A stretch of DNA of 62,932 nucleotides. Source: Deltaproteobacteria bacterium (GTDB lineage: Bacteria > Desulfobacterota > GWC2-55-46 > UBA9637 > GWC2-42-11). The notes beneath the pieces were generated by a model, which made no database searches, had not been told where the DNA came from, and was given only the letters and a program-made list of their open reading frames with translations. The stretch lies in the NCBI GenBank assembly GCA_016223005.1, contig JACRPW010000040.1, positions 1 through 62,932 of the forward strand. The letters run 5' to 3'. Made by a program: the position numbers and the translations under genes. This document shows positions 1 through 62,932 of this stretch, one piece after another (within the stretch, counting starts at the first letter, position 1; every line of letters starts with the position of its first letter).

Positions 1-683
1 CCATTGCTGTTGTTGAAATCTCAAATTTATTTTCTGCGGATTTGTCCTGCATACTCATGCCTGATGATTCAAATGACACATTAAAGATTATAGCAATAGA
101 GCCGCAGACTCAACTATGCCGTGATTTTATAAACCTTAAAGAGTAATGCGCATTAAGCAGGGCAGTAAAGACAGGCAGTCTTGTTATCTCTAATGAAGCA
201 AATAATTGTCTTGCCAGAATTGCCGACACATCACTGTCAAACCTTTGTGTATGCCTGCCGCTGTATGCAAATAACAAGATTGCTGCCATACTGCTTATTC
301 AGCATCGTGATAAAAATGATGTGTCAAACGATGAAATAAACCTTCTAATTGCTGTCGGCAACCTCATCTCATCAAATATCCATCGCGCAGAATTATATAA
401 TAATCTCATCTATGAGAAGCAGCAGATTGAATCTGCAAACGCAAGAATCAAACACCTGAATTTTGAACTTGAACAAAGATATGTAGAATTACAAAACACA
501 CAGGAGCAGTTGGTCCAATCACAGAAGCTGGAGGCAATGGGGAGATTGGCAGGCGGTGTTGCCCATGACTTTAACAATATACTTGTAGTCATTCTTGGGT
601 ATGCAGAACTCTTGCTCTCAAAATTTAAGGAAAAAGGTGCTACAAAGAGCCCTCCAGAAAGCAGGTTATTGATTTGCAGGTAG
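1..683 (+). pseudogene. hybrid sensor histidine kinase, N-terminal fragment (GAF + HisKA/DHp), disrupted
   Basis: The frame with codons starting at 3,6,... reads a GAF-like sequence (IAVVEISNLF...[15 protein letters not shown]). It continues into a coiled coil and the H-box [25 protein letters not shown]. An in-frame TAA lies at 144-146, and the frame ends at 681-683 before the expected second DHp helix. Confidence 0.6.
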
Positions 684-1603
684 TAAGCCCAAATGATATT
701 GTAATCAATAACATAAACATCGTAAAGACCATGCTGCCAGAGGATGTGGAAACCATGGTTATCCCTTATCCTGAAATTATCAACATTGAAGCAGATACCC
801 ATAAGATTGAACAGGTGCTTATGAACCTTGTAATCAATGCTAAAGATGCAATGCCTGCCGGCGGAAGGATTACAATAAAGATAAATGTAATAGAACTGGA
901 TGGGATACAGGCAAAAAATCTTCATTTAAAAAAGGGCAGGTATGCTGTTGTATCTGTGTGCGATACAGGCGCAGGCATAATGGATGATGTTATGCCTCAC
1001 ATATTTGAGCCGTTTTTTACAACCAAGGATAAGGGTAAAGGCACAGGCTTGGGACTGTCTGTCGCATATGGGATTGTCCGGCAGCATAATGGGACAATAG
1101 ATGTGGAGAGTATGGCGGGCAGGGGTTCAATATTCAATGTTTACCTCCCTGTTACAGAAAAGATATTGAAAGAGGAGGATTCAAAACCAAGGCAGACTCA
1201 GAATGATTTGCCTTTAGGAAAAGAGAATATACTTGTTGCAGAGGATAATGAGGCTGTCCTTATCCTTATAAGTGATACACTAAAATCATTAGGCTACAAT
1301 GTTACAACAGCAGAAAATGGTTATGAGGCTATAAGGCTGGCAGAGGGAGCGGAAGGGCCTTTTGACATGCTTGTTACTGATGTGATTATGCCCCGTATGA
1401 ACGGCAAAGAATTGTTTGAAAGATTAAGCGCAAGGTTTCCATCTATGAAGGTGCTTTATATATCAGGTTATACTGATGATATAATACATAAATCAGGCAT
1501 TAAGGATAAGGATGTTGTTTTACTGGAAAAGCCATTTGACAAACAGAAACTTGCCCAAACAATAAGACATATCCTTGGCAGCAGCCCTTCAGAGAAATTT
1601 TAA
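674..1603 (+). CDS. hybrid sensor histidine kinase, C-terminal fragment (HATPase_c + receiver domain)
   Basis: [16 protein letters not shown] is readable upstream in this frame. N-box [17 protein letters not shown] and G-boxes DTGAGI and GTGLGLSV are present. A REC domain follows ([10 protein letters not shown]...[14 protein letters not shown]...EKPF). Confidence 0.8.
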
Positions 1604-1628
1604 TCAATAAACCATAGGAGAAACCCAC

Positions 1629-3131
1629 ATGAGACAAAGTATACTTTTATCTATTATTGTTACTGTCTTGGTTTTTTGCCTTCACTCCCCTGCTTTAAGC
1701 ATGCAGGGGCAGGCTTCAGTCTCTCTTGCCAAGCCTTTTAAAACTACCCTTGATAACGGTATGACGGTTATCATTGAGGAAAATCATTCTGCGCCTGTTG
1801 TTGCATTTCAGATGTGGGTTAAAGTCGGCAGTGCAGACGAGGATGAAAACATAGCAGGTATCGCCCATGTATTTGAGCACATGCTCTTTAAAGGGACAAA
1901 AAAGAGAAGGGTTGGCGAGATTGCAAAAGAGGTGGATGAGGCAGGTGGAAATATCAATGCATTCACATCCTATGACCACACTGTATATCATCTTGTGCTT
2001 GCCGGCAGGTTTTTTGATAAAGGTCTGGACCTTATTGCAGATGCAATACAAAATTCATCCTTTGACCCTGATGAACTTGCGAAGGAGACAGAGGTGGTCC
2101 TTGAAGAACTCAAGATGGGTGAGGATGACCCAAGTAGAAAACTATATCAGAAATTACTAGACTCATCCTATACAACACATCCGTACAAAAGACCTGTAAT
2201 AGGCTTCCCTGATACGAAATCTGCATTTAAAGATTTTAAACCATCCCTTGACCCTCATAAGAAGAGGACTCGTGAACCAGAGCAAAAAAAGACAAATGGT
2301 TTTATCCTGAATGAAGAGATTAAAGAGGCAAGGCTTGGGCTTACATTCCATATCCCTGATTTAACCCATCCTGATATATATGCAATTGATGCCCTTGCAC
2401 TTATACTTGGACAAGGGGAAAGTTCAAGACTCTACCAAAGGCTAAAGGGAAAAGAATCCATTGTAAGTTCTATATCCTCCTATGCAATGACACCAAAAGA
2501 GCCGGGTTTGTTCTTTATAACATCCAGCCTTGAGACAGGAAATGTGAAAAAGACAGTTGCCGCTGTTTTAGAAGAGATAGCAAGGATTAAATATGAAGGT
2601 GTATTAGGTGCTGAACTTGAAAAGGCAAAACTTAATCTTGAAAGCGAGTTTATATATTCAAGGGAGACAAGGGAGGGAAGGGCAAGACAGTTAGGCTATT
2701 ATGAGACATCAGCGGGCGGGCTTGATTATGAAAAAAGGTATCTGGAAGGTATATCAAAGATTACCTCTTCTGACATCCGAAAATCTATTGAAAGATACTT
2801 AACCCCTGAGAATATGACTATCGGGCTTATGCTCCCAAAGGGCGAAAAGGCTCTTTTAACTCTGGATGAGATTTTAAAAACTGCAGGTGCATCAGTTGTT
2901 GAAACAGAAAAGTCATATAAAGAGGGTCAAGGGATGAAAGGCACAGAAGCGCCTTTCATGGTCAAGGGTCAGGAAACAATAAAAATCAAACTTGATAACG
3001 GCATGACCCTTATTGTCAAAGAAGACCATACAAACCCTGTGGTGGCAATGTATGCAGCGGTAGAGGGGGGTATAAGGTTTGAGGGAGAAAAGACAAATGG
3101 ACTCTCAAACTTTATTGAGGGAAATTTTTAA
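1629..3131 (+). CDS. M16 (pitrilysin/insulinase) family zinc peptidase, first unit plus start of a second unit
   Basis: Signal peptide is present, with the inverted zinc motif HVFEHMLFKGT and a downstream E (EVVLEELK). A second M16 unit begins at IKLDNGMTLIVKEDHTNPVV. The ORF stops abruptly after GLSNFIEGNF. Confidence 0.8.
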   Translation: MRQSILLSIIVTVLVFCLHSPALSMQGQASVSLAKPFKTTLDNGMTVIIEENHSAPVVAFQMWVKVGSADEDENIAGIAHVFEHMLFKGTKKRRVGEIAKEVDEAGGNINAFTSYDHTVYHLVLAGRFFDKGLDLIADAIQNSSFDPDELAKETEVVLEELKMGEDDPSRKLYQKLLDSSYTTHPYKRPVIGFPDTKSAFKDFKPSLDPHKKRTREPEQKKTNGFILNEEIKEARLGLTFHIPDLTHPDIYAIDALALILGQGESSRLYQRLKGKESIVSSISSYAMTPKEPGLFFITSSLETGNVKKTVAAVLEEIARIKYEGVLGAELEKAKLNLESEFIYSRETREGRARQLGYYETSAGGLDYEKRYLEGISKITSSDIRKSIERYLTPENMTIGLMLPKGEKALLTLDEILKTAGASVVETEKSYKEGQGMKGTEAPFMVKGQETIKIKLDNGMTLIVKEDHTNPVVAMYAAVEGGIRFEGEKTNGLSNFIEGNF

Positions 3132-3316
3132 GCAGGTTTTTTGACAGAGGACTGGAGATACTTGCAGACAGTCTTCAAAACCCTGTATTTCCTGAAGATG
3201 AGATAGAAAAGACAAGAAAAGAGATTTTATCTGCCATAAAGAATCAAGAGGATTATCTGCCGGGGTATACATTTAATAAATTCAGTGAAACACTGTATGA
3301 AAAACACCCATACAGG

Positions 3317-4132
3317 ATGAATCTGTTAGGCACTAAGGAACTTATAGAGGGATACACAAGGGAAAACCTTTTAAGATTTTACGAATCTATCGTCTATCCT
3401 GATGCAGTGGTAATATCTATTGTTGGTGATGTGAATACAGATGATGTTATCAAAAGGGCAAATGAACTTTTTGTGCCTGCAAGCAGCAAGCAGTTGACAA
3501 ACAAAAAGGGTGAAGGCATAAAGCCCATGCCTCTGGAAAAAAAGAGGGCATTTATTAAAAAAAATGAGATTTTTAAAGAAAAACAGCAGTCACATATTGC
3601 CATAGGCTTTTTGGGCGCCACTATTACAGGCAGGGACAGGTATCCCCTTCAGGTTATATCAAGTATCATGTCAGGACAGGGGGGCAGGCTTTTTATAGAA
3701 CTCAGGGATAAAAAGGCGCTTGCCTATTCTGTTTCTGCAATTCAGAGGGACGGCATAGAGCCGGGGTTTTTTGCGGTTTATATGGGGACATCCCCTGACA
3801 AGATAAGTGAAGCGGTAAATGGAATACTGGATGAGTTTAGAAAGATAGTTGAACAAGGGGTAACTGATGAGGAACTGAAAAGGGCTAAGGCAGAGATTAT
3901 AGGAAACTATGAAATCGGACTTCAGGAGGCATCAGACAGGGCATCTGATATGGCTTTCAATGAACTCTATGGGTTGGGTTATGATGAACACAAGAGGTTT
4001 GCAGGAAAGATTGAATCTGTTACAAAAGAGGAGGTCATAAATACCGCAAGAAGATACTTTGATATGAATGCATACACTATTGTGATTGTGGGACAAACAC
4101 ACCTGCCAGCAAGTTGGCACAAAGGAGAATGA
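3317..4132 (+). CDS. M16 peptidase, C-terminal (inactive-type) half; continuation of the previous gene in another frame
   Basis: The same frame reads M16 sequence already from 3119 (FLSRFFDRGLEILADSLQNPVFPEDEIEKTRKEILSAIKNQED). An M16_C-like segment follows (LLRFYESIVYPDAVVISIVGDV). There is no start codon before 3317. Confidence 0.75.
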   Translation: MNLLGTKELIEGYTRENLLRFYESIVYPDAVVISIVGDVNTDDVIKRANELFVPASSKQLTNKKGEGIKPMPLEKKRAFIKKNEIFKEKQQSHIAIGFLGATITGRDRYPLQVISSIMSGQGGRLFIELRDKKALAYSVSAIQRDGIEPGFFAVYMGTSPDKISEAVNGILDEFRKIVEQGVTDEELKRAKAEIIGNYEIGLQEASDRASDMAFNELYGLGYDEHKRFAGKIESVTKEEVINTARRYFDMNAYTIVIVGQTHLPASWHKGE

Positions 4133-4156
4133 AAATATTATCATAGTTACATCGGC

Positions 4157-6523
4157 TTACCCTATAGTTGCCAGTTCAAACCTTTCCTGCCATCTATTTT
4201 TCAATATCACCTTTAAGATTCTATTTTCCTGCCTGATTAAGTCAGGGTCTTCCTTAACCAGATTAAATGCCTCATCCCTTGCATTTTTTAGCAAGGCTGC
4301 ATCATGCAGTAAATCAGATACCCTGAAGTCAGGGATACCTGACTGCCTTGTCCCAAGAAAATCACCTGGTCCCCGTATCTTTAAATCTTCTTCTGCAATC
4401 CTAAAGCCGTCGTTTGTTCCCTCCATAATCTTTAATCTTTTGTATGTATCAACAGAGCCGATCTTGTATGCAAGGAGCAGACAAAATGACTTATGTCCCC
4501 CTCTTCCAACCCTGCCGCGCAATTGATGCAGTTGTGATAATCCAAACCTTTCTGCATGTTCAATCAGCATAACAGTTGCATTGGGAATATCAATGCCAAC
4601 CTCTATAACAGTTGTGGATACAAGGATATCTATATCTTTATCCTTGAATGACTTCATTATATCCTCCTTCTCTCTGACATGCAGTTTTCCGTGGAGAAGT
4701 CCTATCCTGAAATCAGGAAATACATCCTTCTTTAAATGCCCTGCCATACTCGTTGCATCTCTAAGCCCCAATTCCTCTTTTTCTTCTATGAGCGGATATA
4801 CAATATAAACCTGCCTGCCTTTATTAAGTTCATCCCTTAAAACCCTGTAAATCCGTTCCCTGTCTTTTTCCCTAAAAACCATTGTATCCACAGGCTTCCT
4901 CCCTGAAGGAAGTTCATCAATGATAGAGACATCAAGGTCTCCGAAAACAGTCATGGTAAGGGTTCTTGGTATAGGCGTGGCAGTCATTACTACCATATCA
5001 GGTGATAACCCCCCTGCGCCTTTTCTTTTCAGCATTGCCCTTTGAATAACCCCGAACTTATGCTGTTCATCTATTACAGCAATGCCGAGTTTTTTAAATT
5101 CAACATCATCCTGTATCAGTGCATGGGTGCCGATGACCAGATTTATCTTCCCATCTTTTATTTGAGAAATAAGTTCCTTTCTTTCAGATTTTGAGACACT
5201 GCTTGTCAAAAGGCATGTATTTATGTCAACCTCACTGGCAAATTTATGGATATTCAGATAATGCTGTTCTGCAAGGATTTCTGTTGGCGACATAAATGCT
5301 GCCTGATACCCATTATCTATTGCTATTAAAACCGAGATGAATGCAACTATGGTCTTGCCTGAGCCAACATCCCCCTGTATCAGGCGATTCATAGGATAGA
5401 TAGATGACATATCATTTTTGATTTCAGATATAACCCTTTCCTGTGCAGTGGTTAATTTGTATGGAATGAGTCTTTTAAGTTTCTGACTACGGGCAGAGTC
5501 TGTGTTAAATGAAATACCACCCTCTCTTATAATATCCCTTTTTTTTATGGCAAGCCCGAGTTCAAGGAAAAACAGTTCGTCAAAGACAAGGCTCTTTCTT
5601 GCCAGAAAATCCTTTGAGTCCATGCACTCTAAACCTGCAGGCATATGGCACTGCCTTATTGCACTGCTGAGTTCCATAAGGGCATACCTTTTTTTGATAC
5701 TGTCGGGAAGTCCTCCAATCATAAGTCCGGCATATTCATTAACTGCATTCCTCATAATCTTTCTGACAGTCTTCTGATGGAGATTGCCCACACTTGAATA
5801 TACAGGCACAATGGAATTAAAATTAATTGAATCAAACCCTTCTCCTTCATCCGCTATCTCTATATCAGGATGGACAATCTCTTTCTGGTTATTAAATGCC
5901 CCTACACTGCCAAAGGCTATAATCCTCTGCCCTGCCTTATACCGCCTTTTCATTGCATTCAAACTGTAATTAAACCATTTGAGTTTCAAGATAGCGGAGC
6001 CATCGCTGATAACAATCTCAAATATCCTTTTCCTTCCGTAAAAGACCTCCCCCAGCACCATTATTTCACCTGCTGCCACATCTTTTGAACCCGGCAGAAG
6101 TTGAGAAATCTTTTTTATATTGCGTCTATCTTCATAGCGAAACGGGAGAAAGTAAAGCAAATCAAAAATTGTATCAACCCTTTTTTTTCTAAACCATTCT
6201 CCAACCTTAGGTCCAACACCTTTTACATATTCAATCTGCGTAGATAGTTTTTTTAAGTTATTTTCAATCTCTCTTATATTTGGAAGATGATATAAAATAT
6301 CTTTGGCAGTTTCATGTTTTTGTCTGTCATGAACCTCTGCCCCTTCGTTCAATATCCTTTTTACAATCTCGTGAGCCTTTGCAATTCTGTCTTTTTTATC
6401 TTCAACGCCTAACCTGTCAAACCCTTCAAATATATTTTTAAGTTCTGTTGCCTTATTGAGATTATCCTTGTGTGCTTGAGATGACAATGCCGTGTCGCAT
6501 ACCTTTTTTACAAAGGATTCCAT
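4157..6523 (-). CDS. recG: ATP-dependent DNA helicase RecG
   Basis: Wedge region LPFRYEDRR, Walker A GDVGSGKT, DEQHKFG, and helicase C motifs (HGKL...VSTTVIEVGIDIPNA...QLRGRVGRG). It carries an N-terminal extension of about 95 aa. Confidence 0.93.
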   Translation of the reverse strand: MESFVKKVCDTALSSQAHKDNLNKATELKNIFEGFDRLGVEDKKDRIAKAHEIVKRILNEGAEVHDRQKHETAKDILYHLPNIREIENNLKKLSTQIEYVKGVGPKVGEWFRKKRVDTIFDLLYFLPFRYEDRRNIKKISQLLPGSKDVAAGEIMVLGEVFYGRKRIFEIVISDGSAILKLKWFNYSLNAMKRRYKAGQRIIAFGSVGAFNNQKEIVHPDIEIADEGEGFDSINFNSIVPVYSSVGNLHQKTVRKIMRNAVNEYAGLMIGGLPDSIKKRYALMELSSAIRQCHMPAGLECMDSKDFLARKSLVFDELFFLELGLAIKKRDIIREGGISFNTDSARSQKLKRLIPYKLTTAQERVISEIKNDMSSIYPMNRLIQGDVGSGKTIVAFISVLIAIDNGYQAAFMSPTEILAEQHYLNIHKFASEVDINTCLLTSSVSKSERKELISQIKDGKINLVIGTHALIQDDVEFKKLGIAVIDEQHKFGVIQRAMLKRKGAGGLSPDMVVMTATPIPRTLTMTVFGDLDVSIIDELPSGRKPVDTMVFREKDRERIYRVLRDELNKGRQVYIVYPLIEEKEELGLRDATSMAGHLKKDVFPDFRIGLLHGKLHVREKEDIMKSFKDKDIDILVSTTVIEVGIDIPNATVMLIEHAERFGLSQLHQLRGRVGRGGHKSFCLLLAYKIGSVDTYKRLKIMEGTNDGFRIAEEDLKIRGPGDFLGTRQSGIPDFRVSDLLHDAALLKNARDEAFNLVKEDPDLIRQENRILKVILKNRWQERFELATIG

Positions 6524-6571
6524 ATCTTTAATTGAAGAAATAATCCAAAAAAAGCAGTTGCATTTTTTGGG

Positions 6572-7999
6572 TTACGCATTATTTGAGATAACATCATAAT
6601 CCATATGGGCATGCTCTAGGTTTGCAAATGCTGTAAATTTGTTCTGGAATGCAAGTTTAACCTTGCCTGTTGGTCCGTTTCTTTGTTTTGCAATTATTAT
6701 ATCTGCTGTGCCTCGTCTGCCGCAGGTGCAGGACAGGTCATGAGGACACTCACACGGCTTATAATACTCCTCCCTGTAGAGGAAAACCACTACATCCGCA
6801 TCCTGCTCTATAGCGCCTGATTCTCTTAAATCAGCCAACTGCGGCTCTCTATTCTCACCCCGGAGTTCAGGTCTTCTTGATAACTGTGAGAGCGCCACTA
6901 CCGGGAGATTTAGTTCTTTTGCCATTGCCTTTAGTGACCTGGAGATATCAGATATCTCCTGTTCGCGGTTGCTTGCACCGCCTCTTCCCCTCATCAGCTG
7001 CAGATAATCAACTATAACAAGACCCAGCCCATCCTTTTCCATCTTAAGTCGTCGTGTCTTTGCCCTCATTTCAAGAACTGTCATGGCAGGCGTGTCGTCA
7101 ATATAAATGGGGGACTCAGAGAGTGTTCCTGCTGCCCTGGTTAACTTCCCCCAGTGCTTATCCTCCAGAAACCCTCTGCGAATCCTGCTGGAGTCAACCC
7201 GTGCCTCTGATGAAAGCATCCTCTGGACAAGCTGCTCCTTGCTCATTTCAAGAGAAAATATAGCCACAGGAACCTTAGACTCTATTGCTGCATACTGGGC
7301 AATATTAAGGCAAAAGGATGTCTTACCCATGCTTGGTCTTCCTGCAACTATAATAAGGTCAGAAGGCTGAAACCCAGCAGTCATCTTGTCAAACTCAACA
7401 AAACCAGATGCAACACCTGTGATATGCTCCTTCTTGTCATACAATCTTTCTATAGTGCGGAATGTATCTTTTATAAGGTCTTCAATCTTAAAGAACGACT
7501 GCCTTATCTTGTCCTGTGATACCTGAAAGATTATCCTCTCTGCGTCATCTAAAAAATCATCAATCCCCTCACTGCCATCAAAAGAACGTGTTACTATCTC
7601 TGTCGCAGCAGTAATGAGCCTCCTTAAGATAGATTTTTCCCTTACTATTTTGGCATAGTAAGCAATATTAGCAGCAGTCGGAACAGCGTCTGCAAGGACT
7701 GCAACATACGATGCGCCGCCCACCGCCTCTATACTGCCTGCATTTCTTAAGGCATCTGAAAGTGTAACAATATCTATAGGTATGCCCTTGTCTGAAAGGG
7801 ATACCATAGTCTGGAAGACCTTTTTATGGGCATCCAGATAAAAATCGCTGCCATCCCCGCCTAGTATCTCAACAACCTTGTTTATTGCTGTATCGTCAAG
7901 CAAGATACCGCCCAGAATAGACTGCTCTGCCTCTATGTTCTGCGGCTGGACTTTATGCAGTGATGTATCATGAGACCTGCTGTTAGGCTGGATTGCCAT
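6572..7999 (-). CDS. dnaB: replicative DNA helicase DnaB
   Basis: N-terminal QNIEAEQSILGGILLD, Walker A GRPSMGKTSF, IVDYLQLM, and AKQRNGPTG. Confidence 0.95.
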   Translation of the reverse strand: MAIQPNSRSHDTSLHKVQPQNIEAEQSILGGILLDDTAINKVVEILGGDGSDFYLDAHKKVFQTMVSLSDKGIPIDIVTLSDALRNAGSIEAVGGASYVAVLADAVPTAANIAYYAKIVREKSILRRLITAATEIVTRSFDGSEGIDDFLDDAERIIFQVSQDKIRQSFFKIEDLIKDTFRTIERLYDKKEHITGVASGFVEFDKMTAGFQPSDLIIVAGRPSMGKTSFCLNIAQYAAIESKVPVAIFSLEMSKEQLVQRMLSSEARVDSSRIRRGFLEDKHWGKLTRAAGTLSESPIYIDDTPAMTVLEMRAKTRRLKMEKDGLGLVIVDYLQLMRGRGGASNREQEISDISRSLKAMAKELNLPVVALSQLSRRPELRGENREPQLADLRESGAIEQDADVVVFLYREEYYKPCECPHDLSCTCGRRGTADIIIAKQRNGPTGKVKLAFQNKFTAFANLEHAHMDYDVISNNA

Positions 8000-8112
8000 G
8001 AGTGGAAAACCCTCAAAAAAGGTTAAAGGCTAATGGCAAAAGGCAAAATGTTTTTGGTTTTTTCTTTAACCTTTAGCCGTGAAAAGCATGCTTTTCACCC
8101 CTTTGCCTGTTT

Positions 8113-8556
8113 TTACTCTTTTTCAATAATAACCTTAATATGTGCAGTAATATCCTGATGAAGTTTGACAGCAACCATATGTTCACCAATTGCCTTGATA
8201 GGGTCAGATAGTACAATCTTTCTACGGTCAATAGAAAGACCCTGTTCATTCAGGCTGGCGTCGATGTCCATTGAGGTGACAGAACCAAAAAGTTTGTCAT
8301 CATCACCAGCCTTTCTAACGAATTTCAAGATAATGCCCTCAAGTTTTTCACATAACCTTCCTGCCTCATCTTTTAGTTTTAGTAACTTCCTTTCAACCCC
8401 CTGCTTCTCATTTTCCCATATCTTTATATTTTGCTGTGTTGCCTCTACAACAAGCCCTTGCGGAAGGAGATAGTTTCTGGCATAGCCATCTGCCACTTTT
8501 ATTATCTCCCCCAGTTTACCCAGCGATGAAATATCCTCTTTTAATATGATTTCCAT
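8113..8556 (-). CDS. rplI: 50S ribosomal protein L9
   Basis: MEIILKEDISSLGKLGEIIKVADGYARNYLLPQGL. Size and rpsF-rpsR-rplI synteny fit. Confidence 0.93.
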   Translation of the reverse strand: MEIILKEDISSLGKLGEIIKVADGYARNYLLPQGLVVEATQQNIKIWENEKQGVERKLLKLKDEAGRLCEKLEGIILKFVRKAGDDDKLFGSVTSMDIDASLNEQGLSIDRRKIVLSDPIKAIGEHMVAVKLHQDITAHIKVIIEKE

Positions 8557-8661
8557 TCTATGCCTCCGTTTGATTTAAGGTCTATAGGAAAACGATGTAA
8601 TGATGTAACGCGGGAAAAGTTTTTCTTTCTAGCTTTTCTCGCCTTTCCCGCCTTTTTTGTG

Positions 8662-8940
8662 TTAAATAGTTGCACTTGCAAATGGTAGAATTGCTATAAC
8701 CCGTGCCCTTTTTATTGCCTCGGTAACTGTCCTTTGATGTTTTGCGCAATTGCCTGTTATGCGGCTCGGCATGATTTTGCCGCGTTCTGAAATGAACGAC
8801 TTAAGCATCCTTGCATCCTTGTAATCTATCGGGATAGAGGCATCCGCACAAAAACGGCATATCTTTTTCTTTTGATAAATCTTTTTCCCTCCCTGTTTAT
8901 CGTCACGGGTTGTTTTCTTATGACTTTTTTTATTATACAT
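8662..8940 (-). CDS. rpsR: 30S ribosomal protein S18
   Basis: [43 protein letters not shown]. Confidence 0.93.
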
Positions 8941-9280
8941 TTTTTACCTCCACAGTCGTCTCCGCCTCCTTGGGAACAGGGGGCTTTTGCGCCTTCTGCT
9001 GCCTTATAGTCTGAAACCGCAGGCAATTTTCATTTAGTCTGAGCATTCTTTCAATCCCTTTTGGCACAGACGCATCACCCGAAAAATTAATAAGCACATA
9101 GTATCCTTCCTGATGACGTTGGATAGGATAGGCAAGTCTCCTTTTCCCCCATTCATCCACACTAATGATACTGCCTTTCAGATCTTCTGCCGTAGTCCCT
9201 GCCTTCTGAATAATACCTTTTATGGTCTCGTCTACTGCATCAGGCTTAATAATAAACACAATCTCATACAAACTGCTCAT
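8933..9280 (-). CDS. rpsF: 30S ribosomal protein S6
   Basis: [10 protein letters not shown]...[13 protein letters not shown]. It overlaps the rpsR start by 8 nt. Confidence 0.92.
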
Positions 9281-9657
9281 ATTAAAACCTCCTTATGGAT
9301 TTTGTCTTAACACTTAAGACAATTAAGCCACCTGCCTCTTTAGGCAAAGGGCAAGGATAATTTATATATCTACTATAAATAAACATCATAAGGCAAGAGT
9401 TTTTTTAAGGTCTTAAGGGGGTCAAATCTTTTCAGCCTGTTGAAAAACTCTTCTAAAAGCATTTCACAATAACATTTCAAAGGAGGAAAAGGGGAAGGAT
9501 ACCCCTTTCTTATCTCTGACACAAACTATGATACATTACCGTACATTATTTGTATTTGTGCCATTTTCAAATTGGGTTAAAATAATAATGCAAACTGTAT
9601 TTTGTTATGCTATATAATTTCCAATAAATAATGCTATTTAAAAATAGGGGTAAATAA

Positions 9658-10965
9658 ATGACAACACTTATTTCATTCTTAATAGTTCTCGGTATACTTA
9701 TATTTGTCCATGAACTGGGGCATTTTTTGGTTGCTAAGAAAAGCGGGGTTGGGGTTTTAAAGTTTTCTCTCGGGTTCGGGCGAAAACTCATAGGCTTTAA
9801 AAAGGGTGAAACAGAATACCTTATATCTCTACTGCCTCTGGGCGGATATGTAAAAATGATTGGTGAGGAAACAGGTGAAGATGTGAAAACAGAAGACAGG
9901 GAAAAGTCCTTTGCAAATAAACCTGTGTCCACAAGGGCAGGCATCGTATTTGCAGGTCCTGTAATGAACCTTGTCCTTGCGCTGCTCCTATTCCCTGTTA
10001 TCTACATGCTCGGCATCCATGTGCCTGAATATATGGATAAACAGCCTGTAGTCGGGTATGTCTTGAAGGACAGTGCCGCATCAAAGGCAGAACTAAAGGC
10101 AGGTGATGTCATCCTATCTATTGATGGTAAAAAGATAGAGACATGGGAAACATTTGAATCCCTCATTATCTCAAACCCTGATAAAAACCTTCGTCTGACA
10201 ATTAAGAGAGATAGTAATATATTAGAAAAAGACCTTACCCTTACATCTTCACAACATAACGGCAGTGGTGTAAGCGGAATTTTACCTCCTATGAACCCTG
10301 TTGTTGGAGGTTTGGCAAAAAACTATCCGGCAGAAAATGCAGGGCTAAAGGTCGGGGATACAATAATTGCGATAAATAGCAGGGGGATAAATCACTGGTC
10401 AGAAATACAGCGGATGATTCAGGAAAGCAGCGACAATGAAATGGAAATGGCTGTAAAAAGAAACGGCGATGCATTAAGTCTTAAAATAAAGCCTATATGG
10501 AATGAGGATGCAAAGATATATGTAATAGGCATCTCCCCAAGTCAGGATATGATTATGAAAAGATATGGGCCTGTTGACGCTGTTATAATAGGGACAAAAA
10601 AGATGGTGGATATGACTATATTTACATTTATCATTATTAAAAAACTTTTTGTTGGTGAGGTATCCATTAAGACACTTGGAGGACCGCTCATGATTGCACA
10701 GGTTGCAGGACAGGCTGCGGAATCAGGACTCACAGCGTTTTTATCCCTTATGGCTGCCTTAAGCCTTCAGTTGGGCATACTTAACCTACTGCCAATACCT
10801 GTTCTGGATGGCGGCCATCTCCTGTTCTTTGCTATAGAAAAACTGCGGAGAAAACCTTTAAGCGAGAAGATTATGAATGTCGCCCAGCAGGCAGGGATTG
10901 CCCTTCTGGTACTCCTTATGGTGTTTGTTACATACAATGACATATTGAGATTTGTCGGTAAGTAG
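9658..10965 (+). CDS. rseP: RIP site-2 zinc metalloprotease RseP (M50)
   Basis: HELGHFLVAK, PDZ segments, LNLLPIPVLDGGH, and multiple TM helices. Confidence 0.92.
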   Translation: MTTLISFLIVLGILIFVHELGHFLVAKKSGVGVLKFSLGFGRKLIGFKKGETEYLISLLPLGGYVKMIGEETGEDVKTEDREKSFANKPVSTRAGIVFAGPVMNLVLALLLFPVIYMLGIHVPEYMDKQPVVGYVLKDSAASKAELKAGDVILSIDGKKIETWETFESLIISNPDKNLRLTIKRDSNILEKDLTLTSSQHNGSGVSGILPPMNPVVGGLAKNYPAENAGLKVGDTIIAINSRGINHWSEIQRMIQESSDNEMEMAVKRNGDALSLKIKPIWNEDAKIYVIGISPSQDMIMKRYGPVDAVIIGTKKMVDMTIFTFIIIKKLFVGEVSIKTLGGPLMIAQVAGQAAESGLTAFLSLMAALSLQLGILNLLPIPVLDGGHLLFFAIEKLRRKPLSEKIMNVAQQAGIALLVLLMVFVTYNDILRFVGK

Positions 10966-10967
10966 GA

Positions 10968-11663
10968 ATGAAAATCCTTGCTATAGACACAGGAATGCCA
11001 TCAGGCAGTATAGCGATCCTTGAAGATGATAGTTTAATAGCAGAATGTATGCCCTGTGCAGAAAAGACCCATGCTGAAAAACTCCTGCCGTCTATAGACA
11101 GCATCCTTAAATCCAGCGGTATAAGATTAAATGATATAGACTGCTTTGCAGTAACCATAGGACCAGGCTCATTCACAGGACTGCGCATAGGTATTTCCAC
11201 TGTAAAGGGCTTTGCATGGTGCCTGAAAAAACCTGTTGTCGGTGTGTCAACCCTAAAAACACTTGCAATGAATATTCTGCACTCTGATAAACTTATCTGC
11301 CCTATCCTTGATGCACGGAAAGAAGAGATATATGCAGGCATATACAAAAGGGAAGAGGAAACCCTGACTGCTGAAAAGGATGACTGTGTAATAAAACCTT
11401 GTGAACTGGTTAAGCATTTGAACAGACAAACCATATTTCTTGGTGGCGGCATTAAAATTTATGGGGATGTAATTAAAAGTGAACTTGGAGATAATGCTGT
11501 TTTTGCCCCTCATGACCTCTGGCACATACGGGCATCAAATATAGCAAAACTTGCATTAAGAGAGGTAGAGAAAGGTAATATCCAGTCCCCTGAAACTATA
11601 GTGCCGTATTACATAAGAAGGTCTGAGGCAGAGACAAAACTTAAGCAATTTATCTTGACATAA
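10968..11663 (+). CDS. tsaB: tRNA t6A37 biosynthesis protein TsaB (YeaZ)
   Basis: ILAIDTG..., GPGSFTGLRIGISTVKG. Size about 230 aa. Confidence 0.85.
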   Translation: MKILAIDTGMPSGSIAILEDDSLIAECMPCAEKTHAEKLLPSIDSILKSSGIRLNDIDCFAVTIGPGSFTGLRIGISTVKGFAWCLKKPVVGVSTLKTLAMNILHSDKLICPILDARKEEIYAGIYKREEETLTAEKDDCVIKPCELVKHLNRQTIFLGGGIKIYGDVIKSELGDNAVFAPHDLWHIRASNIAKLALREVEKGNIQSPETIVPYYIRRSEAETKLKQFILT

Positions 11664-11701
11664 ATTTGTAATAAGATGTAAAAATATGATTATCATTTGG
11701 C

Positions 11702-11983
11702 ATGGTTTGCATGAAGAATGAACATATCCTTTCACTCCTTGAAGAGACAGCAGAAAGATTTGGGGTTAAACTGCGGTATGAAGACCTTAAAAAGGGAGAG
11801 GTTGACACGCAGGGCGGCTCTTTTGTTTTAAAGGGGGAGAGGTATATATTCATCCACAAAAATCTGCCCTTGCTGGAAAAGGTCAGGGTTTTAGAAGAAG
11901 AACTTGCAAAACTGGATTTTTCAGATGTATATATCATCCCTGAGGTCAGGGACAGGTTGGAAAAGATAAAGACTACAATCTAA
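11702..11983 (+). CDS. hypothetical small protein
   Basis: 93-aa ORF with no recognisable motif. Start is uncertain (ATG 11702 or 11711) and there is no clear SD. Confidence 0.4.
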   Translation: MVCMKNEHILSLLEETAERFGVKLRYEDLKKGEVDTQGGSFVLKGERYIFIHKNLPLLEKVRVLEEELAKLDFSDVYIIPEVRDRLEKIKTTI

Positions 11984-11999
11984 TATCCCGGAGTTTAAA

Positions 12000-12467
12000 T
12001 TGAAAGGTATTAAAAAGATACTTGTGCCTGTTGATTTCTCAGAATGTTCAAAGAACGCATTTTATTACAGCCTTGATATTGCAAGGGAGACAAAGGCATC
12101 CGTATTCCTGTTGAATGTAATAGATTCTGAACTTGTAAATGAGATGGTAAGGCTTGACATTTCTACAAAGGGACAGATTAAGAAAAAACTTGAAAAGAAT
12201 GCAAAGTCAGAACTTGACAGGATAATGGCAGAATCCCTGAAAAAGAGAAAGGGTGTCAAAATAAGAGAGAGGCTTGAAGAAGGCATACCCTTTATCAAGA
12301 TACTTAAAGAGTCAAAGGATTTAGGCGCTGACATTATAGTAATGGGCAGTTTTGGCACATCCTCACCCATGCTGAGGTTCTTTTTTGGTTCTACAGTAGA
12401 GCAGGTTTTAAGGGGGAGCAAGATCCCTGTTGTATGTGTGCCTCTGTCTGAGGTAATAGAAGGGTAA
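12000..12467 (+). CDS. universal stress protein (UspA family)
   Basis: KILVPVDFSECS...IVMGSFGTS...GSTVEQVLRGSKIPVVCV. TTG start 7 nt after GGAG. Confidence 0.85.
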   Translation: MKGIKKILVPVDFSECSKNAFYYSLDIARETKASVFLLNVIDSELVNEMVRLDISTKGQIKKKLEKNAKSELDRIMAESLKKRKGVKIRERLEEGIPFIKILKESKDLGADIIVMGSFGTSSPMLRFFFGSTVEQVLRGSKIPVVCVPLSEVIEG

Positions 12468-12469
12468 AT

Positions 12470-12588
12470 AAAAATTCAAAACTCAAAACGCAAAAGTCAA
12501 AACTACAATTCAAAATTCAAAACTTTTCATGAAAATAGTTTTAAGGTTTTGAGTTTCAGTTTTGAGATTTGACATTTGAGTTTTGAGT
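12470..12588. repeat. inverted arrays of degenerate TCAAAAN heptamers (long imperfect hairpin)
   Basis: Left arm is ttcaaaactcaaaacgcaaaagtcaaaactacaattcaaaattcaaaac. The central palindrome is ttttcatgaaaa. The right arm is made of complementary gttttga-type units. Confidence 0.85.
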
Positions 12589-12616
12589 TATCTTTAAAAA
12601 ACAGGAGGCAAGTTTG

Positions 12617-13078
12617 ATGACGGTTAAAAAAAATCCAAAGGCTTTAATCTTTACTGCAATACTGTGCAGCATGTTCTTGTTTGCGGTCAATAATGCAGTT
12701 GCAGCCCCGCAAGAAAAGACAAAGGCAGACCCTAGCAAAACTGGCACATGGAGCGGCAAAGGCGGGAAGGAATCAGGCAGGGAGAATTTTCTGGCATGGT
12801 GCATAAACTGCCATGGTGAAAAGGGCAAGGGAGACGGTCCATTGTCAACCACTTTGGGACAGGGTATAAAACCAAGAAATCTAACAGATTCTAAACTCCT
12901 GTCCACACGCAAGGATGATTTTTTGTTTAAGGTGATACGGGAAGGCGGGGCATCAGTGGGGTTTTCCGAAGCCATGATGCCGCATAAGGACATGTTGAGC
13001 GATGAAGAGATAAAAAATGTAATCCTTTATATAAGAAGCGATATATGTAAATGCAAATACCAGGGCAGCGGGAAATAG
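12617..13078 (+). CDS. monohaem class-I c-type cytochrome, secreted
   Basis: AGGAGG lies 8 nt upstream of the ATG. Signal peptide, CINCH haem-binding site, and a distal Met candidate (AMMPH). Confidence 0.85.
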   Translation: MTVKKNPKALIFTAILCSMFLFAVNNAVAAPQEKTKADPSKTGTWSGKGGKESGRENFLAWCINCHGEKGKGDGPLSTTLGQGIKPRNLTDSKLLSTRKDDFLFKVIREGGASVGFSEAMMPHKDMLSDEEIKNVILYIRSDICKCKYQGSGK

Positions 13079-13117
13079 TCCATTACCGCTGATATATTTC
13101 AAAAGAGGAGGGGGATT

Positions 13118-13747
13118 ATGCATTTAATGGGTTGGCTTGATGAAAGGACAGGGATAAAAGAATACTGGAAAAAAAAGAAGGCGCTCCTTATCCCAGACCA
13201 TGTAACATTCTTTTACTGTTTCGGCGGAATATCCCTGACAATACTTTTCCTGCAATTAGTCAGCGGGCTTTTTATGACGCTCTTTTATGTGCCAAAGCCG
13301 GAAGAGGCATTCAAAAGCATCCTACGCATGAGCAGTGAAATTCCACTGGGCGGGCTTACACGAAATATGCACCGCTGGGGCGCGACAATCCTTATTGCAA
13401 CAGTCATAACCCACATGTTCAATGTCTTTTATCACAAGGCATTTCAGAGGCCCAGAGAACTGAACTGGCTTTCAGGTTTTACCATGTTTATTGTGGTATT
13501 CCTGTTCAGCATTACAGGTATGATACTTCCATGGAACTGGACATCTTACTGGGTTCTTGTTATGTGGACTGATTATGTGGGCACATTCCCTGTAATCGGA
13601 CAATTTCTTACAGGACCGCTTATTGAATATTTCAGCGTAGTCCGCAGTTTTGTTATACATGTACTTATTCTGCCGCTCATCTCGGCTGTATTTTTAATAC
13701 TCCATTTCAAGATGGTAAAGAGGCACGGCATATCAGGACCGCTATAA
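13118..13747 (+). CDS. cytochrome b6-like subunit (cytochrome b N-terminal domain)
   Basis: Four TM helices with two His pairs (RNMHRWGATILIATVITH and FVIHVLILPLISAVFLILH). Strong SD gaggaggggg. Confidence 0.88.
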   Translation: MHLMGWLDERTGIKEYWKKKKALLIPDHVTFFYCFGGISLTILFLQLVSGLFMTLFYVPKPEEAFKSILRMSSEIPLGGLTRNMHRWGATILIATVITHMFNVFYHKAFQRPRELNWLSGFTMFIVVFLFSITGMILPWNWTSYWVLVMWTDYVGTFPVIGQFLTGPLIEYFSVVRSFVIHVLILPLISAVFLILHFKMVKRHGISGPL

Positions 13748-13820
13748 TATCATCTCATGGGATATTATTGTGGGGACAGATTTCAAATCCCCAGTTGCCA
13801 TTCATAGGAGGAGGGAAAAA

Positions 13821-14504
13821 ATGGACGAAAACAAAGACAAAGACCCAAGGTATGCCCCGCCGTATCCGCAGAACTTTCATCCGTTCTGGCCCAGACACGC
13901 ATTAAAGGCAAGTCTGGTTGTATCGGTTGTTGTCTTATTGATTGTGGGACTTGCGTATTTTTATGGTCTTCCGTCAGATTACACTATGACAATCCCTGAC
14001 GAAGGCATGTATATACCCGGTCCTGAGTGGTATTATCTCTTTTTCTTTCAGCCCTTCTGGTATTTAAAGGGCGGACTTGCAAAGTGGCAGTTTATTGCTA
14101 CCTTTATAATACCGCTTCTTGTATTGACATTTACTGTCTTGATTCCATTTATCTTTAAGAAACTAAAACCAGTCAGTGGTTTTGGTTTAAAGGTTATCAG
14201 GATACTGCCGCCTGCCATTGTTTTTGCTGCGATCATGCTGGGCATTGTTTTTAGCGGCTACCATGCTAAATTGAACGGCTGTATAGCATGCCATAATATT
14301 CAGGCAGGCGTGAGGCATGACCTGCCGCCAATGAATGTTCTTGAATATTACAAAGGACATAAGCAGGTTCAGATAAAGGTGGGCAAGTACCGTGCAAGCA
14401 AATCAGGCACAGAAGGCGAATCTGTTATAGGTCAGGAGATAGAGACATATAAGGACGCTAACTGGCATATGCGGCATCTATATGAACCGACATTTACATG
14501 GTAA
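13821..14504 (+). CDS. cytochrome bc/b6f subunit-IV-like protein fused to a C-terminal haem-c site
   Basis: SD aggaggaggg precedes ATG 13821. PEWYYLFFFQPFW motif, TM helices, then CIACH. The ORF-track start at 13770 is read through a palindromic repeat and is unlikely. Confidence 0.8.
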   Translation: MDENKDKDPRYAPPYPQNFHPFWPRHALKASLVVSVVVLLIVGLAYFYGLPSDYTMTIPDEGMYIPGPEWYYLFFFQPFWYLKGGLAKWQFIATFIIPLLVLTFTVLIPFIFKKLKPVSGFGLKVIRILPPAIVFAAIMLGIVFSGYHAKLNGCIACHNIQAGVRHDLPPMNVLEYYKGHKQVQIKVGKYRASKSGTEGESVIGQEIETYKDANWHMRHLYEPTFTW

Positions 14505-15649
14505 TGAAAATGACTCGTCTCATTTTTCTCTGCATACTATTCACTATTCACTGTTCACTGTTCACTGTAGTAGCACACGCCCAGACAATCAAAGAATTCC
14601 CCATCCCTACAGCATACAGCCGTCCTGTTGACATAGCGGCTGCCTCCAGCGGTGATATATGGCTTGTGGAGGAAAGTGCAAATAAACTTGCAAGGTTTGA
14701 TGTCCAAAAAGAGAGTTTTAAAGAGATTGACATACCATATAAAAATGCCGGACCATCCAGCATATCTATAAATGACGATGTTGTCTGGCTCACCCTTTCC
14801 CTTGATAACAGTATTGTAAGTTTCACTATTTCTTCAAAGACATTTAAAAGATTTCAGATACCAACCAATGATTCGGTACCTTATGGGGTTGCAGTTGATT
14901 CAAGTAGTATTGTCTGGTTCACTGAAAGAAATGCAAACAAGATTGGAAGGCTTGAACCGTCCACAGGCAAATTCAAGGAATATCCTGTTCCAACACAGAA
15001 CAGCCAGCCTGCAGGCATTACAATAGGTCGTGACAGCATGATATGGTTCGCAGAGGCAAATGGAAATAAGATTGGCATGTTAGACCCTGCAGCAGGAAGC
15101 ATAACGGAATATGAAATACTTACAAAATTTGCAAACGCATCACGAATAACAACAGATAATGAAGGCAATATCTGGTTTACAGAGCAGAGTTCAAATAAAC
15201 TTGGTATGTTTAATGTATCAGCAAAAAAAATCAATAATGCCATTATACCAACACCTGCATCTGTGCCAACAGGCATAGCAGTAGATAAAAACAATATAGT
15301 TTGGTTCACTGAAAACAGAGGCAATAAGATAGGCAGATTTGACCCTCAAATACCGCTTTTTACAGAATACGAGATACCAACCCAGCGGAGCCTTCCGACA
15401 GGTATAACCATTGATAAAAATAGCACTGTATGGTTTACGGAGGTTGACAGGGATGCTAATAAACTGGGGATGATAAAAGACAGTCAGGGGTCAGGGGTTA
15501 AAAGTCAGGGGCCAGGGGATTTTTCTCCTATCAGGGAGAAAAATGGTCAGGAGTCAAGGAAAGAGACATTTAGCATAATCAGCGGTATAATCCTTATATC
15601 TGCTGCAATTATTATTCTGTATCTGTCAAGGAGACACAAGGGGAAATGA
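14498..15649 (+). CDS. secreted 7-bladed beta-propeller (Vgb/streptogramin-lyase-like, NHL-type repeats) with C-terminal TM anchor
   Basis: Signal peptide ends AHA/Q. Seven blades of type (I/V)WFTE..NK(I/L)G. C-terminal helix IISGIILISAAIIILYL. An alternative start at ATG 14504 overlaps the upstream stop (TAATG). Confidence 0.8.
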   Translation: MVMKMTRLIFLCILFTIHCSLFTVVAHAQTIKEFPIPTAYSRPVDIAAASSGDIWLVEESANKLARFDVQKESFKEIDIPYKNAGPSSISINDDVVWLTLSLDNSIVSFTISSKTFKRFQIPTNDSVPYGVAVDSSSIVWFTERNANKIGRLEPSTGKFKEYPVPTQNSQPAGITIGRDSMIWFAEANGNKIGMLDPAAGSITEYEILTKFANASRITTDNEGNIWFTEQSSNKLGMFNVSAKKINNAIIPTPASVPTGIAVDKNNIVWFTENRGNKIGRFDPQIPLFTEYEIPTQRSLPTGITIDKNSTVWFTEVDRDANKLGMIKDSQGSGVKSQGPGDFSPIREKNGQESRKETFSIISGIILISAAIIILYLSRRHKGK

Positions 15650-16713
15650 AAAAGGCATTAAGAACTGCTTACTGTTCACTGCTTACTGCTTACTTCTTAC
15701 TTCTTACTGTTAACTGTCTTGCCGCTGATTCTGTTATCACATTTTATTCAATCCCCACGCCTGTTAGTTTTTCTGTCAGTATTACAACGGATACAAATGG
15801 CACAGTATGGTTTGCCCAGTTAAACACCAACAAAATAGCATCGCTGAATACGGAAACCTCTGTTTTTAAAGAATACAGCATACCTACAGCAAAGAGTTAT
15901 CCTACAGATATTGTAAGCGATGCAAAAGGTATTATCTGGTTTGCACAGCAGGACGCAAACCAGATAGCGCGGTTTGACCCTAAGACATCAAATTTTCAGG
16001 AATATGAATCGCCGACCCCGCAGAGTCAGCCTTCACGGCTTGCAATAGATAAAACAGGCGGCATCTGGTTCACGGAATTTTTTGGGAATAAAATCGGAAG
16101 GCTCTTGCCGTCAACAGGCAAGTTCAAGGAGTATTCTATACCAACCCCAATGAGCCAGCCAATCGGGATAACTGTTGATAATAAAAGGATTGTCTGGTTT
16201 GTTGAAAGTCAGGGGAATAAACTCGGAAGGCTAAATCCGTCAAACGGCGAAATCAAGGAATTTCCTATTCCGTTTCCATTCTGCGTGCCGAATGAAATCG
16301 CATTGGATAAAAAAGGCAATATCTGGATTAGTGCAAGAAAAGACAGGAAACTCTTGATGTTCAATCCTGCCTCATCAAAATTCAAAGATTTTACCCTTCC
16401 AGGAAAAGGCGTGCCAGAAGGTATATCAGTTGATGAAAACAACAATATCTGGTATGCAGATAAACGGGGCAGCAAGGTTGGCAGATTAAACCCTGACACA
16501 GGCGAGTTTCTTGAATTTAATATAGGCATTGCCAATGGACAGCCGTTTGACATAACGATAGGACAAAAAAATAGTGTCCTGTTCACCGAACTAGTAGATA
16601 ACAAAATCGGTAAGATTAATGCCTCCCTCCTCTCCAAAAGACAGCAGGATACAAGTACCCTCTCTATAAGCCTTGACGGACAGCAGAAAGACCTTTTGAA
16701 ACAGGGACATTAG
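15646..16713 (+). CDS. secreted 7-bladed beta-propeller, paralogue of the previous gene
   Basis: ATGA start/stop overlap with the previous gene. Signal peptide ends CLA/AD. Seven WF(A/T)(E/Q)..NK(I/L)(G/A) blades. Confidence 0.8.
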   Translation: MKKALRTAYCSLLTAYFLLLTVNCLAADSVITFYSIPTPVSFSVSITTDTNGTVWFAQLNTNKIASLNTETSVFKEYSIPTAKSYPTDIVSDAKGIIWFAQQDANQIARFDPKTSNFQEYESPTPQSQPSRLAIDKTGGIWFTEFFGNKIGRLLPSTGKFKEYSIPTPMSQPIGITVDNKRIVWFVESQGNKLGRLNPSNGEIKEFPIPFPFCVPNEIALDKKGNIWISARKDRKLLMFNPASSKFKDFTLPGKGVPEGISVDENNNIWYADKRGSKVGRLNPDTGEFLEFNIGIANGQPFDITIGQKNSVLFTELVDNKIGKINASLLSKRQQDTSTLSISLDGQQKDLLKQGH

Positions 16714-16728
16714 AGGAATTGTCAGAGG

Positions 16729-17469
16729 TCATTCTTCAACCTTTTTCTTACCAAAGAGTCTTGCCAGTATAATACCTACTTCATAAAGCACAAGCATAGG
16801 CGCTGCCATAAGTAATTGGCTGAAGGCATCAGGTGTGGGGGTAAGGATTGCAGCGACAACAAAGATTAGCAGGACAGCATACTTCCTGTATTGTGTGAGC
16901 ATCTTTACATCAACTATCCCTATTTTTGCCAGAAAAAATATAAGAAGCGGCATCTCAAATACTATGCCGAATGCAAGCAGGAACTTTGCAACAAAGGAGA
17001 AATACTCATTCATTGAAAGCATTGGTTTTAAAGAATCCGTTGCATAACTCAAGAAATATTTAAAACCTACAGGGAAAACAATATAGTATCCAAAGGTGGC
17101 GCCGCCTATAAAAAGGATTGTGGCAGACATGACAATCGGGAGTGCCCAGCTCCTTTCTTTTTCGTACAGGCCAGGTGATATGAACAGCCATATCTGGTAG
17201 AAGATAACAGGGCTTGCCAGAAATATCCCGCATATAAGTGCTATCTTCAGGTATGTAAAGAACGGCTCAATAACACCTGTAAAGACCATGAAGGCATTGC
17301 CTTGCGGCATTGCATCTATAAGTGGTCTTGACATGAAATCAAATGCCTCTTTTGAATAAAAGTATGCGATGCCAAAACCAATGCCTACGGCAATTACACA
17401 ATTTATGAGTCTTTTTCTTAATTCAACGAGGTGAAGGGTAAAGGGAAGTCTCTCGTCAGGCTTTGCCAA
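16729..17469 (-). CDS. tatC: twin-arginine translocase subunit TatC
   Basis: [13 protein letters not shown], six TM helices, size 246 aa, downstream of tatA. Confidence 0.92.
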
Positions 17470-17755
17470 CTGGATTCCCTCCTGCGGTTTTATTCACATC
17501 CGATTTAACAGTATCTTTTGCAGTTGCAGTGCCGGACTGCTCCTGTTTTGCAGGAGGTGCATCAGGTTTTTCCAAGTCAACACTCACATCCTTTTCTATC
17601 TTTGACACACTGCTCTTTAAATCTTCTGTTGCCTTCTTGAACTCTCCAAATGCCCTGCCAAGTGCTGTTGCAATATCAGGGAGTTTATGGGGTCCGATAA
17701 CTATTAGTCCAATTATAAGTATAACAATCAATTCTGGAAGTCCGATACCAAACAT
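17456..17755 (-). CDS. tatA: twin-arginine translocase TatA/TatB family protein
   Basis: [42 protein letters not shown]. Confidence 0.9.
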
Positions 17756-17887
17756 CTGTTTCTCCTTTTTTAGTCATAAACTAAAAGTGTTCATATTTTA
17801 TATATATGAGTTAAATGATTTTGGCAAGGAATATTATGCAAAGAATACTATAATAAATGACAACTTTTTTTAAGACAACTTTTCCCC

Positions 17888-17916
17888 TTGACATTCTACA
17901 GAATGTAGAATATATT
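17888..17916 (+). promoter_or_regulatory. sigma70-type promoter with embedded BlaI/CopY-type operator
   Basis: TTGACA (17888-17893), then the 17-nt palindrome TTCTACAGAATGTAGAA (17894-17910), then TATATT (17911-17916). The ATG at 17924 is 7 nt after the -10 and has no SD, so the transcript is probably leaderless. Confidence 0.7.
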
Positions 17917-17923
17917 TAGAGAC

Positions 17924-18361
17924 ATGAAAAAAATATTATCAGTATTCGGGGCAGACAAAAGGGATTTTGAGGGTGTGCTCGGCAGTTTGGAAAGGGATGT
18001 TATGGATGCCCTTTGGGAAAAAGAGGAGGCTTCAGGCAGGGAGGTATATGAGCATCTTAAGTTCTCAAGGGATATTGCCATAACCACGGTTTTGACTGTT
18101 ATAGAGAGGCTTGTAAAAAAAGGTCTTGTTAAAAAGACAAGGGGCGAGTCAACATATATTTATACACCTGCAAGTTCCAGAGAAGATTTCACACAGAATG
18201 TATCAAGGGATGTATTTAAAATGGTGATGCGGATGTCTTCATCCGATGCGGTTGCATCATTTGTTGATATTGTTGCTGATATAAGTCCAGAAGAACTTGA
18301 CAGGCTGAGAAGACTTATTGATGAAAAGAAAAAGAAGATGGAACTGACAAAAGAGGTGTAG
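17924..18361 (+). CDS. BlaI/MecI/CopY family winged-helix repressor
   Basis: LGSLERDVMDALWEKEEASGREVYEHL...TTVLTVIERLVKKGLVKK. It has no C-terminal CxCx4CxC copper site. Confidence 0.85.
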   Translation: MKKILSVFGADKRDFEGVLGSLERDVMDALWEKEEASGREVYEHLKFSRDIAITTVLTVIERLVKKGLVKKTRGESTYIYTPASSREDFTQNVSRDVFKMVMRMSSSDAVASFVDIVADISPEELDRLRRLIDEKKKKMELTKEV

Positions 18362-18362
18362 G

Positions 18363-19172
18363 ATGCCTGATATAATTTTACAGTGCATGAGTATATTGTC
18401 AATGGCAAGTGTATATACTGTACGCGGTGCTGTTCTACTCTTTGTAACCGGCGTTATATACAGTCTTATAAAAAATAGTATTGTTGTCTTAAGTGCAGCA
18501 AGAAATATCAAGAGACTGCCTGTCAAGGACTATGGACTTGGGACACTTCTTATAGATAATGCCTCTGTTACCGCATTTACATCAGGTTTTTTGAGGCCAA
18601 AGATATACATCTCAAAGGGGTTATTGGAATCCCTGACTTATGATGAGATAAAGGCTGTATTCATACACGAAGTGCATCATAAGAAAAACCATGACCCATT
18701 AAAGTTTTTGTTAAGTTCTGTAGTAAGAGACACCTTCTTTTATGTGCCGATAGTGAAATATTGTGTAAAGGTCTTTCACACAATAAAGGAAAATGCCGCT
18801 GACAAGAGAGTTGTGTCCATGACAGGAAAACCCATTGAACTCGCCAGCGCAATACTAAAGGTGTCAACTGCTAACAGCAGTAAATTTTATGCATTCGCAT
18901 CAATAAGGGGTGTAGAATCTATAGATGCCAGAATCAAGAGGCTTATAGGTGAAAGGGATAACAGTGTTGAGCTGCCATCTGCAAGAAATATTCTGGCGAG
19001 TTCCATTGTATTACTTTTTTTACTGTTAGTCCCGGTTACGGTCAGCTATGGTTTTGACAAGAGATGCAATGATGAGATGTGCAGGATAACACACCATCAT
19101 CAATCAGCGAAGGAATGTAATACAATGGCAGCAGGAGATATGGACTGCACGGTTCACTGTAATGTAAAATAA
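18363..19172 (+). CDS. BlaR1/MecR1-like M56 peptidase (signal transducer) with Cys/His-rich C-terminal tail
   Basis: TM helices and HEXXH (FIHEVHHKKNHD). After the last TM helix comes the tail CNDEMCRITHHHQSAKECNTMAAGDMDCTVHC. There is no penicillin-binding sensor domain. Confidence 0.75.
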   Translation: MPDIILQCMSILSMASVYTVRGAVLLFVTGVIYSLIKNSIVVLSAARNIKRLPVKDYGLGTLLIDNASVTAFTSGFLRPKIYISKGLLESLTYDEIKAVFIHEVHHKKNHDPLKFLLSSVVRDTFFYVPIVKYCVKVFHTIKENAADKRVVSMTGKPIELASAILKVSTANSSKFYAFASIRGVESIDARIKRLIGERDNSVELPSARNILASSIVLLFLLLVPVTVSYGFDKRCNDEMCRITHHHQSAKECNTMAAGDMDCTVHCNVK

Positions 19173-19189
19173 ATTTTTTTCTAAACAAA

Positions 19190-19212
19190 TTCTACAGACT
19201 GTAGAATAAAAT
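19190..19212 (+). promoter_or_regulatory. second BlaI/CopY-type operator plus -10-like box
   Basis: TTCTACAGACTGTAGAA (19190-19206) is immediately followed by TAAAAT. The arrangement matches 17894-17916. It lies 19 nt upstream of the SD/ATG of the 19231 gene. Confidence 0.65.
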
Positions 19213-19230
19213 TAAAAGGATGGAACGAAA

Positions 19231-19731
19231 ATGAGACAAGGTATCAGGTTTTTGATTGCAATCTTTAAGAAGGGAGGGGCTATTAAATTACCCGTTTTGG
19301 CATTGCTTGTAGGTATTGTAGGTATAATTTATATCAATCAAGCACAGGCATCGTATCACAGCAAAGGTATGGATATGGGTCACCAAGGTATGGACATGAG
19401 GAACAATGTTGCCCAGTTGCAAAAAAAGACGGCAAAGAAACCTCTTGAGATTATATGGCCAAAAAAAGGTGAAGTAGTTAATCAGAAGGAGATAGAGGCA
19501 AAGATACGGATTGCAGATGAGTATAAGGATATGGTTGGACATATCCATGTTTATGTGAATGGCAAGAGGATGGACCATGCAAGCATAAAAGAGGACATCC
19601 TTCTTGTGTGGGACCTTAAAGAAGGTGAAAATACACTTGAACTGGCATTATCACTAGGCGACAAACATGAGGAAGGTTCAGGCGCTAAATCAGTTGGAGA
19701 CAGCGTAACATTTAAAGTAAAGACTAAATAG
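19231..19731 (+). CDS. exported Met/His-motif protein with DUF4399-like domain
   Basis: N-terminal TM/signal segment, HSKGMDMGHQGMDM motif, and GHIHVYVNG...LELALSLGDKHE resembling DUF4399. Confidence 0.6.
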   Translation: MRQGIRFLIAIFKKGGAIKLPVLALLVGIVGIIYINQAQASYHSKGMDMGHQGMDMRNNVAQLQKKTAKKPLEIIWPKKGEVVNQKEIEAKIRIADEYKDMVGHIHVYVNGKRMDHASIKEDILLVWDLKEGENTLELALSLGDKHEEGSGAKSVGDSVTFKVKTK

Positions 19732-19822
19732 AAGTTTATAGAAATCCCAATTAAATAATTGGGCAACCTTTATAAAAAGTGCTATAATTTAGCACAAGGC
19801 TTAAAAAAGGGAGGTGATACTA

Positions 19823-20158
19823 ATGGGTGTTTTAAGATTTATTGCTGCGGCAGTTCTTGTGATTTCACTGGCAGTATTGCCTGCGGGTGCTGAAGAGAAA
19901 AAGGGGCAGATGGGTGGGGGAATGATGATGGGTGAGGGCATGATGAACTGTCCTATGATGAAGGGAGAAATGGGTGACATGCTGGGCATGATGAAGGAGA
20001 TGATGGGCATAATGAAGGATATATCTCACAATCCTACTGATGCCCAGAAAAAAAGACTTGAAGAGATGATGAAGAAGATGGACGGAATGATGAAGATGCA
20101 TGATGAGATGATGAAGCAGAAACAGGGGACGATGAAGCAAAAGAAGGAAGGGATGTAG
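19823..20158 (+). CDS. secreted methionine-rich protein (putative Cu(I) binder)
   Basis: GGGAGG lies 8 nt before the ATG. Signal peptide ends AGA/EE. I count 25 Met in the 88-residue mature part. NCPMMKG motif is present. Confidence 0.7.
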   Translation: MGVLRFIAAAVLVISLAVLPAGAEEKKGQMGGGMMMGEGMMNCPMMKGEMGDMLGMMKEMMGIMKDISHNPTDAQKKRLEEMMKKMDGMMKMHDEMMKQKQGTMKQKKEGM

Positions 20159-20176
20159 GGCAGTAAGGTCTTAGAG

Positions 20177-20210
20177 ACAGGGGCGACTCATGTGTCGTCC
20201 CTGTTTTTTA
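20177..20210 (+). terminator. intrinsic terminator
   Basis: acaggggcgac-tcatgt-gtcgtccctgt followed by tttttt. Confidence 0.7.
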
Positions 20211-20234
20211 TTATAATCAGGAGGGATTAAAGAG

Positions 20235-20936
20235 ATGAAAAAGATATTGATAACATTAAGTTTGGTTGCTTTAATTATAGTTCCATTATCTGCTTATGCC
20301 TGCAGTATGGGGCAAGGGCAGATGATGGATATAGGTGCAAGCCCATGGTTCCAACAAGGTATTACACTAACATTAAAAAATGCTGAAAATCTGGAACTGG
20401 ACGAGAGGCAAAAAAATAAATTGGAGGGTATCAGGGATAAATACACAAAGGATATTATAAAGATTGATGCTGAATTAAAGACAAATGACATAGACCTGAA
20501 CAATTTACTTAAAATGGACAACATTGACCTCTTGAAGGTTAAAAATACAGTCAAAAAGATAGAGGCAATAGAGTCGCAGATAAGATACCTTCGCATAGAG
20601 GCATTCACAGAGGCAAGAAAGGTGCTGAACCCTGAACAGAAAGGGAAACTTAAAAAACTAATGGAAATGCCGTATGGTCAGATTAAAGGCGGTATGGGGC
20701 AAGGAATGGATTCTTCTATGATGAAGGATGAGATGACAGACTGCCCAATGATGAAGGGCATGATGGGCGGCAGTGGCATGATGGGACAGGGAATGATGGG
20801 AGGCATGGATAAGGGTATGGACTGTCCTATGATGAAAGGCGGTATGGGCGAAATGATGGGCGGTGGTATGGGAGGCGGTACAGCAGGTGAACAGACAGCA
20901 AAAACTGAAGTTGCGGCATCTACAAAACAAACATAA
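20235..20936 (+). CDS. Spy/CpxP/ZraP-family periplasmic protein with Met/Gly-rich tail
   Basis: Signal peptide, two LTXXQ-like motifs (LDERQ, LNPEQ), and a tail with two DCPMMKG motifs and GMMGQGMMGG runs. Confidence 0.7.
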   Translation: MKKILITLSLVALIIVPLSAYACSMGQGQMMDIGASPWFQQGITLTLKNAENLELDERQKNKLEGIRDKYTKDIIKIDAELKTNDIDLNNLLKMDNIDLLKVKNTVKKIEAIESQIRYLRIEAFTEARKVLNPEQKGKLKKLMEMPYGQIKGGMGQGMDSSMMKDEMTDCPMMKGMMGGSGMMGQGMMGGMDKGMDCPMMKGGMGEMMGGGMGGGTAGEQTAKTEVAASTKQT

Positions 20937-20960
20937 GAAAAAACCGCAGGCGCTGTAACA

Positions 20961-21272
20961 GTGATTGCAGAATTTAAAAATCCTGTAGATGTGGGCGGCA
21001 GTAATGAACTTGTCTTTGATGTAAAGTTAGACACCCATTCAGTAAATCTCGATGCATTCAATTTTAATGAGGGTATTGTCCTCAAAGACGATAAAGGAAA
21101 TATCTATAAACCTATTGCAGCAAAGCCCTCTGGTTCAGGACATCACAGGGAGGCTGAAGTAAAATTTAAAAACCCCGGAACCACAGGATTTATTGAACTG
21201 GTGGTTAAAGATATGGGTGGTGTGAAAGAAACTGTATTCAAATGGCAGACTCCAAAGGGGATAAAGATGTAA
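20961..21272 (+). CDS. hypothetical protein, in frame with and one stop codon away from the previous gene
   Basis: 103-aa ORF (GTG) with a GSGHHREAEVKF motif. It has no SD and no signal peptide of its own, and shares the frame of 20235-20936. Confidence 0.45.
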   Translation: MIAEFKNPVDVGGSNELVFDVKLDTHSVNLDAFNFNEGIVLKDDKGNIYKPIAAKPSGSGHHREAEVKFKNPGTTGFIELVVKDMGGVKETVFKWQTPKGIKM

Positions 21273-21378
21273 GATTTGTAAAGGGTTCAAGGGGTCAATG
21301 TGTCAGAAGAACAGAGCGAAAAACTTTGGCTCTATAACTTTTTGATACATGGACTCTCACAAAACGGAGGTGACTAAT

Positions 21379-23688
<2,310 letters not shown>

Positions 23689-23854
23689 CGGCATATCCAC
23701 CGGCTTGCATATAGTCAGTAATAGGAACGGGTTATAGAGGACAAGGGGCCCAAGAAAAGCGACTGTAATGCAAGTAAAGATAGTCAGGAATATGGCAGTA
23801 AAGACAAAGACATTACTAATTGTTAAGAGACCAAAAAGAAAGAGGAAAATAAAT

Positions 23855-23920
23855 CTGTCCCCTTTATTTCCTCTTTATTTCCTTTATTTCTGCTTTATTT
23901 CTGTGTCCCCTTTATTTCCC
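23855..23920. repeat. tandem TTTATTTC-type repeat (about 11-nt units)
   Basis: cccctttatttcc tctttatttcc tttatttctgc tttatttctgtgt cccctttatttccc. Confidence 0.75.
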
Positions 23921-24105
23921 TGTAGGTGTGGTTAAGGTTTTTAATACATGGACGCATGGTTTAGATTTGACCCTAATTATTTCTACAAAACCAATCAGCA
24001 TAACAGATTTTATTACCGGGCTTTTAAGTCTTGTTGTGTTTTCTGTTGTTGTTGGTATAATATTTACACTTGTATATAACTCAATTCAGAGAAAGGAAGG
24101 GTAAG

Positions 24106-24495
24106 ATGAGAAAAACATGGATAGTAATTACAGTAACTCTAACGGTTATAGGTATAGCCCTATGGTTTATCCCAACAGCGTCAACAGTGGCCGCAAATCC
24201 AAAAGGTGGAGAAACGAAACCAATCCTTTCACCTCAATTATTTAAGGGCAAAACAGCCTACACATATCAGATTGCAAAGGAGATACCAGAGGTTCTTGAC
24301 AGCATCTACTGCTACTGCAACTGCCAGATGCATTCAGGGCATAAGAGCCTCTTATCATGCTATACGGATAAACATGCTGCATTTTGCGATATATGCCAGA
24401 ATCAGGCGATAAGGGCGTATGAACTTTATAAAGAAGGCAAAGATATTATGACTATAAAAAAGACAGAGGATAAGGAGTTTGGTGCAAGGAGATAG
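24106..24495 (+). CDS. PCYCGC-motif family membrane-anchored protein
   Basis: SD gaaaggaagg precedes the ATG. One TM helix. IYCYCNCQMHSGHKSLLSCYTDKHAAFCDIC matches the PCYCGC-domain pattern. Confidence 0.7.
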   Translation: MRKTWIVITVTLTVIGIALWFIPTASTVAANPKGGETKPILSPQLFKGKTAYTYQIAKEIPEVLDSIYCYCNCQMHSGHKSLLSCYTDKHAAFCDICQNQAIRAYELYKEGKDIMTIKKTEDKEFGARR

Positions 24496-24498
24496 TTA

Positions 24499-25572
24499 AT
24501 GCATAGTGTTTATAAAAGTATAAAATATTTTCTGACCATCTGCGTATCTCTTTTAACATTTTATCCCTTAACCGCAGATGCCCTTTCTCCAGATGAAGAT
24601 GCAAATATAAAGATATACGAGGCATTAAGCCCGAGTGTTGTAAATATAATCAACACCACAGTCTCCTATGACTTCTTCTTAAACCCGCTTCCACAAAGCG
24701 GTTCAGGCTCAGGCTCTGTTATTGATAAAAAAGGTAATATCCTTACAAACTATCATGTGGTGGAAAATGCCCAGATGCTTGAGGTTACCCTTTCTGACAG
24801 CAGTAAATGGGAGGCAAAGGTCATCGGCGCTGACCCGAGTAATGACATTGCGGTTATCAGGATTGATGCACCTTCTGACAAACTCAAACCTATTCAATTT
24901 GGTAATTCTGCTGGACTTAAGGTTGGACAAAAGGTCCTTGCTATTGGTAATCCCTTTGGTCTGGAAAGAACTTTAACAGTCGGCATTGTCAGTTCTCTTG
25001 GCAGGACAATGAGGGCTGCTAATGGCAGGCTTATGAGGGGGATAATACAAACGGATGCGGCAATAAATCCCGGGAATTCAGGTGGTCCTCTTTTGGACAG
25101 CGATGGCAGAATGATTGGTGTTAATTCCGCCATATTCAGCCCTGTTGGAGCAAGCGTTGGTATTGGTTTTGCAATACCTGTAAATACAGTCAAAAAGGTT
25201 GTCCCACAGTTGATAGAAAAGGGCAGGGTTGCAAGACCATGGCTTGGTATTACGGGACAGGATATAGACAAAGAATTAGCAAGGGTGTTAAAACTCCCTT
25301 CAGACGGCATTTTGATTGCAGAGGTTGTGAAAGGGAGTCCGTCAGATAAGGCAGGGATAAGAGGCGGAAGCAGGGTTATAACGAGGGGAAATTTTCAGAT
25401 AATAACAGGCGGCGACATGATAGTCAGTATAAATGGCAGAAAGATAAAATCTATGGATGATATGGTTGAATATGTGGAATCAAGGGCATCAGGTGAATCC
25501 ATTGATATAATAATACTGCGGAACGGACAGAAAAAGACAATTAGATTAACCCTGGCAGAGATGCCGCAGTGA
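24499..25572 (+). CDS. htrA: HtrA/DegP-family periplasmic serine protease (trypsin-like + PDZ)
   Basis: GSGSGSVID, TNYHVV, DIAVIRI, GNSGGPLLD, and a C-terminal PDZ domain. Confidence 0.9.
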   Translation: MHSVYKSIKYFLTICVSLLTFYPLTADALSPDEDANIKIYEALSPSVVNIINTTVSYDFFLNPLPQSGSGSGSVIDKKGNILTNYHVVENAQMLEVTLSDSSKWEAKVIGADPSNDIAVIRIDAPSDKLKPIQFGNSAGLKVGQKVLAIGNPFGLERTLTVGIVSSLGRTMRAANGRLMRGIIQTDAAINPGNSGGPLLDSDGRMIGVNSAIFSPVGASVGIGFAIPVNTVKKVVPQLIEKGRVARPWLGITGQDIDKELARVLKLPSDGILIAEVVKGSPSDKAGIRGGSRVITRGNFQIITGGDMIVSINGRKIKSMDDMVEYVESRASGESIDIIILRNGQKKTIRLTLAEMPQ

Positions 25573-25580
25573 TAAGTTTT

Positions 25581-28500
25581 TCAGCGGTCTTTAAAGTTCA
25601 TACAGCATGCGCATAATCTCTTTCCTGCTTCAAGCATCTCTTTTTTAAACAGCCCCATATCAAATCCTTCCTGCCTTGACACACATATTCCATCTTTCAT
25701 AAATAACAGCGATGATTCTATATTTGCAAGGCTAAAACCATCTACTATGGCAAGAGAGTATATCTTTATCTGGTTCTTATAGTTTTCATATTCTTTAGGT
25801 TCTAGATATTTATAGTCAATTATCTTCCAGTTTTCACCTTTGCGATACAATAAATCAATGACACCTTTTATATAGAGTGTAAAACCATTCTCTTTAATCG
25901 GCATAAAGAAAGGGAATTCCCTGTAAACCTCATCTGCCCCTGTAATTTCTTTGAAAATACTACTCCTTAAAAATCCTGTAATGCACGAGACTGCTGCATC
26001 AAGTTCATCATTTTGCAAAAACCATCCTTTGGCGAAATCCTTTACAAGATTTGTTATATATGACTCATCTTTTTTAGCCATATTATAATCCATCTTTTCC
26101 AAAACTATATGTATAAGACTTCCAATATCCCTTGCCATCTGTCTGACTGTTTCTTCACCTTCAACAATGCCTGTGATTTCAAATCTCTCTGTGGATACCA
26201 TAAAGTCAGCAAGGATTGTTGCAGCAGCAGTAAATTCTCTTGGAAACAGAGGTATAAAATCAAATACATCCTTTATTACTTGAGCAGGCTCTTTCTTATA
26301 TTTAATAGCATGGCATGGAATCTCTGTTTTTTCATCTATATACGAAAAGTTATCTCCCCTTGAAAGTTTAACCTGTGTTTTATTGTCAATAGTAATATCA
26401 GCGGTTGATTTATCTGATTTTATAAATTCATCCATTTCTCTCTTCATAATACCATCCAGCAATGCCCCCCAGTTTTCTTTGCCTCTGGATGGTAATTTTG
26501 ATAAAATTAAATAATCCCTTGCCCTTGTGCATGCAACATAGAATATCCGAATGGACTCCTGAATATCCTTTGCTTTTATAATAGTTTTTGCCTCTTTAAA
26601 AACTGAAGTATCTTCTTCTTCGCCATCTTCACCTATATCTTTTGCAGCAATGCCTGTAGAAGGGTGAAACACTATATTGTCTTTGTTTGATGGAAATTTC
26701 CTACAGACATCAGGGATAAATACCACAGGAAATTCAAGCCCCTTTGCCTGATGGATTGTCATTATTCTTACAACATCCATCCCTTCTGTTGTGATTTGAG
26801 CCTCTGGTTCACGGGGAGGCTCATCAAACAGTGATTTCAGATAGCATATGAAATCTCTTATAGTGGCATTGCCTTCCCTTTCAAACCGTCTTGCCACCTC
26901 AATTAGTTTCTTTATATTCGCAGCCTTCTGTTCACCTTGAAATGTCGGTATGACTGCCCCTAGATAACCTGAATCAGTAAGGATTTCCTCTATCAATTCT
27001 GCAATGGTAAGATTGTCTTTTATATCCTTCCATCTTATAAGCCACTTCCTCGCAAGGGAAATCTTTTCTGTCTCATCCTTTGGATAATCTTCAAAATCCG
27101 TTTCATTGTAAAACCCTTCATAAAGTTCTCTTGCCCCATGATTTGTGCGGCATAGTCTAAAAAGTGTTTCATCCATAAGTCCAGCAAACGGGGACCTTAA
27201 AAAACCTGCCAGAGATATATGGCTATCCCCATGTTCTATATGCTGCAATATGTTATATACATCAATGACCTCCTGACAGTGATAAAATCCCCTGCCCTTA
27301 ACAATGTAATATGGAATGGCATACTGCCTCAAAGACTCTTCATAGATATCAACATCATTTAATGTCCTTAAAAGGATTGCAATATCAGAATATTTAGTTT
27401 TCCTTTTCCCAATATTTTTTTCCCATACATCCAGTTTTCCAACTAATTGTTTTATCCTCTTTGCCAATGTATCTGCTTCAGTTCTTCTGTTTTCCTTTGC
27501 CTTTTTATCTTCTTCAAAAAGTATGACCTCAATCCTTGTATCATTAAAATCATCTGTCTCACTTCTTGTATGGTTCTGCACGGCATTTTCATTGAATATA
27601 TCTTGAGGAGAGTTATGATGAATAAACAGGGCATTTACAAATGATACAATGTTTTTACACGAGCGATGGTTGTCTGTCAGATACACGACACCACTGCTGC
27701 CAGCCCCTTTTACTACATCTTCAAACACTATAACATCAGCACCGCGGAAACCATATATTGACTGCTTCATGTCACCAACAACTATAAGTTTTGAATCAGC
27801 AAGATTTCCAATAGACGGGACACTGCCTGTAATCTCATCCATTTCTGCAAGAAGATAAACAATTGACGCCTGAAGGTTATTTGTATCCTGAAATTCATCC
27901 ACCATTATTTTTTTGAAGACCTTTTTGTAGAAACTGCGGACACCCTTGTTTTTAAGGAGCAGCCTTTTTGTAAAAATAAGCAGGTCCTGAAAGTCAAGGG
28001 ACGAGATATCCCTTTTAGCCTTTGAATAATTATTATCAACAACCTTTAAGATATTTAAGAAACTGCGGATATTGGAGATTGTGCAAGAGGAACTTTCCAA
28101 GTCTGTGATTTCAATGCCGTGACCTCTGATATTCTGATAGATTTTCAGGAGCATTTCCGTGAACCCCCTGCCACCCTGAAATCCTATAGACCTTATCCAG
28201 ACAGCAGCATCTTCATCACCTGCATCAGCAAGCCCTATAACAGTTTTTCTTATAACATTTTTGAGTATAGCAAGAGACTCATATTCATCAATGACCTTAC
28301 AGTCAGGGATAATACCTGCCTCTATAGAATGTTCCCGTAATATCCTTGCACAGAAGGTATGAAATGTGGAGATGGGTGCATCTGAAATCTCCTGCATTGC
28401 CCTTATACATTGCAGTCCAGCCCTTGATTCTATCTCTTTTTCAATCCTCTCTTTTAATTCACTTGCTGCTTTGTCTGTAAAAGTAATTGCGACAATCTCT

Positions 28501-28637
28501 TTTGCACGGATACCCTGCTCAATCAAACTAACATATAAACCCACAAGGGTTTTTGTCTTACCTGAACCCGCACCTGCTGAAATTACACAGTTCTGTTCAA
28601 ATTTTAAAAAGGGTTTTAAATGTTCTGACATCTGCAT
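25581..28637 (-). CDS. addA: AddA-type UvrD/PcrA-like helicase-nuclease
   Basis: Walker A GAGSGKT, DEFQDTN, UvrD helicase C motifs, and a C-terminal PD-(D/E)XK site (GVIDLLY...KIIDYKY). Confidence 0.85.
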   Translation of the reverse strand: MQMSEHLKPFLKFEQNCVISAGAGSGKTKTLVGLYVSLIEQGIRAKEIVAITFTDKAASELKERIEKEIESRAGLQCIRAMQEISDAPISTFHTFCARILREHSIEAGIIPDCKVIDEYESLAILKNVIRKTVIGLADAGDEDAAVWIRSIGFQGGRGFTEMLLKIYQNIRGHGIEITDLESSSCTISNIRSFLNILKVVDNNYSKAKRDISSLDFQDLLIFTKRLLLKNKGVRSFYKKVFKKIMVDEFQDTNNLQASIVYLLAEMDEITGSVPSIGNLADSKLIVVGDMKQSIYGFRGADVIVFEDVVKGAGSSGVVYLTDNHRSCKNIVSFVNALFIHHNSPQDIFNENAVQNHTRSETDDFNDTRIEVILFEEDKKAKENRRTEADTLAKRIKQLVGKLDVWEKNIGKRKTKYSDIAILLRTLNDVDIYEESLRQYAIPYYIVKGRGFYHCQEVIDVYNILQHIEHGDSHISLAGFLRSPFAGLMDETLFRLCRTNHGARELYEGFYNETDFEDYPKDETEKISLARKWLIRWKDIKDNLTIAELIEEILTDSGYLGAVIPTFQGEQKAANIKKLIEVARRFEREGNATIRDFICYLKSLFDEPPREPEAQITTEGMDVVRIMTIHQAKGLEFPVVFIPDVCRKFPSNKDNIVFHPSTGIAAKDIGEDGEEEDTSVFKEAKTIIKAKDIQESIRIFYVACTRARDYLILSKLPSRGKENWGALLDGIMKREMDEFIKSDKSTADITIDNKTQVKLSRGDNFSYIDEKTEIPCHAIKYKKEPAQVIKDVFDFIPLFPREFTAAATILADFMVSTERFEITGIVEGEETVRQMARDIGSLIHIVLEKMDYNMAKKDESYITNLVKDFAKGWFLQNDELDAAVSCITGFLRSSIFKEITGADEVYREFPFFMPIKENGFTLYIKGVIDLLYRKGENWKIIDYKYLEPKEYENYKNQIKIYSLAIVDGFSLANIESSLLFMKDGICVSRQEGFDMGLFKKEMLEAGKRLCACCMNFKDR

Positions 28638-31600
28638 ATATTCTTAAATCTACAGTATAGACAGACCCTGTCGTTATAAGGTTCTGCCTTAAAATTGCCT
28701 GATTTTATAAGGGATACAAGTCTATCTATATCTTTTGCTAGTGTCTTATCTTCAGTTCCATGTAAACTAGAAAGATAGTTGTCAAGCGGTATGCTGCCGT
28801 TATCTGTCTTGATAGTCTTTATATCTCCCCCCTCATTATCTTTAAGTGAATAATAAAGACCGCTGCACTGCGAAGGATTTACATTGAAATATCTTGCGGC
28901 AGCGAGGATATATATCGGAAGTTGGAAATATATCTTTCCTATTTCGTCTTTAGCAGGAAGACTGCCCATCTTATAATCAATAACCCTTAATGCCTTATCG
29001 CATCTATCTATCCTGTCTATCTTTCCCTTTATATGCACGAACACGCCATCTGGCAGGACTATGTCAAGGAGCGGGATATTTTTATTTCTCCCAAACTCAA
29101 TTTCAAAATATTCAGGGATAAAATTCCTGTCATGGTTTTTCACCTCCGAATCGTAAAATCGTTTTAGTATATTTACTATCTGGTGTTTCTTAATCTCCCA
29201 TAATCCTTTGCTGCCTGTAAAGTCAGTGTCAAGGGTCTCTTTAAATACAAGTGATATTGTTTCATTTAAGAGTAGAGATTCTACCTCTATCCCTGTTAGC
29301 GGCAGCACCCCATTTTGGCCCGCAGTTTTATAAAATCTCTCCAGCATCCTGTGGATGATAGTGCCTGCTGCAAGGTGGTTTATCTCAACATCCATTTCTT
29401 CAGATTCAATAAGTTTTAGAATATCCTTCATGTAAAAGGAGAAAGGACATTTGGCAATGGTTTCCAGCATTGTTGTAGTCCAGACACTTTTATTGCCAAG
29501 AAGTTCTTCATTAAGACGGCTTTTTAAACCAATATCAGTAATACAGCCTGTCCAATTATCTGCCCTGCCTTGTTTATCGCTGCGTAATCTTTCTATATTA
29601 CAGATTTTCTTAAGTCTAAGGATATTGCTTTTAAATCCATTCCCCTCTCCTATTAGTTCAATCACCTCTTCAGCATATTCTCTATCAGGGTTATGGTGCG
29701 GTAAGTTTAATGACTTGAGGAGCGATACAGCGAGTTCCTCTTTCTCTAATGCATCCTCTGTATTTACAATGACCTCTGACACAGGTATCTTTTTAAAGAG
29801 GGCAGTATCCGCTGCTGTATCTATATTTAAAATCCTGCGAGTCTCTCTAAAGAATATGGACGGCAGTAGTTCTCTGCCTGTTTCATCAAGATATGAATAG
29901 GTTAGACAAAGCCTTTCCTCTGCCATACTGATAGCAAGAATAAACAAGAGTGGCTCTTTCCACCACTCTGTTCTGTTTGTTAAAAATATCCTTCTGCCAA
30001 GGGCATTATTTAATATCTTCTTGTCATCATCCCTTATAAACAGATGCGTAGTTTCACTTGCAGGGAATTCACCATCATTTAAGCCGCACACAAACAGATG
30101 TTTAAATCTTATTCCTCTGGCATCAAGTATGGAAAGTGCCTTTATACCGCCTTTATTTTTATATGCAGGCAGATATTTTTCTGCCAGTGCCTCTCTAACG
30201 AGACTAAAGAATTCACTTATAGAAAGAAGAGATTTATCCTTTCCGGTAAGCAGCAGCATCTTTTCTATTTCCAAAATTGTATCCATTAAAATATCAAGAG
30301 CCTGTATGTCCTGCTGGCGCATCTGTTGGCTGCATCTCTTTTCAATATCCAACTTTCTTATAACTGTATATAAATTATCCCTATGTCCAATAAATGGCTG
30401 TCTTTTGTCAATCCCCTTAAGTATTGCTATGAAATTCAGGATAAGGTTTTTTGTAGTCAACAATGTTTCTATATCAACCTTTGTCCCGTCCTTCCTATCT
30501 TTAATCCCCACAGATTTCAGATACCTTTCAAATGCCTTGTCCCACCTTTCAGTATCTTCATCAACCACCTTTACTTCAGATACAATCCTTTCTACCTCTT
30601 TAAACTTAATACCATTTCCACCTGTAATTTGAGAGATACCCACATAACTGGAATTCAAAAGTTTCAAGACCCTTTCCCTCTCAAAATTTGATTCAATGAT
30701 GTCATAAATGGACATGATATTTTTTACAACAGGTAAGGCAAGCAGATTCCTCCCCCTTCGGAAATAAAGAGGGATATTAAACCTTTTAAAGACATCTTCT
30801 ACAATCTCTTCGTATGTGGCAATATCTCTAAAGATAACCCCGATCTCAGATGGATTAACACCATCTTTCAGCAGTCTTCTTATCTTTCTGCCAACTGCTT
30901 CAATTTCTATATATCTGCCAGGTCCTGCAATAAGGTTTACCGTATCATCAGTAATATGGGCATTGGATTTATCAATCTTAAAAAGATTATGTATGAGGGC
31001 ATTTATGCTGTTTTCCTCATTGCCGCTATCAGCAGGCTTGAATATTATAGATTCGGGAGAGAGATTTTCCATTGTTTCAAAGAAGTTAAGCAAATCTTCG
31101 GCAGCCTTTGTTGCATCAGGGTTTTCAAGGCTATAGACAGGGATTATCTCTGGTATAATGCCTTTATCTATCAATACCTTTACAATCCTTCGCTGAATCG
31201 GTAGTAAGTCATAAAAACCTTCTATAACGAGATTCTCTGTGTCTGAAAGGGACTGTGGAATTCCTTTGTATCCTTCAAGCCCGGCAAGGATTTCCCTTTG
31301 CCTGCCTATATCATCTGTAAGGTTTAAAAACTTAAGTCTATTTTCATAATGGGAATATATTCTGGCAAGTATGTGGTATTTTTCATTATCAATACATCTG
31401 ACTGCCTTTTCAAAATCCTTGCTACAAACCAGTGCCTGTCTTAATTCCCTTATAAACTTATTCACTGCACGAAAAAAAACAGAAGAATCCCTGATGGGAG
31501 AAAGCCGTGTGCTGACAGGTTCTGCGGATACGGAAAGGACAGCATCTTTAATAAGCAGGAGTTCGCCAATAGATGAGATTTGTCTCTTTTTTATTGGAAA

Positions 31601-31759
31601 GTCTTTTGCAAGTGTACTTATAAGTTCAGGGAATGTCCAGACCCTGTAACCTGTAAGCACGCCACTTTCTTCTGCAAATTGTTTGAGTTTTTCTTCAACC
31701 ATCAGGGCAGTTGGAAGGAGGAAAAGGGTTGATGAGTATTGTTTATGGTCAGGCTTCAT
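28616..31759 (-). CDS. addB: AddB-type helicase-like/nuclease subunit with Fe-S cysteines
   Basis: Overlaps addA by 22 nt. The C-terminal RecB-type nuclease has GKIDRIDR...VIDYKMG and Cys ligands (CPFSFY ... CLYCRFKNIC). No Walker A is visible at the N-terminus. Confidence 0.8.
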   Translation of the reverse strand: MKPDHKQYSSTLFLLPTALMVEEKLKQFAEESGVLTGYRVWTFPELISTLAKDFPIKKRQISSIGELLLIKDAVLSVSAEPVSTRLSPIRDSSVFFRAVNKFIRELRQALVCSKDFEKAVRCIDNEKYHILARIYSHYENRLKFLNLTDDIGRQREILAGLEGYKGIPQSLSDTENLVIEGFYDLLPIQRRIVKVLIDKGIIPEIIPVYSLENPDATKAAEDLLNFFETMENLSPESIIFKPADSGNEENSINALIHNLFKIDKSNAHITDDTVNLIAGPGRYIEIEAVGRKIRRLLKDGVNPSEIGVIFRDIATYEEIVEDVFKRFNIPLYFRRGRNLLALPVVKNIMSIYDIIESNFERERVLKLLNSSYVGISQITGGNGIKFKEVERIVSEVKVVDEDTERWDKAFERYLKSVGIKDRKDGTKVDIETLLTTKNLILNFIAILKGIDKRQPFIGHRDNLYTVIRKLDIEKRCSQQMRQQDIQALDILMDTILEIEKMLLLTGKDKSLLSISEFFSLVREALAEKYLPAYKNKGGIKALSILDARGIRFKHLFVCGLNDGEFPASETTHLFIRDDDKKILNNALGRRIFLTNRTEWWKEPLLFILAISMAEERLCLTYSYLDETGRELLPSIFFRETRRILNIDTAADTALFKKIPVSEVIVNTEDALEKEELAVSLLKSLNLPHHNPDREYAEEVIELIGEGNGFKSNILRLKKICNIERLRSDKQGRADNWTGCITDIGLKSRLNEELLGNKSVWTTTMLETIAKCPFSFYMKDILKLIESEEMDVEINHLAAGTIIHRMLERFYKTAGQNGVLPLTGIEVESLLLNETISLVFKETLDTDFTGSKGLWEIKKHQIVNILKRFYDSEVKNHDRNFIPEYFEIEFGRNKNIPLLDIVLPDGVFVHIKGKIDRIDRCDKALRVIDYKMGSLPAKDEIGKIYFQLPIYILAAARYFNVNPSQCSGLYYSLKDNEGGDIKTIKTDNGSIPLDNYLSSLHGTEDKTLAKDIDRLVSLIKSGNFKAEPYNDRVCLYCRFKNICRCQNI

Positions 31760-31778
31760 AGGGTCATAATAAATCCTT

Positions 31779-31830
31779 GTAGCCGCAGGTTTTAGCCTGC
31801 GTATTAACGCAACCTAAAGGTTGCGGCTAC
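31779..31830. repeat. two-hairpin palindromic element
   Basis: Outer stem gtagc/gctac encloses cgcagg-tttta-g-cctgcg and cgcaacc-taaa-ggttgcg. It lies between tRNA-Arg and the addB start. Confidence 0.7.
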
Positions 31831-31861
31831 ACCCTTGCGTGATTTGGGTTTAATAGGTTTC

Positions 31862-31937
31862 TGGTGCGCCCGGAGGGATTTGAACCCACGACCCTTGGCT
31901 CCGGAGGCCAATGCTCTATCCCCTGAGCTACAGGCGC
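31862..31937 (-). tRNA. tRNA-Arg (anticodon CCG)
   Basis: The reverse complement folds as GCGCCTG/CGGGCGC acceptor, anticodon loop CTCCGGA, T loop TTCAAAT, and encoded CCA. Confidence 0.88.
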
Positions 31938-31954
31938 CTTTTTATAAGACAGTC

Positions 31955-32020
31955 AAGAGTCAGTAGCTAAAGATTAGTTTTTCACTCTTGACTTCTGACT
32001 TCTCACTTTTCACTTTCTTT
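31955..32020. repeat. inverted heptamer arrays (GTCAAGA/GTCAGTA vs TTCTGAC/TTCTCAC)
   Basis: gtcaagagtcagtag...cactcttgacttctgacttctcacttttcac, between the two tRNA-Arg genes. Confidence 0.7.
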
Positions 32021-32022
32021 AC

Positions 32023-32099
32023 TGGTGCGCCCGGCAGGATTTGAACCTGCAGCCCCCAGTTTCGAAGACTGATGCTCTATCCAGTTGAGCTACGGACGC
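32023..32099 (-). tRNA. tRNA-Arg (anticodon TCG)
   Basis: GCGTCCG acceptor, D loop AACTGGATA, anticodon loop CTTCGAA, T loop TTCAAAT, CCA end. Confidence 0.88.
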
Positions 32100-32112
32100 A
32101 CGGGCAAATTTT

Positions 32113-32465
32113 TGGTGGAGGCGGTGGGAATTGAACCCACTTCCGGGAGTGCCTATCCATGGCATGCTACATACATATCCTCTGTTTTAAATCTCACACC
32201 CAAATCCCCCAGAGACAGGGTATTTGAGGTGCCAGCCTGATTAAATCTCGCCTTTCATGACTTCAGGCAAAGTTTGAAAGGCAATCCTGCTATCTGTCGT
32301 CCCTTTAGCCCTGCAGGATGAGGCTCAAAGGACGCTGACTGAACTTAAGCAGCCAGAGCGTAATTATAGTCGTTTGCGACTATTGTTTTCTGGTGGTTTC
32401 ACGAGTCCCCATACCTCGGTATGCAGCCATTGGTTTCGGTCATCCCGTCGAATCCTGTCGCCCCC
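32113..32465 (-). ncRNA. ssrA: tmRNA (SsrA)
   Basis: 5' GGGGGCGACAGGATTCGACGGG and 3' GGGTTCAATTCCCACCGCCTCCACCA. The tag ORF is GCA AAC GAC TAT AAT TAC GCT CTG GCT GCT TAA (ANDYNYALAA) at 32345-32377. It lies downstream of smpB. Confidence 0.93.
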
Positions 32466-32536
32466 TTTTGTTTAGGAGGTAGAATATAGGAAAAGGGAAG
32501 TGGTTTTTCCACCCCCTACCTCCCTTTACCCACCTC

Positions 32537-33037
32537 CTATCTTTTAACTGCCTTTGCCATGTCTCTTTCAATAGTCTTTTTCTTTATGGACTCTCTTTTG
32601 TCAAAGAGTTTTTTGCCTTTGGCAAGGGCGAGTTCAACCTTTGCCTTGCCGTTTCTAAAATATACCTTTGTCGGAATTAGGGTTAACCCCTTTTCATGGA
32701 TTTTGCCTATAAGTTTCTTTATCTCCCTTTTATGAAGCAGTAATTTCCTCGTCCTGTCAGGAGGTGGTTCTGTGAATTTATCTGCCTGTGCATACGGGCT
32801 TATATGCATGTTCATTAAAAAGAGCTCCCCATCTTTTATCCTTGCAAAACTATCCTTCAGATTTGCCCTCCCTAAAACAATGGATTTTACCTCACTCCCT
32901 TTCAGAACGATACCTGCCTCGTAAGTTTCCTCAACAAAATAATCGTAATATGCCTTCTTGTTCTGACAGACAACCTTTATCCCGCCGGAAAACCTTGTTT
33001 GCGCGGCTTTATAAGACCTGTCACTCATAGTGAGCAT
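32537..33037 (-). CDS. smpB: SsrA-binding protein SmpB
   Basis: [27 protein letters not shown]...LLLHKREI. Confidence 0.92.
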
Positions 33038-33064
33038 TATCTGAAAGGTATATAGGATTTTTGC

Positions 33065-33490
33065 TCACTTACTTGCAAGCCGAACAATGGTAGGTCTGAC
33101 GCCCTTTTTATTTTCCATTGCCTTCCCATAAATCCTTATCCCAAAAAATGCTGCTGTCAGAAATATTACTCCAAAGATACCTGATGCAAGGTCAGGGTTC
33201 AGATGTCCTGCAAATTTTTGACCAATCACAACCCCTGCAATAAATGCAAAAAGCGGAACAAGATAGATAATAAGGCTTGTTTTTATAATGGCTGATGTCG
33301 GTATCTTAAATATTACCATGTCACCAATATTTGCATTAACAGGGTTATCCACCTCTACAAAGGTTTCCTTTTCACCCAGACTATAGCAAAACTCCTTTGC
33401 CTGACATCTTTCACAGGTAGAACCCCGCTCTGTCTTTAATATTGCCCTGTCGGTTTTTATTGCCATTACAATGCCATGCTCTTCTACCAT
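33065..33490 (-). CDS. RseC/MucC-family (SoxR-reducing system) membrane protein
   Basis: N-terminal soluble part with CERCQAKEFC, followed by two TM helices. Size 141 aa. Confidence 0.6.
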   Translation of the reverse strand: MVEEHGIVMAIKTDRAILKTERGSTCERCQAKEFCYSLGEKETFVEVDNPVNANIGDMVIFKIPTSAIIKTSLIIYLVPLFAFIAGVVIGQKFAGHLNPDLASGIFGVIFLTAAFFGIRIYGKAMENKKGVRPTIVRLASK

Positions 33491-33558
33491 GTTTTTATGA
33501 TACCATGCTTAATTATTATTTGCAAATCAAACCTATTTTGGATATTTATAATATACAA

Positions 33559-34056
33559 ATGAATATTGTAAAATCAATCTCATCTCCTAAAATAACCGTT
33601 ATTGGTGTAGGGAATCTTTTGTTAAGGGATGAAGGGGTTGGAGTAAGGACTGTTGAATATATCATAGAAAATCACCTGCTCCCTGCTGATATAGAGGTTA
33701 TAGACGGAGGCACAGGGGGCATGAAGATTGTTTCACTCATCCAGAATACAGATTATCTTATTATTATAGATGCGGTTAATGGCAGAGGCATGGCAGGTGA
33801 TATATGCAGGTTGACAATTAATGACATAAGTCCAATGGTAAAGCAAAAGAGAACACTTCATGGGATAGGTATGCAGGAGGTGTTTTCCTTATTACAACTC
33901 ATGGGAGGGAAGATGCCTGAAACTATTGTAATAGGTGTGGCACCGATGGACATATCTTATGGTGATAAACTGAGCCCAAAAATAAAGCGAGCGGTTCCAA
34001 AGATTGCTGCAAAGGTTATAAAAGAGGTGAAAAATATTCAGGAAAGGTGTTTGTAA
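33559..34056 (+). CDS. [NiFe]-hydrogenase maturation endopeptidase (HyaD/HybD/HycI family)
   Basis: ITVIGVGNLLLRDEGVGV...VIDGGTGG...YLIIIDAV...LHGIG. The ATG at 33559 fits the family N-terminus; the longer ORF-track start overlaps the divergent gene. Confidence 0.8.
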   Translation: MNIVKSISSPKITVIGVGNLLLRDEGVGVRTVEYIIENHLLPADIEVIDGGTGGMKIVSLIQNTDYLIIIDAVNGRGMAGDICRLTINDISPMVKQKRTLHGIGMQEVFSLLQLMGGKMPETIVIGVAPMDISYGDKLSPKIKRAVPKIAAKVIKEVKNIQERCL

Positions 34057-34059
34057 AAT

Positions 34060-34305
34060 ATGCATACAGTTTCTATTGCCCGAAGCATAGTTGAGACAGT
34101 AAAAGTGTATGCTGAAAGAGAAGGCATAAAAAAAGTAACCAAGATAGGGCTTGCAATAGGGGGGTATTCCTGCATAGAGCCTTCATCCATTTCCTTTTGT
34201 TTTGATATAGTAAAGAAGGATACAATTGTAAAGGATGCTGTTCTTGATATAAAAAGGGCTGCAGGAGGGGACGATATAAAGGTGGTGTATATAGAGGGAG
34301 AATAA
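34060..34305 (+). CDS. hypA: HypA-like protein lacking the zinc-finger module
   Basis: MHTVSIARSIVETVKVYAEREGIKKVTKIGLAIGGYSCIEPSSISFCFD matches the HypA N-domain. It is only 81 aa and has no CxxC...CxxC. Confidence 0.65.
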   Translation: MHTVSIARSIVETVKVYAEREGIKKVTKIGLAIGGYSCIEPSSISFCFDIVKKDTIVKDAVLDIKRAAGGDDIKVVYIEGE

Positions 34306-34308
34306 TAG

Positions 34309-34524
34309 ATGTGTCTTGCTGTGCCTATGAGGGTAAGAAGGATTGAGGATGGTTCGGGTATTGTTGAGTATAATGGTGTGGAGCGTAGGGTTTCCACCCT
34401 TCTCATAGATGGAATAAAGGAAGGTGATTATATCCTTGTCCATGCAGGTTTTGCTATTTCCATAGTTGAAAAGCAATGGGCAGAGGAAATAATCCATCTC
34501 ATGGAGACATATATAAGTGGATGA
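34309..34524 (+). CDS. hypC: hydrogenase assembly chaperone HypC
   Basis: MCLAVPMRV...GDYILVHAGFAI. 71 aa. Confidence 0.9.
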   Translation: MCLAVPMRVRRIEDGSGIVEYNGVERRVSTLLIDGIKEGDYILVHAGFAISIVEKQWAEEIIHLMETYISG

Positions 34525-35629
34525 AGTCCTAAATCTTTACAGTGATAAAACTGTAGTAAAACAACTGCTTTCTGCTATAGATGCGGTTTCTATCTGTCGT
34601 CCTGTTAAAATCATGCATGTCTGCGGCACACATGAGAATACAATTTCAAGGTTTGGGATAAGGGAACTCCTTCCTGAACAGGTTAAAGTGATAGCGGGTC
34701 CCGGGTGTCCTGTGTGTGTTTGTCCAAGTGAGGATATAGATATTGCAATAAGGTTGGCACTGGATAAAGGGGTGATTCTGGCTGCCTTCGGAGACATGCT
34801 CCGTGTCCCATCTCCACACGGCTCACCCATGGATGCAAAGGCAATTGGTGGTGATATTCGGGTTATCTACAGTCCGTTTGATTCTATCAGAATAGCAAAG
34901 GAAAACCCTGATAAAGAGGTTGTCCTTTTTTGTGTTGGTTTTGAAACCACCGCATGTGGAATAGCATCTGTAGTTCAATCGTCTAAAGAAAAGAACTTAA
35001 GTTTTTTAATGTCTAACCGCCTTATACCACCTTCTATGGAATTCCTTCTGGGTGTGGGCGACCTTTATATAGATGGTTTCATTATACCGGGTCATGTAAC
35101 AGCAGTTATGGGTTTAGATGAATACATGATTTTTCCAGAGGCATATAGAATGCCTGTTGTGTCTGCAGGCTTTGAGCCTGTGGATATCCTTTTGGGAATA
35201 CTTATGATATTAAAACAGATAAAGGATAAGAATGCCCGATGTGAAAATGCGTATAAAAGGGCAGTAAAGGAAAAGGGTAACCCAAAGGCAAAAGAGATGA
35301 TGACACAGGTTTTTGATGTAGTTTCAGCATACTGGAGGGGGATAGGGAGGATTCCAAGGTCAGGTTTTATTCTAAAAGAGAATTATAGAGAAAAGGATGC
35401 CCTATATAAGTTTGGTGTCTCAAAAAATAAATCTCATATAGATTTACACCCGGGTTGTTCCTGCCACCTTATAATGACAGGGAAGATAAGCCCTCCTGAC
35501 TGTTCTCTTTTTGAAAGTTCATGCAATCCTCAAACCCCATATGGTCCATGCATGGTGTCTTATGAGGGAACTTGTAATTCATGGCATAAATATAGAAGAA
35601 GTAAGGGTGTAAAACGGACTTTTCATTAG
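34517..35629 (+). CDS. hypD: hydrogenase maturation protein HypD
   Basis: MHVCGTHE, GPGCPVCV, FCVGFETT, PGHV, and the C-terminal Cys cluster. 370 aa. Confidence 0.9.
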   Translation: MDEVLNLYSDKTVVKQLLSAIDAVSICRPVKIMHVCGTHENTISRFGIRELLPEQVKVIAGPGCPVCVCPSEDIDIAIRLALDKGVILAAFGDMLRVPSPHGSPMDAKAIGGDIRVIYSPFDSIRIAKENPDKEVVLFCVGFETTACGIASVVQSSKEKNLSFLMSNRLIPPSMEFLLGVGDLYIDGFIIPGHVTAVMGLDEYMIFPEAYRMPVVSAGFEPVDILLGILMILKQIKDKNARCENAYKRAVKEKGNPKAKEMMTQVFDVVSAYWRGIGRIPRSGFILKENYREKDALYKFGVSKNKSHIDLHPGCSCHLIMTGKISPPDCSLFESSCNPQTPYGPCMVSYEGTCNSWHKYRRSKGVKRTFH

Positions 35630-35646
35630 CCTGCTAATGGGATGTT

Positions 35647-36849
35647 ATGAGGATAAGAGAACAGCACGGTATGATTACACAAAGATTTGCCCCATTTATC
35701 CATAAAGCAGGATTTAATATCCCGCTTGCAATAGACTTGGGCATTAATAATGCACCAACAGTTTTTGCAGCAGGTGCTGAATTAAAGGCTGCCTTTTGTT
35801 TAACTAAAGATGGATATGCTATACTGGGTCCAACTATAGGTGACATGAGAAGCAAAGAGGCTATCATCTTTTATAAAGAGGGCATGAAGGATATTATAAA
35901 GGCTTTTGAGATAGACCCTGATATAATAGCCCATGACCTTCATCCTAACTACTGGACAACACAGTTTGCCAAGCAGATTTCAGATTCAAAAGAACCACCT
36001 ATCCAAAGTATACAGGTTCAGCACCATCACGCGCATATTGCATCCTGCATGGCAGAGCATGGTATCAGGGGAAATGTTCTGGGTGTTGCAATGGATGGAA
36101 CATCAAATGGTCAGGATGGAAAGATATGGGGAGGAGAATTTTTAATTGCAGATGAAACTGATTTTGAGAGGTTTGCACACCTTGAATATATGCCGATGCC
36201 CGGAGGTGAAATGGCAATAAAAGAACCTTTTCGGATGGCGTTTAGTTATATTTATCATACATTTGAAGGGGGTTATGGAGCAGAGATTGAATTTGCTAAA
36301 AGATTTGACCAGGGGGTTTTAAAGACATTTATAGACATGATGCGAGGTAAAATAAATTCTCCTCTTACATCAAGTTGCGGCAGGCTCTTTGATGCAGTAT
36401 CCTCTATTATCGGTATAAAGGATATTATAACATTTGAGGGTGAGGCAGCTATATCAATGGAAAGGGTTGCGTCTGCCAATGTATCAGGTTCTTATGGATT
36501 TGAGATAAAAGGGTTTAATCCATATATCATAGATGTAAAGCCTATGATAAAAGAGGTAGTAGAAGATGCAAGTAAAGGCAAGGCAATATCTGATATAGCA
36601 GGCGCTTTTCATAATACGATTGCAGATATAATATTGGCAGTTTCAAAGAATGCACGAAGGGATAAATCTATAGACAGGGTTATTCTTACAGGCGGTTGCT
36701 TTCAGAACGCACTTTTGTTGGGAAAGGCAGTGCCAAGACTTGCAGATAACGGGTTTCATGTATTTACACACAGGGTGGTCCCGCCAAATGATGGGGGGAT
36801 ATGTATTGGACAGGCACTCATAGCATCTTCAATGGCAAAAGGCATATAA
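35647..36849 (+). CDS. hypF: HypF carbamoyltransferase, C-terminal (Kae1/YrdC-adjacent) half only
   Basis: AAGAELKAAFCL, QHHHAHIASCMAEH, GVAMDGTSNGQDGKIWGGE, and TGGCFQN...PPNDGGICIGQA. Acylphosphatase, zinc-finger and YrdC parts are absent, and only 17 nt separate it from hypD. Confidence 0.75.
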   Translation: MRIREQHGMITQRFAPFIHKAGFNIPLAIDLGINNAPTVFAAGAELKAAFCLTKDGYAILGPTIGDMRSKEAIIFYKEGMKDIIKAFEIDPDIIAHDLHPNYWTTQFAKQISDSKEPPIQSIQVQHHHAHIASCMAEHGIRGNVLGVAMDGTSNGQDGKIWGGEFLIADETDFERFAHLEYMPMPGGEMAIKEPFRMAFSYIYHTFEGGYGAEIEFAKRFDQGVLKTFIDMMRGKINSPLTSSCGRLFDAVSSIIGIKDIITFEGEAAISMERVASANVSGSYGFEIKGFNPYIIDVKPMIKEVVEDASKGKAISDIAGAFHNTIADIILAVSKNARRDKSIDRVILTGGCFQNALLLGKAVPRLADNGFHVFTHRVVPPNDGGICIGQALIASSMAKGI

Positions 36850-36863
36850 AAATTCTCTCTAAT

Positions 36864-37712
36864 ATGATTGTTTATTCTCCAGCAAAAATAAATCTCTTCT
36901 TAAAGGTCTTAAAAAAGCGGGATGATGGCTATCACGACATTGTTACAGTTATGCAGCCTGTCTCTATTTATGACGAAATATCTCTTAAAATAACAAACGG
37001 AGAGGGTATTGTAGTTACCTCTGATAACAAGACCATACCGCTGGATAAAACAAACCTTGTATACAAGGCAGCCGATGCCTTATTAAGTTATACAAGACTA
37101 AAAAGGCATGTTGCTATTAAAATCAAAAAAAGAATTCCTGTGGCGGCCGGATTGGGGGGCGGAAGCAGTAATGCAGCAACTGTCTTGACAAGTTTAAACA
37201 GCATGCTTTCAACAGGACTCCTTACAGATAACCTCTTGGAAATAGGGGCAGAACTTGGATCAGATGTGCCTTTTTTTATACATGGAGGTTCAGTGATTGC
37301 CGCAGGCAGGGGCGAGAAGATTGAAGGAATAGAAATTCCGAAATTCTGGTATATTATTATAAACCCAGATTTTCCCGTGTCAACAGCATGGGTATATGGA
37401 AATTTACACTTGACAAATAAACAAGGGAATATTAACATTCTTCACTTAAAAAAACTTTTAAAAAGTTGCACCATAGAAGATATTTTAGAAAATGACTTGG
37501 AGGATGTTACTGTAAAAAGGTATCCTCAAATTGCAGAAATAAAGTCTTTTTTGAAAAACATTGGTGCAAAGGGTGCGCTTATGTCAGGGAGCGGGCCAAC
37601 GGTTTTCGGGGTATTTGAAAATAAAGAAGCAGCAGAAAGCGCCTTTATTCGCATAAAAAACGACCCAATGTTTAAGAACATGGCTGTTTTTGTGGCGCAA
37701 GGAATAGAATAA
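36864..37712 (+). CDS. ispE: 4-diphosphocytidyl-2-C-methyl-D-erythritol kinase
   Basis: SPAKINLFLKVLKKRDDGYHDI and the GHMP motif PVAAGLGGGSSNAA. Confidence 0.9.
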   Translation: MIVYSPAKINLFLKVLKKRDDGYHDIVTVMQPVSIYDEISLKITNGEGIVVTSDNKTIPLDKTNLVYKAADALLSYTRLKRHVAIKIKKRIPVAAGLGGGSSNAATVLTSLNSMLSTGLLTDNLLEIGAELGSDVPFFIHGGSVIAAGRGEKIEGIEIPKFWYIIINPDFPVSTAWVYGNLHLTNKQGNINILHLKKLLKSCTIEDILENDLEDVTVKRYPQIAEIKSFLKNIGAKGALMSGSGPTVFGVFENKEAAESAFIRIKNDPMFKNMAVFVAQGIE

Positions 37713-37808
37713 AATCAAAAATCAAAAGTCAAAAATCAAAATGACAAATCAAAATATAAAGATTAAATACCTTAATTTTGATTTTTAATATTTGAATTTT
37801 AAATTTTC
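37711..37808. repeat. inverted arrays of TCAAAAN heptamers
   Basis: aaaatcaaaaatcaaaagtcaaaaatcaaaatgacaaatcaaaat ... attttgatttttaatatttgaattttaaatttt. Confidence 0.8.
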
Positions 37809-37815
37809 TTTATTT

Positions 37816-37890
37816 TGGGGCGTTGCCAAGCGGTAAGGCACAGGGTTTTGATCCCTGCATTCCCAGGTTCGAATCCTGGCGCCCCAACCA
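37816..37890 (+). tRNA. tRNA-Gln (anticodon TTG)
   Basis: TGGGGCG/CGCCCCA acceptor, anticodon stem CAGGG/CCCTG with loop TTTTGAT, T loop TTCGAAT, CCA. Confidence 0.9.
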
Positions 37891-37896
37891 TGAAAG

Positions 37897-37941
37897 CGGT
37901 TTAAACGGTTTAAACAGTTTAAGCGGTTTAAACGGTTTTTA
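37897..37941. repeat. five tandem 9-nt units CGGTTTAAA
   Basis: cggtttaaa cggtttaaa cagtttaag cggtttaaa cggttttta, directly upstream of prs. Confidence 0.85.
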
Positions 37942-37946
37942 AAACT

Positions 37947-38888
37947 ATGCTTGATAAACTTAAAATATTTACAGGGAATTCCAATATTCCGCTGGCATCA
38001 GAGATAGCCCGATACCTTGATGTGCCTCTTGGTGAATCAGAGGTAAAGAGTTTCAGCGATGGTGAGATATGCGTTGAGATTAAGGAGAGTGTCAGGGGTA
38101 TGGAGGTTTATGTTGTCCAGTCTACCTGTCCTCCGGCAAACAAGCATTTAATGGAACTCCTCATCATGCTGGATGCATTAAAAAGGGCATCTGCCTATGC
38201 AATAACAGCGGTAATACCATATTATGGTTATGCAAGACAGGATAGGAAGGTTGCGCCAAGAACACCCATCACTGCAAAATTAATAGCAGACCTGATTGCC
38301 ACAGCGGGTGCAACACGGGTTTTATGCGTAGACCTCCATGCAGGGCAGATACAGGGGTTTTTCAATGTGCCTGTTGATAATCTCTATGCAACGCCTGTGA
38401 TTTTGGAATATATCCATAATAATTATAAAGATGATGTGGTGATTGTATCGCCGGATGCAGGTGGTGTAGAAAGGGCAAGGGCATTTGCAAAGAGGCTTGA
38501 CACCAGTTTTGCAATTATTGATAAGAGACGACCTGCCCCAAATATTGCAGAGGTTATGAATATTATAGGAGATATAAAGGATAAAAAGGCAATACTTCTG
38601 GATGACATGATAGATACTGCAGGGACAATTACCCTGGCTGCAAATGCACTTGCTGAAAAGGGTGCAAAAGAGGTATATGCCTGCTGCACCCATCCTGTTT
38701 TTTCAGGTCCGGCAGCGGACAGGTTAAGAAAGTCAGCAATAAAAGAAGTTGTGGTAACAAACACGATACCTTTAAACAAAGAGGCATCAACACTAAATAA
38801 AATAAAGACACTCTCTATTGCCCCGCTTTTAAGTGAGGCAATAAAAAGGATACACTATGGAGAGTCAGTAAGTTCGCTGTTTGTATAG
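37947..38888 (+). CDS. prs: ribose-phosphate pyrophosphokinase
   Basis: [28 protein letters not shown], and DDMIDTAGT. Confidence 0.95.
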
Positions 38889-38891
38889 AAA

Positions 38892-38968
38892 CAGGCGATA
38901 GGCGATAGGTGATAGGCAATTGGGTAAAATCAGTAACCCATAACCTATAGCCCATTGCCCATAGCCTG
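38892..38968. repeat. inverted arrays of ATAGGCN heptamers (imperfect 33-bp hairpin)
   Basis: caggcgataggcgataggtgataggcaattggg ... acccataacctatagcccattgcccatagcctg. Confidence 0.85.
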
Positions 38969-38985
38969 TATTTTTAGGAGGAGAC

Positions 38986-39684
38986 ATGGAACAGATTGAA
39001 TTAACAGCCGTGATGAGAAATGGTGTTGGTAAAGAGAAGGCAAAAAAACTCAGACGGGAAGGATTGGTGCCTGCAATACTCTACGGCCCTGTAGTTGCAA
39101 AGGCTTTGTCATTATCTTTAAATGGCAAGGATCTTAAAAAGGCATTATCAACAGGCGCAGGATCCAATGTCCTTGTGAACATAAAGATACAGGATGACAA
39201 AAAGAAAAAAAGGGTGGTTATGTTCAGAGGGTTTCAGAGAGATGTTCTCACACGAGAAATCATCCATGCTGACCTTTATGAACTGGTTATGGATCACAAG
39301 ATTGCTGTAGATGTGCCTGTTCATCTTGTTGGCAAGGCAGAGGGTGTAGCAATGGGAGGTATTATCCAGCAAGAGAGTAGGACATTGAAGATAGAATGTC
39401 TGCCGAATCAGATACCTGATAAGATAGATGTTGATGTTACCAGTCTTATAATCGGACATTCTATCCATGTAAAGGATATTACATTACCGCAGGGTTTAAA
39501 GATAGCAGGCGACCCAAATCAGACTATAGTCCTTGTAGCTGCACCAACTGAAGAGGTGGCAGTAAAGACCGCTGAAGAGATACAGGCTGAACTGGCAAAG
39601 TCGTTTGAAGAAAAGGAAAAACCAGAAGAAAAGCCTGTCCATGCAGGCAGTAAGCAGGGAAAGGAAGAGGAGAAGAAGAAGTAA
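38986..39684 (+). CDS. ctc: 50S ribosomal protein L25/general stress protein Ctc
   Basis: R.G.GK..A..LRREGLVPAILYG, a beta-barrel C-domain, and an acidic/lysine tail. Confidence 0.9.
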   Translation: MEQIELTAVMRNGVGKEKAKKLRREGLVPAILYGPVVAKALSLSLNGKDLKKALSTGAGSNVLVNIKIQDDKKKKRVVMFRGFQRDVLTREIIHADLYELVMDHKIAVDVPVHLVGKAEGVAMGGIIQQESRTLKIECLPNQIPDKIDVDVTSLIIGHSIHVKDITLPQGLKIAGDPNQTIVLVAAPTEEVAVKTAEEIQAELAKSFEEKEKPEEKPVHAGSKQGKEEEKKK

Positions 39685-39689
39685 CTGGC

Positions 39690-39750
39690 AATGGGCAATA
39701 GGCTAGCGGCAATAGGAAAAACCTATAGCCCATCGCCAATAGCCTATAGC
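39690..39750. repeat. inverted arrays of ATAGGCN heptamers
   Basis: ggcaatgggcaataggctagcggcaatagg aaaaa cctatagcccatcgccaatagcctatagcc. Confidence 0.85.
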
Positions 39751-39758
39751 CGAATTTT

Positions 39759-40355
39759 ATGTATCTTATTATCGGTCTTGGAAATCCTGGCGCAAGATAT
39801 GAATTTACAAGGCATAATATAGGGTTTCTGGCTGTTGATTATATTGCAGATAGTTTTGACATATCTTTAAACAAAAAAAGCCGCAAGGCAGTCTGGGGGA
39901 AGGGCTGTATCTCTGGGAAAGAGGTCATCATTGCCAAGCCTCAGACATTTATGAATCTAAGCGGTGAGGCTGTAAAATCCCTTGCTGATTTTTTTCATAT
40001 AGAAACAAAAGATATTATTGTTATATATGATGATGTTGACCTTGATTTCGGGACTGTAAGGATAAAGAAAAGCGGCGGAAGCGGCGGACACAGGGGCATG
40101 GAATCCATAATCGGGCAATTAGGGACAAAAGACTTTCCAAGGATAAGATTAGGGATAGGAAGACCTGAAAAACAGGGTCAAGGGGCAAGGGGCAAGGGGC
40201 AAGAAGATACAGCCGATTATGTGTTAAGTCCGTTTAGTTTTGAAGAAGAAGAAAGACTGCCTGAAATATTTAACAGAACAAAAGAGGCAGTTGTGACAAT
40301 ATTAGAACACGGTGTTGAAAAGGCAATGAATAAATTCAATAAAAATAGGCAATAG
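39759..40355 (+). CDS. pth: peptidyl-tRNA hydrolase
   Basis: LIIGLGNPG..Y..TRHNIGF, GGSGGHRG, and RIRLGIGRP. It contains a repeat-derived insert KQGQGARGKGQED. Confidence 0.93.
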   Translation: MYLIIGLGNPGARYEFTRHNIGFLAVDYIADSFDISLNKKSRKAVWGKGCISGKEVIIAKPQTFMNLSGEAVKSLADFFHIETKDIIVIYDDVDLDFGTVRIKKSGGSGGHRGMESIIGQLGTKDFPRIRLGIGRPEKQGQGARGKGQEDTADYVLSPFSFEEEERLPEIFNRTKEAVVTILEHGVEKAMNKFNKNRQ

Positions 40356-40425
40356 GCAATAGGCTATAGGCAATGGGGCGATATGTTTTAACCCATAGCC
40401 TATAGCCCATGCCCATAGCCTGTAT
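40351..40425. repeat. inverted arrays of ATAGGCN heptamers
   Basis: aggcaataggcaataggctataggcaatgggg ... acccatagcctatagcccatgcccatagcctg. Confidence 0.85.
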
Positions 40426-40441
40426 TCATTAAGGAGGCAAC

Positions 40442-42298
40442 ATGCAGCAATTAGTTAGTTTTGCGCCGCTCTTCGGTGCAGCAGGTCTTGTTATGGCATT
40501 CCTGATATACGGTTACATCAAGAAACAGCCTGACGGCAATGAAAGGATGAGGGAGATAGCCGGAATGATTCACGACGGGGCTATGGTCTATCTCAAAAGG
40601 CAATACACAATCATTTTTGCATTTATTGCCCTTGTCTTTATCCTTCTGTCAGTATTTATAAATTGGCAGACAGGCATTGCATATGTAGGCGGTGGAATAT
40701 CATCCATGCTCGCAGGCTTTTTCGGCATGAAGGCGGCAACAAAGGCGAATGTCCGAACTGCGCAGGCGGCAAACCTTTATAAACCCAATACTGCAAGGTC
40801 TCTATCCATTGCATTCCTCGGCGGCTCTGTCATGGGGCTTTCCGTTGCAAGCATCGGGCTTATCGGTGTGGGAATATTTTTTCTGCTTTACGGAGATCCA
40901 AAAACCGCTGCCATAATAAACGGCTATGCTATGGGCGCATCCTCAATTGCCTTATTTGCAAGGGTCGGCGGCGGTATATTTACAAAGACAGCGGATGTAG
41001 GCTCTGATTTGGTCGGCAAGGTTGAGGCAGGCATCCCTGAGGATGACCCAAGAAATCCGGGCGTTATTGCAGATAATGTCGGAGACAATGTCGGCGATGT
41101 GGCAGGTCTTGGCGCGGATATATTTGAATCCTATGTAGGCTCTGTTGTCGCAACAATTGCAATAGGCGCAACAGCGCTTGCAGGCTCAAAGGTTGCAGAA
41201 CTTGGTTCTGCAATGGCTCTTATGTCTTTGCCGATTGTCCTTATAATGGCAGGGCTTGTTGCATCTATAATAGGTATACTATCCATGAGCATACTTGAAA
41301 AATATAACCCTGCCGCAGCGCTTCGTTATGCAACATTTATAGCAGCAGGACTCTTTTTAATCTTCGGCTATGCAGTGGTTTACTTCCTTGATGTTAATAA
41401 CGGGGTTTACTGGGCAGTGTTTTCAGGATGTGTCGGCGGCATTGCAATAGGGCTTTTAACAGAGCATTATACATCAGCAGGACCTGTTGAAAGGATTGCG
41501 CAGTCAAGCAATACAGGCGCTGCAACAAATATCATAACAGGTCTGGCAGTAGGGCTTGAAAGCACGGCGCTTCCTGTGCTTGCAATATGCGGAGCAATAT
41601 TTATAGCAAATTATACAAGCGGTATTTACGGCATAGGCGTGTCAGCAGTCGGCATGCTTGCGACAGTAGGCATAATCATGAGCGTTGACGCATACGGACC
41701 AATTGCAGACAATGCAGGCGGCATATCAGAGATGAGCCATCTGGGAAAAGATGTTCGGGCGATTACAGACTCGCTTGATGCGCTCGGCAATACGACCGCT
41801 GCAATAGGAAAGGGTTTTGCAATAGGCTCTGCGGCATTGACTGCGCTTGCGCTATTCTCTGCATACAGTCAGGCAATAGTTGCAAAGACAGGCAAGGCAT
41901 TTGATATTATTATAACAGACCCAAATGTTGTTATTGGTTTGCTAATAGGCGGCATTTTGCCGTTTTTCATCGGCGCGCTAACAATGACATCGGTCGGCAA
42001 GGCGGCATTTAAGATGGTAAATGAAATAAGGAGGCAGTTCAGGGAAATTCCCGGTCTTCTTGAAGGCAAAGAAGGCGTCAAGCCTGATGTTGCAAAGTGC
42101 ATTGACATATCCACAAAGGCAGCCTTGACAGAGATGATAATACCGGGCGTGCTTGCGGTTGTAGCGCCTGTATTTGTCGGTTTTATCCTTGGCCCTGCTG
42201 CACTCGGCGGTATGCTGGCGGGTGCAACAGTTACAGGCGTGCTCCTTGCCATATTTATGGCGAACGCAGGCGGCGCATGGGATAATGCAAAAAAGTAG
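40442..42298 (+). CDS. hppA: membrane-bound proton/sodium-translocating pyrophosphatase, interrupted by TAG
   Basis: Typical HppA motifs are present ([38 protein letters not shown]). A TAG at 42296-42298 replaces the conserved Tyr. The same frame continues to 42463 with [42 protein letters not shown]. Confidence 0.9.
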
Positions 42299-42495
42299 AT
42301 TGAAAGAGGAAATCTTGGCGGAAAGGGCTCTGATGCGCATAAGGCAGCAGTTGTCGGTGATACAGTAGGAGACCCGTTTAAGGACACATCAGGTCCAGCA
42401 ATGAATATTTTGATAAAACTTATGAGCATAGTTGCGCTGATTATTGCGCCGCTGTTGATATAGGGGTGGGGTGTGGGATGTGGAAAAAGATTTTC

Positions 42496-43548
42496 CTACC
42501 TCCCACTTCCCATTCTTTTATAAAGTTTCTTCAACTCCTTTTCAAAAGGCTTTTTTATAGCGCCCTTTTCTGTGATTATAGCGGTAATATACTTATTAGG
42601 TGTTACATCAAAGGCAGGGTTTTTTACCTTAATATTATCAGGTGCAATCTGTACATCCTTTATATGAGTAACCTCTTTTATATCCCTTTCTTCAATCGGG
42701 ATTTTATCTCCGTTTTTAAGTTTCAAATCAATTGTTGAAAGAGGGGCTGCAACATAAAATGGTATCTTATGCTCCTTTGCTAAAACCGCAACTGAATATG
42801 TGCCGATTTTATTTGCGGTGTCGCCGTTTGCAGCAATCCTGTCAGCGCCTACGATTACTAAATCAATAATGCCTTTTTTCATCATATACCCTGCCATATT
42901 GTCTGTTATAAGAGTTGTATCAATGCCGTCTTTCATAAGTTCCCAGCAGGTTAGTCTTGAACCCTGTAAAAAGGGTCTTGTCTCATCAGCAAATACCTTT
43001 ATCTTTTTACCTTCTTCTACTGCTGCCCTTATAACCCCGAGCGCTGTTCCATATCCAGCAGTTGCCAAAGCCCCTGCATTGCAGTGCGTTAAAACAGTAT
43101 CACCATTTTTTATAAACCTACTGCCGTGTTTACCCATCTGTCTATTTATTTCAATGTCTTGTTCATGGATTGTCTTTGCCTCTTGGATAAGTCTTTGTTT
43201 TAGTTCCTCTATATTCAGTTTTGGATTTTTCCTTACAATAGATTTCATCCTCTCAACTGCCCAGAAGAGGTTTACTGCTGTTGGTCTTGTGGACGCTATG
43301 ACCTTGCAAATCTTATCAAATTCTATGCAAAACCCCTTTTTATCTTTTGCATCTATATCCTTCGCACCAAGGGCAATGCCCATTGCAGCAGCGACACCAA
43401 TTGCAGGCGCACCACGGACAACCATCTCCCTTATTGCTTCTGCCACATCAAGAAAATCAGTATATGTCCTATAGACCTCTTGAGCGGGCAGAAGCCTTTG
43501 GTCAATCATAATGACACTATTATCTTTCCATTCAATAGTCTTAAACAT
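42496..43548 (-). CDS. mtnA: S-methyl-5-thioribose-1-phosphate isomerase (eIF-2B alpha/beta/delta-like)
   Basis: [36 protein letters not shown], and [13 protein letters not shown] 43548 overlaps the upstream stop (ATGTTTAA). Confidence 0.85.
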
Positions 43549-44494
43549 TTCTTTTAATCCTTGTAAAACCCGATGTTCCAATAACCTCAATATCTCCCAA
43601 TATATCATCAAATAAAAGGTTTATACCCAGGGTATCACTTGATATATGTCCTGCTATTACAACATTTACATGATGTTTTTCAGCCTCTTTTTTATGGTCT
43701 TCACCTATATGCATACCTATGATTGTCCCTACTCCTGCGATTGAAAGTTTTTCAAAGATATTTTTACTCCCGCCTGTCCCGCCTGTCATGTCAACAAATA
43801 CCTTGCCTGCCTTTCTTTTTTCTGAACCAATAAAAATCTTTGGTCCTGTCTTTTCACCCCTTGCCTTTTCATACTCAGGGATATCATACAGTATATCCAT
43901 TATATCAGAAACCCTTTCAGGCTTTTTCTCATCAAAGATTTTCTGAAGAAATGATGTTACGGCATTATCAGTTGGGGTATGTATGCACATGAGAGGAATA
44001 TCCAAAAGTCTTGCTGAATCAACTGCCCTTGTATGATTTACAGGCATCATCCTTCTTTCAACCTCTTTAATCCTTTCCTCCATCAAATCCTCTGCCACAT
44101 TGATAGGGACACCATACTTTAGAAGTATCCCTGTCTGCATACCCATTACCTCATATAATGCTGCCATTGCCCTTCCCTCAGGGTGGTGTGCAATAATAAG
44201 GTCAATAGCCATACCCTTTCCCCTTAATCTGTCAGCAAGGAGAACCTCACCAACCTCCATGTCAATCCCTACAAACGCTGTTTTTACATCCCTGTCCGTC
44301 CCGCCATAGAGGATTCTGGTATCAGCATACGGGTTTGTAAGCCGTTCCATGTCAAAATATTTCCTTTTTGACTCTTTTAATTCCTCAAATTCCTTTTTAG
44401 CATTCTCAAGTTCTTTTAAAACCTCTTCCTTGCCCCTTGGGTCAAGTTCAATCCCCCGTTTTACAGCCCTTTCGTAAATCTCTCCTATCTTCAA
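43541..44494 (-). CDS. NIF3 (NGG1p-interacting factor 3)/DUF34-family dinuclear metal protein
   Basis: [15 protein letters not shown], and GHISSD metal-ligand style motifs. TTG start 5 nt after AAGGAGG. Confidence 0.6.
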
Positions 44495-44863
44495 AGCAAC
44501 CTCCTTATTGCATCTAATTACTATTACTATTGGCACTTACTTTAATTGGTTAATCTCACTCTCCTCTGTTGTTAGGTCGTAGAGTTTATAGACCATTTTA
44601 TCAATCTCATACTCAAGGGCGGAGGTGTCTAAAAAATTAGAAGCGTCCCGAAACTTTTGCATGGGGCTTGACATAGGGATATAAAAAGCATAGGTTCATC
44701 CTAACATAGAGAGAAACAAAGGAGGTGAACCTATGGAGTTTGAGATAGAACTCACACTCAAGGTAAGTATAAAAGACCTTGAGACCAATGTCAATGAGAT
44801 AGTCAGATTTTAAAAAAAATAAACTTGCAATATTCTGGCAAAGCCTGTAAATTTTGAAGTGTT

Positions 44864-44946
44864 GCGAGGGTGGCGGAACTGGCAGACGCGCTGGACTTAG
44901 GATCCAGTGGGCAACCATGGGGGTTCAACTCCCCCCTCTCGCACCA
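44864..44946 (+). tRNA. tRNA-Leu (anticodon TAG), class II
   Basis: GCGAGGG acceptor, anticodon stem CTGGA/TCCAG with loop CTTAGGA, a 12-nt variable arm, T arm GGGGG-TTCAACT-CCCCC, and CCA. Confidence 0.88.
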
Positions 44947-44977
44947 AAATAAAAAAGACTTTAGACATAGGAGAACC

Positions 44978-46249
44978 ATGAAGGTATCTATTGAGGATTT
45001 AAGTTCGGTCAAGAAAAAGATTGTAGTAGAGATTCCATCAGAAGATGTAAAAAGGGCAGTTGATGATGAATATAAATATCTTCAGAAAAATGCCAATATA
45101 CACGGTTTTAGGAAAGGGAAGGTGCCAATAGAGGTCATTAAGAGGCATTATGGAGAGCATATAAGAACAGAGGTTACATCCAAACTTATAGACGATTCTT
45201 ATCCTAATATAGTAATAGAAAACAAGATACAGGTCGCAGCCCGACCAGAGATAGAAAATATAGGTGAGATAAAAGACGGGGCATCTTTAACATATACAGC
45301 AATAGTTGAGGTAAGACCTGATGTTAAGATAGAAGGCTATAAAGATATAAAAATTAAAAAGGAAGATGTGCCTGTATCGGATAAGGAGATTGATGATACG
45401 ATAAATATTTTAAGGGAAAGACACGCTGTATTTAAGGATATAGAAGGCCATAATGAGGCAAAGGATGGGCATCTTGTTTCAGTAGATTTCAGCGGCACAA
45501 TTGATGATAAACCAATAGATGGCGCTGATGCCAAAGACTATTCCTTTGTAATCGGCTCTGCAACACTGCTAAAAGATTTAGAGGATGCCGTAGTCGGGAT
45601 GAAAAAAAGCGATGCGAGGGATGTAGATGTAAAATTCCCGGAAGAATACAAAAATAAAGAGATTGCAGGAAAGACCGGTAGATTTAAGGTTTTATTAAAA
45701 GATATTAAGGAGAAGATACTCCCTGATTTGAATGATGAATTTGCAAAGGATGCTGATTGTGAAAACATGGAACAGTTAAAGGAAAGGATGAAAATAGATT
45801 TAGCCCGATATAAAGAAAAAACCGAAGAGGAGAGGATAAGAAAAGAGGTAATGAAAGAACTTATTGACAAGAATAAGTTTGAAATCCCGCGGTCCCTTGT
45901 AGAGCATTATTACCGCTATCTTATCGCACAGGCTGCTGAAAGGCTCAAAAAGGGTATTATTTCAAAAGAAGATATGGGACTTTCTGTTAATGAGTTTAAT
46001 GAAAAATATACTAAACTGTCAGAGGACCTTGTCCGGCAGGACATTATTGTGGATTCCATAGCAAAAGATGAAGGTCTGGATGTTTCAGGTGATGAGGTGG
46101 ATGCAAGGATAAAGGAACTCGCTGACAGTGCAAAAGAACCCATTCAAGCATTTAAGGCAAAGATAGAAGAGGAAGGCGGGCTGAATTATATAAAAGAGAG
46201 CCTGCTGGAAAATAAGGTGTTTGATTTGATATTATCAGGTGCAAAATAA
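44978..46249 (+). CDS. tig: trigger factor
   Basis: The ATG follows aggagaacc. GFRKGKVP motif, PPIase domain, and tig-clpP-clpX-lon synteny. The longer ORF-track start overlaps tRNA-Leu. Confidence 0.92.
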   Translation: MKVSIEDLSSVKKKIVVEIPSEDVKRAVDDEYKYLQKNANIHGFRKGKVPIEVIKRHYGEHIRTEVTSKLIDDSYPNIVIENKIQVAARPEIENIGEIKDGASLTYTAIVEVRPDVKIEGYKDIKIKKEDVPVSDKEIDDTINILRERHAVFKDIEGHNEAKDGHLVSVDFSGTIDDKPIDGADAKDYSFVIGSATLLKDLEDAVVGMKKSDARDVDVKFPEEYKNKEIAGKTGRFKVLLKDIKEKILPDLNDEFAKDADCENMEQLKERMKIDLARYKEKTEEERIRKEVMKELIDKNKFEIPRSLVEHYYRYLIAQAAERLKKGIISKEDMGLSVNEFNEKYTKLSEDLVRQDIIVDSIAKDEGLDVSGDEVDARIKELADSAKEPIQAFKAKIEEEGGLNYIKESLLENKVFDLILSGAK

Positions 46250-46279
46250 TTTTTGACTTTTTGATTATGGAGGGTGAAC

Positions 46280-46864
46280 ATGACTCTTATACCAATGGTT
46301 ATAGAGCAGACAGGCAGGGGAGAAAGGGCTTATGATATCTATTCAAGGCTCCTTAAAGAAAGGATAATATTTCTTGGCACAGCAATTGATGACGACCTTG
46401 CAAACCTTATTATTGCCCAGTTCCTCTTTCTTGAGTCAGAAGACCCTGAAAAGGATATAAATCTATACATAAACTCACCCGGCGGGATTGTCAGTGCAGG
46501 ACTTGCCATATACGATACAATGCAGTATATAAAACCAAATATCTCAACGATGTGTGTTGGACAGGCAGCAAGTATGGGTGCATTACTCCTTGCAGGCGGC
46601 ACAACTGGCAAGAGATTTGCATTACCTCATTCCAGGATACTTATACATCAGCCCCTTGGCGGTGCACAGGGGCAGGCAACAGATATAGGCATTCAGGCAA
46701 AGGAAATCCTGCGTATAAGGGAGCAGTTAAATACCATCCTTGCCAATCATACAAAACAGCCGGTTGATAGGATAAGTGTTGATACAGAAAGGGATTTTTT
46801 TATGACTAGCCAGCAGGCAAAAGATTATGGTATAATTGACACAATAATTGAGCAGAGGGTATGA
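46280..46864 (+). CDS. clpP: ATP-dependent Clp protease proteolytic subunit
   Basis: [27 protein letters not shown], the catalytic Ser context GQAASMGA, and IHQP. Confidence 0.95.
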
Positions 46865-46872
46865 TAAAGATA

Positions 46873-46960
46873 ACTCAAAAATCAAAAGCATGCCCCTGAA
46901 GGTAGTAATCAGGGGTCAAAACTCAAAAGTAAGGTGAAAAACTATTTTTTGATTTTTTTG
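46873..46960. repeat. TCAAAAN heptamers flanking a CCCCTGA/TCAGGGG hairpin
   Basis: aactcaaaaatcaaaagcatgcccctgaaggtagtaatcaggggtcaaaactcaaaag...ttttttgattttttt. Confidence 0.75.
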
Positions 46961-46973
46961 TGCAGGAGATTAT

Positions 46974-48233
46974 ATGATGGACAATAGAAGAAAAGGTAAT
47001 GGAAAAAATCTGACATGCTCATTCTGCGGCAAGAGTCAGGGTGAGGTTAAAAAACTCATAGCAGGTCATATGGTGTATATCTGCGATGAGTGCATTGAAT
47101 TATGCAATGATATTATTGCAGAGGAATACCAGAAAGACCAGTTCAGTTATAAGGAATCAAAGTTACCGAAACCTTTAGAGATAAAAAAGATACTTGATGA
47201 ATATATTGTTGGACAGGAAAAGGCTAAAAAGATACTTTCTGTGGCTGTCCATAATCACTATAAAAGGATTGAGAGTAAGGTAAGTCTTGATGGGATAGAA
47301 CTTCAAAAGAGCAACATCCTTCTTCTGGGACCAACTGGTTCAGGCAAAACCCTTCTTGCACAGACCCTTGCAAAGATATTGAATGTCCCATTTACAATCG
47401 CTGATGCAACAACGCTTACAGAGGCAGGCTATGTAGGGGAGGATGTAGAAAATATTATATTGAATCTCCTCCAAAATGCTGATTATGATGTAGAAAGGGC
47501 GCAAAAGGGCATTATCTACATAGATGAGATAGACAAGATTTCAAGGAAGGGAGACAGCCCGTCAATAACCAGGGATGTCTCTGGAGAGGGTGTTCAGCAG
47601 GCACTCTTAAAAATCATTGAAGGGACAATGGCAAGTGTGCCTCCAAAGGGCGGCAGAAAACATCCCCAACAGGAATTTCTCCATGTGGATACAACAAACA
47701 TCCTGTTTATATGCGGCGGGGCATTTTCAGGGCTTGAAAATGTTATACAACAGCGGCTTCAAAAAAAGGCGCTCGGATTTGGCGCTGATATAAAAAAGAA
47801 TGGCAAACATATAAACGAGGTGCTTCATAATGCAGAGCCCCATGACCTTTTAAAGTATGGTCTCATACCTGAATTTGTTGGAAGACTGCCTGTTATTGCT
47901 GTATTGGATGAGTTGGATGAAAAGGCGCTGATAAGGATATTGACAGAACCGAGAAATTCCATTGTCAAACAATACCAGAAACTGTTTGACCTTGAGAATG
48001 TAAAACTGAAGTTTACGGATAGTTCCCTTACGGCTGCTGCCAGAGAGGCTATGAAGAGAAAGGCAGGCGCAAGAGGACTTAGGGCTATCCTTGAAAATTC
48101 AATGCTTGATATTATGTATGAACTCCCGTCTCAGGAAAATATAAGGGAATGTATCATCAACGAGGATGTTATAACAGGCAGCGGACTTCCGATTATTGTA
48201 TATGAAAAAAAACAGGCAATAGGAGAGGAGTAA
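46974..48233 (+). CDS. clpX: ATP-dependent Clp protease ATP-binding subunit ClpX
   Basis: Zinc finger CSFCGK...CDEC, Walker [18 protein letters not shown], and GARGLR. Confidence 0.96.
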
Positions 48234-48278
48234 AATAGCGAGGTTTTTAATCGCTATTTTACGGAAGGGGTATAATAT

Positions 48279-50735
48279 ATGTTGTTTAAGGGAAGTAAAG
48301 AACAGGATGCTTCTCAAAAGGGAGGGGAGATTATGGTTTCCCTTATGCCACTGCGGGATATGGTAATTTTTCCATATATGGTTGTGCCTCTTTTTGTGGG
48401 AAGGGAAAAGTCTATAAATGCCCTTGATTTTGCTATGTCGCACGGCAAGGGCATTCTACTTTCTGCCCAGAAAAAGGCAAAGACTGATGAGCCATTAGAA
48501 GAGGATATATATGATGTAGGCACCCTTGCCTCAATCCTTCAACTTCTTAGGCTTCCTGACGGCACTGTAAAGGTGCTTGTAGAAGGCAAAAGGCGGGCAA
48601 GGATAAAGGGATTTCTCTCATCCAGAAACTGCTTTATGGTCAAGGCAGAAGAACTTGCTGAAGTAGTCGGTGACCCTCTTGAAACAGAGGCAATAACAAG
48701 GAATTGCTTCAGGGCATTTGAAACATATGTAAAGTTAAACAAAAATATACCCCCTGAAATGATAATGTCCGTATCTTCTATAGATGACCCATCCAGACTT
48801 GCAGATACAATTGCTGCTCATCTTTCAGTAAAGATATCTGACAAACAGGCTATCCTTGAGATTGAAAATACAGGACAGCGGCTGGAAAGATTATATACCA
48901 TGCTGGAGGGTGAGATTGAAATACTTGAGATTGAACAAAGGGTAAAGACACGGGTGAAAAAACAGATGGAAAAATCCCAAAGGGAATACTACCTTGGGGA
49001 GCAGATGAAGGCAATACAAAAGGAACTTGGTGAAAAGGATGAGTTTAAGAATGAGATTACAGAACTTGAAGAGCAGATAAAGAATAAGAAGATGAGCAAG
49101 GAGGCTTCAAAGAAGACAAAACAAGAATTTAAAAAACTGAAACTCATGCCGCCTATGTCTGCAGAGGCAACGGTTGTGCGGAATTATATAGACTGGATAC
49201 TTTCCCTTCCATGGGCAGAGGTTACAGAAGACAAAAAAGATATAGATGAGGCTGAAAAAATCCTTGAACAAGACCATTACGGACTCAAAAAGGTCAAGGA
49301 GAGGATACTGGAATATCTTGCTGTTCACAGCCTTGTGGATGAAATGAAGGGTCCTATACTTTGTTTTGTTGGTCCGCCAGGGGTTGGCAAGACATCGCTG
49401 GGGAGGAGCATTGCAAGGGCGATTGGAAGAAAATTTGTCCGCATATCCCTTGGTGGTGTAAAAGACGAGGCGGAAATCAGGGGACACAGAAGGACATATA
49501 TAGGTTCAATGCCCGGCAAGATTATCCAGTCTTTAAAAAAGGCAGGTTCTAATAATCCTGTGTTTTTGCTTGATGAGGTTGACAAGATGTCAACAGACTT
49601 CAGGGGCGACCCAGCATCAGCACTCCTTGAGGTCCTTGACCCTGAGCAGAACCATACATTTGACGACCATTATCTTAACCTTGATTATGACCTCTCAAAA
49701 ATCATGTTTATAACCACTGCAAACAGTTTAAATGGAATTCCATATCCACTCCTTGACAGGATGGAGATTATAAGGATTGCAGGTTATACAGAACAGGAAA
49801 AACTGCATATAGCAAAAAAATTCCTTGTACCAAAGCAGTTAAAGACACATGGACTAAAAGGGGATAATATAGCCATATCAGATGGCAGTATACTTAATAT
49901 TATAAGACTGTATACCAGAGAGGCAGGTGTCAGGAACCTTGAAAGAGAGATTGCGTCTATTTGCAGGAAACTGGCAAAGACAGTGCTTAAAAAAGGGGGG
50001 GATACACATATAGATGTTAATCAGAGGGGTATTACAAAATACCTTGGCATTCCCAAATATCGCTATGGTATCGGCGAGGAAAAGGACGAAATCGGAGTTA
50101 CTACAGGGCTTGCATGGACAGAGGTTGGCGGTGACCTCCTCTCAATAGAGGTTACATTCATGCCGGGTAAAGGGAAACTAACGATTACAGGCAAACTTGG
50201 GGATGTGATGCAGGAGTCTGCTCAGGCTGCCATGAGTTATATCCGTTCAAGGGCAGATGTGTTCGGACTTCCAAAGGATTTTTACCAGAATATAGATATA
50301 CACATCCATGTCCCTGAGGGTGCTATACCAAAAGATGGTCCATCTGCCGGCATTGCAATGGCAACATCCATTGCCTCGGCACTTATAAAGATACCAGTTA
50401 GAAAAGATGTGGCAATGACAGGTGAAATCACACTTCGCGGCAAGATACTGCCAATAGGCGGATTAAAAGAAAAGATCCTTGCAGCCCACAGGGGAAATAT
50501 AAAAACTATTCTTATACCAAAGGATAATGAAAAGGATGTAAAAGAGATACCTCAAAATATCCGCAAAGATATAGAGATAATACTTGTTGGGCATATGGAT
50601 GATGTCCTTAAAAATGCACTGACTGTAGAAAAACCAGAAGATATATTTAAAAAGGACACGGGAAAAGGTGAGGTGTATGCAGGGGATGTTACCAAAGAGA
50701 TTACAACAGACAATCAGATAGTTGTCACCCACTAA
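48279..50735 (+). CDS. lon: Lon protease
   Basis: [22 protein letters not shown], the catalytic [11 protein letters not shown], and K in [19 protein letters not shown]. An alternative start at ATG 48333 follows gggaggggag. Confidence 0.95.
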
Positions 50736-50808
50736 TTGGGAGTTGATTTGATAGTAAGTTTAAACCCCTTGACATTGCATTATAATTATGAAAAACTAAA
50801 ATAACTAC

Positions 50809-50885
<77 letters not shown>

Positions 50886-51021
50886 TCTAAAAATTCTTTA
50901 TTTTCCAATATATTAGAGGCTATCAGGGTCTTTCCACTGATGGTCTCTTTTCTTTTAACAGGACAGTGGTTTAAAGCCTGTCCCCTCTCATAATCAAAAG
51001 GTCTTCATCCATTGGTTGTTT

Positions 51022-53748
51022 TCATTTCCCGCAGCACTTCTTATATTTTTTCCCGCTCCCGCATGGGCATGGGTCATTTCTGCCGACCCTTGGGACAACA
51101 TGAACTGGTTTTGGTTTTTCATCCCTGACCCCTGACCGCAAACGATTATCAATCGTTTGCCTCTTGACCCCTGTTTCCATTTCACCTCTGCCAAGAACAA
51201 ACTGCTGTCTTCTCCTTGTCTCTAAACCTGCAACCTGTTCCTCGCTTGCAATCTGAACCTTAAAGAGCCTTTCAGTAATCTCTGCCTTCATCCTGTAAAT
51301 CATGTCAGCAAAAAGGTCAAAGCCTTCTTTTTTGTATTCATTCAGTGGGTTCTTTTGTGCATATCCACGAAGCCCTATGCCTTCCTTAAGATGGTCCATT
51401 CCAAGGAGGTGGTCTTTCCATAGTGTATCAATAGTCTGAAGCATCACAACCTTTTCAAGATGAGAGAAGATTTCATCTCCTACAGCATCCGCCTTTTCTT
51501 TGTAGGATTTTTTTGCATTAATTGCAATTACATCAGCAAGTGCCTCTATTGTAGGAACCTCATCAATATTTAATTTCATGTGCATTGCAAACTGCTTTAA
51601 TACCGCATCCTTTACTGCCTTTATATCCCATTCTTCAGGATGTGTCTTTTCATCTATATAGGTAAAGACAATATCGTCTGCAAGTTCATCAGTAAATTCC
51701 GTAACCAGTTCCCGCAAACCCTCTTGTTTAAGTATCTGCCTCCTGTAATTGTAAACAACAGTCCTCTGCTGGTTCATTACATCATCATATTCAAGAAGGT
51801 GTTTTCTTATATCAAAGTTATGCGCCTCAACCTTTTTCTGCGCATTTTCTATTGCCTTTGAAACAAGGCGGTGTTCAATCGGCACACCCTCTTCCATACC
51901 CAGTTTGTCCATTATGGATGAAATCCTCTCGGAACCGAATATCCTTAACAGGTCATCTTCCAGCGACATATAAAACCTTGACGAACCAGGGTCGCCCTGC
52001 CTTCCTGAACGTCCTCTTAACTGGTTGTCAATCCTTCTGGACTCATGCCTCTCTGTGCCTATGATATGCAGACCTCCAAGTTCAATGACCTTTTTCTTTT
52101 CTTTTTCACAAGTCTCTTTTGCTGATTCATATGCTGCCTTATATTCAGGTGTTGTGTCATCCTTGCCTGCCTTGCTATCAGCCATAAATCCGGGGTTGCC
52201 GCCCAAGATAATATCAGTGCCTCTGCCTGCCATATTAGTTGAGATGGTTATTGCCCCAAGCCTGCCTGCCTGCGCAATTATCTCTGCCTCTTTTTCGTGG
52301 TGTTTTGCATTCAGGACATGGTGTTTGACACCATGTTTTGAAAGAAGGGCTGAGAATTTCTCAGAGTTTTCTATTGATATTGTGCCAACAAGAACAGGTC
52401 TGCCTTCTGCATGCCATTCTTTTATCTCGTTTATAACAGCATTGAATTTTTCCTTTTTTGTCTTGTAAATAACATCAGGCTTGTCAAACCGTATCATTGG
52501 TTTATTAGGAGGCATGACCATAACCTCCAGTTTATATATTGCATGAAACTCTGCTGCCTCTGTGTCTGCTGTTCCTGTCATGCCTGCAAGTTTATTATAC
52601 ATCCTGAAATAGTTCTGGAATGTGATTGTTGCAAGGGTCTGGTTTTCATTCTCTATTTTTACATTTTCCTTTGCCTCTATTGCCTGATGAAGCCCGTCGC
52701 TCCACCTCCTGCCCGGCATGAGTCTTCCTGTAAACTCGTCAACAATTACCACCTGTCCGTCTTTTATCATGTAATCAACATCCCTTTGAAAAAGATGGTG
52801 CGCCCTAAGTCCCTGATTTACATGATGAAGGGTTTCAATATGTCTTGGGTCATAGAGGTTGTTAATGTTTAAAAGTCCCTCAACCTTTGCAACGCCGTCT
52901 TCTGCAAGCATAACCTGTTTGATTTTTTCATCTATTGTAAAATGTGTGTCCCGTTTCAGCCCCGGTATTATCCTGTTTATGGTATAGTATTTTTCTGTGG
53001 ATTCCTCAGCAGTCCCAGAAATGATAAGCGGTGTCCTTGCCTCGTCAATCAAGATTGAGTCAACCTCGTCAACTATTGCAAAATTCAAATCCCTCTGCAC
53101 ATAGTCATTTATGTCAAACTTCATATTGTCTCTTAAGTAGTCAAAACCAAATTCATTATTTGTGCCGTATGTAATGTCAGCCCTGTAAGCCTCCTGTCTT
53201 GTGCATGGTCTTAAATGATAATGTCGGGCGTCTTTACCGGGGAATGCAGGGTCATAAAGAAAGGATTCGTCATGCTGGATAACTCCGACTGATAAACCGA
53301 GATGATGATATATAGGACCCATCCACTGGGCATCCCTTTTTGCAAGGTAGTCATTGACAGTAACAAGGTGGACGCCATTGCCTGTAAGGGCATTGAGATA
53401 AATCGGAAGTGTTGCAACAAGGGTCTTGCCTTCGCCTGTCTTCATCTCAGAAATCTTTCCATTGTGCAGAACCATACCACCGAGCAGCTGGACATCAAAA
53501 TGCCTCATATTTACTTTTCTCTTTGATGTCTCCCGGACAACTGCAAAGGCTTCGGATAAGATGTCATCTAGGGTTTCACCATTTGACAGGCGGTCTTTGA
53601 ATTTTGGGGTAAACTCTGAAAGTTCAGCATCAGTGAGCCCTGCGATTTGGGGTTCAAGGGAATTTATCTTCTCAACTAAGGGCTGAAGTTTTTTGAGTTC
53701 CCTTTCGTTTTTACTGCCAAAGATTTTCTTTAATAAGAGTCCAAGCAC
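51022..53748 (-). CDS. secA: preprotein translocase ATPase SecA
   Basis: [38 protein letters not shown], and the C-terminal zinc site [14 protein letters not shown]. Confidence 0.96.
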
Positions 53749-53831
53749 AAAATTATCTCCTTATGGAATAAATAACAGTTGAAAGTCAGCATTTTTATAT
53801 CACACCAAAAGGCAATTATTCTACCTCAAAA

Positions 53832-53870
53832 TAAAAAACCCTATCTGATGTTTAGTCAGACAGGGTTTTT
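53832..53870. terminator. bidirectional intrinsic terminator
   Basis: ccctatctga-tgttta-g-tcagacaggg is flanked by an A-run on one side and a T-run on the other. It lies downstream of the M23 gene on the minus strand. Confidence 0.65.
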
Positions 53871-53893
53871 GAAATATTCATATTTTTAAGGCG

Positions 53894-54565
53894 CTAATCC
53901 AGTATGTATTTATGGGGATTTACAGGAACTCCGTTCTCAAGTATCTCATAATGCAGATGCGGCCCTGTAGTTTTGCCTGTGTTGCCTACTGCGGCAATCT
54001 TGTCACCCCTTTTTACCCTTTTCCCAATACCAACATATATCTCAGAGAGATGCCCGTATTTGGTAATAATGCCGTAACCGTGATTTATCACAACATTTTT
54101 ACCAAAGCCAGGGTCGTCCACCCTGTCAACCTTTAAGACAATGCCGTCACCAGGTGCAACAACAGGTGTGCCAACAGTATTGGATATATCTAATCCTTCA
54201 TGCTTATCTTTTAAGCCTGTGAATGGCGAGGTGCGGTAACCAAAGCCCGATGTAATCCAGCCCTGGACGGGCATTATACTGGGTGTGGAGGCGAGTGTAG
54301 ATGCCTGTTTTAACAGATGGGCATGCAGTTCATTGAAACTTTTTTCCTGTTTTTTAACCTCTTCACTAATGAGGCTCATATCTGCCTGCATCTGTTTTAT
54401 GAGATCGTCTTTAGCGCCCTTTGTAGATGGTAATATATCTTCATGCGACGGTCCTCCGATACCAAGATACTGTCCCTGTCCAACTGGCGGCTCAAGATTG
54501 GTAATGATACGCAATTTTCTGTCAAACTGCCTTAATTTATTTATTTGCAGTTCCAGATCTGACAT
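53894..54565 (-). CDS. M23/LytM-family peptidoglycan metalloendopeptidase (distal part; N-terminal TM part cut off by in-frame TAA)
   Basis: HEGLDI, the GNTGKTTGPHLHYEI LytM motifs, and a coiled coil. The same frame upstream (54632-54802, TTG start) encodes MKRKSFNIFIVPENPSKIKKFKIP plus a TM helix, separated only by TAA 54629-54631. Confidence 0.85.
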   Translation of the reverse strand: MSDLELQINKLRQFDRKLRIITNLEPPVGQGQYLGIGGPSHEDILPSTKGAKDDLIKQMQADMSLISEEVKKQEKSFNELHAHLLKQASTLASTPSIMPVQGWITSGFGYRTSPFTGLKDKHEGLDISNTVGTPVVAPGDGIVLKVDRVDDPGFGKNVVINHGYGIITKYGHLSEIYVGIGKRVKRGDKIAAVGNTGKTTGPHLHYEILENGVPVNPHKYILD

Positions 54566-54914
54566 CTTTGTAGAAAAGGTTTGTAATTGCAGTTTCTGCT
54601 CAATATTTTCTTTCCTGAGAACCTGATCTTAATAAGATTTCAATTTGAGCCGGGTATAGTCGTATATAAAGAAGGAAACTGTCAAAAAAAGGATGGAAAA
54701 GGCAGATAAGACAACCCTTCTGTTTAAAATAGGGATTTTAAACTTTTTAATCTTTGAAGGGTTTTCTGGAACAATAAAAATATTAAAGGATTTTCTTTTC
54801 AAAATATGAGCCCCTTATCTGATATATTCAAACTGTAAACTGTAATTGTATTATTGCCATGACGAAATAGCATGAAATTTCTACTATTGTCAAGGGTTTT
54901 TTAATATTTTTTTT

Positions 54915-55856
54915 TTAACAAATCTCCTTTATCATCCCTGCCAGCAGCGGTACCATTATTTCGTGATGGCCTGTCAAAGTATATCCCCTGCCGCCTTCTT
55001 TTGTTGGTCTTTTCACCACATTTGTTAAAGGACGATAATGCTGGATAAAGTCCATGTTGACTGTGGTAAAGTCTTTAACATTATATCCAAGGTTTCTTAC
55101 AAGTGTGAGCGCCTTTAGAAAGACCTCTGGCAGAAGAACAGCAGAGCCTATATTCAGATAAACCCCGCCCTCAAGATTTGCCACAACACCTGCAAAGAGT
55201 TTAAAGTCCCTCTGACTCCCTTCACCTGCTGCCTTTCCGTCCATCTGCGGATGGATATGGATTATATCTGTGCCGATTGCAACATGGACAGTTACAGGTA
55301 TCCCAAGCCTTGCACCTGCTGCAAGGATGCTTAAATCCTTATACGGATACTTTGAATTTTTTATGAGTTCACCGACAGATTTCCCGATTCCCCATCCCTT
55401 TTTCACACCACTTTTTATGGCACTATTCAACAACTCACCTGTCTCCTTTGACATGCCGAATTCACCACTTCCAATCTCTGCATCCACATCCTCGCTTGTC
55501 ATGCCTGCATAGGCAATCTCAAAGTCATGGACAATACATGCTCCGTTCATTGCAAGGGCATTTATAATACCCTGTTCCATTAAATCTATAATTATAGGTG
55601 ATAAACCAACCTTAATTACATGGGCGCCAATTCCTACTGCAACAACATTGTTGTTTTTATGGGATTTGACAATCGCTGATGCAATCTCTCTTAAATTTTC
55701 TGCTGCCATGATATTTGGAAGGGAGTTTAGGAAATCATTGAAGGTACTGCCTTGTAAGATGGGTTTTGCAAAATCATTGATACTAACTTTGCTTTTTCTT
55801 GTTTTTAGAGAATATGTCCTAATCCCTTTTAATGAAATAGGTTTTAATCGTTTCAA
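54915..55856 (-). CDS. deoxyhypusine-synthase-like family protein (tentative)
   Basis: The Rossmann-like segments VVAVGIGAHVIKVGLSPIIIDLMEQGIINALAMNGACIVHD and IPVTVHVAIGTDIIHIHP parallel the DHS fold layout. The call is from memory and not verified. Confidence 0.35.
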   Translation of the reverse strand: MKRLKPISLKGIRTYSLKTRKSKVSINDFAKPILQGSTFNDFLNSLPNIMAAENLREIASAIVKSHKNNNVVAVGIGAHVIKVGLSPIIIDLMEQGIINALAMNGACIVHDFEIAYAGMTSEDVDAEIGSGEFGMSKETGELLNSAIKSGVKKGWGIGKSVGELIKNSKYPYKDLSILAAGARLGIPVTVHVAIGTDIIHIHPQMDGKAAGEGSQRDFKLFAGVVANLEGGVYLNIGSAVLLPEVFLKALTLVRNLGYNVKDFTTVNMDFIQHYRPLTNVVKRPTKEGGRGYTLTGHHEIMVPLLAGMIKEIC

Positions 55857-56437
55857 TCTTTATCCACCTCGTGAAAGATAATATGGTCAACCAGTTCGCA
55901 TATAATGTGACTGACAGTTATATGAACCTCTTGTATGCGGGGGGTGCAGTCAGAATCCACATTTAAAAGTATATCCAGCATACCAGCCATCTTACCGCCG
56001 CCCTTGCCTGTAAGTCCTATGCTCTTTATATCCAAATCCCTTGCTACCTTTAATGCCTTTATTATATTTGTAGAATTACCGCTTGTTGAAATCGCAAGTA
56101 TGACATCACCCTCTTTTCCTATTGCCTTTACCTGTTTTGAGAATATTTGAGAAAAATCATAGTCATTTCCAATACTGGTAATAACTGATGTATCTGTGGT
56201 AAGGGCGATAGCGGGTAATGGCGGCCTTTCTATCATAAATCTGTTTACAAATTCACCTGCTATATGCTGCGCATCTGCAGCACTCCCACCGTTCCCGCAT
56301 ATAAGGAGTTTGCAGTGGTTTTTGAATGCCTCTGCAACGAGTCTTGCAGCATCTATAATAAGGTTAGTATTGTGCTTGAAAAATGCCTCTTTTGTTTCGA
56401 TACTTTCCCTGTAATTTCTTTTAATTATCTTTTCCAT
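55853..56437 (-). CDS. gmhA: SIS-domain D-sedoheptulose-7-phosphate isomerase
   Basis: LLICGNGGSAADAQHIAGEF, ISTSGNS, and IGLTGKGGG. Confidence 0.85.
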   Translation of the reverse strand: MEKIIKRNYRESIETKEAFFKHNTNLIIDAARLVAEAFKNHCKLLICGNGGSAADAQHIAGEFVNRFMIERPPLPAIALTTDTSVITSIGNDYDFSQIFSKQVKAIGKEGDVILAISTSGNSTNIIKALKVARDLDIKSIGLTGKGGGKMAGMLDILLNVDSDCTPRIQEVHITVSHIICELVDHIIFHEVDKD

Positions 56438-56486
56438 GCTGCATCCCTCTGTAAAAGTCGTGAATATTTATGAATGGAACATAGTC

Positions 56487-56563
56487 TGGTGCCCCCGAGA
56501 CTATTCGAACGTCCGGCCAACAGATTAGGAATCTGCTGCTCTGTCCTGCTGAGCTACGGGGGC
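56487..56563 (-). tRNA. tRNA-Arg (anticodon CCT)
   Basis: GCCCCCG/CGGGGGC acceptor, anticodon loop TTCCTAA, and CCA end. The T arm has a non-canonical closing pair (G/A) next to TTCGAAT. Confidence 0.75.
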
Positions 56564-56697
56564 ATGGATTTTGCTATTTAAAATCAATAGGTTGTATAGT
56601 TAAATTTTAAGCATATCGTGTTCTCTTTCTTCCTATGTGGGGAATATTAAACATTTACCACATCCTTGTCAAATATTTTTATTATGTAAAATTTTTC

Positions 56698-56752
56698 TTG
56701 ACAGGGAAATAAAACTAGTCTATATTTATTCCAAGATTAGAATAATCCTAAT
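56698..56752 (+). promoter_or_regulatory. sigma70-type promoter and Fur-box-like palindrome upstream of fur
   Basis: TTGACA (56698-56703), a 17-nt spacer, then TATATT (56721-56726). The imperfect palindrome ATTAGAATAATCCTAAT follows at 56736-56752. Confidence 0.5.
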
Positions 56753-56767
56753 TTAGGACGATATGCT

Positions 56768-57187
56768 ATGAAAGAGTTAATCCAGAAATACAGAGGCAAG
56801 GGTCTTAAACTTACACCTCAGAGGCTTGCCATATTAAAGTTTCTGGAAGGCAATACTAACCACCCTACTGCAGAGGATATATTCAGGCAAATTAAAAAGA
56901 CCTATCCGACCGTTTCCTTTGCAACAGTTTATAATACCCTTGAGATTTTAAAGAAAAAGGGAGAGATTCTGGAGATAACTATTGACTGGGACAGAAGGCA
57001 TTACGACCCAAATACAACTATGCACCATCACATTATCTGCGTAAAATGCAAAACAATAGGGGATGTGTTTGAAGACTATTCTGAGGCATTACTGCTTCCT
57101 AAATATATAGTTGATGAATTTAAACCAGTAGGAAACCATATAGGTTTTTACGGCGTTTGTAAAAAATGCCGGAGGAAAGGAGGATAA
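56768..57187 (+). CDS. Fur-family metalloregulator (Fur/PerR/Zur type)
   Basis: LKLTPQRLAILKFL, HHHIICVKC, and GVCKKC (structural Zn CxxC pairs). Confidence 0.88.
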   Translation: MKELIQKYRGKGLKLTPQRLAILKFLEGNTNHPTAEDIFRQIKKTYPTVSFATVYNTLEILKKKGEILEITIDWDRRHYDPNTTMHHHIICVKCKTIGDVFEDYSEALLLPKYIVDEFKPVGNHIGFYGVCKKCRRKGG

Positions 57188-57188
57188 T

Positions 57189-57527
57189 ATGGAAAGTGCA
57201 AATGTAATCCAGAAAAAGGAATTCAAGGAAGAAGGGGTGAATAAGGTAACATATATAAAGACAGACCAGATAGTGGCAGATACTTATTATTTTAAGCCTA
57301 ATCAGGTTCTTGCATATCACAGACACCCTGAAGGTGACCAGATATTCTTTGTGCATGAAGGAGAGGGCACATTCTGTCTTGATGATGGCAAAGAAGAATG
57401 TCTTGCACTTCAACCGGGTGTTATTGTTCTTGCACCCAAGGGCGTATGGCACAAGATAACTGCAAAGACTGAATTTGTTGTGTCCCAGTCAACAAGACAG
57501 CCAGCAGGGATGGAACCGAGGAAATAA
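57189..57527 (+). CDS. cupin-domain protein
   Basis: HRHPEGDQIFFVHEGEG...APKGVWHKI. Confidence 0.75.
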   Translation: MESANVIQKKEFKEEGVNKVTYIKTDQIVADTYYFKPNQVLAYHRHPEGDQIFFVHEGEGTFCLDDGKEECLALQPGVIVLAPKGVWHKITAKTEFVVSQSTRQPAGMEPRK

Positions 57528-57564
57528 ATTGACTATCTACTATTGATGAATGAAGAATTGTTTT

Positions 57565-58011
57565 TCATCTGTCTATCTTCAATAGTAAATCTTTTGTCAC
57601 CTCAACATCTTCAACTCCATAAGGGGTAATATGAAAGGTTGGCGGGTCCATCCTGTTTGCACATGCGCCAAAGAGGAAGCCTCCATCTATCAGTGCATTA
57701 AGTCTATCCTTGCTCAATCCCCGGAGCACAGGGTCAAAGGCAGCGCCCGACCTTCTAATAATTGTTATCCCTTCTACATCTTTTTTAAGAAGGTCTCCAA
57801 TATCTGTTGGCTGAAGCTCTTCAATCCTTTCAGTAGATACCTTGCCGCTGAAAAGTTCAACTTTTTCTCCGATAACCTCTATGGGTTCTAATACTGTTGC
57901 CTCTTTTTTCTCCTCTGCCATGGCATCCTTCGGCATGATTAGGATGCTGAAAAATGAAAAGAAAAGTAATGCTGCAAAAAATACTACAATTGACATTTGA
58001 ATTTTTCTCAT
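57565..58011 (-). pseudogene. TonB-dependent receptor, plug-domain-only remnant
   Basis: SD aaggagg, a signal peptide, and plug motifs (LEPIEVIGEK, DIGDLLKK..GITIIRRSG, PVLRGL). The ORF ends right after the plug and there is no beta-barrel. Confidence 0.7.
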
Positions 58012-58208
58012 CTTTCTTGACCTCCTTTTTTGATTTTTTTTATTAGCACAGGCATAAAGCCCCATATCAAGTATGGGGTGGCTGCCGCTTCCTGCTTCCT
58101 ACCTGTTATCACATCACTTCATCTCATCACCTCATCTCATCATCTCATCACCTCCTTGACTCATAAGGGTTTTTCTGATACTCTTTAAAGAAAATGGAGG
58201 ATAAAATA

Positions 58209-58406
58209 ATGCCGAGAACCATAGAAGCAATATATGAAGATGGCGTCTTTAAGCCCGTTAAAAAGGTAAAACTCTCCGAACATGAGAGGGTAGAGCTTAC
58301 TATTAAGGGGTTTAAGCATAAGAAAAAATTCTTGTGGCGTGGCGCCTTGAAGGGCAGAGAGGAAACATCCGTGGAATTACAGCATAAAGCGAAAGAAATG
58401 TGGTAA
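58209..58406 (+). CDS. vapB: VapB-type antitoxin (DUF104/AF2212-like)
   Basis: MPRTIEAIYEDGVFKPVKKVKL. GGAGG lies 8 nt upstream. It precedes a PIN gene by 6 nt. Confidence 0.75.
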   Translation: MPRTIEAIYEDGVFKPVKKVKLSEHERVELTIKGFKHKKKFLWRGALKGREETSVELQHKAKEMW

Positions 58407-58412
58407 TGCCTT

Positions 58413-58814
58413 ATGTATCTTGTAGACACCAACATATTCCTCGAAATTCTCCTTGAACAAAAGAGGACTGCAGAATGCGAATCGCTTTTTGAAAAACTGC
58501 AAGAGGGCGAATTGACTGCTTTTGTAAGTTCTTTTACCATGCACTCCATTGAGGTAATTATGGAACGGACAGGACAGAATGACCTATTGCTTGAATTTCT
58601 TGAAGATGTTGATTCGGCAAAAGGGTTAAAGAGATTAGACACATCAACCCTCGATGAATTAGAGGCTTTGCAAATCAGCAAAACATTAAATCTTGATTTT
58701 GATGATGCGATACAATATTTCATCTGTAAAAGCCATAATATGAAAATCATCAGTTTTGACCGACACTTCGACAATAAAGGTATAATGCGTATAGAACCAA
58801 AAGATATTCTTTAA
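58413..58814 (+). CDS. vapC: PIN-domain ribonuclease toxin VapC
   Basis: YLVDTNIFLE, acidic residues (E..., DDAIQY), and ISFDRHFD. Confidence 0.85.
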   Translation: MYLVDTNIFLEILLEQKRTAECESLFEKLQEGELTAFVSSFTMHSIEVIMERTGQNDLLLEFLEDVDSAKGLKRLDTSTLDELEALQISKTLNLDFDDAIQYFICKSHNMKIISFDRHFDNKGIMRIEPKDIL

Positions 58815-58869
58815 TAGTGTTTTCCCCCAGACTCCGCTGTTTGTTCTGCCTCATTTTAAAAATAAAAAA

Positions 58870-58944
58870 GCCGATAGAAAATAGAAACAGGTCTTTAGAC
58901 CTGTTGAATTAACCGACCTAAAGGTCGGTTTCTACATCTATCGG
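58870..58944. repeat. two-hairpin palindromic element
   Basis: Outer stem gccgatag/ctatcggc encloses acaggtc-ttta-gacctgt and aaccgacc-taaa-ggtcggtt. The architecture matches 31779-31830. Confidence 0.7.
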
Positions 58945-58997
58945 CTCGCTGGCTGGCTTTTCGGCTCGCTGGCTGGCTTTTCGGCTCGCTGGCTGGC
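58941..58997. repeat. 20-nt tandem repeat, about 2.85 copies
   Basis: cggctcgctggctggctttt x2, plus cggctcgctggctggct. Confidence 0.9.
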
Positions 58998-59000
58998 TGA

Positions 59001-59159
59001 TTAGTCTGTGTTCTTATTCAATATGAGTTTGTCGTTCTTTGTAAGGAGCAATATATACCTCTTTTCTTTGTAAATAATATTAAGCGGAAGGTTATTTTTA
59101 TCAACGGCAATCTCTTTTTTAGAAATATCAATCTCTGCTTTTATTTTAGATATATTCAT
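59001..59159 (-). CDS. hypothetical 52-aa protein, translationally coupled to tonB
   Basis: The ATG lies 1 nt after the tonB TGA (ggagTGAtATG). It encodes MNISKIKAEIDISKKEIAVDKNN... and is below the ORF-track size cutoff. Confidence 0.3.
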   Translation of the reverse strand: MNISKIKAEIDISKKEIAVDKNNLPLNIIYKEKRYILLLTKNDKLILNKNTD

Positions 59160-59160
59160 A

Positions 59161-59439
59161 TCACTCCAACTTAAAACTTATATCTATCTCCATTGCCATC
59201 TCTTTACCCTTTAATTCATCAGGTCTCGGATTGAACGGGGCTGCCTTTGCTATTGCCTCGCATGCTGACTTGTTCAAGACATCGCAGTGGCACGGTCGGA
59301 TAACATTTACATCCTTCACGCTGCCGTCAGGCTGAATGGTAAATTTGACGCCGACAACCCCTTCAAAACTCCTCTGCCTTGCCCATCTTGGATAGAACTT
59401 TGCCCTTTCAATTTTTGTCCTGACCATAGTTTTGAACAA
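59161..59439 (-). CDS. tonB: TonB C-terminal domain fragment
   Basis: YPRWARQRSFEGVVGVKFTIQPDGSV..V.VIR is a TonB_C signature. The frame is readable upstream of the annotated Met (ASASKTAEEGGSKYGVEGGTGKTTGDELKL). Confidence 0.8.
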   Translation of the reverse strand: MFKTMVRTKIERAKFYPRWARQRSFEGVVGVKFTIQPDGSVKDVNVIRPCHCDVLNKSACEAIAKAAPFNPRPDELKGKEMAMEIDISFKLE

Positions 59440-59477
59440 CTTTAGTTCATCCCCTGTGGTTTTTCCTGTGCCTCCTT

Positions 59478-60002
59478 CTACTCCGTATTTTGAACCACCT
59501 TCTTCTGCTGTTTTTGATGCAGATGCATAGTCGGTGCAGGTATAGGTTGTGAAAAAGATACTGGTGGAGGAGGTAATGGCGGTGGAAGAGGTGTTTCCAC
59601 CTTTGGCTCTTCCTTTTTTTTAAGTGGCATCGGAGGCTGCTCAACCTTTGCCTCTTGCGCCTTAACCTCTTCTTTTTTTTCAATAGGAACAATTTCCTTT
59701 TTTACTTCTTCAACTTTTTCTTCGCTCTTTTTTTCTGGCAGCGGTTTGGGCTCTTCCTTTTTCTCAACAATAGGTTCTGGCAGCGCCTCTCTTTCTTCAG
59801 ACAGAAGTTTGGGGTTCTCTTTTTTTTCAACAATAGGCTCTGCAACAGCCTCTTTTTCTTCAGGTATCTTTATAACCTCTATAGGTGTTATATCTATTAA
59901 AGTCTCTTTTACATTTGGTGGATATGCCGCAATGGAAAACAGCATCACGCTGTGAAACATAATGGATATGATAAACTGTATTTTTAGGTTATGAGGTTTC
60001 AT
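59478..60002 (-). CDS. tonB: TonB N-terminal fragment (TM anchor + Pro/Glu/Lys-rich spacer)
   Basis: TM helix IISIMFHSVMLFSIAAY, repeated EPIVEKKE(N/E)PK units, and PLPPPLPPPP. It ends out of frame relative to the C-domain. Confidence 0.8.
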   Translation of the reverse strand: MKPHNLKIQFIISIMFHSVMLFSIAAYPPNVKETLIDITPIEVIKIPEEKEAVAEPIVEKKENPKLLSEEREALPEPIVEKKEEPKPLPEKKSEEKVEEVKKEIVPIEKKEEVKAQEAKVEQPPMPLKKKEEPKVETPLPPPLPPPPVSFSQPIPAPTMHLHQKQQKKVVQNTE

Positions 60003-60033
60003 ATTCTATATTCTTACGGAACACAAACACGGT

Positions 60034-60450
60034 TCACGGTCTTTTTTTCTCTTTTGTCGCTATCGCAAGTTTTGTTACGCCAGAAAGTTTTATTTCATCC
60101 ATTACCTCCACAACCCTGCCGTGCATGACTTCTTCATCAGCATTGATAATCACAAGCGTTTCAGGGTCTTTTGAAGCCTCTGCAACAAGCGTACCGCGCA
60201 GTTCCGGGATATTCACCTCTTTTTTATTGAGATATACCTTGCCATCTTTTGCTATGGTTACATTTACATTTTCTTGAATGTCTTTCTTGACAGCAGAAGC
60301 CTTCGGCAGATTCACAGGGAGACCTCTCATAACACTCATTGAGAGCGTTGCTATCATAAAAAAGACCAGAAGGAAAAACATGGTGTCTATCATCGGGATG
60401 ATTTCTATGCGAGCCTTTTTCTTTGTTTTTATAAATGACCTTACTCTCAT
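60034..60450 (-). CDS. exbD: ExbD/TolR biopolymer transport protein
   Basis: IEIIPMIDTMFFLLVFFM and a periplasmic domain. 138 aa. Confidence 0.9.
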   Translation of the reverse strand: MRVRSFIKTKKKARIEIIPMIDTMFFLLVFFMIATLSMSVMRGLPVNLPKASAVKKDIQENVNVTIAKDGKVYLNKKEVNIPELRGTLVAEASKDPETLVIINADEEVMHGRVVEVMDEIKLSGVTKLAIATKEKKRP

Positions 60451-60451
60451 A

Positions 60452-61129
60452 TCAACCCCTTTGCAGATGACTGCCCGCAGTCTCTGTCACATGTGAAACA
60501 GCCATGCCTGTTTTTTTCTGTCTAACTAAAATCAGTTCAAGTCTTGTTGCATAGTATTCCATCTCCTCAACGGTCTTCTCGACCTTTGTCAAGAAAAAGT
60601 TGTATGGAACAAGAGTTGTGATTGCAACGGCGAGTCCTGTTGCAGTAGCAATCAGCGCCTCTGCAACACCCCCTGTAACAGCATGCGGCTGGCCGAGCCC
60701 TGCAAGGGACATAATATCAAACGACCGAACCATGCCGATTATTGTGCCGAGAAGTCCGAGAAGAGGCGCAAGGGTTATTATCGTATCCATTGCAGGAAGG
60801 TATTTTTTAATCTTGATTACCTCTTCTGTTGCAATAGATTCCATTGCAATGCTTGCCCCCGCATGGTTTAAGCGGGGGTCTGCTGATGGGTTTTTGTTTT
60901 CAACACCTGCCGCAAGCATTGTGATTAAAGATGATTTGCTTGCCCTTGCCTTTTCCATCCCATCTTTTTCTTTGCCTGTCTCAATAAGTTTTAGAAATTC
61001 TAATGCGGAAATACCTTTTCTCTGTCCAAACCAGAATAAAGCCCTGTCTATCATAACCGCAACAGATATAACAGAGCATAAAATCAGCGGCGCCATCACA
61101 AAACCGCCCTTTGCTATGATTTCAAACAT
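60452..61129 (-). CDS. exbB: ExbB/TolQ/MotA proton-channel protein
   Basis: The ATG follows gggagg. LAPLLGLLGTIIGM and GGVAEALIATATGL are present. Confidence 0.9.
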   Translation of the reverse strand: MFEIIAKGGFVMAPLILCSVISVAVMIDRALFWFGQRKGISALEFLKLIETGKEKDGMEKARASKSSLITMLAAGVENKNPSADPRLNHAGASIAMESIATEEVIKIKKYLPAMDTIITLAPLLGLLGTIIGMVRSFDIMSLAGLGQPHAVTGGVAEALIATATGLAVAITTLVPYNFFLTKVEKTVEEMEYYATRLELILVRQKKTGMAVSHVTETAGSHLQRG

Positions 61130-61221
61130 TAGAACCTCCCTTATTAAAAACAAATAAAAAATCAAATATTAAATATTAAAATTAAGGAATTATTTTTATT
61201 AAATTTTTACATTTTGATTTG

Positions 61222-62634
61222 TCATTTTGCATTTTGCATTTTGATTTTTGAATTTTCTATTGACCCTATCTTTACCACCGTCTTTGTAAACCTGATTTCC
61301 TCATATGACCATGCAATAAGAATATTGTCATCCCTATCAATTGCAACCACAGGGTCGTGGGATTTCCTTACCCCATCGTTAATCTGCACTGGTTCCGAAA
61401 GGGTTTCACCATCAAGGTATCTAAAGAAGATTCTGCTGTAAACAGGCGTTGTCTCTTCCCATATGAAAAACACTTTCCCTTCTCTATTTACAGCAAGTTT
61501 TGGATGGTCAGGAAACCCAGACAGGCGAGACGGCTGTCCTAATGAGTTTACCTGCATTCTTTTTGAAAATGTCTTTGCATTATCATTTGAAAATGCAAAG
61601 TAAACTGAAGGCACACCTTCTGCTCCCTCTGTGTACCATGTGATGTAAAGAAAACCATTTTGAGCAGTTCCTAATGAAGAACCCCTGTGCGGACATCCTG
61701 CAATCGCCCATTTGTCTTCGCTTACAATAGCAGGCACAGAGAAAGTCCTGCCATTGTCTTTTGATGCTGCAACTACCATATCCCTGATGTCTCCTCCTTG
61801 CTTAATGCCCCCGATAGAGCCATTCGAGGGCAGGTCCGCAGGGACAGGTCTGAAAACCTTTCTCCATGAGGCATAAACATTTCCTTGAATATCTGATGTT
61901 ATGGCTGCCCTGCAGCACGGGCAGGTATCTTCATCAAGTTTTATATTTTTCTCAAATGTCTTACCGCCGTCAATTGACCTTGCATAGTATGTTCCGGTAG
62001 TGCCTGCTTTTTTGCTGTGTGCCAAAATAAGAGGATATGAGGCAGCAATCCTTGTAAATTTACTATTACTGGGGACAGATTTAAAATCTGTCCCCAATGC
62101 CCTGCCGTCAAACCAGACAACATGTATAGCGCCGTCTTTTCCAACCGTCATATTTTCAAAACCCCTTGAGGCAGTTGATTTGTCATCATTAACAATTACA
62201 GGTTTTTGAAATCGCAGTCCTCCATTAATAGAACGGCTGAGTAAAATATTTGAGCCTCTATTTCTTGGTGATGACCACAGAACATATAATTCATTGTTTA
62301 CACCAACGGCAATTTCAGGATTTGCATGGACGCCGTTCATGCCCATTCCCCTTGGGTTTACCCTTACCGCACTAGCACTGGGGACAGATTTTAAATCTGT
62401 CCCCGCAGCAACATAGATATTTACACCATCAGCATCCTCTCTTGCCCATGCTATGTATATCCTGCCGTTGCTGTCAGATGCAATTGAAGGGGACGACACT
62501 TTCTTGTCAGGATGACTTATGCTGACAGATGGGCTGAACATAACATCTGCTGCCAGACATAAAGTTGTATACATTATAAAAAATGCCGCGAAGAAACAAT
62601 TTGAAATTTGAAATTTGAAATTTGAAATTTTCAT
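61222..62634 (-). CDS. secreted BNR/Asp-box repeat (sialidase-fold) beta-propeller protein
   Basis: Signal peptide ends CLA/AD. Asp-boxes SINGGLRF, SIDGGKTF, SKDNGRTF and SNDNAKTF. The 5' and 3' ends are encoded by heptamer repeats. Confidence 0.8.
   Translation of the reverse strand: MKISNFKFQISNCFFAAFFIMYTTLCLAADVMFSPSVSISHPDKKVSSPSIASDSNGRIYIAWAREDADGVNIYVAAGTDLKSVPSASAVRVNPRGMGMNGVHANPEIAVGVNNELYVLWSSPRNRGSNILLSRSINGGLRFQKPVIVNDDKSTASRGFENMTVGKDGAIHVVWFDGRALGTDFKSVPSNSKFTRIAASYPLILAHSKKAGTTGTYYARSIDGGKTFEKNIKLDEDTCPCCRAAITSDIQGNVYASWRKVFRPVPADLPSNGSIGGIKQGGDIRDMVVAASKDNGRTFSVPAIVSEDKWAIAGCPHRGSSLGTAQNGFLYITWYTEGAEGVPSVYFAFSNDNAKTFSKRMQVNSLGQPSRLSGFPDHPKLAVNREGKVFFIWEETTPVYSRIFFRYLDGETLSEPVQINDGVRKSHDPVVAIDRDDNILIAWSYEEIRFTKTVVKIGSIENSKIKMQNAK
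62071..62095. repeat. 25-nt perfect palindromic element inside the BNR CDS
   Basis: GGGGACAGAT-TTAAA-ATCTGTCCCC, translated as GTDFKSVP. Confidence 0.9.
62380..62404. repeat. second copy of the 25-nt palindromic element inside the BNR CDS
   Basis: GGGGACAGAT-TTTAA-ATCTGTCCCC, translated as GTDLKSVP. The flanks (cccagt..tagt) are also shared with the first copy. Confidence 0.9.
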
Positions 62635-62637
62635 AAT

Positions 62638-62932
62638 CTATTTCCTCCAATGGTATGTAATCCCTGCATAAAATGTCCTCGGCATGCCCGGGTTATATGA
62701 GGCAGAACCGCTGGATGACTTGGATGCGCTTTCAGCATAGAGTTCGTCAGTAACATTCATCGCCCTTGCATAAAGTTCCCATGACTTATTTAATTTATAC
62801 AATGCCCTGATATTCAATAAATCGTGCCCCTCATACTGTTCAGTATTCGCATCGTCAAGCCAATACTTGCCAAGTTTTAGCCATTCCAATTCAACCCTGC
62901 TTCCACCCAAAAAAGAAGGTTCATACCACAAA
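62638..62932 (-). CDS. TonB-dependent receptor, C-terminal end (5' part lies beyond the window)
   Basis: Terminal beta-strands ...NVTDELYAESA...PRTFYAGITYHW. The gene is partial. Confidence 0.75.
   Translation of the reverse strand, partial: LWYEPSFLGGSRVELEWLKLGKYWLDDANTEQYEGHDLLNIRALYKLNKSWELYARAMNVTDELYAESASKSSSGSASYNPGMPRTFYAGITYHWRK

Follow-up and report, generated by a model that had tools for sequence, protein, structure and literature searches.

Five genes lie tightly packed on the + strand between positions 12617 and 16713 of the 62,932-nt stretch of DNA analysed here (the window). All five open reading frames listed in Table 1 were confirmed, as were, exactly as reported in the first-pass annotation, two overlaps between them: TAATG at 14502-14506, where the start of the propeller 1 gene overlaps the stop of the subunit IV-like gene, and ATGA at 15646-15649, where the start of propeller 2 overlaps the stop of propeller 1. 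At the propeller 1/2 junction the two genes overlap or lie at most 2 nt apart in 30 of 39 loci, a count based on the start codon nearest to the upstream stop and so biased toward short gaps. In a promoter and terminator scan, the operon did not exceed shuffled sequence in the frequency of promoter-like sites, nor did it contain a credible terminator on the + strand. The source of the DNA is an uncultured groundwater MAG. The sequence of the window is present in four groundwater DNA metagenomes, and all the runs holding it are DNA.

Table 1. Position and main characteristics of the five genes of the operon in the window.
Feature	Position	Strand	Characteristics
Monohaem cytochrome c	12617..13078 (alternative TTG start 12614)	+	~153 aa; PF13442 and PF00034
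b6-type cytochrome b	13118..13747	+	209 aa; PF00033 at 4e-37
Subunit IV-like protein with haem c site	13770..14504	+	Probable true start ATG 13821, giving 227 aa, the length of its database entry
Propeller 1, secreted, Vgb fold	14498..15649 (start 14498 or 14504)	+	Vgb_lyase 2e-82
Propeller 2, secreted, Vgb fold	15646..16713	+	Vgb_lyase 2e-90

The cytochrome genes and the Rieske subunit

The first three genes had been read as encoding a secreted monohaem cytochrome c, a b6-type cytochrome b with both bis-His pairs and a protein like subunit IV with a terminal haem c site; these identities were borne out. The cytochrome c has a CINCH haem site in addition to its two Pfam matches, an N-terminal signal or anchor, and an invariant C-x-C (ICKCKY) at its C-terminus; its ATG at 12617 is preceded by AGGAGG 8 nt upstream. 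The cytochrome b can be aligned over its full length with cytochrome b6 of known structure (E = 4e-45), the four haem-ligating His of the two pairs matching the cytochrome b6 positions and the haem ci Cys being also aligned (FYCFGG vs. FYCLGG of cytochrome b6). These His ligands and the haem ci Cys are invariant across 9 orthologues, and the spacing in helix D is of the b6 type, while the score against the cytochrome b6 model PRK03735 (183 bits) is under the cut-off of that model. Identity with ExtP, for which there was a match to NCBIfam NF040969, was considered and dropped: in Geobacter, the ExtOPQ module has ExtO as its Rieske protein (PMC5877670), so that the match says only that this is a b6-type cytochrome b.

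The subunit IV-like protein has three hydrophobic (transmembrane) helices, a CIACH haem c site and a conserved tail (YKDANW..RH.YEPTFTW), and its PEW, QPFWY and C171-x2-C174-H175 elements are invariant in 20 homologues. Comparison with the C-terminal part of cytochrome b by hhalign gave E = 9e-5 with only 60% probability, and the Pfam family Cytochrom_B_C was matched weakly by 3 of the 20 members of the family. A profile search of the PDB with the family alignment gave no significant match, no Pfam family was matched by the short haem c domain (~75 residues), and the AF2 model (pLDDT 53) was too poor for a fold search. From its sequence we assign this protein to the subunit IV type with moderate confidence.

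In Bacillus-type QcrABC and in b6f complexes, cytochrome b is split into a b6 protein and a three-helix subunit IV with PEWY, and QcrC is a subunit IV with a C-terminal monohaem c domain. The proteins encoded in the window are similar in that the b6 has the bL, bH and ci ligands and the subunit IV-like protein combines PEWY with haem c, as QcrC does, although its haem c domain is much shorter. Unlike those complexes, the module appears to be dedicated to one reductase and has no Rieske subunit, whether encoded within the cluster or by a free-standing gene in the rest of the genome. The first-pass annotation had already pointed to the lack of a Rieske open reading frame in or next to the cluster, and indeed no Rieske gene was found anywhere in the window, nor among the related clusters that were inspected. 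Only two PF00355 matches exist in the genome, both on other contigs and both serving other enzymes: one is part of a separate complete Rieske/cytochrome b operon (contig C72), the other of an arsenite-oxidase-like Mo enzyme (C55). A literature search on Rieske-less cytochrome b complexes yielded nothing useful.

The propeller pair

The two propellers are paralogues with 38% identity. Propeller 1 has a signal peptide and, as previously noticed, a C-terminal transmembrane anchor, located at residues 358-376 and conserved, whereas propeller 2 ends in a conserved tail (LSI.L....LL). The AF2 model of propeller 2 (pLDDT 88) consists of 28 strands forming 7 blades, and in Foldseek comparisons it matches Vgb lyase (2qc5 and 2z2n) with a TM score of 0.93, an rmsd of 1.5 A and ~29% identity. 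Of the description of both proteins as having seven WFxE..NK(I/L)G blades, the seven-bladed Vgb-type fold holds, but the motif is strictly kept in no more than about 5 of the 7 blades of propeller 1 and in 3 of the 7 of propeller 2.

Fold and blade motif are thus common to the propellers and to Vgb lyase (PDB 2z2n, 2z2p, 2qc5), of which we take His228, Glu268 and His270 to be the catalytic set; the title of entry 2z2p calls H270A catalytically inactive. When the blades were placed in register against residues 221-292 of 2z2n, these three positions turned out to be occupied by T/L/T in propeller 1 and by E/Q/F in propeller 2, and no blade of either protein has a His at the Vgb catalytic position. 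Furthermore, no conserved His, Cys or Met was found in the propellers across 36-37 orthologues. Because the catalytic residues of Vgb and any such conserved residues are lacking, the propellers are predicted to be non-catalytic, and not redox enzymes.

Gene neighbourhoods in relatives and the clade III L-NosZ system

Orthologues of the operon genes are found in relatives within a larger cluster, in the order L-NosZ, lipoprotein, cytochrome b, (cytochrome c), subunit IV-haem c, propeller 1, propeller 2, cytochromes c and p184, followed by an ABC transporter. This order was observed in Nitrospirae (L010, L012, L013), in Thermodesulfobacteriota-like genomes (L014-L016) and in 16 metagenome loci, and the orthologues adjoin L-nosZ in L034 too. 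Some but not all related loci have the monohaem cytochrome c gene between those of subunit IV and cytochrome b, and in L-nos clusters this gene is optional. Co-localisation of the propeller family with cytochrome b genes was evident in relatives, propeller orthologues being located directly downstream of subunit IV-haem c in ~25 of 30 informative metagenome loci; the lack of such co-localisation, named in the first-pass annotation as a refutation, was thus not borne out. All 45 loci with at least 36% propeller identity have the propeller pair and the cluster context where flanks allow, and none of the 35 loci at 35% identity or less has any of the pair or the context.

The phylum was represented by 301 genomes in an analysis of co-occurrence. 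Orthologues of propeller 2 (E <= 1e-90) are present in 7/7 genomes with L-NosZ and in 0/294 of the others (Fisher p = 2.4e-14), whereas the subunit IV-haem c gene is present in 4/7 and 0/294, respectively, and the cytochrome b block likewise in only 4 of the 7; the propellers track L-NosZ, not cytochrome b. L-NosZ is encoded in 7 of the 8 genomes carrying the module. In four L-NosZ genomes the propeller pair comes directly after the lipoprotein of the NosZ cluster with no cytochrome b genes between them, so the cytochrome b block is dispensable or replaceable.

In the genome under study, the L-NosZ gene (563 aa) is on another contig, at C3:28390-30081. Its product matches NF052460 end to end with 687.5 bits, 12.5 bits under the curated cut-off of NCBI for that model (700), vs. 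197 bits with the clade II model and 153 with the clade I model; it exceeds the cut-offs of both Pfam nos_propeller and Lactonase, and it aligns with P. stutzeri NosZ (E = 2e-32), including the Cu ligands. Other parts of the cluster are scattered: cytochrome c322 is also on C3, the NosZ-cluster lipoprotein on C9, and the dihaem c, monohaem c, p184 and ABC transporter genes on C32/C33, with an ABC ATPase and an ABC-2 permease after p184, as in L014. NosD and NosL are absent from the genome, where PF05048 and PF05573 have no match. Since the operon is not beside nosZ here, its link to L-NosZ rests on relatives and on co-occurrence. In L007, L017, L018 and L035 the operon is likewise detached and preceded by rseP-tsaB-usp, and all the genomes showing the detached arrangement retain L-NosZ at 93% identity. 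A tie to the downstream copper-efflux island (~17.9-23 kb) was dropped, since L007, L017 and L018 have other genes downstream and the adjacency is therefore not conserved. A role in extracellular electron transfer or iron oxidation was also discarded, there being no porin or multihaem cytochrome with the operon and the link to L-NosZ being far stronger; paired NHL propellers do occur in the Uet cluster of Tenderia (bioRxiv 10.1101/2022.05.06.490989).

Clade III L-NosZ was described by He et al. (Nature 2025, 646:152), as cited in PMC13477213. This type, which was not identified until 2025, has none of the classical helper genes, and a review (PMC13685413) mentions the b-type cytochromes of the cluster. 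Clade III clusters have no nosDFYL or nosR, and b-type and c-type cytochromes together with ABC transporter parts accompany nosZ; the gene set and order in relatives match the genes of the operon, and the hosts are, likewise here, Nitrospirota and Desulfobacterota-type groundwater bacteria. The difference is that the cluster is broken up in this genome, the cytochrome c/cytochrome b/subunit IV-haem c/propeller block standing alone. The operon is thus very probably an accessory block of the clade III (lactonase-type) L-NosZ system that has been split from nosZ in this lineage. The statement in the first-pass annotation that the combination is not a characterised complex needs amending, since the combination is already on record: the block belongs to a described cluster and joins a system that is known but poorly understood. 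The propeller pair was not mentioned in the literature found by our search, which stopped short of He et al. (2025) itself. Clade II clusters contain Rieske and cytochrome b, according to PMC13122619. Other electron-supply modules of nosZ, as far as indicated by a 2017 title cited in PMC13685413, resemble this one in that nosZ has beside it genes for a quinol dehydrogenase of the membrane and for c-type cytochromes that supply its electrons; they differ in having an iron-sulfur protein, of Rieske or NapGH type, and in lacking propeller proteins.

Proposed electron supply and possible roles of the propellers

The analysis narrows the candidates for electron supply to L-NosZ and for acquisition of its copper centres. 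From the data above we infer an electron path, a propeller heterodimer and a docking role, and we regard the whole picture of an accessory block with such a path and propeller docking as likely. On balance, cytochrome b6 and subunit IV-haem c would form a Rieske-less quinol-oxidising complex, in which the PEWY Qo-type site could hand one electron to the covalently bound haem c in the periplasmic terminal part of subunit IV, and this electron might then reach CuA of L-NosZ through the monohaem cytochrome c and other cytochromes of the cluster. To judge from the retention of the bL, bH and ci haems, the second electron may still cross the membrane as in b6f. As to the propellers, coupled translation would yield them in a 1:1 ratio, and they would pair in the periplasm, with the C-terminal helix of propeller 1 keeping the pair at the membrane. 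The earlier proposal of a quinol module with the propellers as periplasmic partners is hence retained for the conserved Rieske-less cytochrome c/b6/subunit IV-haem c unit, but the propellers are not its end partners, given that they follow L-NosZ and have no conserved His, Cys or Met as ligands for a redox cofactor. This b6 block could be a frequent but optional electron-supply module. No other component is as closely linked to L-NosZ as the propeller pair, for which a redox function of its own is excluded; the pair may be an obligate partner of L-NosZ, and its role would most likely be that of a docking or assembly platform keeping the Sec-exported reductase and the cytochromes next to the membrane module, a function that we propose tentatively. 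These genes are obvious candidates for knock-out and co-expression work and for the prediction of complexes.

The propeller pair could instead be a metallocentre maturation factor replacing NosD/NosL, perhaps with a NosF/NosY-like ABC transporter and the lipoprotein, that builds CuZ or CuA in Sec-exported L-NosZ. The propellers accompany L-NosZ without exception, in the way that nosDFYL accompany clades I and II, and it is the electron-transfer genes that vary; the absence of NosD and NosL from the genome, the ABC ATPase and ABC-2 permease found after p184 and the description of clade III as lacking nosDFYL (PMC13685413) point in the same direction. However, no conserved His, Cys or Met that could carry copper or sulfide exists in the propellers, and these sit among electron-transfer genes, from subunit IV or the lipoprotein to the cytochromes c, and not beside the ABC transporter, so that we consider maturation possible though rather unlikely. 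We are similarly doubtful about a broader proposal, in which the tethered pair, possibly with the lipoprotein, would be a new docking or assembly machinery replacing NosD, NosL and NosR, and b6/subunit IV-haem c a new quinol oxidase with haem c in the place of Rieske at a PEWY-type Qo site.

That the detached operon has now acquired a general function not specific for N2O, such as quinol:cytochrome c transfer serving other oxidoreductases, whether periplasmic or terminal, might be suggested by the conservation of the arrangement with rseP-tsaB-usp in the family, but it seems improbable, given that every genome with this arrangement still has L-NosZ and that the operon on C72 is available for general use. 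Even less probable is that the Rieske-less quinol module is autonomous and that the propellers are themselves its terminal partners, as redox enzymes or acceptors that depend on no known reductase. In favour of this, the operon is isolated in the window, whose 63 kb contain no nosZ, the junctions between its genes are tight, and other Vgb-family propellers are fused to cytochrome c or cupredoxin domains. Against it, the propellers here have no conserved redox-cofactor ligands, their co-occurrence with L-NosZ is perfect, and their genes adjoin that of L-NosZ in most relatives and also occur beside it where cytochrome b is lacking. Annotators should be warned that the propeller genes are not streptogramin-resistance genes, given that identity as streptogramin B (Vgb) lyases, or as small-molecule lyases or lactonases acting in resistance or detoxification and not in respiration, is extremely improbable in spite of strong Pfam, NCBIfam and PDB similarity: their best NCBIfam Vgb lyase scores are 283.5 and 187.9 bits vs. 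a cut-off of 600, the three catalytic residues are replaced in both, and, unlike Vgb lyase, they are secreted, tethered to the membrane through one of them, and form a conserved paralogous pair restricted to nos clusters.

The five genes and their membrane module

The region 12614-16713 of the window holds five ORFs, all on the plus strand (see the table), and the gene set described in the first-pass annotation was borne out by ORFs, Pfam matches, motifs and alignments, as were, exactly, the TAATG and ATGA overlaps at the junctions. Gene 1, with AGGAGG located 8 nt upstream of its ATG at 12617, encodes a protein with a single, N-terminal hydrophobic segment. When gene 2 was compared with solved b6, both His pairs aligned, together with the haem ci cysteine (FYCFGG vs FYCLGG); all these residues were invariant in the nine orthologues compared, and gene 2 is a true b6-type cytochrome b. 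No match to gene 3 was obtained in Pfam or NCBIfam. Its product has three hydrophobic helices, the motifs P85-E86-W87, P95-F96-W97-Y98 and C171-x2-C174-H175 were invariant in 20 homologues, and in a profile comparison the FHPFWPRH segment and first helix aligned with residues 223-255 of full-length cytochrome b (E = 9e-5, 60% probability). The helices, motifs and profile alignment make it reasonable, if not proven, to read gene 3 as a fusion of subunit IV with a haem c domain.

Features of the L-NosZ system and associated loci (C94, the window; other C labels, contigs of the same genome; L labels, related loci)
Feature	Contig or locus	Position	Strand	Description
Gene 1	C94	12617-13078	+	Monohaem class I cytochrome c; CINCH motif, PF13442 and PF00034 matches
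Gene 2	C94	13118-13747	+	b6-type cytochrome b; full-length alignment to solved cytochrome b6, E = 4e-45
Gene 3	C94	13770-14504 (start probably 13821)	+	Subunit IV-like, haem c site
Gene 4 (propeller 1)	C94	14498-15649	+	Vgb_lyase family; signal peptide; C-terminal membrane anchor
Gene 5 (propeller 2)	C94	15646-16713	+	Vgb_lyase family; signal peptide
Repeat hairpin	C94	12470-12588		TCAAAAN repeats
Terminal C-x-C in monohaem cytochromes c	C94	13045-13056		ICKCKY
	L014	10941-11279
	L015	11159-11530
	C32	4258-4611
Gene 3 of closest relative	L007	3908-4657		Tandem duplication
Intervening ORF	L007	4873-5184	-	103 aa
Subunit IV-haem c homologue	L015	7001-7966		321 aa
L-NosZ	C3	28390-30081		Same contig as cyt c322
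Small lipoprotein	C9
Dihaem c, monohaem c, p184, ABC transporter	C32/C33
p184	L015	12627-13178
	C32	3633-4172
Cytochrome c/NosD-like fusion	L014	5670-6998		442 aa
Second divergent cyt b/subunit IV-like pair	L062	4594-5800		Also L063, L065, L066; 3' in L051, L060, L068, L071
Peroxidase/Rieske/oxidoreductase genes	C55	26251-32132

The genome to which the window belongs (1.8 Mb in 102 contigs, estimated 100% complete) contains two Rieske-domain genes. The first (contig C72) is followed immediately by genes for another cytochrome b and for a multihaem cytochrome c. The second (contig C55) codes for a protein with a Tat signal; the next gene downstream specifies a 920-aa molybdopterin-type oxidoreductase, and the two make up an arsenite-oxidase-like pair. 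A Rieske gene was also sought in the related clusters examined, and none was present. Since the Rieske genes of the genome have other neighbours and none occurs in the related clusters, the Rieske-less trait of the module is real and conserved. The membrane module is like Bacillus QcrB/QcrC and b6f, except that it includes no Rieske protein. On C55, two dihaem cytochrome c peroxidase/MauG-like genes precede the Rieske and oxidoreductase genes, and the whole stretch looks like an arsenite-oxidase-like (AioBA-type) module.

Other peculiarities were seen in and around these genes. Upstream of the operon is a spacer of 146 bp, filled by the TCAAAAN-repeat hairpin, which takes up the expected promoter position. 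The monohaem cytochromes c of the cluster end in an invariant C-x-C (ICKCKY, LCNCEY, LCKC), unusual among class I cytochromes c, which might be a copper-handling or redox-active site. In the closest relative, about 22 residues of gene 3 (LAYWYRLPSDYNTVFPDDGMS) are exactly duplicated in tandem, and an ORF with a flagellar-rod-like N-terminal motif sits between gene 3 and propeller 1; these features could reflect an assembly artefact or a recent rearrangement. The L015 homologue of gene 3 is longer between helices 2 and 3, where about 90 residues, including extra hydrophobic stretches, are inserted.

Relation to clade III nitrous-oxide reductase

Distant homologues of gene 3 sit inside larger clusters, the first gene of which encodes a protein of 536-566 aa with seven His arranged like those of NosZ and, C-terminally, the CuA motif C-x3-C-x3-H-x2-M. 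Its equivalent in the genome under study (76% identity) is encoded on contig C3 and matched NF052460, the model for clade III lactonase-type N2O reductase (L-NosZ), from end to end with 687.5 bits, 12.5 below the curated cut-off; scores with the clade II and clade I models were far lower (197 and 153 bits, respectively). The copper ligands were in register with those of P. stutzeri NosZ (E = 2e-32). At one position the C3 protein reads DVIMGF and the top PDB match DVSFGF. Wild-type P. stutzeri NosZ presumably has DVSHGF there, with a His that we take to be a CuA ligand; by sequence, a Met may thus replace the CuA histidine in this L-NosZ.

Mapping of the components on loci of Nitrospirae, Thermodesulfobacteriota-like and other MAGs gave the consensus order L-NosZ, small lipoprotein, [cyt b, (cyt c), subunit IV-haem c], propeller 1, propeller 2, [dihaem c, monohaem c], cyt c322, p184, ABC ATPase and ABC-2 permease. 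In the family of the window these parts are scattered over several contigs, and the detached arrangement, with rseP-tsaB-usp upstream, is common to loci L007, L017, L018 and L035. This is the clade III L-NosZ cluster described by He et al. (2025), as cited in PMC13477213 and in the review PMC13685413. According to the review, nosDFYL is missing from the cluster, which codes for b-type cytochromes and for two ABC transporter components. The combination had been annotated as uncharacterised, and it is an instance of a cluster type that is known, in an unusual split arrangement, and of a system that is still uncharacterised. None of the papers in the literature searched, which excluded the primary paper of He et al. 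(2025), mentions the propeller pair.

L-NosZ was present in seven of the eight genomes carrying the module, the exception being a 0.9-Mb partial MAG. Among 301 evenly sampled genomes of the phylum, seven encode L-NosZ; gene 3 occurred in four of these and in none of the others, and propeller 2 orthologues (E <= 1e-90) in exactly the seven, the next best match being 3e-43 (Fisher p = 2.4e-14). In G072, G108, G128 and G013 the propeller pair directly follows the lipoprotein of the NosZ cluster with no intervening cyt b genes, a cyt b/subunit IV pair being found elsewhere in G108. The propeller pair is therefore the component most tightly tied to L-NosZ.

Metagenomes were scanned from the propeller side and the loci split by identity. 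At >= 36%, all 45 loci had propellers 1 and 2 as a pair and, as far as the flanks extend, L-nos neighbours; the 35 loci at <= 35% all had solitary Vgb-family genes and none of the L-nos partners. L-NosZ was seen in 14 of the 19 loci with at least 3.4 kb upstream. Propeller 1 was immediately preceded by gene 3 in 25 of 30 informative loci, which confirms the expected co-localisation of propellers and cytochrome b module in relatives. The two propeller genes overlapped or were <= 2 nt apart in 30 of 39 loci, a count biased to short gaps by choosing the start codon nearest the upstream stop. The window sequence itself was found in DNA metagenomes only.

Several metagenome lineages have, beside the L-nos block, a second, divergent cyt b/subunit IV-like pair (32-39% and 23-31% identity); no L-NosZ lies within the examined stretch of L062, L063, L065 and L066. 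The conserved membrane-anchored protein p184, which matched no family, contains C-x2-C-H and, after it, Y-C-x2-C-G-P-P; it could be a haem c protein that has a further pair of Cys. Its gene invariably follows those of the cluster cytochromes and precedes those of the ABC transporter. One Thermodesulfobacteriota-like MAG (L014) has the cluster cytochrome c joined to a NosD-like beta-helix domain in a single protein and, downstream of p184, ABC genes resembling NosF/NosY; this links clade III clusters with the classical NosDFY machinery.

Possible role of the propeller pair

In the mechanism we propose, quinol would be oxidised by the b6/subunit IV-haem c complex at its PEWY site, and one electron would travel by way of the haem c of subunit IV and c-type cytochromes, soluble or anchored, to the CuA of L-NosZ. 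Retention of the bL, bH and ci ligands suggests that the b6 module would keep a low-potential transmembrane branch. The propellers, paralogues with 38% identity, would be made together and form a membrane-tethered pair. Conservation is centred on the membrane anchor of propeller 1 and on the C-terminal tail and divergent blades 5-6 of propeller 2, the tail being modelled with low confidence, in keeping with folding upon contact with a partner. Our preferred, still tentative, reading is that the pair binds L-NosZ and serves as a docking or assembly platform. Somewhat less probable is that the propellers help to build the copper centres of L-NosZ, substituting for NosD and NosL, both of which were absent when the genome was searched.

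The model of propeller 2 (pLDDT 88, 28 strands) had Vgb lyases as best PDB matches (TM 0.93). The fold is common to both, and the catalytic residues are absent in the propellers: in blade register, the positions of Vgb His228/Glu268/His270 are occupied by T/L/T (propeller 1) and E/Q/F (propeller 2), His is missing at the catalytic position from all 14 blades, and NCBIfam scores were less than half of the Vgb cut-offs. Among 36-37 orthologues, no His, Cys or Met was conserved in either propeller. Because of these replacements, low scores and missing residues, a Vgb lyase activity is very unlikely and a role as carriers of copper, iron-sulfur or haem is implausible; judging by residue conservation, the pair cannot be a redox protein. 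Of the initial interpretation, the conserved Rieske-less unit stands, and the propellers as its end partners do not, given this conservation pattern and the link to L-NosZ.

Fusions were found among other Vgb-family proteins. A Shewanella protein (P0050, 474 aa) joins a propeller to a type-1 copper cupredoxin, and two Bradyrhizobium proteins (P0055 and P0068, 408-410 aa) carry an N-terminal monohaem cytochrome c (CDSCH). At the catalytic blade position of Vgb the latter two still have His (SRPHD, TGPHG, KDPHT); this points to a subfamily of redox enzymes that is so far uncharacterised.

Follow-up and report, generated by a model that had tools for sequence, protein, structure and literature searches.

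The stretch of DNA analysed here, 62.9 kb in length and hereafter called the window, carries at 17888-23688 a putative regulatory switch and a set of copper genes, all encoded on the forward strand. The first gene (17924-18361) specifies a winged-helix repressor of the BlaI/MecI/CopY family, 145 aa long, which matches Penicillinase_R (PF03965, 1.4e-28) over the whole profile (positions 1-115 of 115) with a score of 99.9 bits (cutoff 22.6). Its best NCBIfam match is CopY/TcrY (TIGR02698), but the score of 63.3 bits stays below the cutoff of 121.95. The repressor contains a single histidine and no cysteine, and therefore lacks the CxCx4CxC site of CopY, as had been stated in an earlier interpretation made from the letters of the window (the sequence-only reading). 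Neither Cys nor His is conserved among the 18 family repressors, so that metal sensing in the CopY manner is impossible; direct sensing of this type was ruled out. The repressor's relatives in the PDB are 2G9W, 1OKR and 1SD4, of which 2G9W is the closest (2.8e-16). Alignment to MecI (1OKR) places S112-F113 (encoded at 18257-18262) of the motif A111-S112-F113-V114-D115 opposite N101-F102, the MecI cleavage site in the dimerisation domain. The motif is kept as A-S-F-(V/I)-(D/N) in nearly all of the 18 family repressors, with A-A-F in one; the residue before the candidate scissile bond is Ser in the repressor, compared with Asn in MecI.

One nucleotide beyond the repressor stop, the ATG at 18363 begins the gene of a minimal M56 zinc metalloprotease of 269 aa (18363-19172; PF05569, 53.7 bits, cutoff 31), which agrees with the adjacency and the HEVHH motif noted earlier. 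This zinc-binding and catalytic motif (H102, E103 and H106; 18666-18680) and the downstream glutamate E143 (18789-18791) are conserved in 100% of 66 family sequences. Hydropathy points to an N-terminal hydrophobic segment with a conserved C8, the core, a C-terminal membrane helix at approximately residues 207-231, and a tail. The best PDB matches of the protease, by both fold and sequence, are the S. aureus BlaR1 structures 8EXP, 8EXQ and 8EXS, and an AF2 model built from 51 sequences reaches pLDDT 85.1 and pTM 0.77 (an earlier model from 11 sequences had pLDDT 66.6). A dibasic motif, R190-I-K-R193-L194 (18930-18944), is aligned to K292-R293-R294-L295 of S. aureus BlaR1, where R293|R294 is the cytoplasmic autocleavage site, between the core and the last membrane helix; R190 is present in 100%, R193 in 83% and L194 in 91% of the 66 sequences. 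By homology to the BlaR1 structure, the core would be cytoplasmic and the tail extracytoplasmic, and the aligned sites are the predicted positions of protease self-cleavage and repressor cleavage. The earlier description of the protease as a rewired BlaR1 is nevertheless loose: the structural resemblance holds, while orthology does not, since the protease scores 35.8 bits with the blaR1_generic model (cutoff 400) and 20.6 bits with MecR1 (cutoff 1200). The protease stops 38 residues past its last membrane helix, Pfam and NCBIfam reveal no transpeptidase or beta-lactamase domain in it, and beta-lactam sensing was ruled out by the lack of a penicillin-binding domain.

The Cys/His tail

The protease ends in a tail (19065-19169; CNDEMCRITHHHQSAKECNTMAAGDMDCTVHCNVK) with the pattern C235-NDEM-C240-RIT-H244-HH...C249...DMD-C262-TV-H265-C266-NVK, which we regard as a candidate metal sensor. 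The sequence-only reading had correctly distinguished it from a penicillin-binding domain, but the string that it quoted comprises 32 residues, against about 36-39 lying beyond the last membrane helix. Across 51 sequences there is no variation at C235, C240, C262, H265 and C266, and H244 is kept in at least 90%. The tail ligands and C8 are retained in sets of 51-66 sequences down to ~30% identity, in line with the earlier expectation of conservation in orthologues, and the long members of the family have a second N-terminal cysteine (C-x6-C), for which the same membrane side is predicted. The profile alignment of the protease with BlaR1 (8EXP) spans TM4 of BlaR1 and stops just short of the tail, indicating that the tail takes the place of the extracellular sensor domain. 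Searches of Pfam and NCBIfam with the tail matched no family and no known metal-binding domain. It is poorly modelled by AF2 (pLDDT 47-55), and this low confidence permits no structural inference on a metal site; metal binding by the tail is predicted from its conserved ligands. Attachment of c-type haem was ruled out by the order of the residues, C-x2-H-C and not C-x2-C-H.

Promoters and operators

The repressor gene is preceded by a promoter, P1 (17888-17916, forward strand), consisting of TTGACA (17888-17893), a 17-nt spacer and TATATT (17911-17916). It is the top sigma-70 match within 17.4-24.6 kb, agreeing with the consensus at 11 of 12 positions. The repressor ATG at 17924 follows the -10 element by 7 nt, which implies a leaderless repressor mRNA; the geometry of P1 is shared by 15 distinct relatives, in 10 of which the ATG is 6-7 nt past the -10. 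The spacer is filled exactly by a palindrome (operator 1, 17894-17910, TTCTACAGAATGTAGAA), as the sequence-only reading had seen. A second copy (operator 2, 19190-19206, TTCTACAGACTGTAGAA) is situated between the protease gene and the ATG at 19231, 18 nt past the stop of the former and 24 nt before the latter. The earlier count of two copies is upheld: with up to two mismatches allowed, the palindrome has just two sites in 62.9 kb, against 0.19 expected, and none of 100 shuffled sequences reached the observed match count. An operator-like site with one mismatch was recorded at 8220.

Both operators are kept at the same two positions in ~15 distinct lineages, and 297 kb of related loci contain more than 40 exact operator sites, essentially all of them at these positions. 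The arms are unchanged across relatives at 33-61% protein identity, and the central 5 nt vary, giving a family core of TTCTAC-N5-GTAGAA. The BlaI-type palindrome reported earlier is real, but the TACA/TGTA half-sites assigned to it do not describe the family, in which the fourth base of 'TACA' is A or G. The half-sites are also one base wider apart than in the TACAnnTGTA boxes of cop and bla genes. The palindromes are predicted to be the operators that the repressor binds.

Fifteen distinct relatives have an operator at this second position, behind the protease gene, and in the closest of them its sequence is identical to that in the window. Two candidate -10 elements of a second promoter, P2, occur on the forward strand at 19202-19212: TAGAAT (19202-19207), which is the right arm of operator 2 plus a T and is kept in relatives, and TAAAAT (19207-19212), to which the sequence-only reading had drawn attention. 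The latter does adjoin the operator, but it is present in the window and one related locus (L001) only and is not a conserved box. A -35-like TTGnnn element 5-6 nt upstream of operator 2 is kept in relatives and is weak in the window (TTCTAA), where operator 2 may consequently serve merely as a roadblock. Its role as an intrinsic terminator was ruled out, there being no G+C-rich stem and no U tract.

Controlled genes

The first gene after operator 2 (19231-19731) encodes, judging by its translation, a protein, secreted or anchored in the membrane, that contains the Met/His motif HSKGMDMGHQGMDM and has no Pfam or NCBIfam match. It is followed by the genes of a Met-rich secreted protein of 114 aa (19814-20158), whose homologue adjoins cusA in another locus (L026); of a periplasmic look-alike of Metal_resist/LTXXQ (CpxP/Spy-like) proteins with a Met-rich C-terminus (20235-20936), scoring 28.6 bits with PF13801 (1.7e-6; under the cutoff of 29.2) and 25.3 bits with PF07813 (2.6e-5; over the cutoff of 24.3); and of a small protein of 103 aa with a weak DUF5643 match only (20961-21272). 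The last gene (21349-23688) encodes the Cu(I)-type P1B ATPase CopA (TIGR01511, 8.6e-174) with two N-terminal YHS domains (PF04945, twice). Its translation carries CPC, YNxxxxP and MxxSS, the motifs marking Cu(I)-type P1B ATPases. A PCYCGC protein and a DegP-like protease are encoded just downstream of CopA.

In every other locus with enough flanking DNA the pair is followed by a CusCBA-type pump, instead of which the window has CopA; OEP-CusB-CusA lies downstream of operator 2 in ~20 loci. The linked pump scores 1283 bits with TIGR00914 (cutoff 701). All nine full-length pumps possess the CusA methionine triad M573/M623/M672, with an identity of 47-55% to E. coli CusA, which identifies the regulon as Cu(I)/Ag(I) efflux; Zn/Co/Cd specificity was ruled out by the triad together with a CusA-like TM4. 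Many loci also encode, directly after operator 2, a secreted His/Met-containing protein of 133-185 aa without a family match. This small protein is of three unrelated types and is absent in four loci (L007, L011, L016 and L028).

Distribution of the family

The ~28 related loci and the ~57 clusters at 50% identity in which the tail is present constitute a genuine family. A search for M56 proteins with Cys/His tails in other genomes, suggested by the sequence-only reading, has in this way found both the clusters and the Cu(I)/Ag(I) exporters beside the pairs. Members were seen only in metagenomes and MAGs: a single-protein scan of genome contigs matched one MAG only (L003), and a tblastn search of plasmids returned no tail-family members, only distant M56 proteins. 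The repressor-protease pair is a conserved putative switch preceding copper/silver export genes, so far confined to uncultured organisms, and most likely induces these genes through repressor cleavage when metal appears outside the cytoplasm. Four family proteases (in L002, L015, L020 and L021) have neither a repressor nor a pump adjoining them. A pair on a Priestia megaterium plasmid lies in a metal island and has no C-terminal tail; the Cys/His residues of its M56 protein sit in an N-terminal loop.

Comparison with known systems

The known regulators of copper and silver export are two-component systems (CusRS, CopRS) and one-component sensors of the cytosol (CueR, CsoR, CopY). The present repressor belongs to the same winged-helix family as CopY of Enterococcus hirae and TcrY, which likewise repress a copper P-type ATPase operon from palindromic boxes. 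CopY, however, senses Cu(I) directly through its C-terminal CxCx4CxC and is released uncleaved, whereas the present repressor is Cys-free and paired with a protease. With E. coli CusRS the family shares the CusCBA pump as a target and the sensing of metal outside the cytoplasm, as proposed here; CusRS itself pairs a histidine kinase with an activating response regulator and is unrelated to the protease and repressor.

The closest parallels are proteolytic. As in BlaR1/BlaI and MecR1/MecI of S. aureus, we find an M56 HExxH core, a last membrane helix followed by an extracellular part, a dibasic motif, an aligned site in the repressor, an adjacent co-transcribed repressor gene and palindromes overlapping promoters. 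The differences are that a 36-aa Cys/His tail replaces the penicillin-binding domain, that the protease has 269 aa, compared with 585-601 in BlaR1/MecR1, and fewer N-terminal membrane helices, that the genes are co-directional with their targets and not divergent as in bla and mec, and that the controlled genes encode Cu/Ag exporters. Among solved structures, that of M. tuberculosis BlaI (Rv1846c, PDB 2G9W) is the closest to the repressor; its partner BlaR (Rv1845c) is likewise an M56 protease lacking a penicillin-binding domain. That pair falls outside the Cys/His-tail family and is not known to be linked to copper export; its signal may be related to beta-lactams.

A metal-responsive precedent exists in Synechocystis sp. 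PCC 6803, where, in the work of Garcia-Canas et al. (PNAS 2021), copper reportedly triggers the PetP (Slr0241)-dependent degradation of PetR (Slr0240). This contradicts the assertion of the sequence-only reading that such regulatory logic is known for beta-lactams and not for metals; to our knowledge, a metal-linked proteolytic logic of the BlaI/BlaR type is not conceptually new. PetR is a BlaI/CopY-family regulator without the CopY metal site, and PetP a membrane metalloprotease of the BlaR type that lacks a penicillin-binding domain. The pair governs not metal export but the switch between plastocyanin and cytochrome c6, acting on petE, petJ and two further genes, and we know of no copper-sensing determinant defined so far in PetP. 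Compared with PetR/PetP by description only, the present pair has the same combination of a BlaI-family regulator and a BlaR-type protease devoid of a sensor domain, encoded together and here 1 nt apart. Unlike the cyanobacterial pair, the present family precedes CusCBA or CopA exporters and not petE/petJ, and its own features, in the same comparison by description, are the conserved C-x4-C...H...C-x2-H-C tail and the two-operator layout.

Proposed switch and alternatives

How could the pair control the genes that follow it? The gene pair, its motifs, the operators, the promoter geometry and the Cu/Ag regulon rest on sequence and comparison. With moderate confidence, we favour a proteolytic switch for copper/silver export that is contained in one operon. 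At rest, a dimer of the Cys-free repressor would sit on both TTCTAC-N5-GTAGAA operators. Occupancy of operator 1 would shut the leaderless, autoregulated P1, and operator 2 would either overlap the core of a second promoter or block read-through before the efflux genes, namely Met-rich periplasmic proteins with a Cu(I) P-type ATPase (in the window) or a CusCBA-type RND pump (in almost all relatives). The protease would be co-translated with the repressor, with its catalytic core in the cytoplasm and the 36-residue Cys/His tail and the N-terminal Cys facing the periplasm. Cu(I) or Ag(I) on the thiolate and imidazole ligands would shift the two flanking membrane helices, activating the protease, probably via BlaR1-like autocleavage at R-x-K/R-R-L. 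The activated protease would then cut the repressor at A-S|F-V-D in its dimerisation domain, the repressor would vacate the two operators, and the pump and the sensor pair itself would be expressed more strongly. The sequence-only reading had already proposed a path from metal through protease to derepression, with which the comparative tests all agree; there is good comparative support for a proteolysis of the repressor that metal triggers, and its individual steps—metal binding, cleavage and induction—are those that we infer. We are more tentative about the nature of the signal: that the tail and the N-terminal Cys form an extracytoplasmic Cu(I)/Ag(I) site directly gating the M56 protease is a reading that falls a little short of probable.

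Another possibility is that the tail is a structural cap, held together by Zn or by disulfides, and that the signal is received elsewhere, the receiver being the secreted protein whose gene follows operator 2, a chaperone of the periplasm or the portion of the protease embedded in the membrane. A related variant would have the repressor turned over constitutively, with regulation exerted by something else. The secreted protein that many loci encode behind operator 2 could indeed be the true metal receptor, and the tailless pair in the Priestia megaterium metal island indicates that a tail is not universally required in metal-linked M56 proteases. However, the small downstream protein is not conserved, the first gene of the window being a different one, and the tail is the most conserved feature outside the catalytic core throughout the ~57 clusters. 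We consider the cap and its variant unlikely.

Copper catalyses non-native disulfides in the periplasm, and the tail might accordingly be a thiol-redox sensor, in which disulfides among the 5-6 extracytoplasmic cysteines, formed or scrambled by copper catalysis or by an oxidant, activate the relay. The signal would then be copper-induced thiol stress in the envelope and not the bound metal. The conserved residues are mostly cysteines, arranged in pairs (C-x4-C, C-x2-H-C and, in long members, C-x6-C), which homology-based topology places in an oxidising compartment; four to six periplasmic cysteines could make disulfides rather than bind metal; and the PCYCGC protein and DegP-like protease near CopA would fit envelope quality control. 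On the other hand, H244 and H265 are as strongly conserved as the cysteines, and in most members the motif is flanked by additional runs of His, all of which suits coordination more than a switch made of disulfides alone. The regulon, moreover, consists of specific Cu/Ag exporters and not of Dsb or thioredoxin genes, and we regard the redox sensor as quite improbable. It is very doubtful that the second palindrome acts in RNA, as a hairpin through which a single blaI-to-copA transcript is processed, stabilised or attenuated: an 8-bp hairpin does fold, inside a structure of -8.6 kcal/mol (z = -2.1), and the window has no strong -35 upstream of it, but the hairpin is weak and followed by no U tract, and its arms are invariant in 15 distinct relatives and identical to those of operator 1 in the P1 spacer, without compensatory changes, a pattern which, together with the variable central 5 nt, is the signature of sequence-specific recognition by a protein.

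Implications

Should the tail and the N-terminal Cys form such a gating Cu(I)/Ag(I) site, the pair would represent a third, self-contained paradigm for the control of copper/silver efflux beside CusRS and the cytosolic CueR/CsoR/CopY regulators, adding a transmembrane proteolytic relay that reads external metal with two small proteins. The protease would be the first of the M56/BlaR type with a defined sensing determinant for a signal other than beta-lactams, and could provide a template for signal perception by M56 proteases devoid of sensor domains, such as PetP, mycobacterial BlaR and other Cys-tailed proteins. The pair is also an unusually tractable model, with a 36-residue sensor bearing six conserved ligands, a 17-bp operator present twice per locus, a leaderless promoter and known outputs. 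The pair is a compact candidate for a Cu/Ag biosensor module, and it marks metal-resistance islands in uncultured subsurface bacteria. Tens of thousands of M56 proteins have no penicillin-binding domain and respond to signals that are mostly unexplained, so that even one defined determinant would make the general question testable. Our search for the M56 protease gave 47,594 matches at E ≤ 1e-3; roughly 110 representatives have E < 1e-30. Many other short M56 proteins have short Cys-rich tails that differ from the one described here.

Extent of the family

The repressor–protease pair of the window is no isolated case but belongs to a conserved family. When 5.8 billion proteins were searched by word index, only 12 relatives of the protease came up, all from metagenome assemblies. 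The family profile, run with HMMER in full against 1.84 billion cluster representatives, retrieved 47,594 M56-like proteins at E <= 1e-3, only 109 of them at E <= 1e-30; a sharp step follows the first ~57 clusters (E < 1e-55), whose matches span the full length. The family loci gathered number 28 (L001–L028 and L086). Just outside the family lie many short M56 proteases (P0072–P0162) with other short Cys-rich tails, exemplified by GCSPETCRSMGCM, CKTKVCHFVKC and CC...CC motifs, a variety which hints at diverse minimal extracytoplasmic sensors. There is also a separate soil-metagenome subfamily (L029–L083) of tailless, ~320-aa M56 proteases ending in ...MGCGPALLLGKLF, with up to three paralogues on one contig (L055, L066, L068).

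The protease and its tail

The sequence-only reading had described an M56 protease following the repressor gene (17924–18361), and this is what we find: the gene (18363–19172) starts 1 nt past the repressor stop and encodes a 269-aa Peptidase_M56 protein (53.7 bits against a cutoff of 31) with the HEVHH motif. Its C-terminal end reads ...YGFDKRCNDEMCRITHHHQSAKECNTMAAGDMDCTVHCNVK, and this tail matches no Pfam or NCBIfam family. In a 51-sequence alignment of family proteases C8, C235, C240, C262, H265 and C266 are invariant, as are the zinc-site residues H102, E103, H106 and E143, while H244 is kept in at least 90% of the sequences; with 66 sequences aligned, conservation at these positions is 85–98%. 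Nearly all of the ~57 clusters share the tail pattern C-x3-(H)-C-x2-3-H ... C-x2-H-C, usually with more His after it. The metal-sensor proposal was to be abandoned if orthologues did not conserve the tail; since its ligands are kept across the family, the proposal stands on this point. Most members are ~40 residues longer at the N-terminus, with one additional membrane helix, and these long members have a second conserved Cys 7 residues ahead of C8 ('FCQSxFVRC').

Hydropathy places the hydrophobic regions of the protease at residues 8–46 and 204–233. Aligned with Staphylococcus aureus BlaR1 (PDB 8EXP), the family profile covers the protease core through BlaR1 309–327, the last transmembrane helix of that protein, and stops just ahead of the family tail. 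The AF2 model (pLDDT 85.1, pTM 0.77), in which the tail itself is poorly modelled (pLDDT 47–55), likewise finds its top fold match in BlaR1. The tail therefore sits where BlaR1 has its extracellular penicillin-binding domain, on a side of the membrane that the N-terminal Cys segment is predicted to share. The BlaR1 segment ...S-L-L-K292-R293-R294-L295-I..., its numbering confirmed by F284 of the F284A mutant (8EXS), aligns with R190-I-K-R193-L194-I of the family, where R190, R193 and L194 are conserved at 100%, 83% and 91%, respectively (66-sequence alignment). BlaR1 cleaves itself at R293|R294.

What could be the role of the tail? We give even odds to its being the direct metal receptor, a role for which its conserved ligands make it a candidate. 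Another possibility is that the tail is structural and that sensing falls to the N-terminal loop or to the small secreted protein encoded downstream. This reading draws support from a remote relative of the pair, carried by a Priestia megaterium plasmid (L085; NZ_CP069608.1, 116202–117460), in which a Cys-free BlaI repressor accompanies a 284-aa M56 protease that has a tailless C-terminus yet carries His, Cys and Met in its N-terminal loop (HHKGESFWDGMLMCCNSHSW, with 'MLMCCNSHSW'). The N-terminal loop may thus be as important as the tail. The pair lies in a metal-resistance island with a heavy-metal P-type ATPase, a YdhK-family gene, a copper-binding four-helix-bundle gene and ars genes. Minimal M56 proteases linked to metals thus extend beyond the tail family, which suggests a wider class of such switches, cultured Firmicutes included. 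Alternatively, the same Cys/His tail could act as a redox switch through copper-catalysed disulfide formation.

The repressor

The 145-aa repressor belongs to the BlaI/MecI/CopY family (PF03965, 1.4e-28). It has no Cys and a single His, in agreement with the earlier description of a family member devoid of the CopY-type copper site, and no conserved Cys or His was found in 18 family repressors. Its top NCBIfam match is CopY/TcrY, at 63 bits against a cutoff of 122. It is not a CopY, nor can it sense Cu(I) as CopY does. Residues S112–F113 align to N101–F102 of MecI (PDB 1OKR), the site cleaved under BlaR1/MecR1 signalling. The surrounding A-S-F-(V/I)-(D/N) is kept in nearly all of the 18 repressors, with A-A-F in one.

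Operators and promoters

The promoter of the repressor gene, P1 (TTGACA at 17888–17893 and TATATT at 17911–17916, forward strand), is, at 11 of 12 positions, the strongest sigma-70 candidate of the 7-kb region. Operator 1, the palindrome TTCTACAGAATGTAGAA (17894–17910), makes up its whole 17-nt spacer, and the repressor ATG follows the -10 by 7 nt, leaving no space for a Shine–Dalgarno sequence and hence implying a leaderless mRNA. Operator 2, TTCTACAGACTGTAGAA (19190–19206), lies 18 nt past the protease stop and 24 nt ahead of the ATG at 19231. With up to two mismatches the motif occurs at only these two places in the 62.9-kb window (0.19 expected), and none of 100 shuffles reach the observed count of matches. 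The reported duplication is borne out, as is the spacer-filling arrangement. Exact copies of TTCTAC-N5-GTAGAA number more than 40 in the 297 kb of loci, and essentially all stand at the two positions. Fifteen distinct promoter sequences have the operator at site 1 as a 17-nt spacer, with TTGAC(A/T) on one side and a -10 of TATNNT type on the other; in 10 of them the ATG lies 6–7 nt after the -10. The closest relative, L086, has the same arrangement, and the occluded promoter and leaderless start are therefore family features. At site 2 the operator stands right behind the protease stop in 15 distinct sequences, the L086 copy being identical to that of the window.

The TAAAAT box noted beside operator 2 is present in the window, but as a family feature it fails, being found only there and in L001. 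The conserved elements of site 2 are a T-run/TTGnnn 5–6 nt upstream and the right-arm TAGAA(T) at the correct 17–18-nt distance; the site thus probably marks an internal promoter, P2, with its -10 inside the operator. Because the P2 -35 is weak in the window, operator 2 may act there as a roadblock. An RNA-level role for operator 2 is disfavoured, since the arms are invariant and lack compensatory changes, whereas the five bases at the centre are free to vary, a pattern that argues for protein recognition over an RNA hairpin, and the predicted hairpin is weak (-8.6 kcal/mol, z = -2.1). Elsewhere in the window TTCTACGGTCAATAGAA (8220–8236), an operator core with one mismatch within the overlapping ORFs 8113–8556 (reverse strand) and 8165–8473 (forward strand), may be due to chance.

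Downstream genes

In the window operator 2 is followed by genes for a Met/His-motif protein (19231–19731), a Met-rich protein (19814–20158), a Metal_resist/LTXXQ-like protein with a Met-rich end (20235–20936; LTXXQ above its curated cutoff, Metal_resist just under its own), a small unknown protein (20961–21272) and a copper-type P1B ATPase with two YHS domains (21349–23688; TIGR01511, 8.6e-174). This output, a CopA-type ATPase plus Met-rich periplasmic proteins, is unique to the window among the loci. The order in ~20 loci is repressor, protease, optionally a small secreted protein, outer-membrane factor, CusB-type adaptor, optionally a small protein, and a CusA-type RND pump (1283 bits on TIGR00914). 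All nine full-length pumps carry Met at the positions of Escherichia coli CusA M573, M623 and M672, with a CusA-like TM4 (AIGAM(I/V)D(G/A)A...EN) and 47–55% identity to that protein. The Met triad and the CopA output together identify the regulon as Cu(I)/Ag(I) export throughout.

The two partners can be unlinked, as indicated by orphan family proteases with no adjacent repressor or pump (L002, L015, L020, L021) and by a second repressor in L023, without a protease, at the head of its own cus operon. On that contig (6680–8783 and 8898–15586) the protease-paired repressor has several copies of a variant operator, TTTTAC-N5-GTA(G/A)AA, and the protease-less one heads a small-gene–OEP–CusB–CusA operon that runs on the opposite strand and has canonical operators at 15030 and 15570. 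Several loci have a four-helix-bundle protein (TIGR02436, similar to the diversity-generating retroelement Avd) between cusB and cusA (L016 11837–12229; L018 12059–12496; L019 6608–7000). After CopA in the window, on the same strand, genes for a PCYCGC-motif protein (PF13798) and a DegP/HtrA-like serine protease with PDZ (24070–25572), which have no operator ahead of them, may be further envelope or copper-stress genes.

Proposed mechanism and known systems

By comparison with its relatives, the following mechanism is well supported. At rest the repressor would occupy both operators, shutting P1 by filling its spacer and either shutting P2 or blocking read-through. Periplasmic Cu(I) or Ag(I) would be bound by thiolate and imidazole ligands of the tail and by the N-terminal Cys in sets of Cys2His type, akin to the C-H-C site of CsoR. 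Binding would shift the two membrane helices flanking the protease core and switch the protease on, autocleavage at K192|R193 being the probable means. Once active, the enzyme would cut the repressor at S112|F113 and so open both promoters. We are highly confident in the pairing of repressor and operators, think the proteolytic relay likely, and hold copper or silver to be the signal with good, comparable confidence.

This working is likened to BlaR1/BlaI, but the protease is not itself a BlaR1, lacking a penicillin-binding domain and scoring far below the BlaR1/MecR1 model cutoffs. The pair is likewise rejected as a CopY system. The closest functional precedent we know is cyanobacterial PetR/PetP, in which a BlaI/CopY-family regulator is reportedly degraded in the presence of copper, a degradation said to need a BlaR-type membrane protease and to switch between plastocyanin and cytochrome c6. 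The sequence-only reading is thus confirmed in what it observed and partly supported in what it proposed: the comparisons favour the putative mechanism, but in view of this precedent the claim that such logic is not known for metals was overstated. The apparent novelty lies in a distinct family, found only in metagenomes and MAGs, governing copper/silver export; a defined, conserved candidate sensor of 36 residues plus the N-terminal Cys; a sharply defined 17-bp operator, two per locus; and a leaderless, spacer-occluded, autoregulated promoter.

Other features of the window

Upstream of the pair lie two tandem paralogous secreted repeat proteins (14498–16713; 383 and 355 aa) with repeated 'N-K-I/L-G/A' beta-propeller-like units, followed by tatC (16729–17469) and tatA (17456–17755), both on the reverse strand; all of these are named from their translations alone. 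A tmRNA gene with the tag peptide ANDYNYALAA (32113–32465, reverse strand) adjoins two tRNA-Arg genes.
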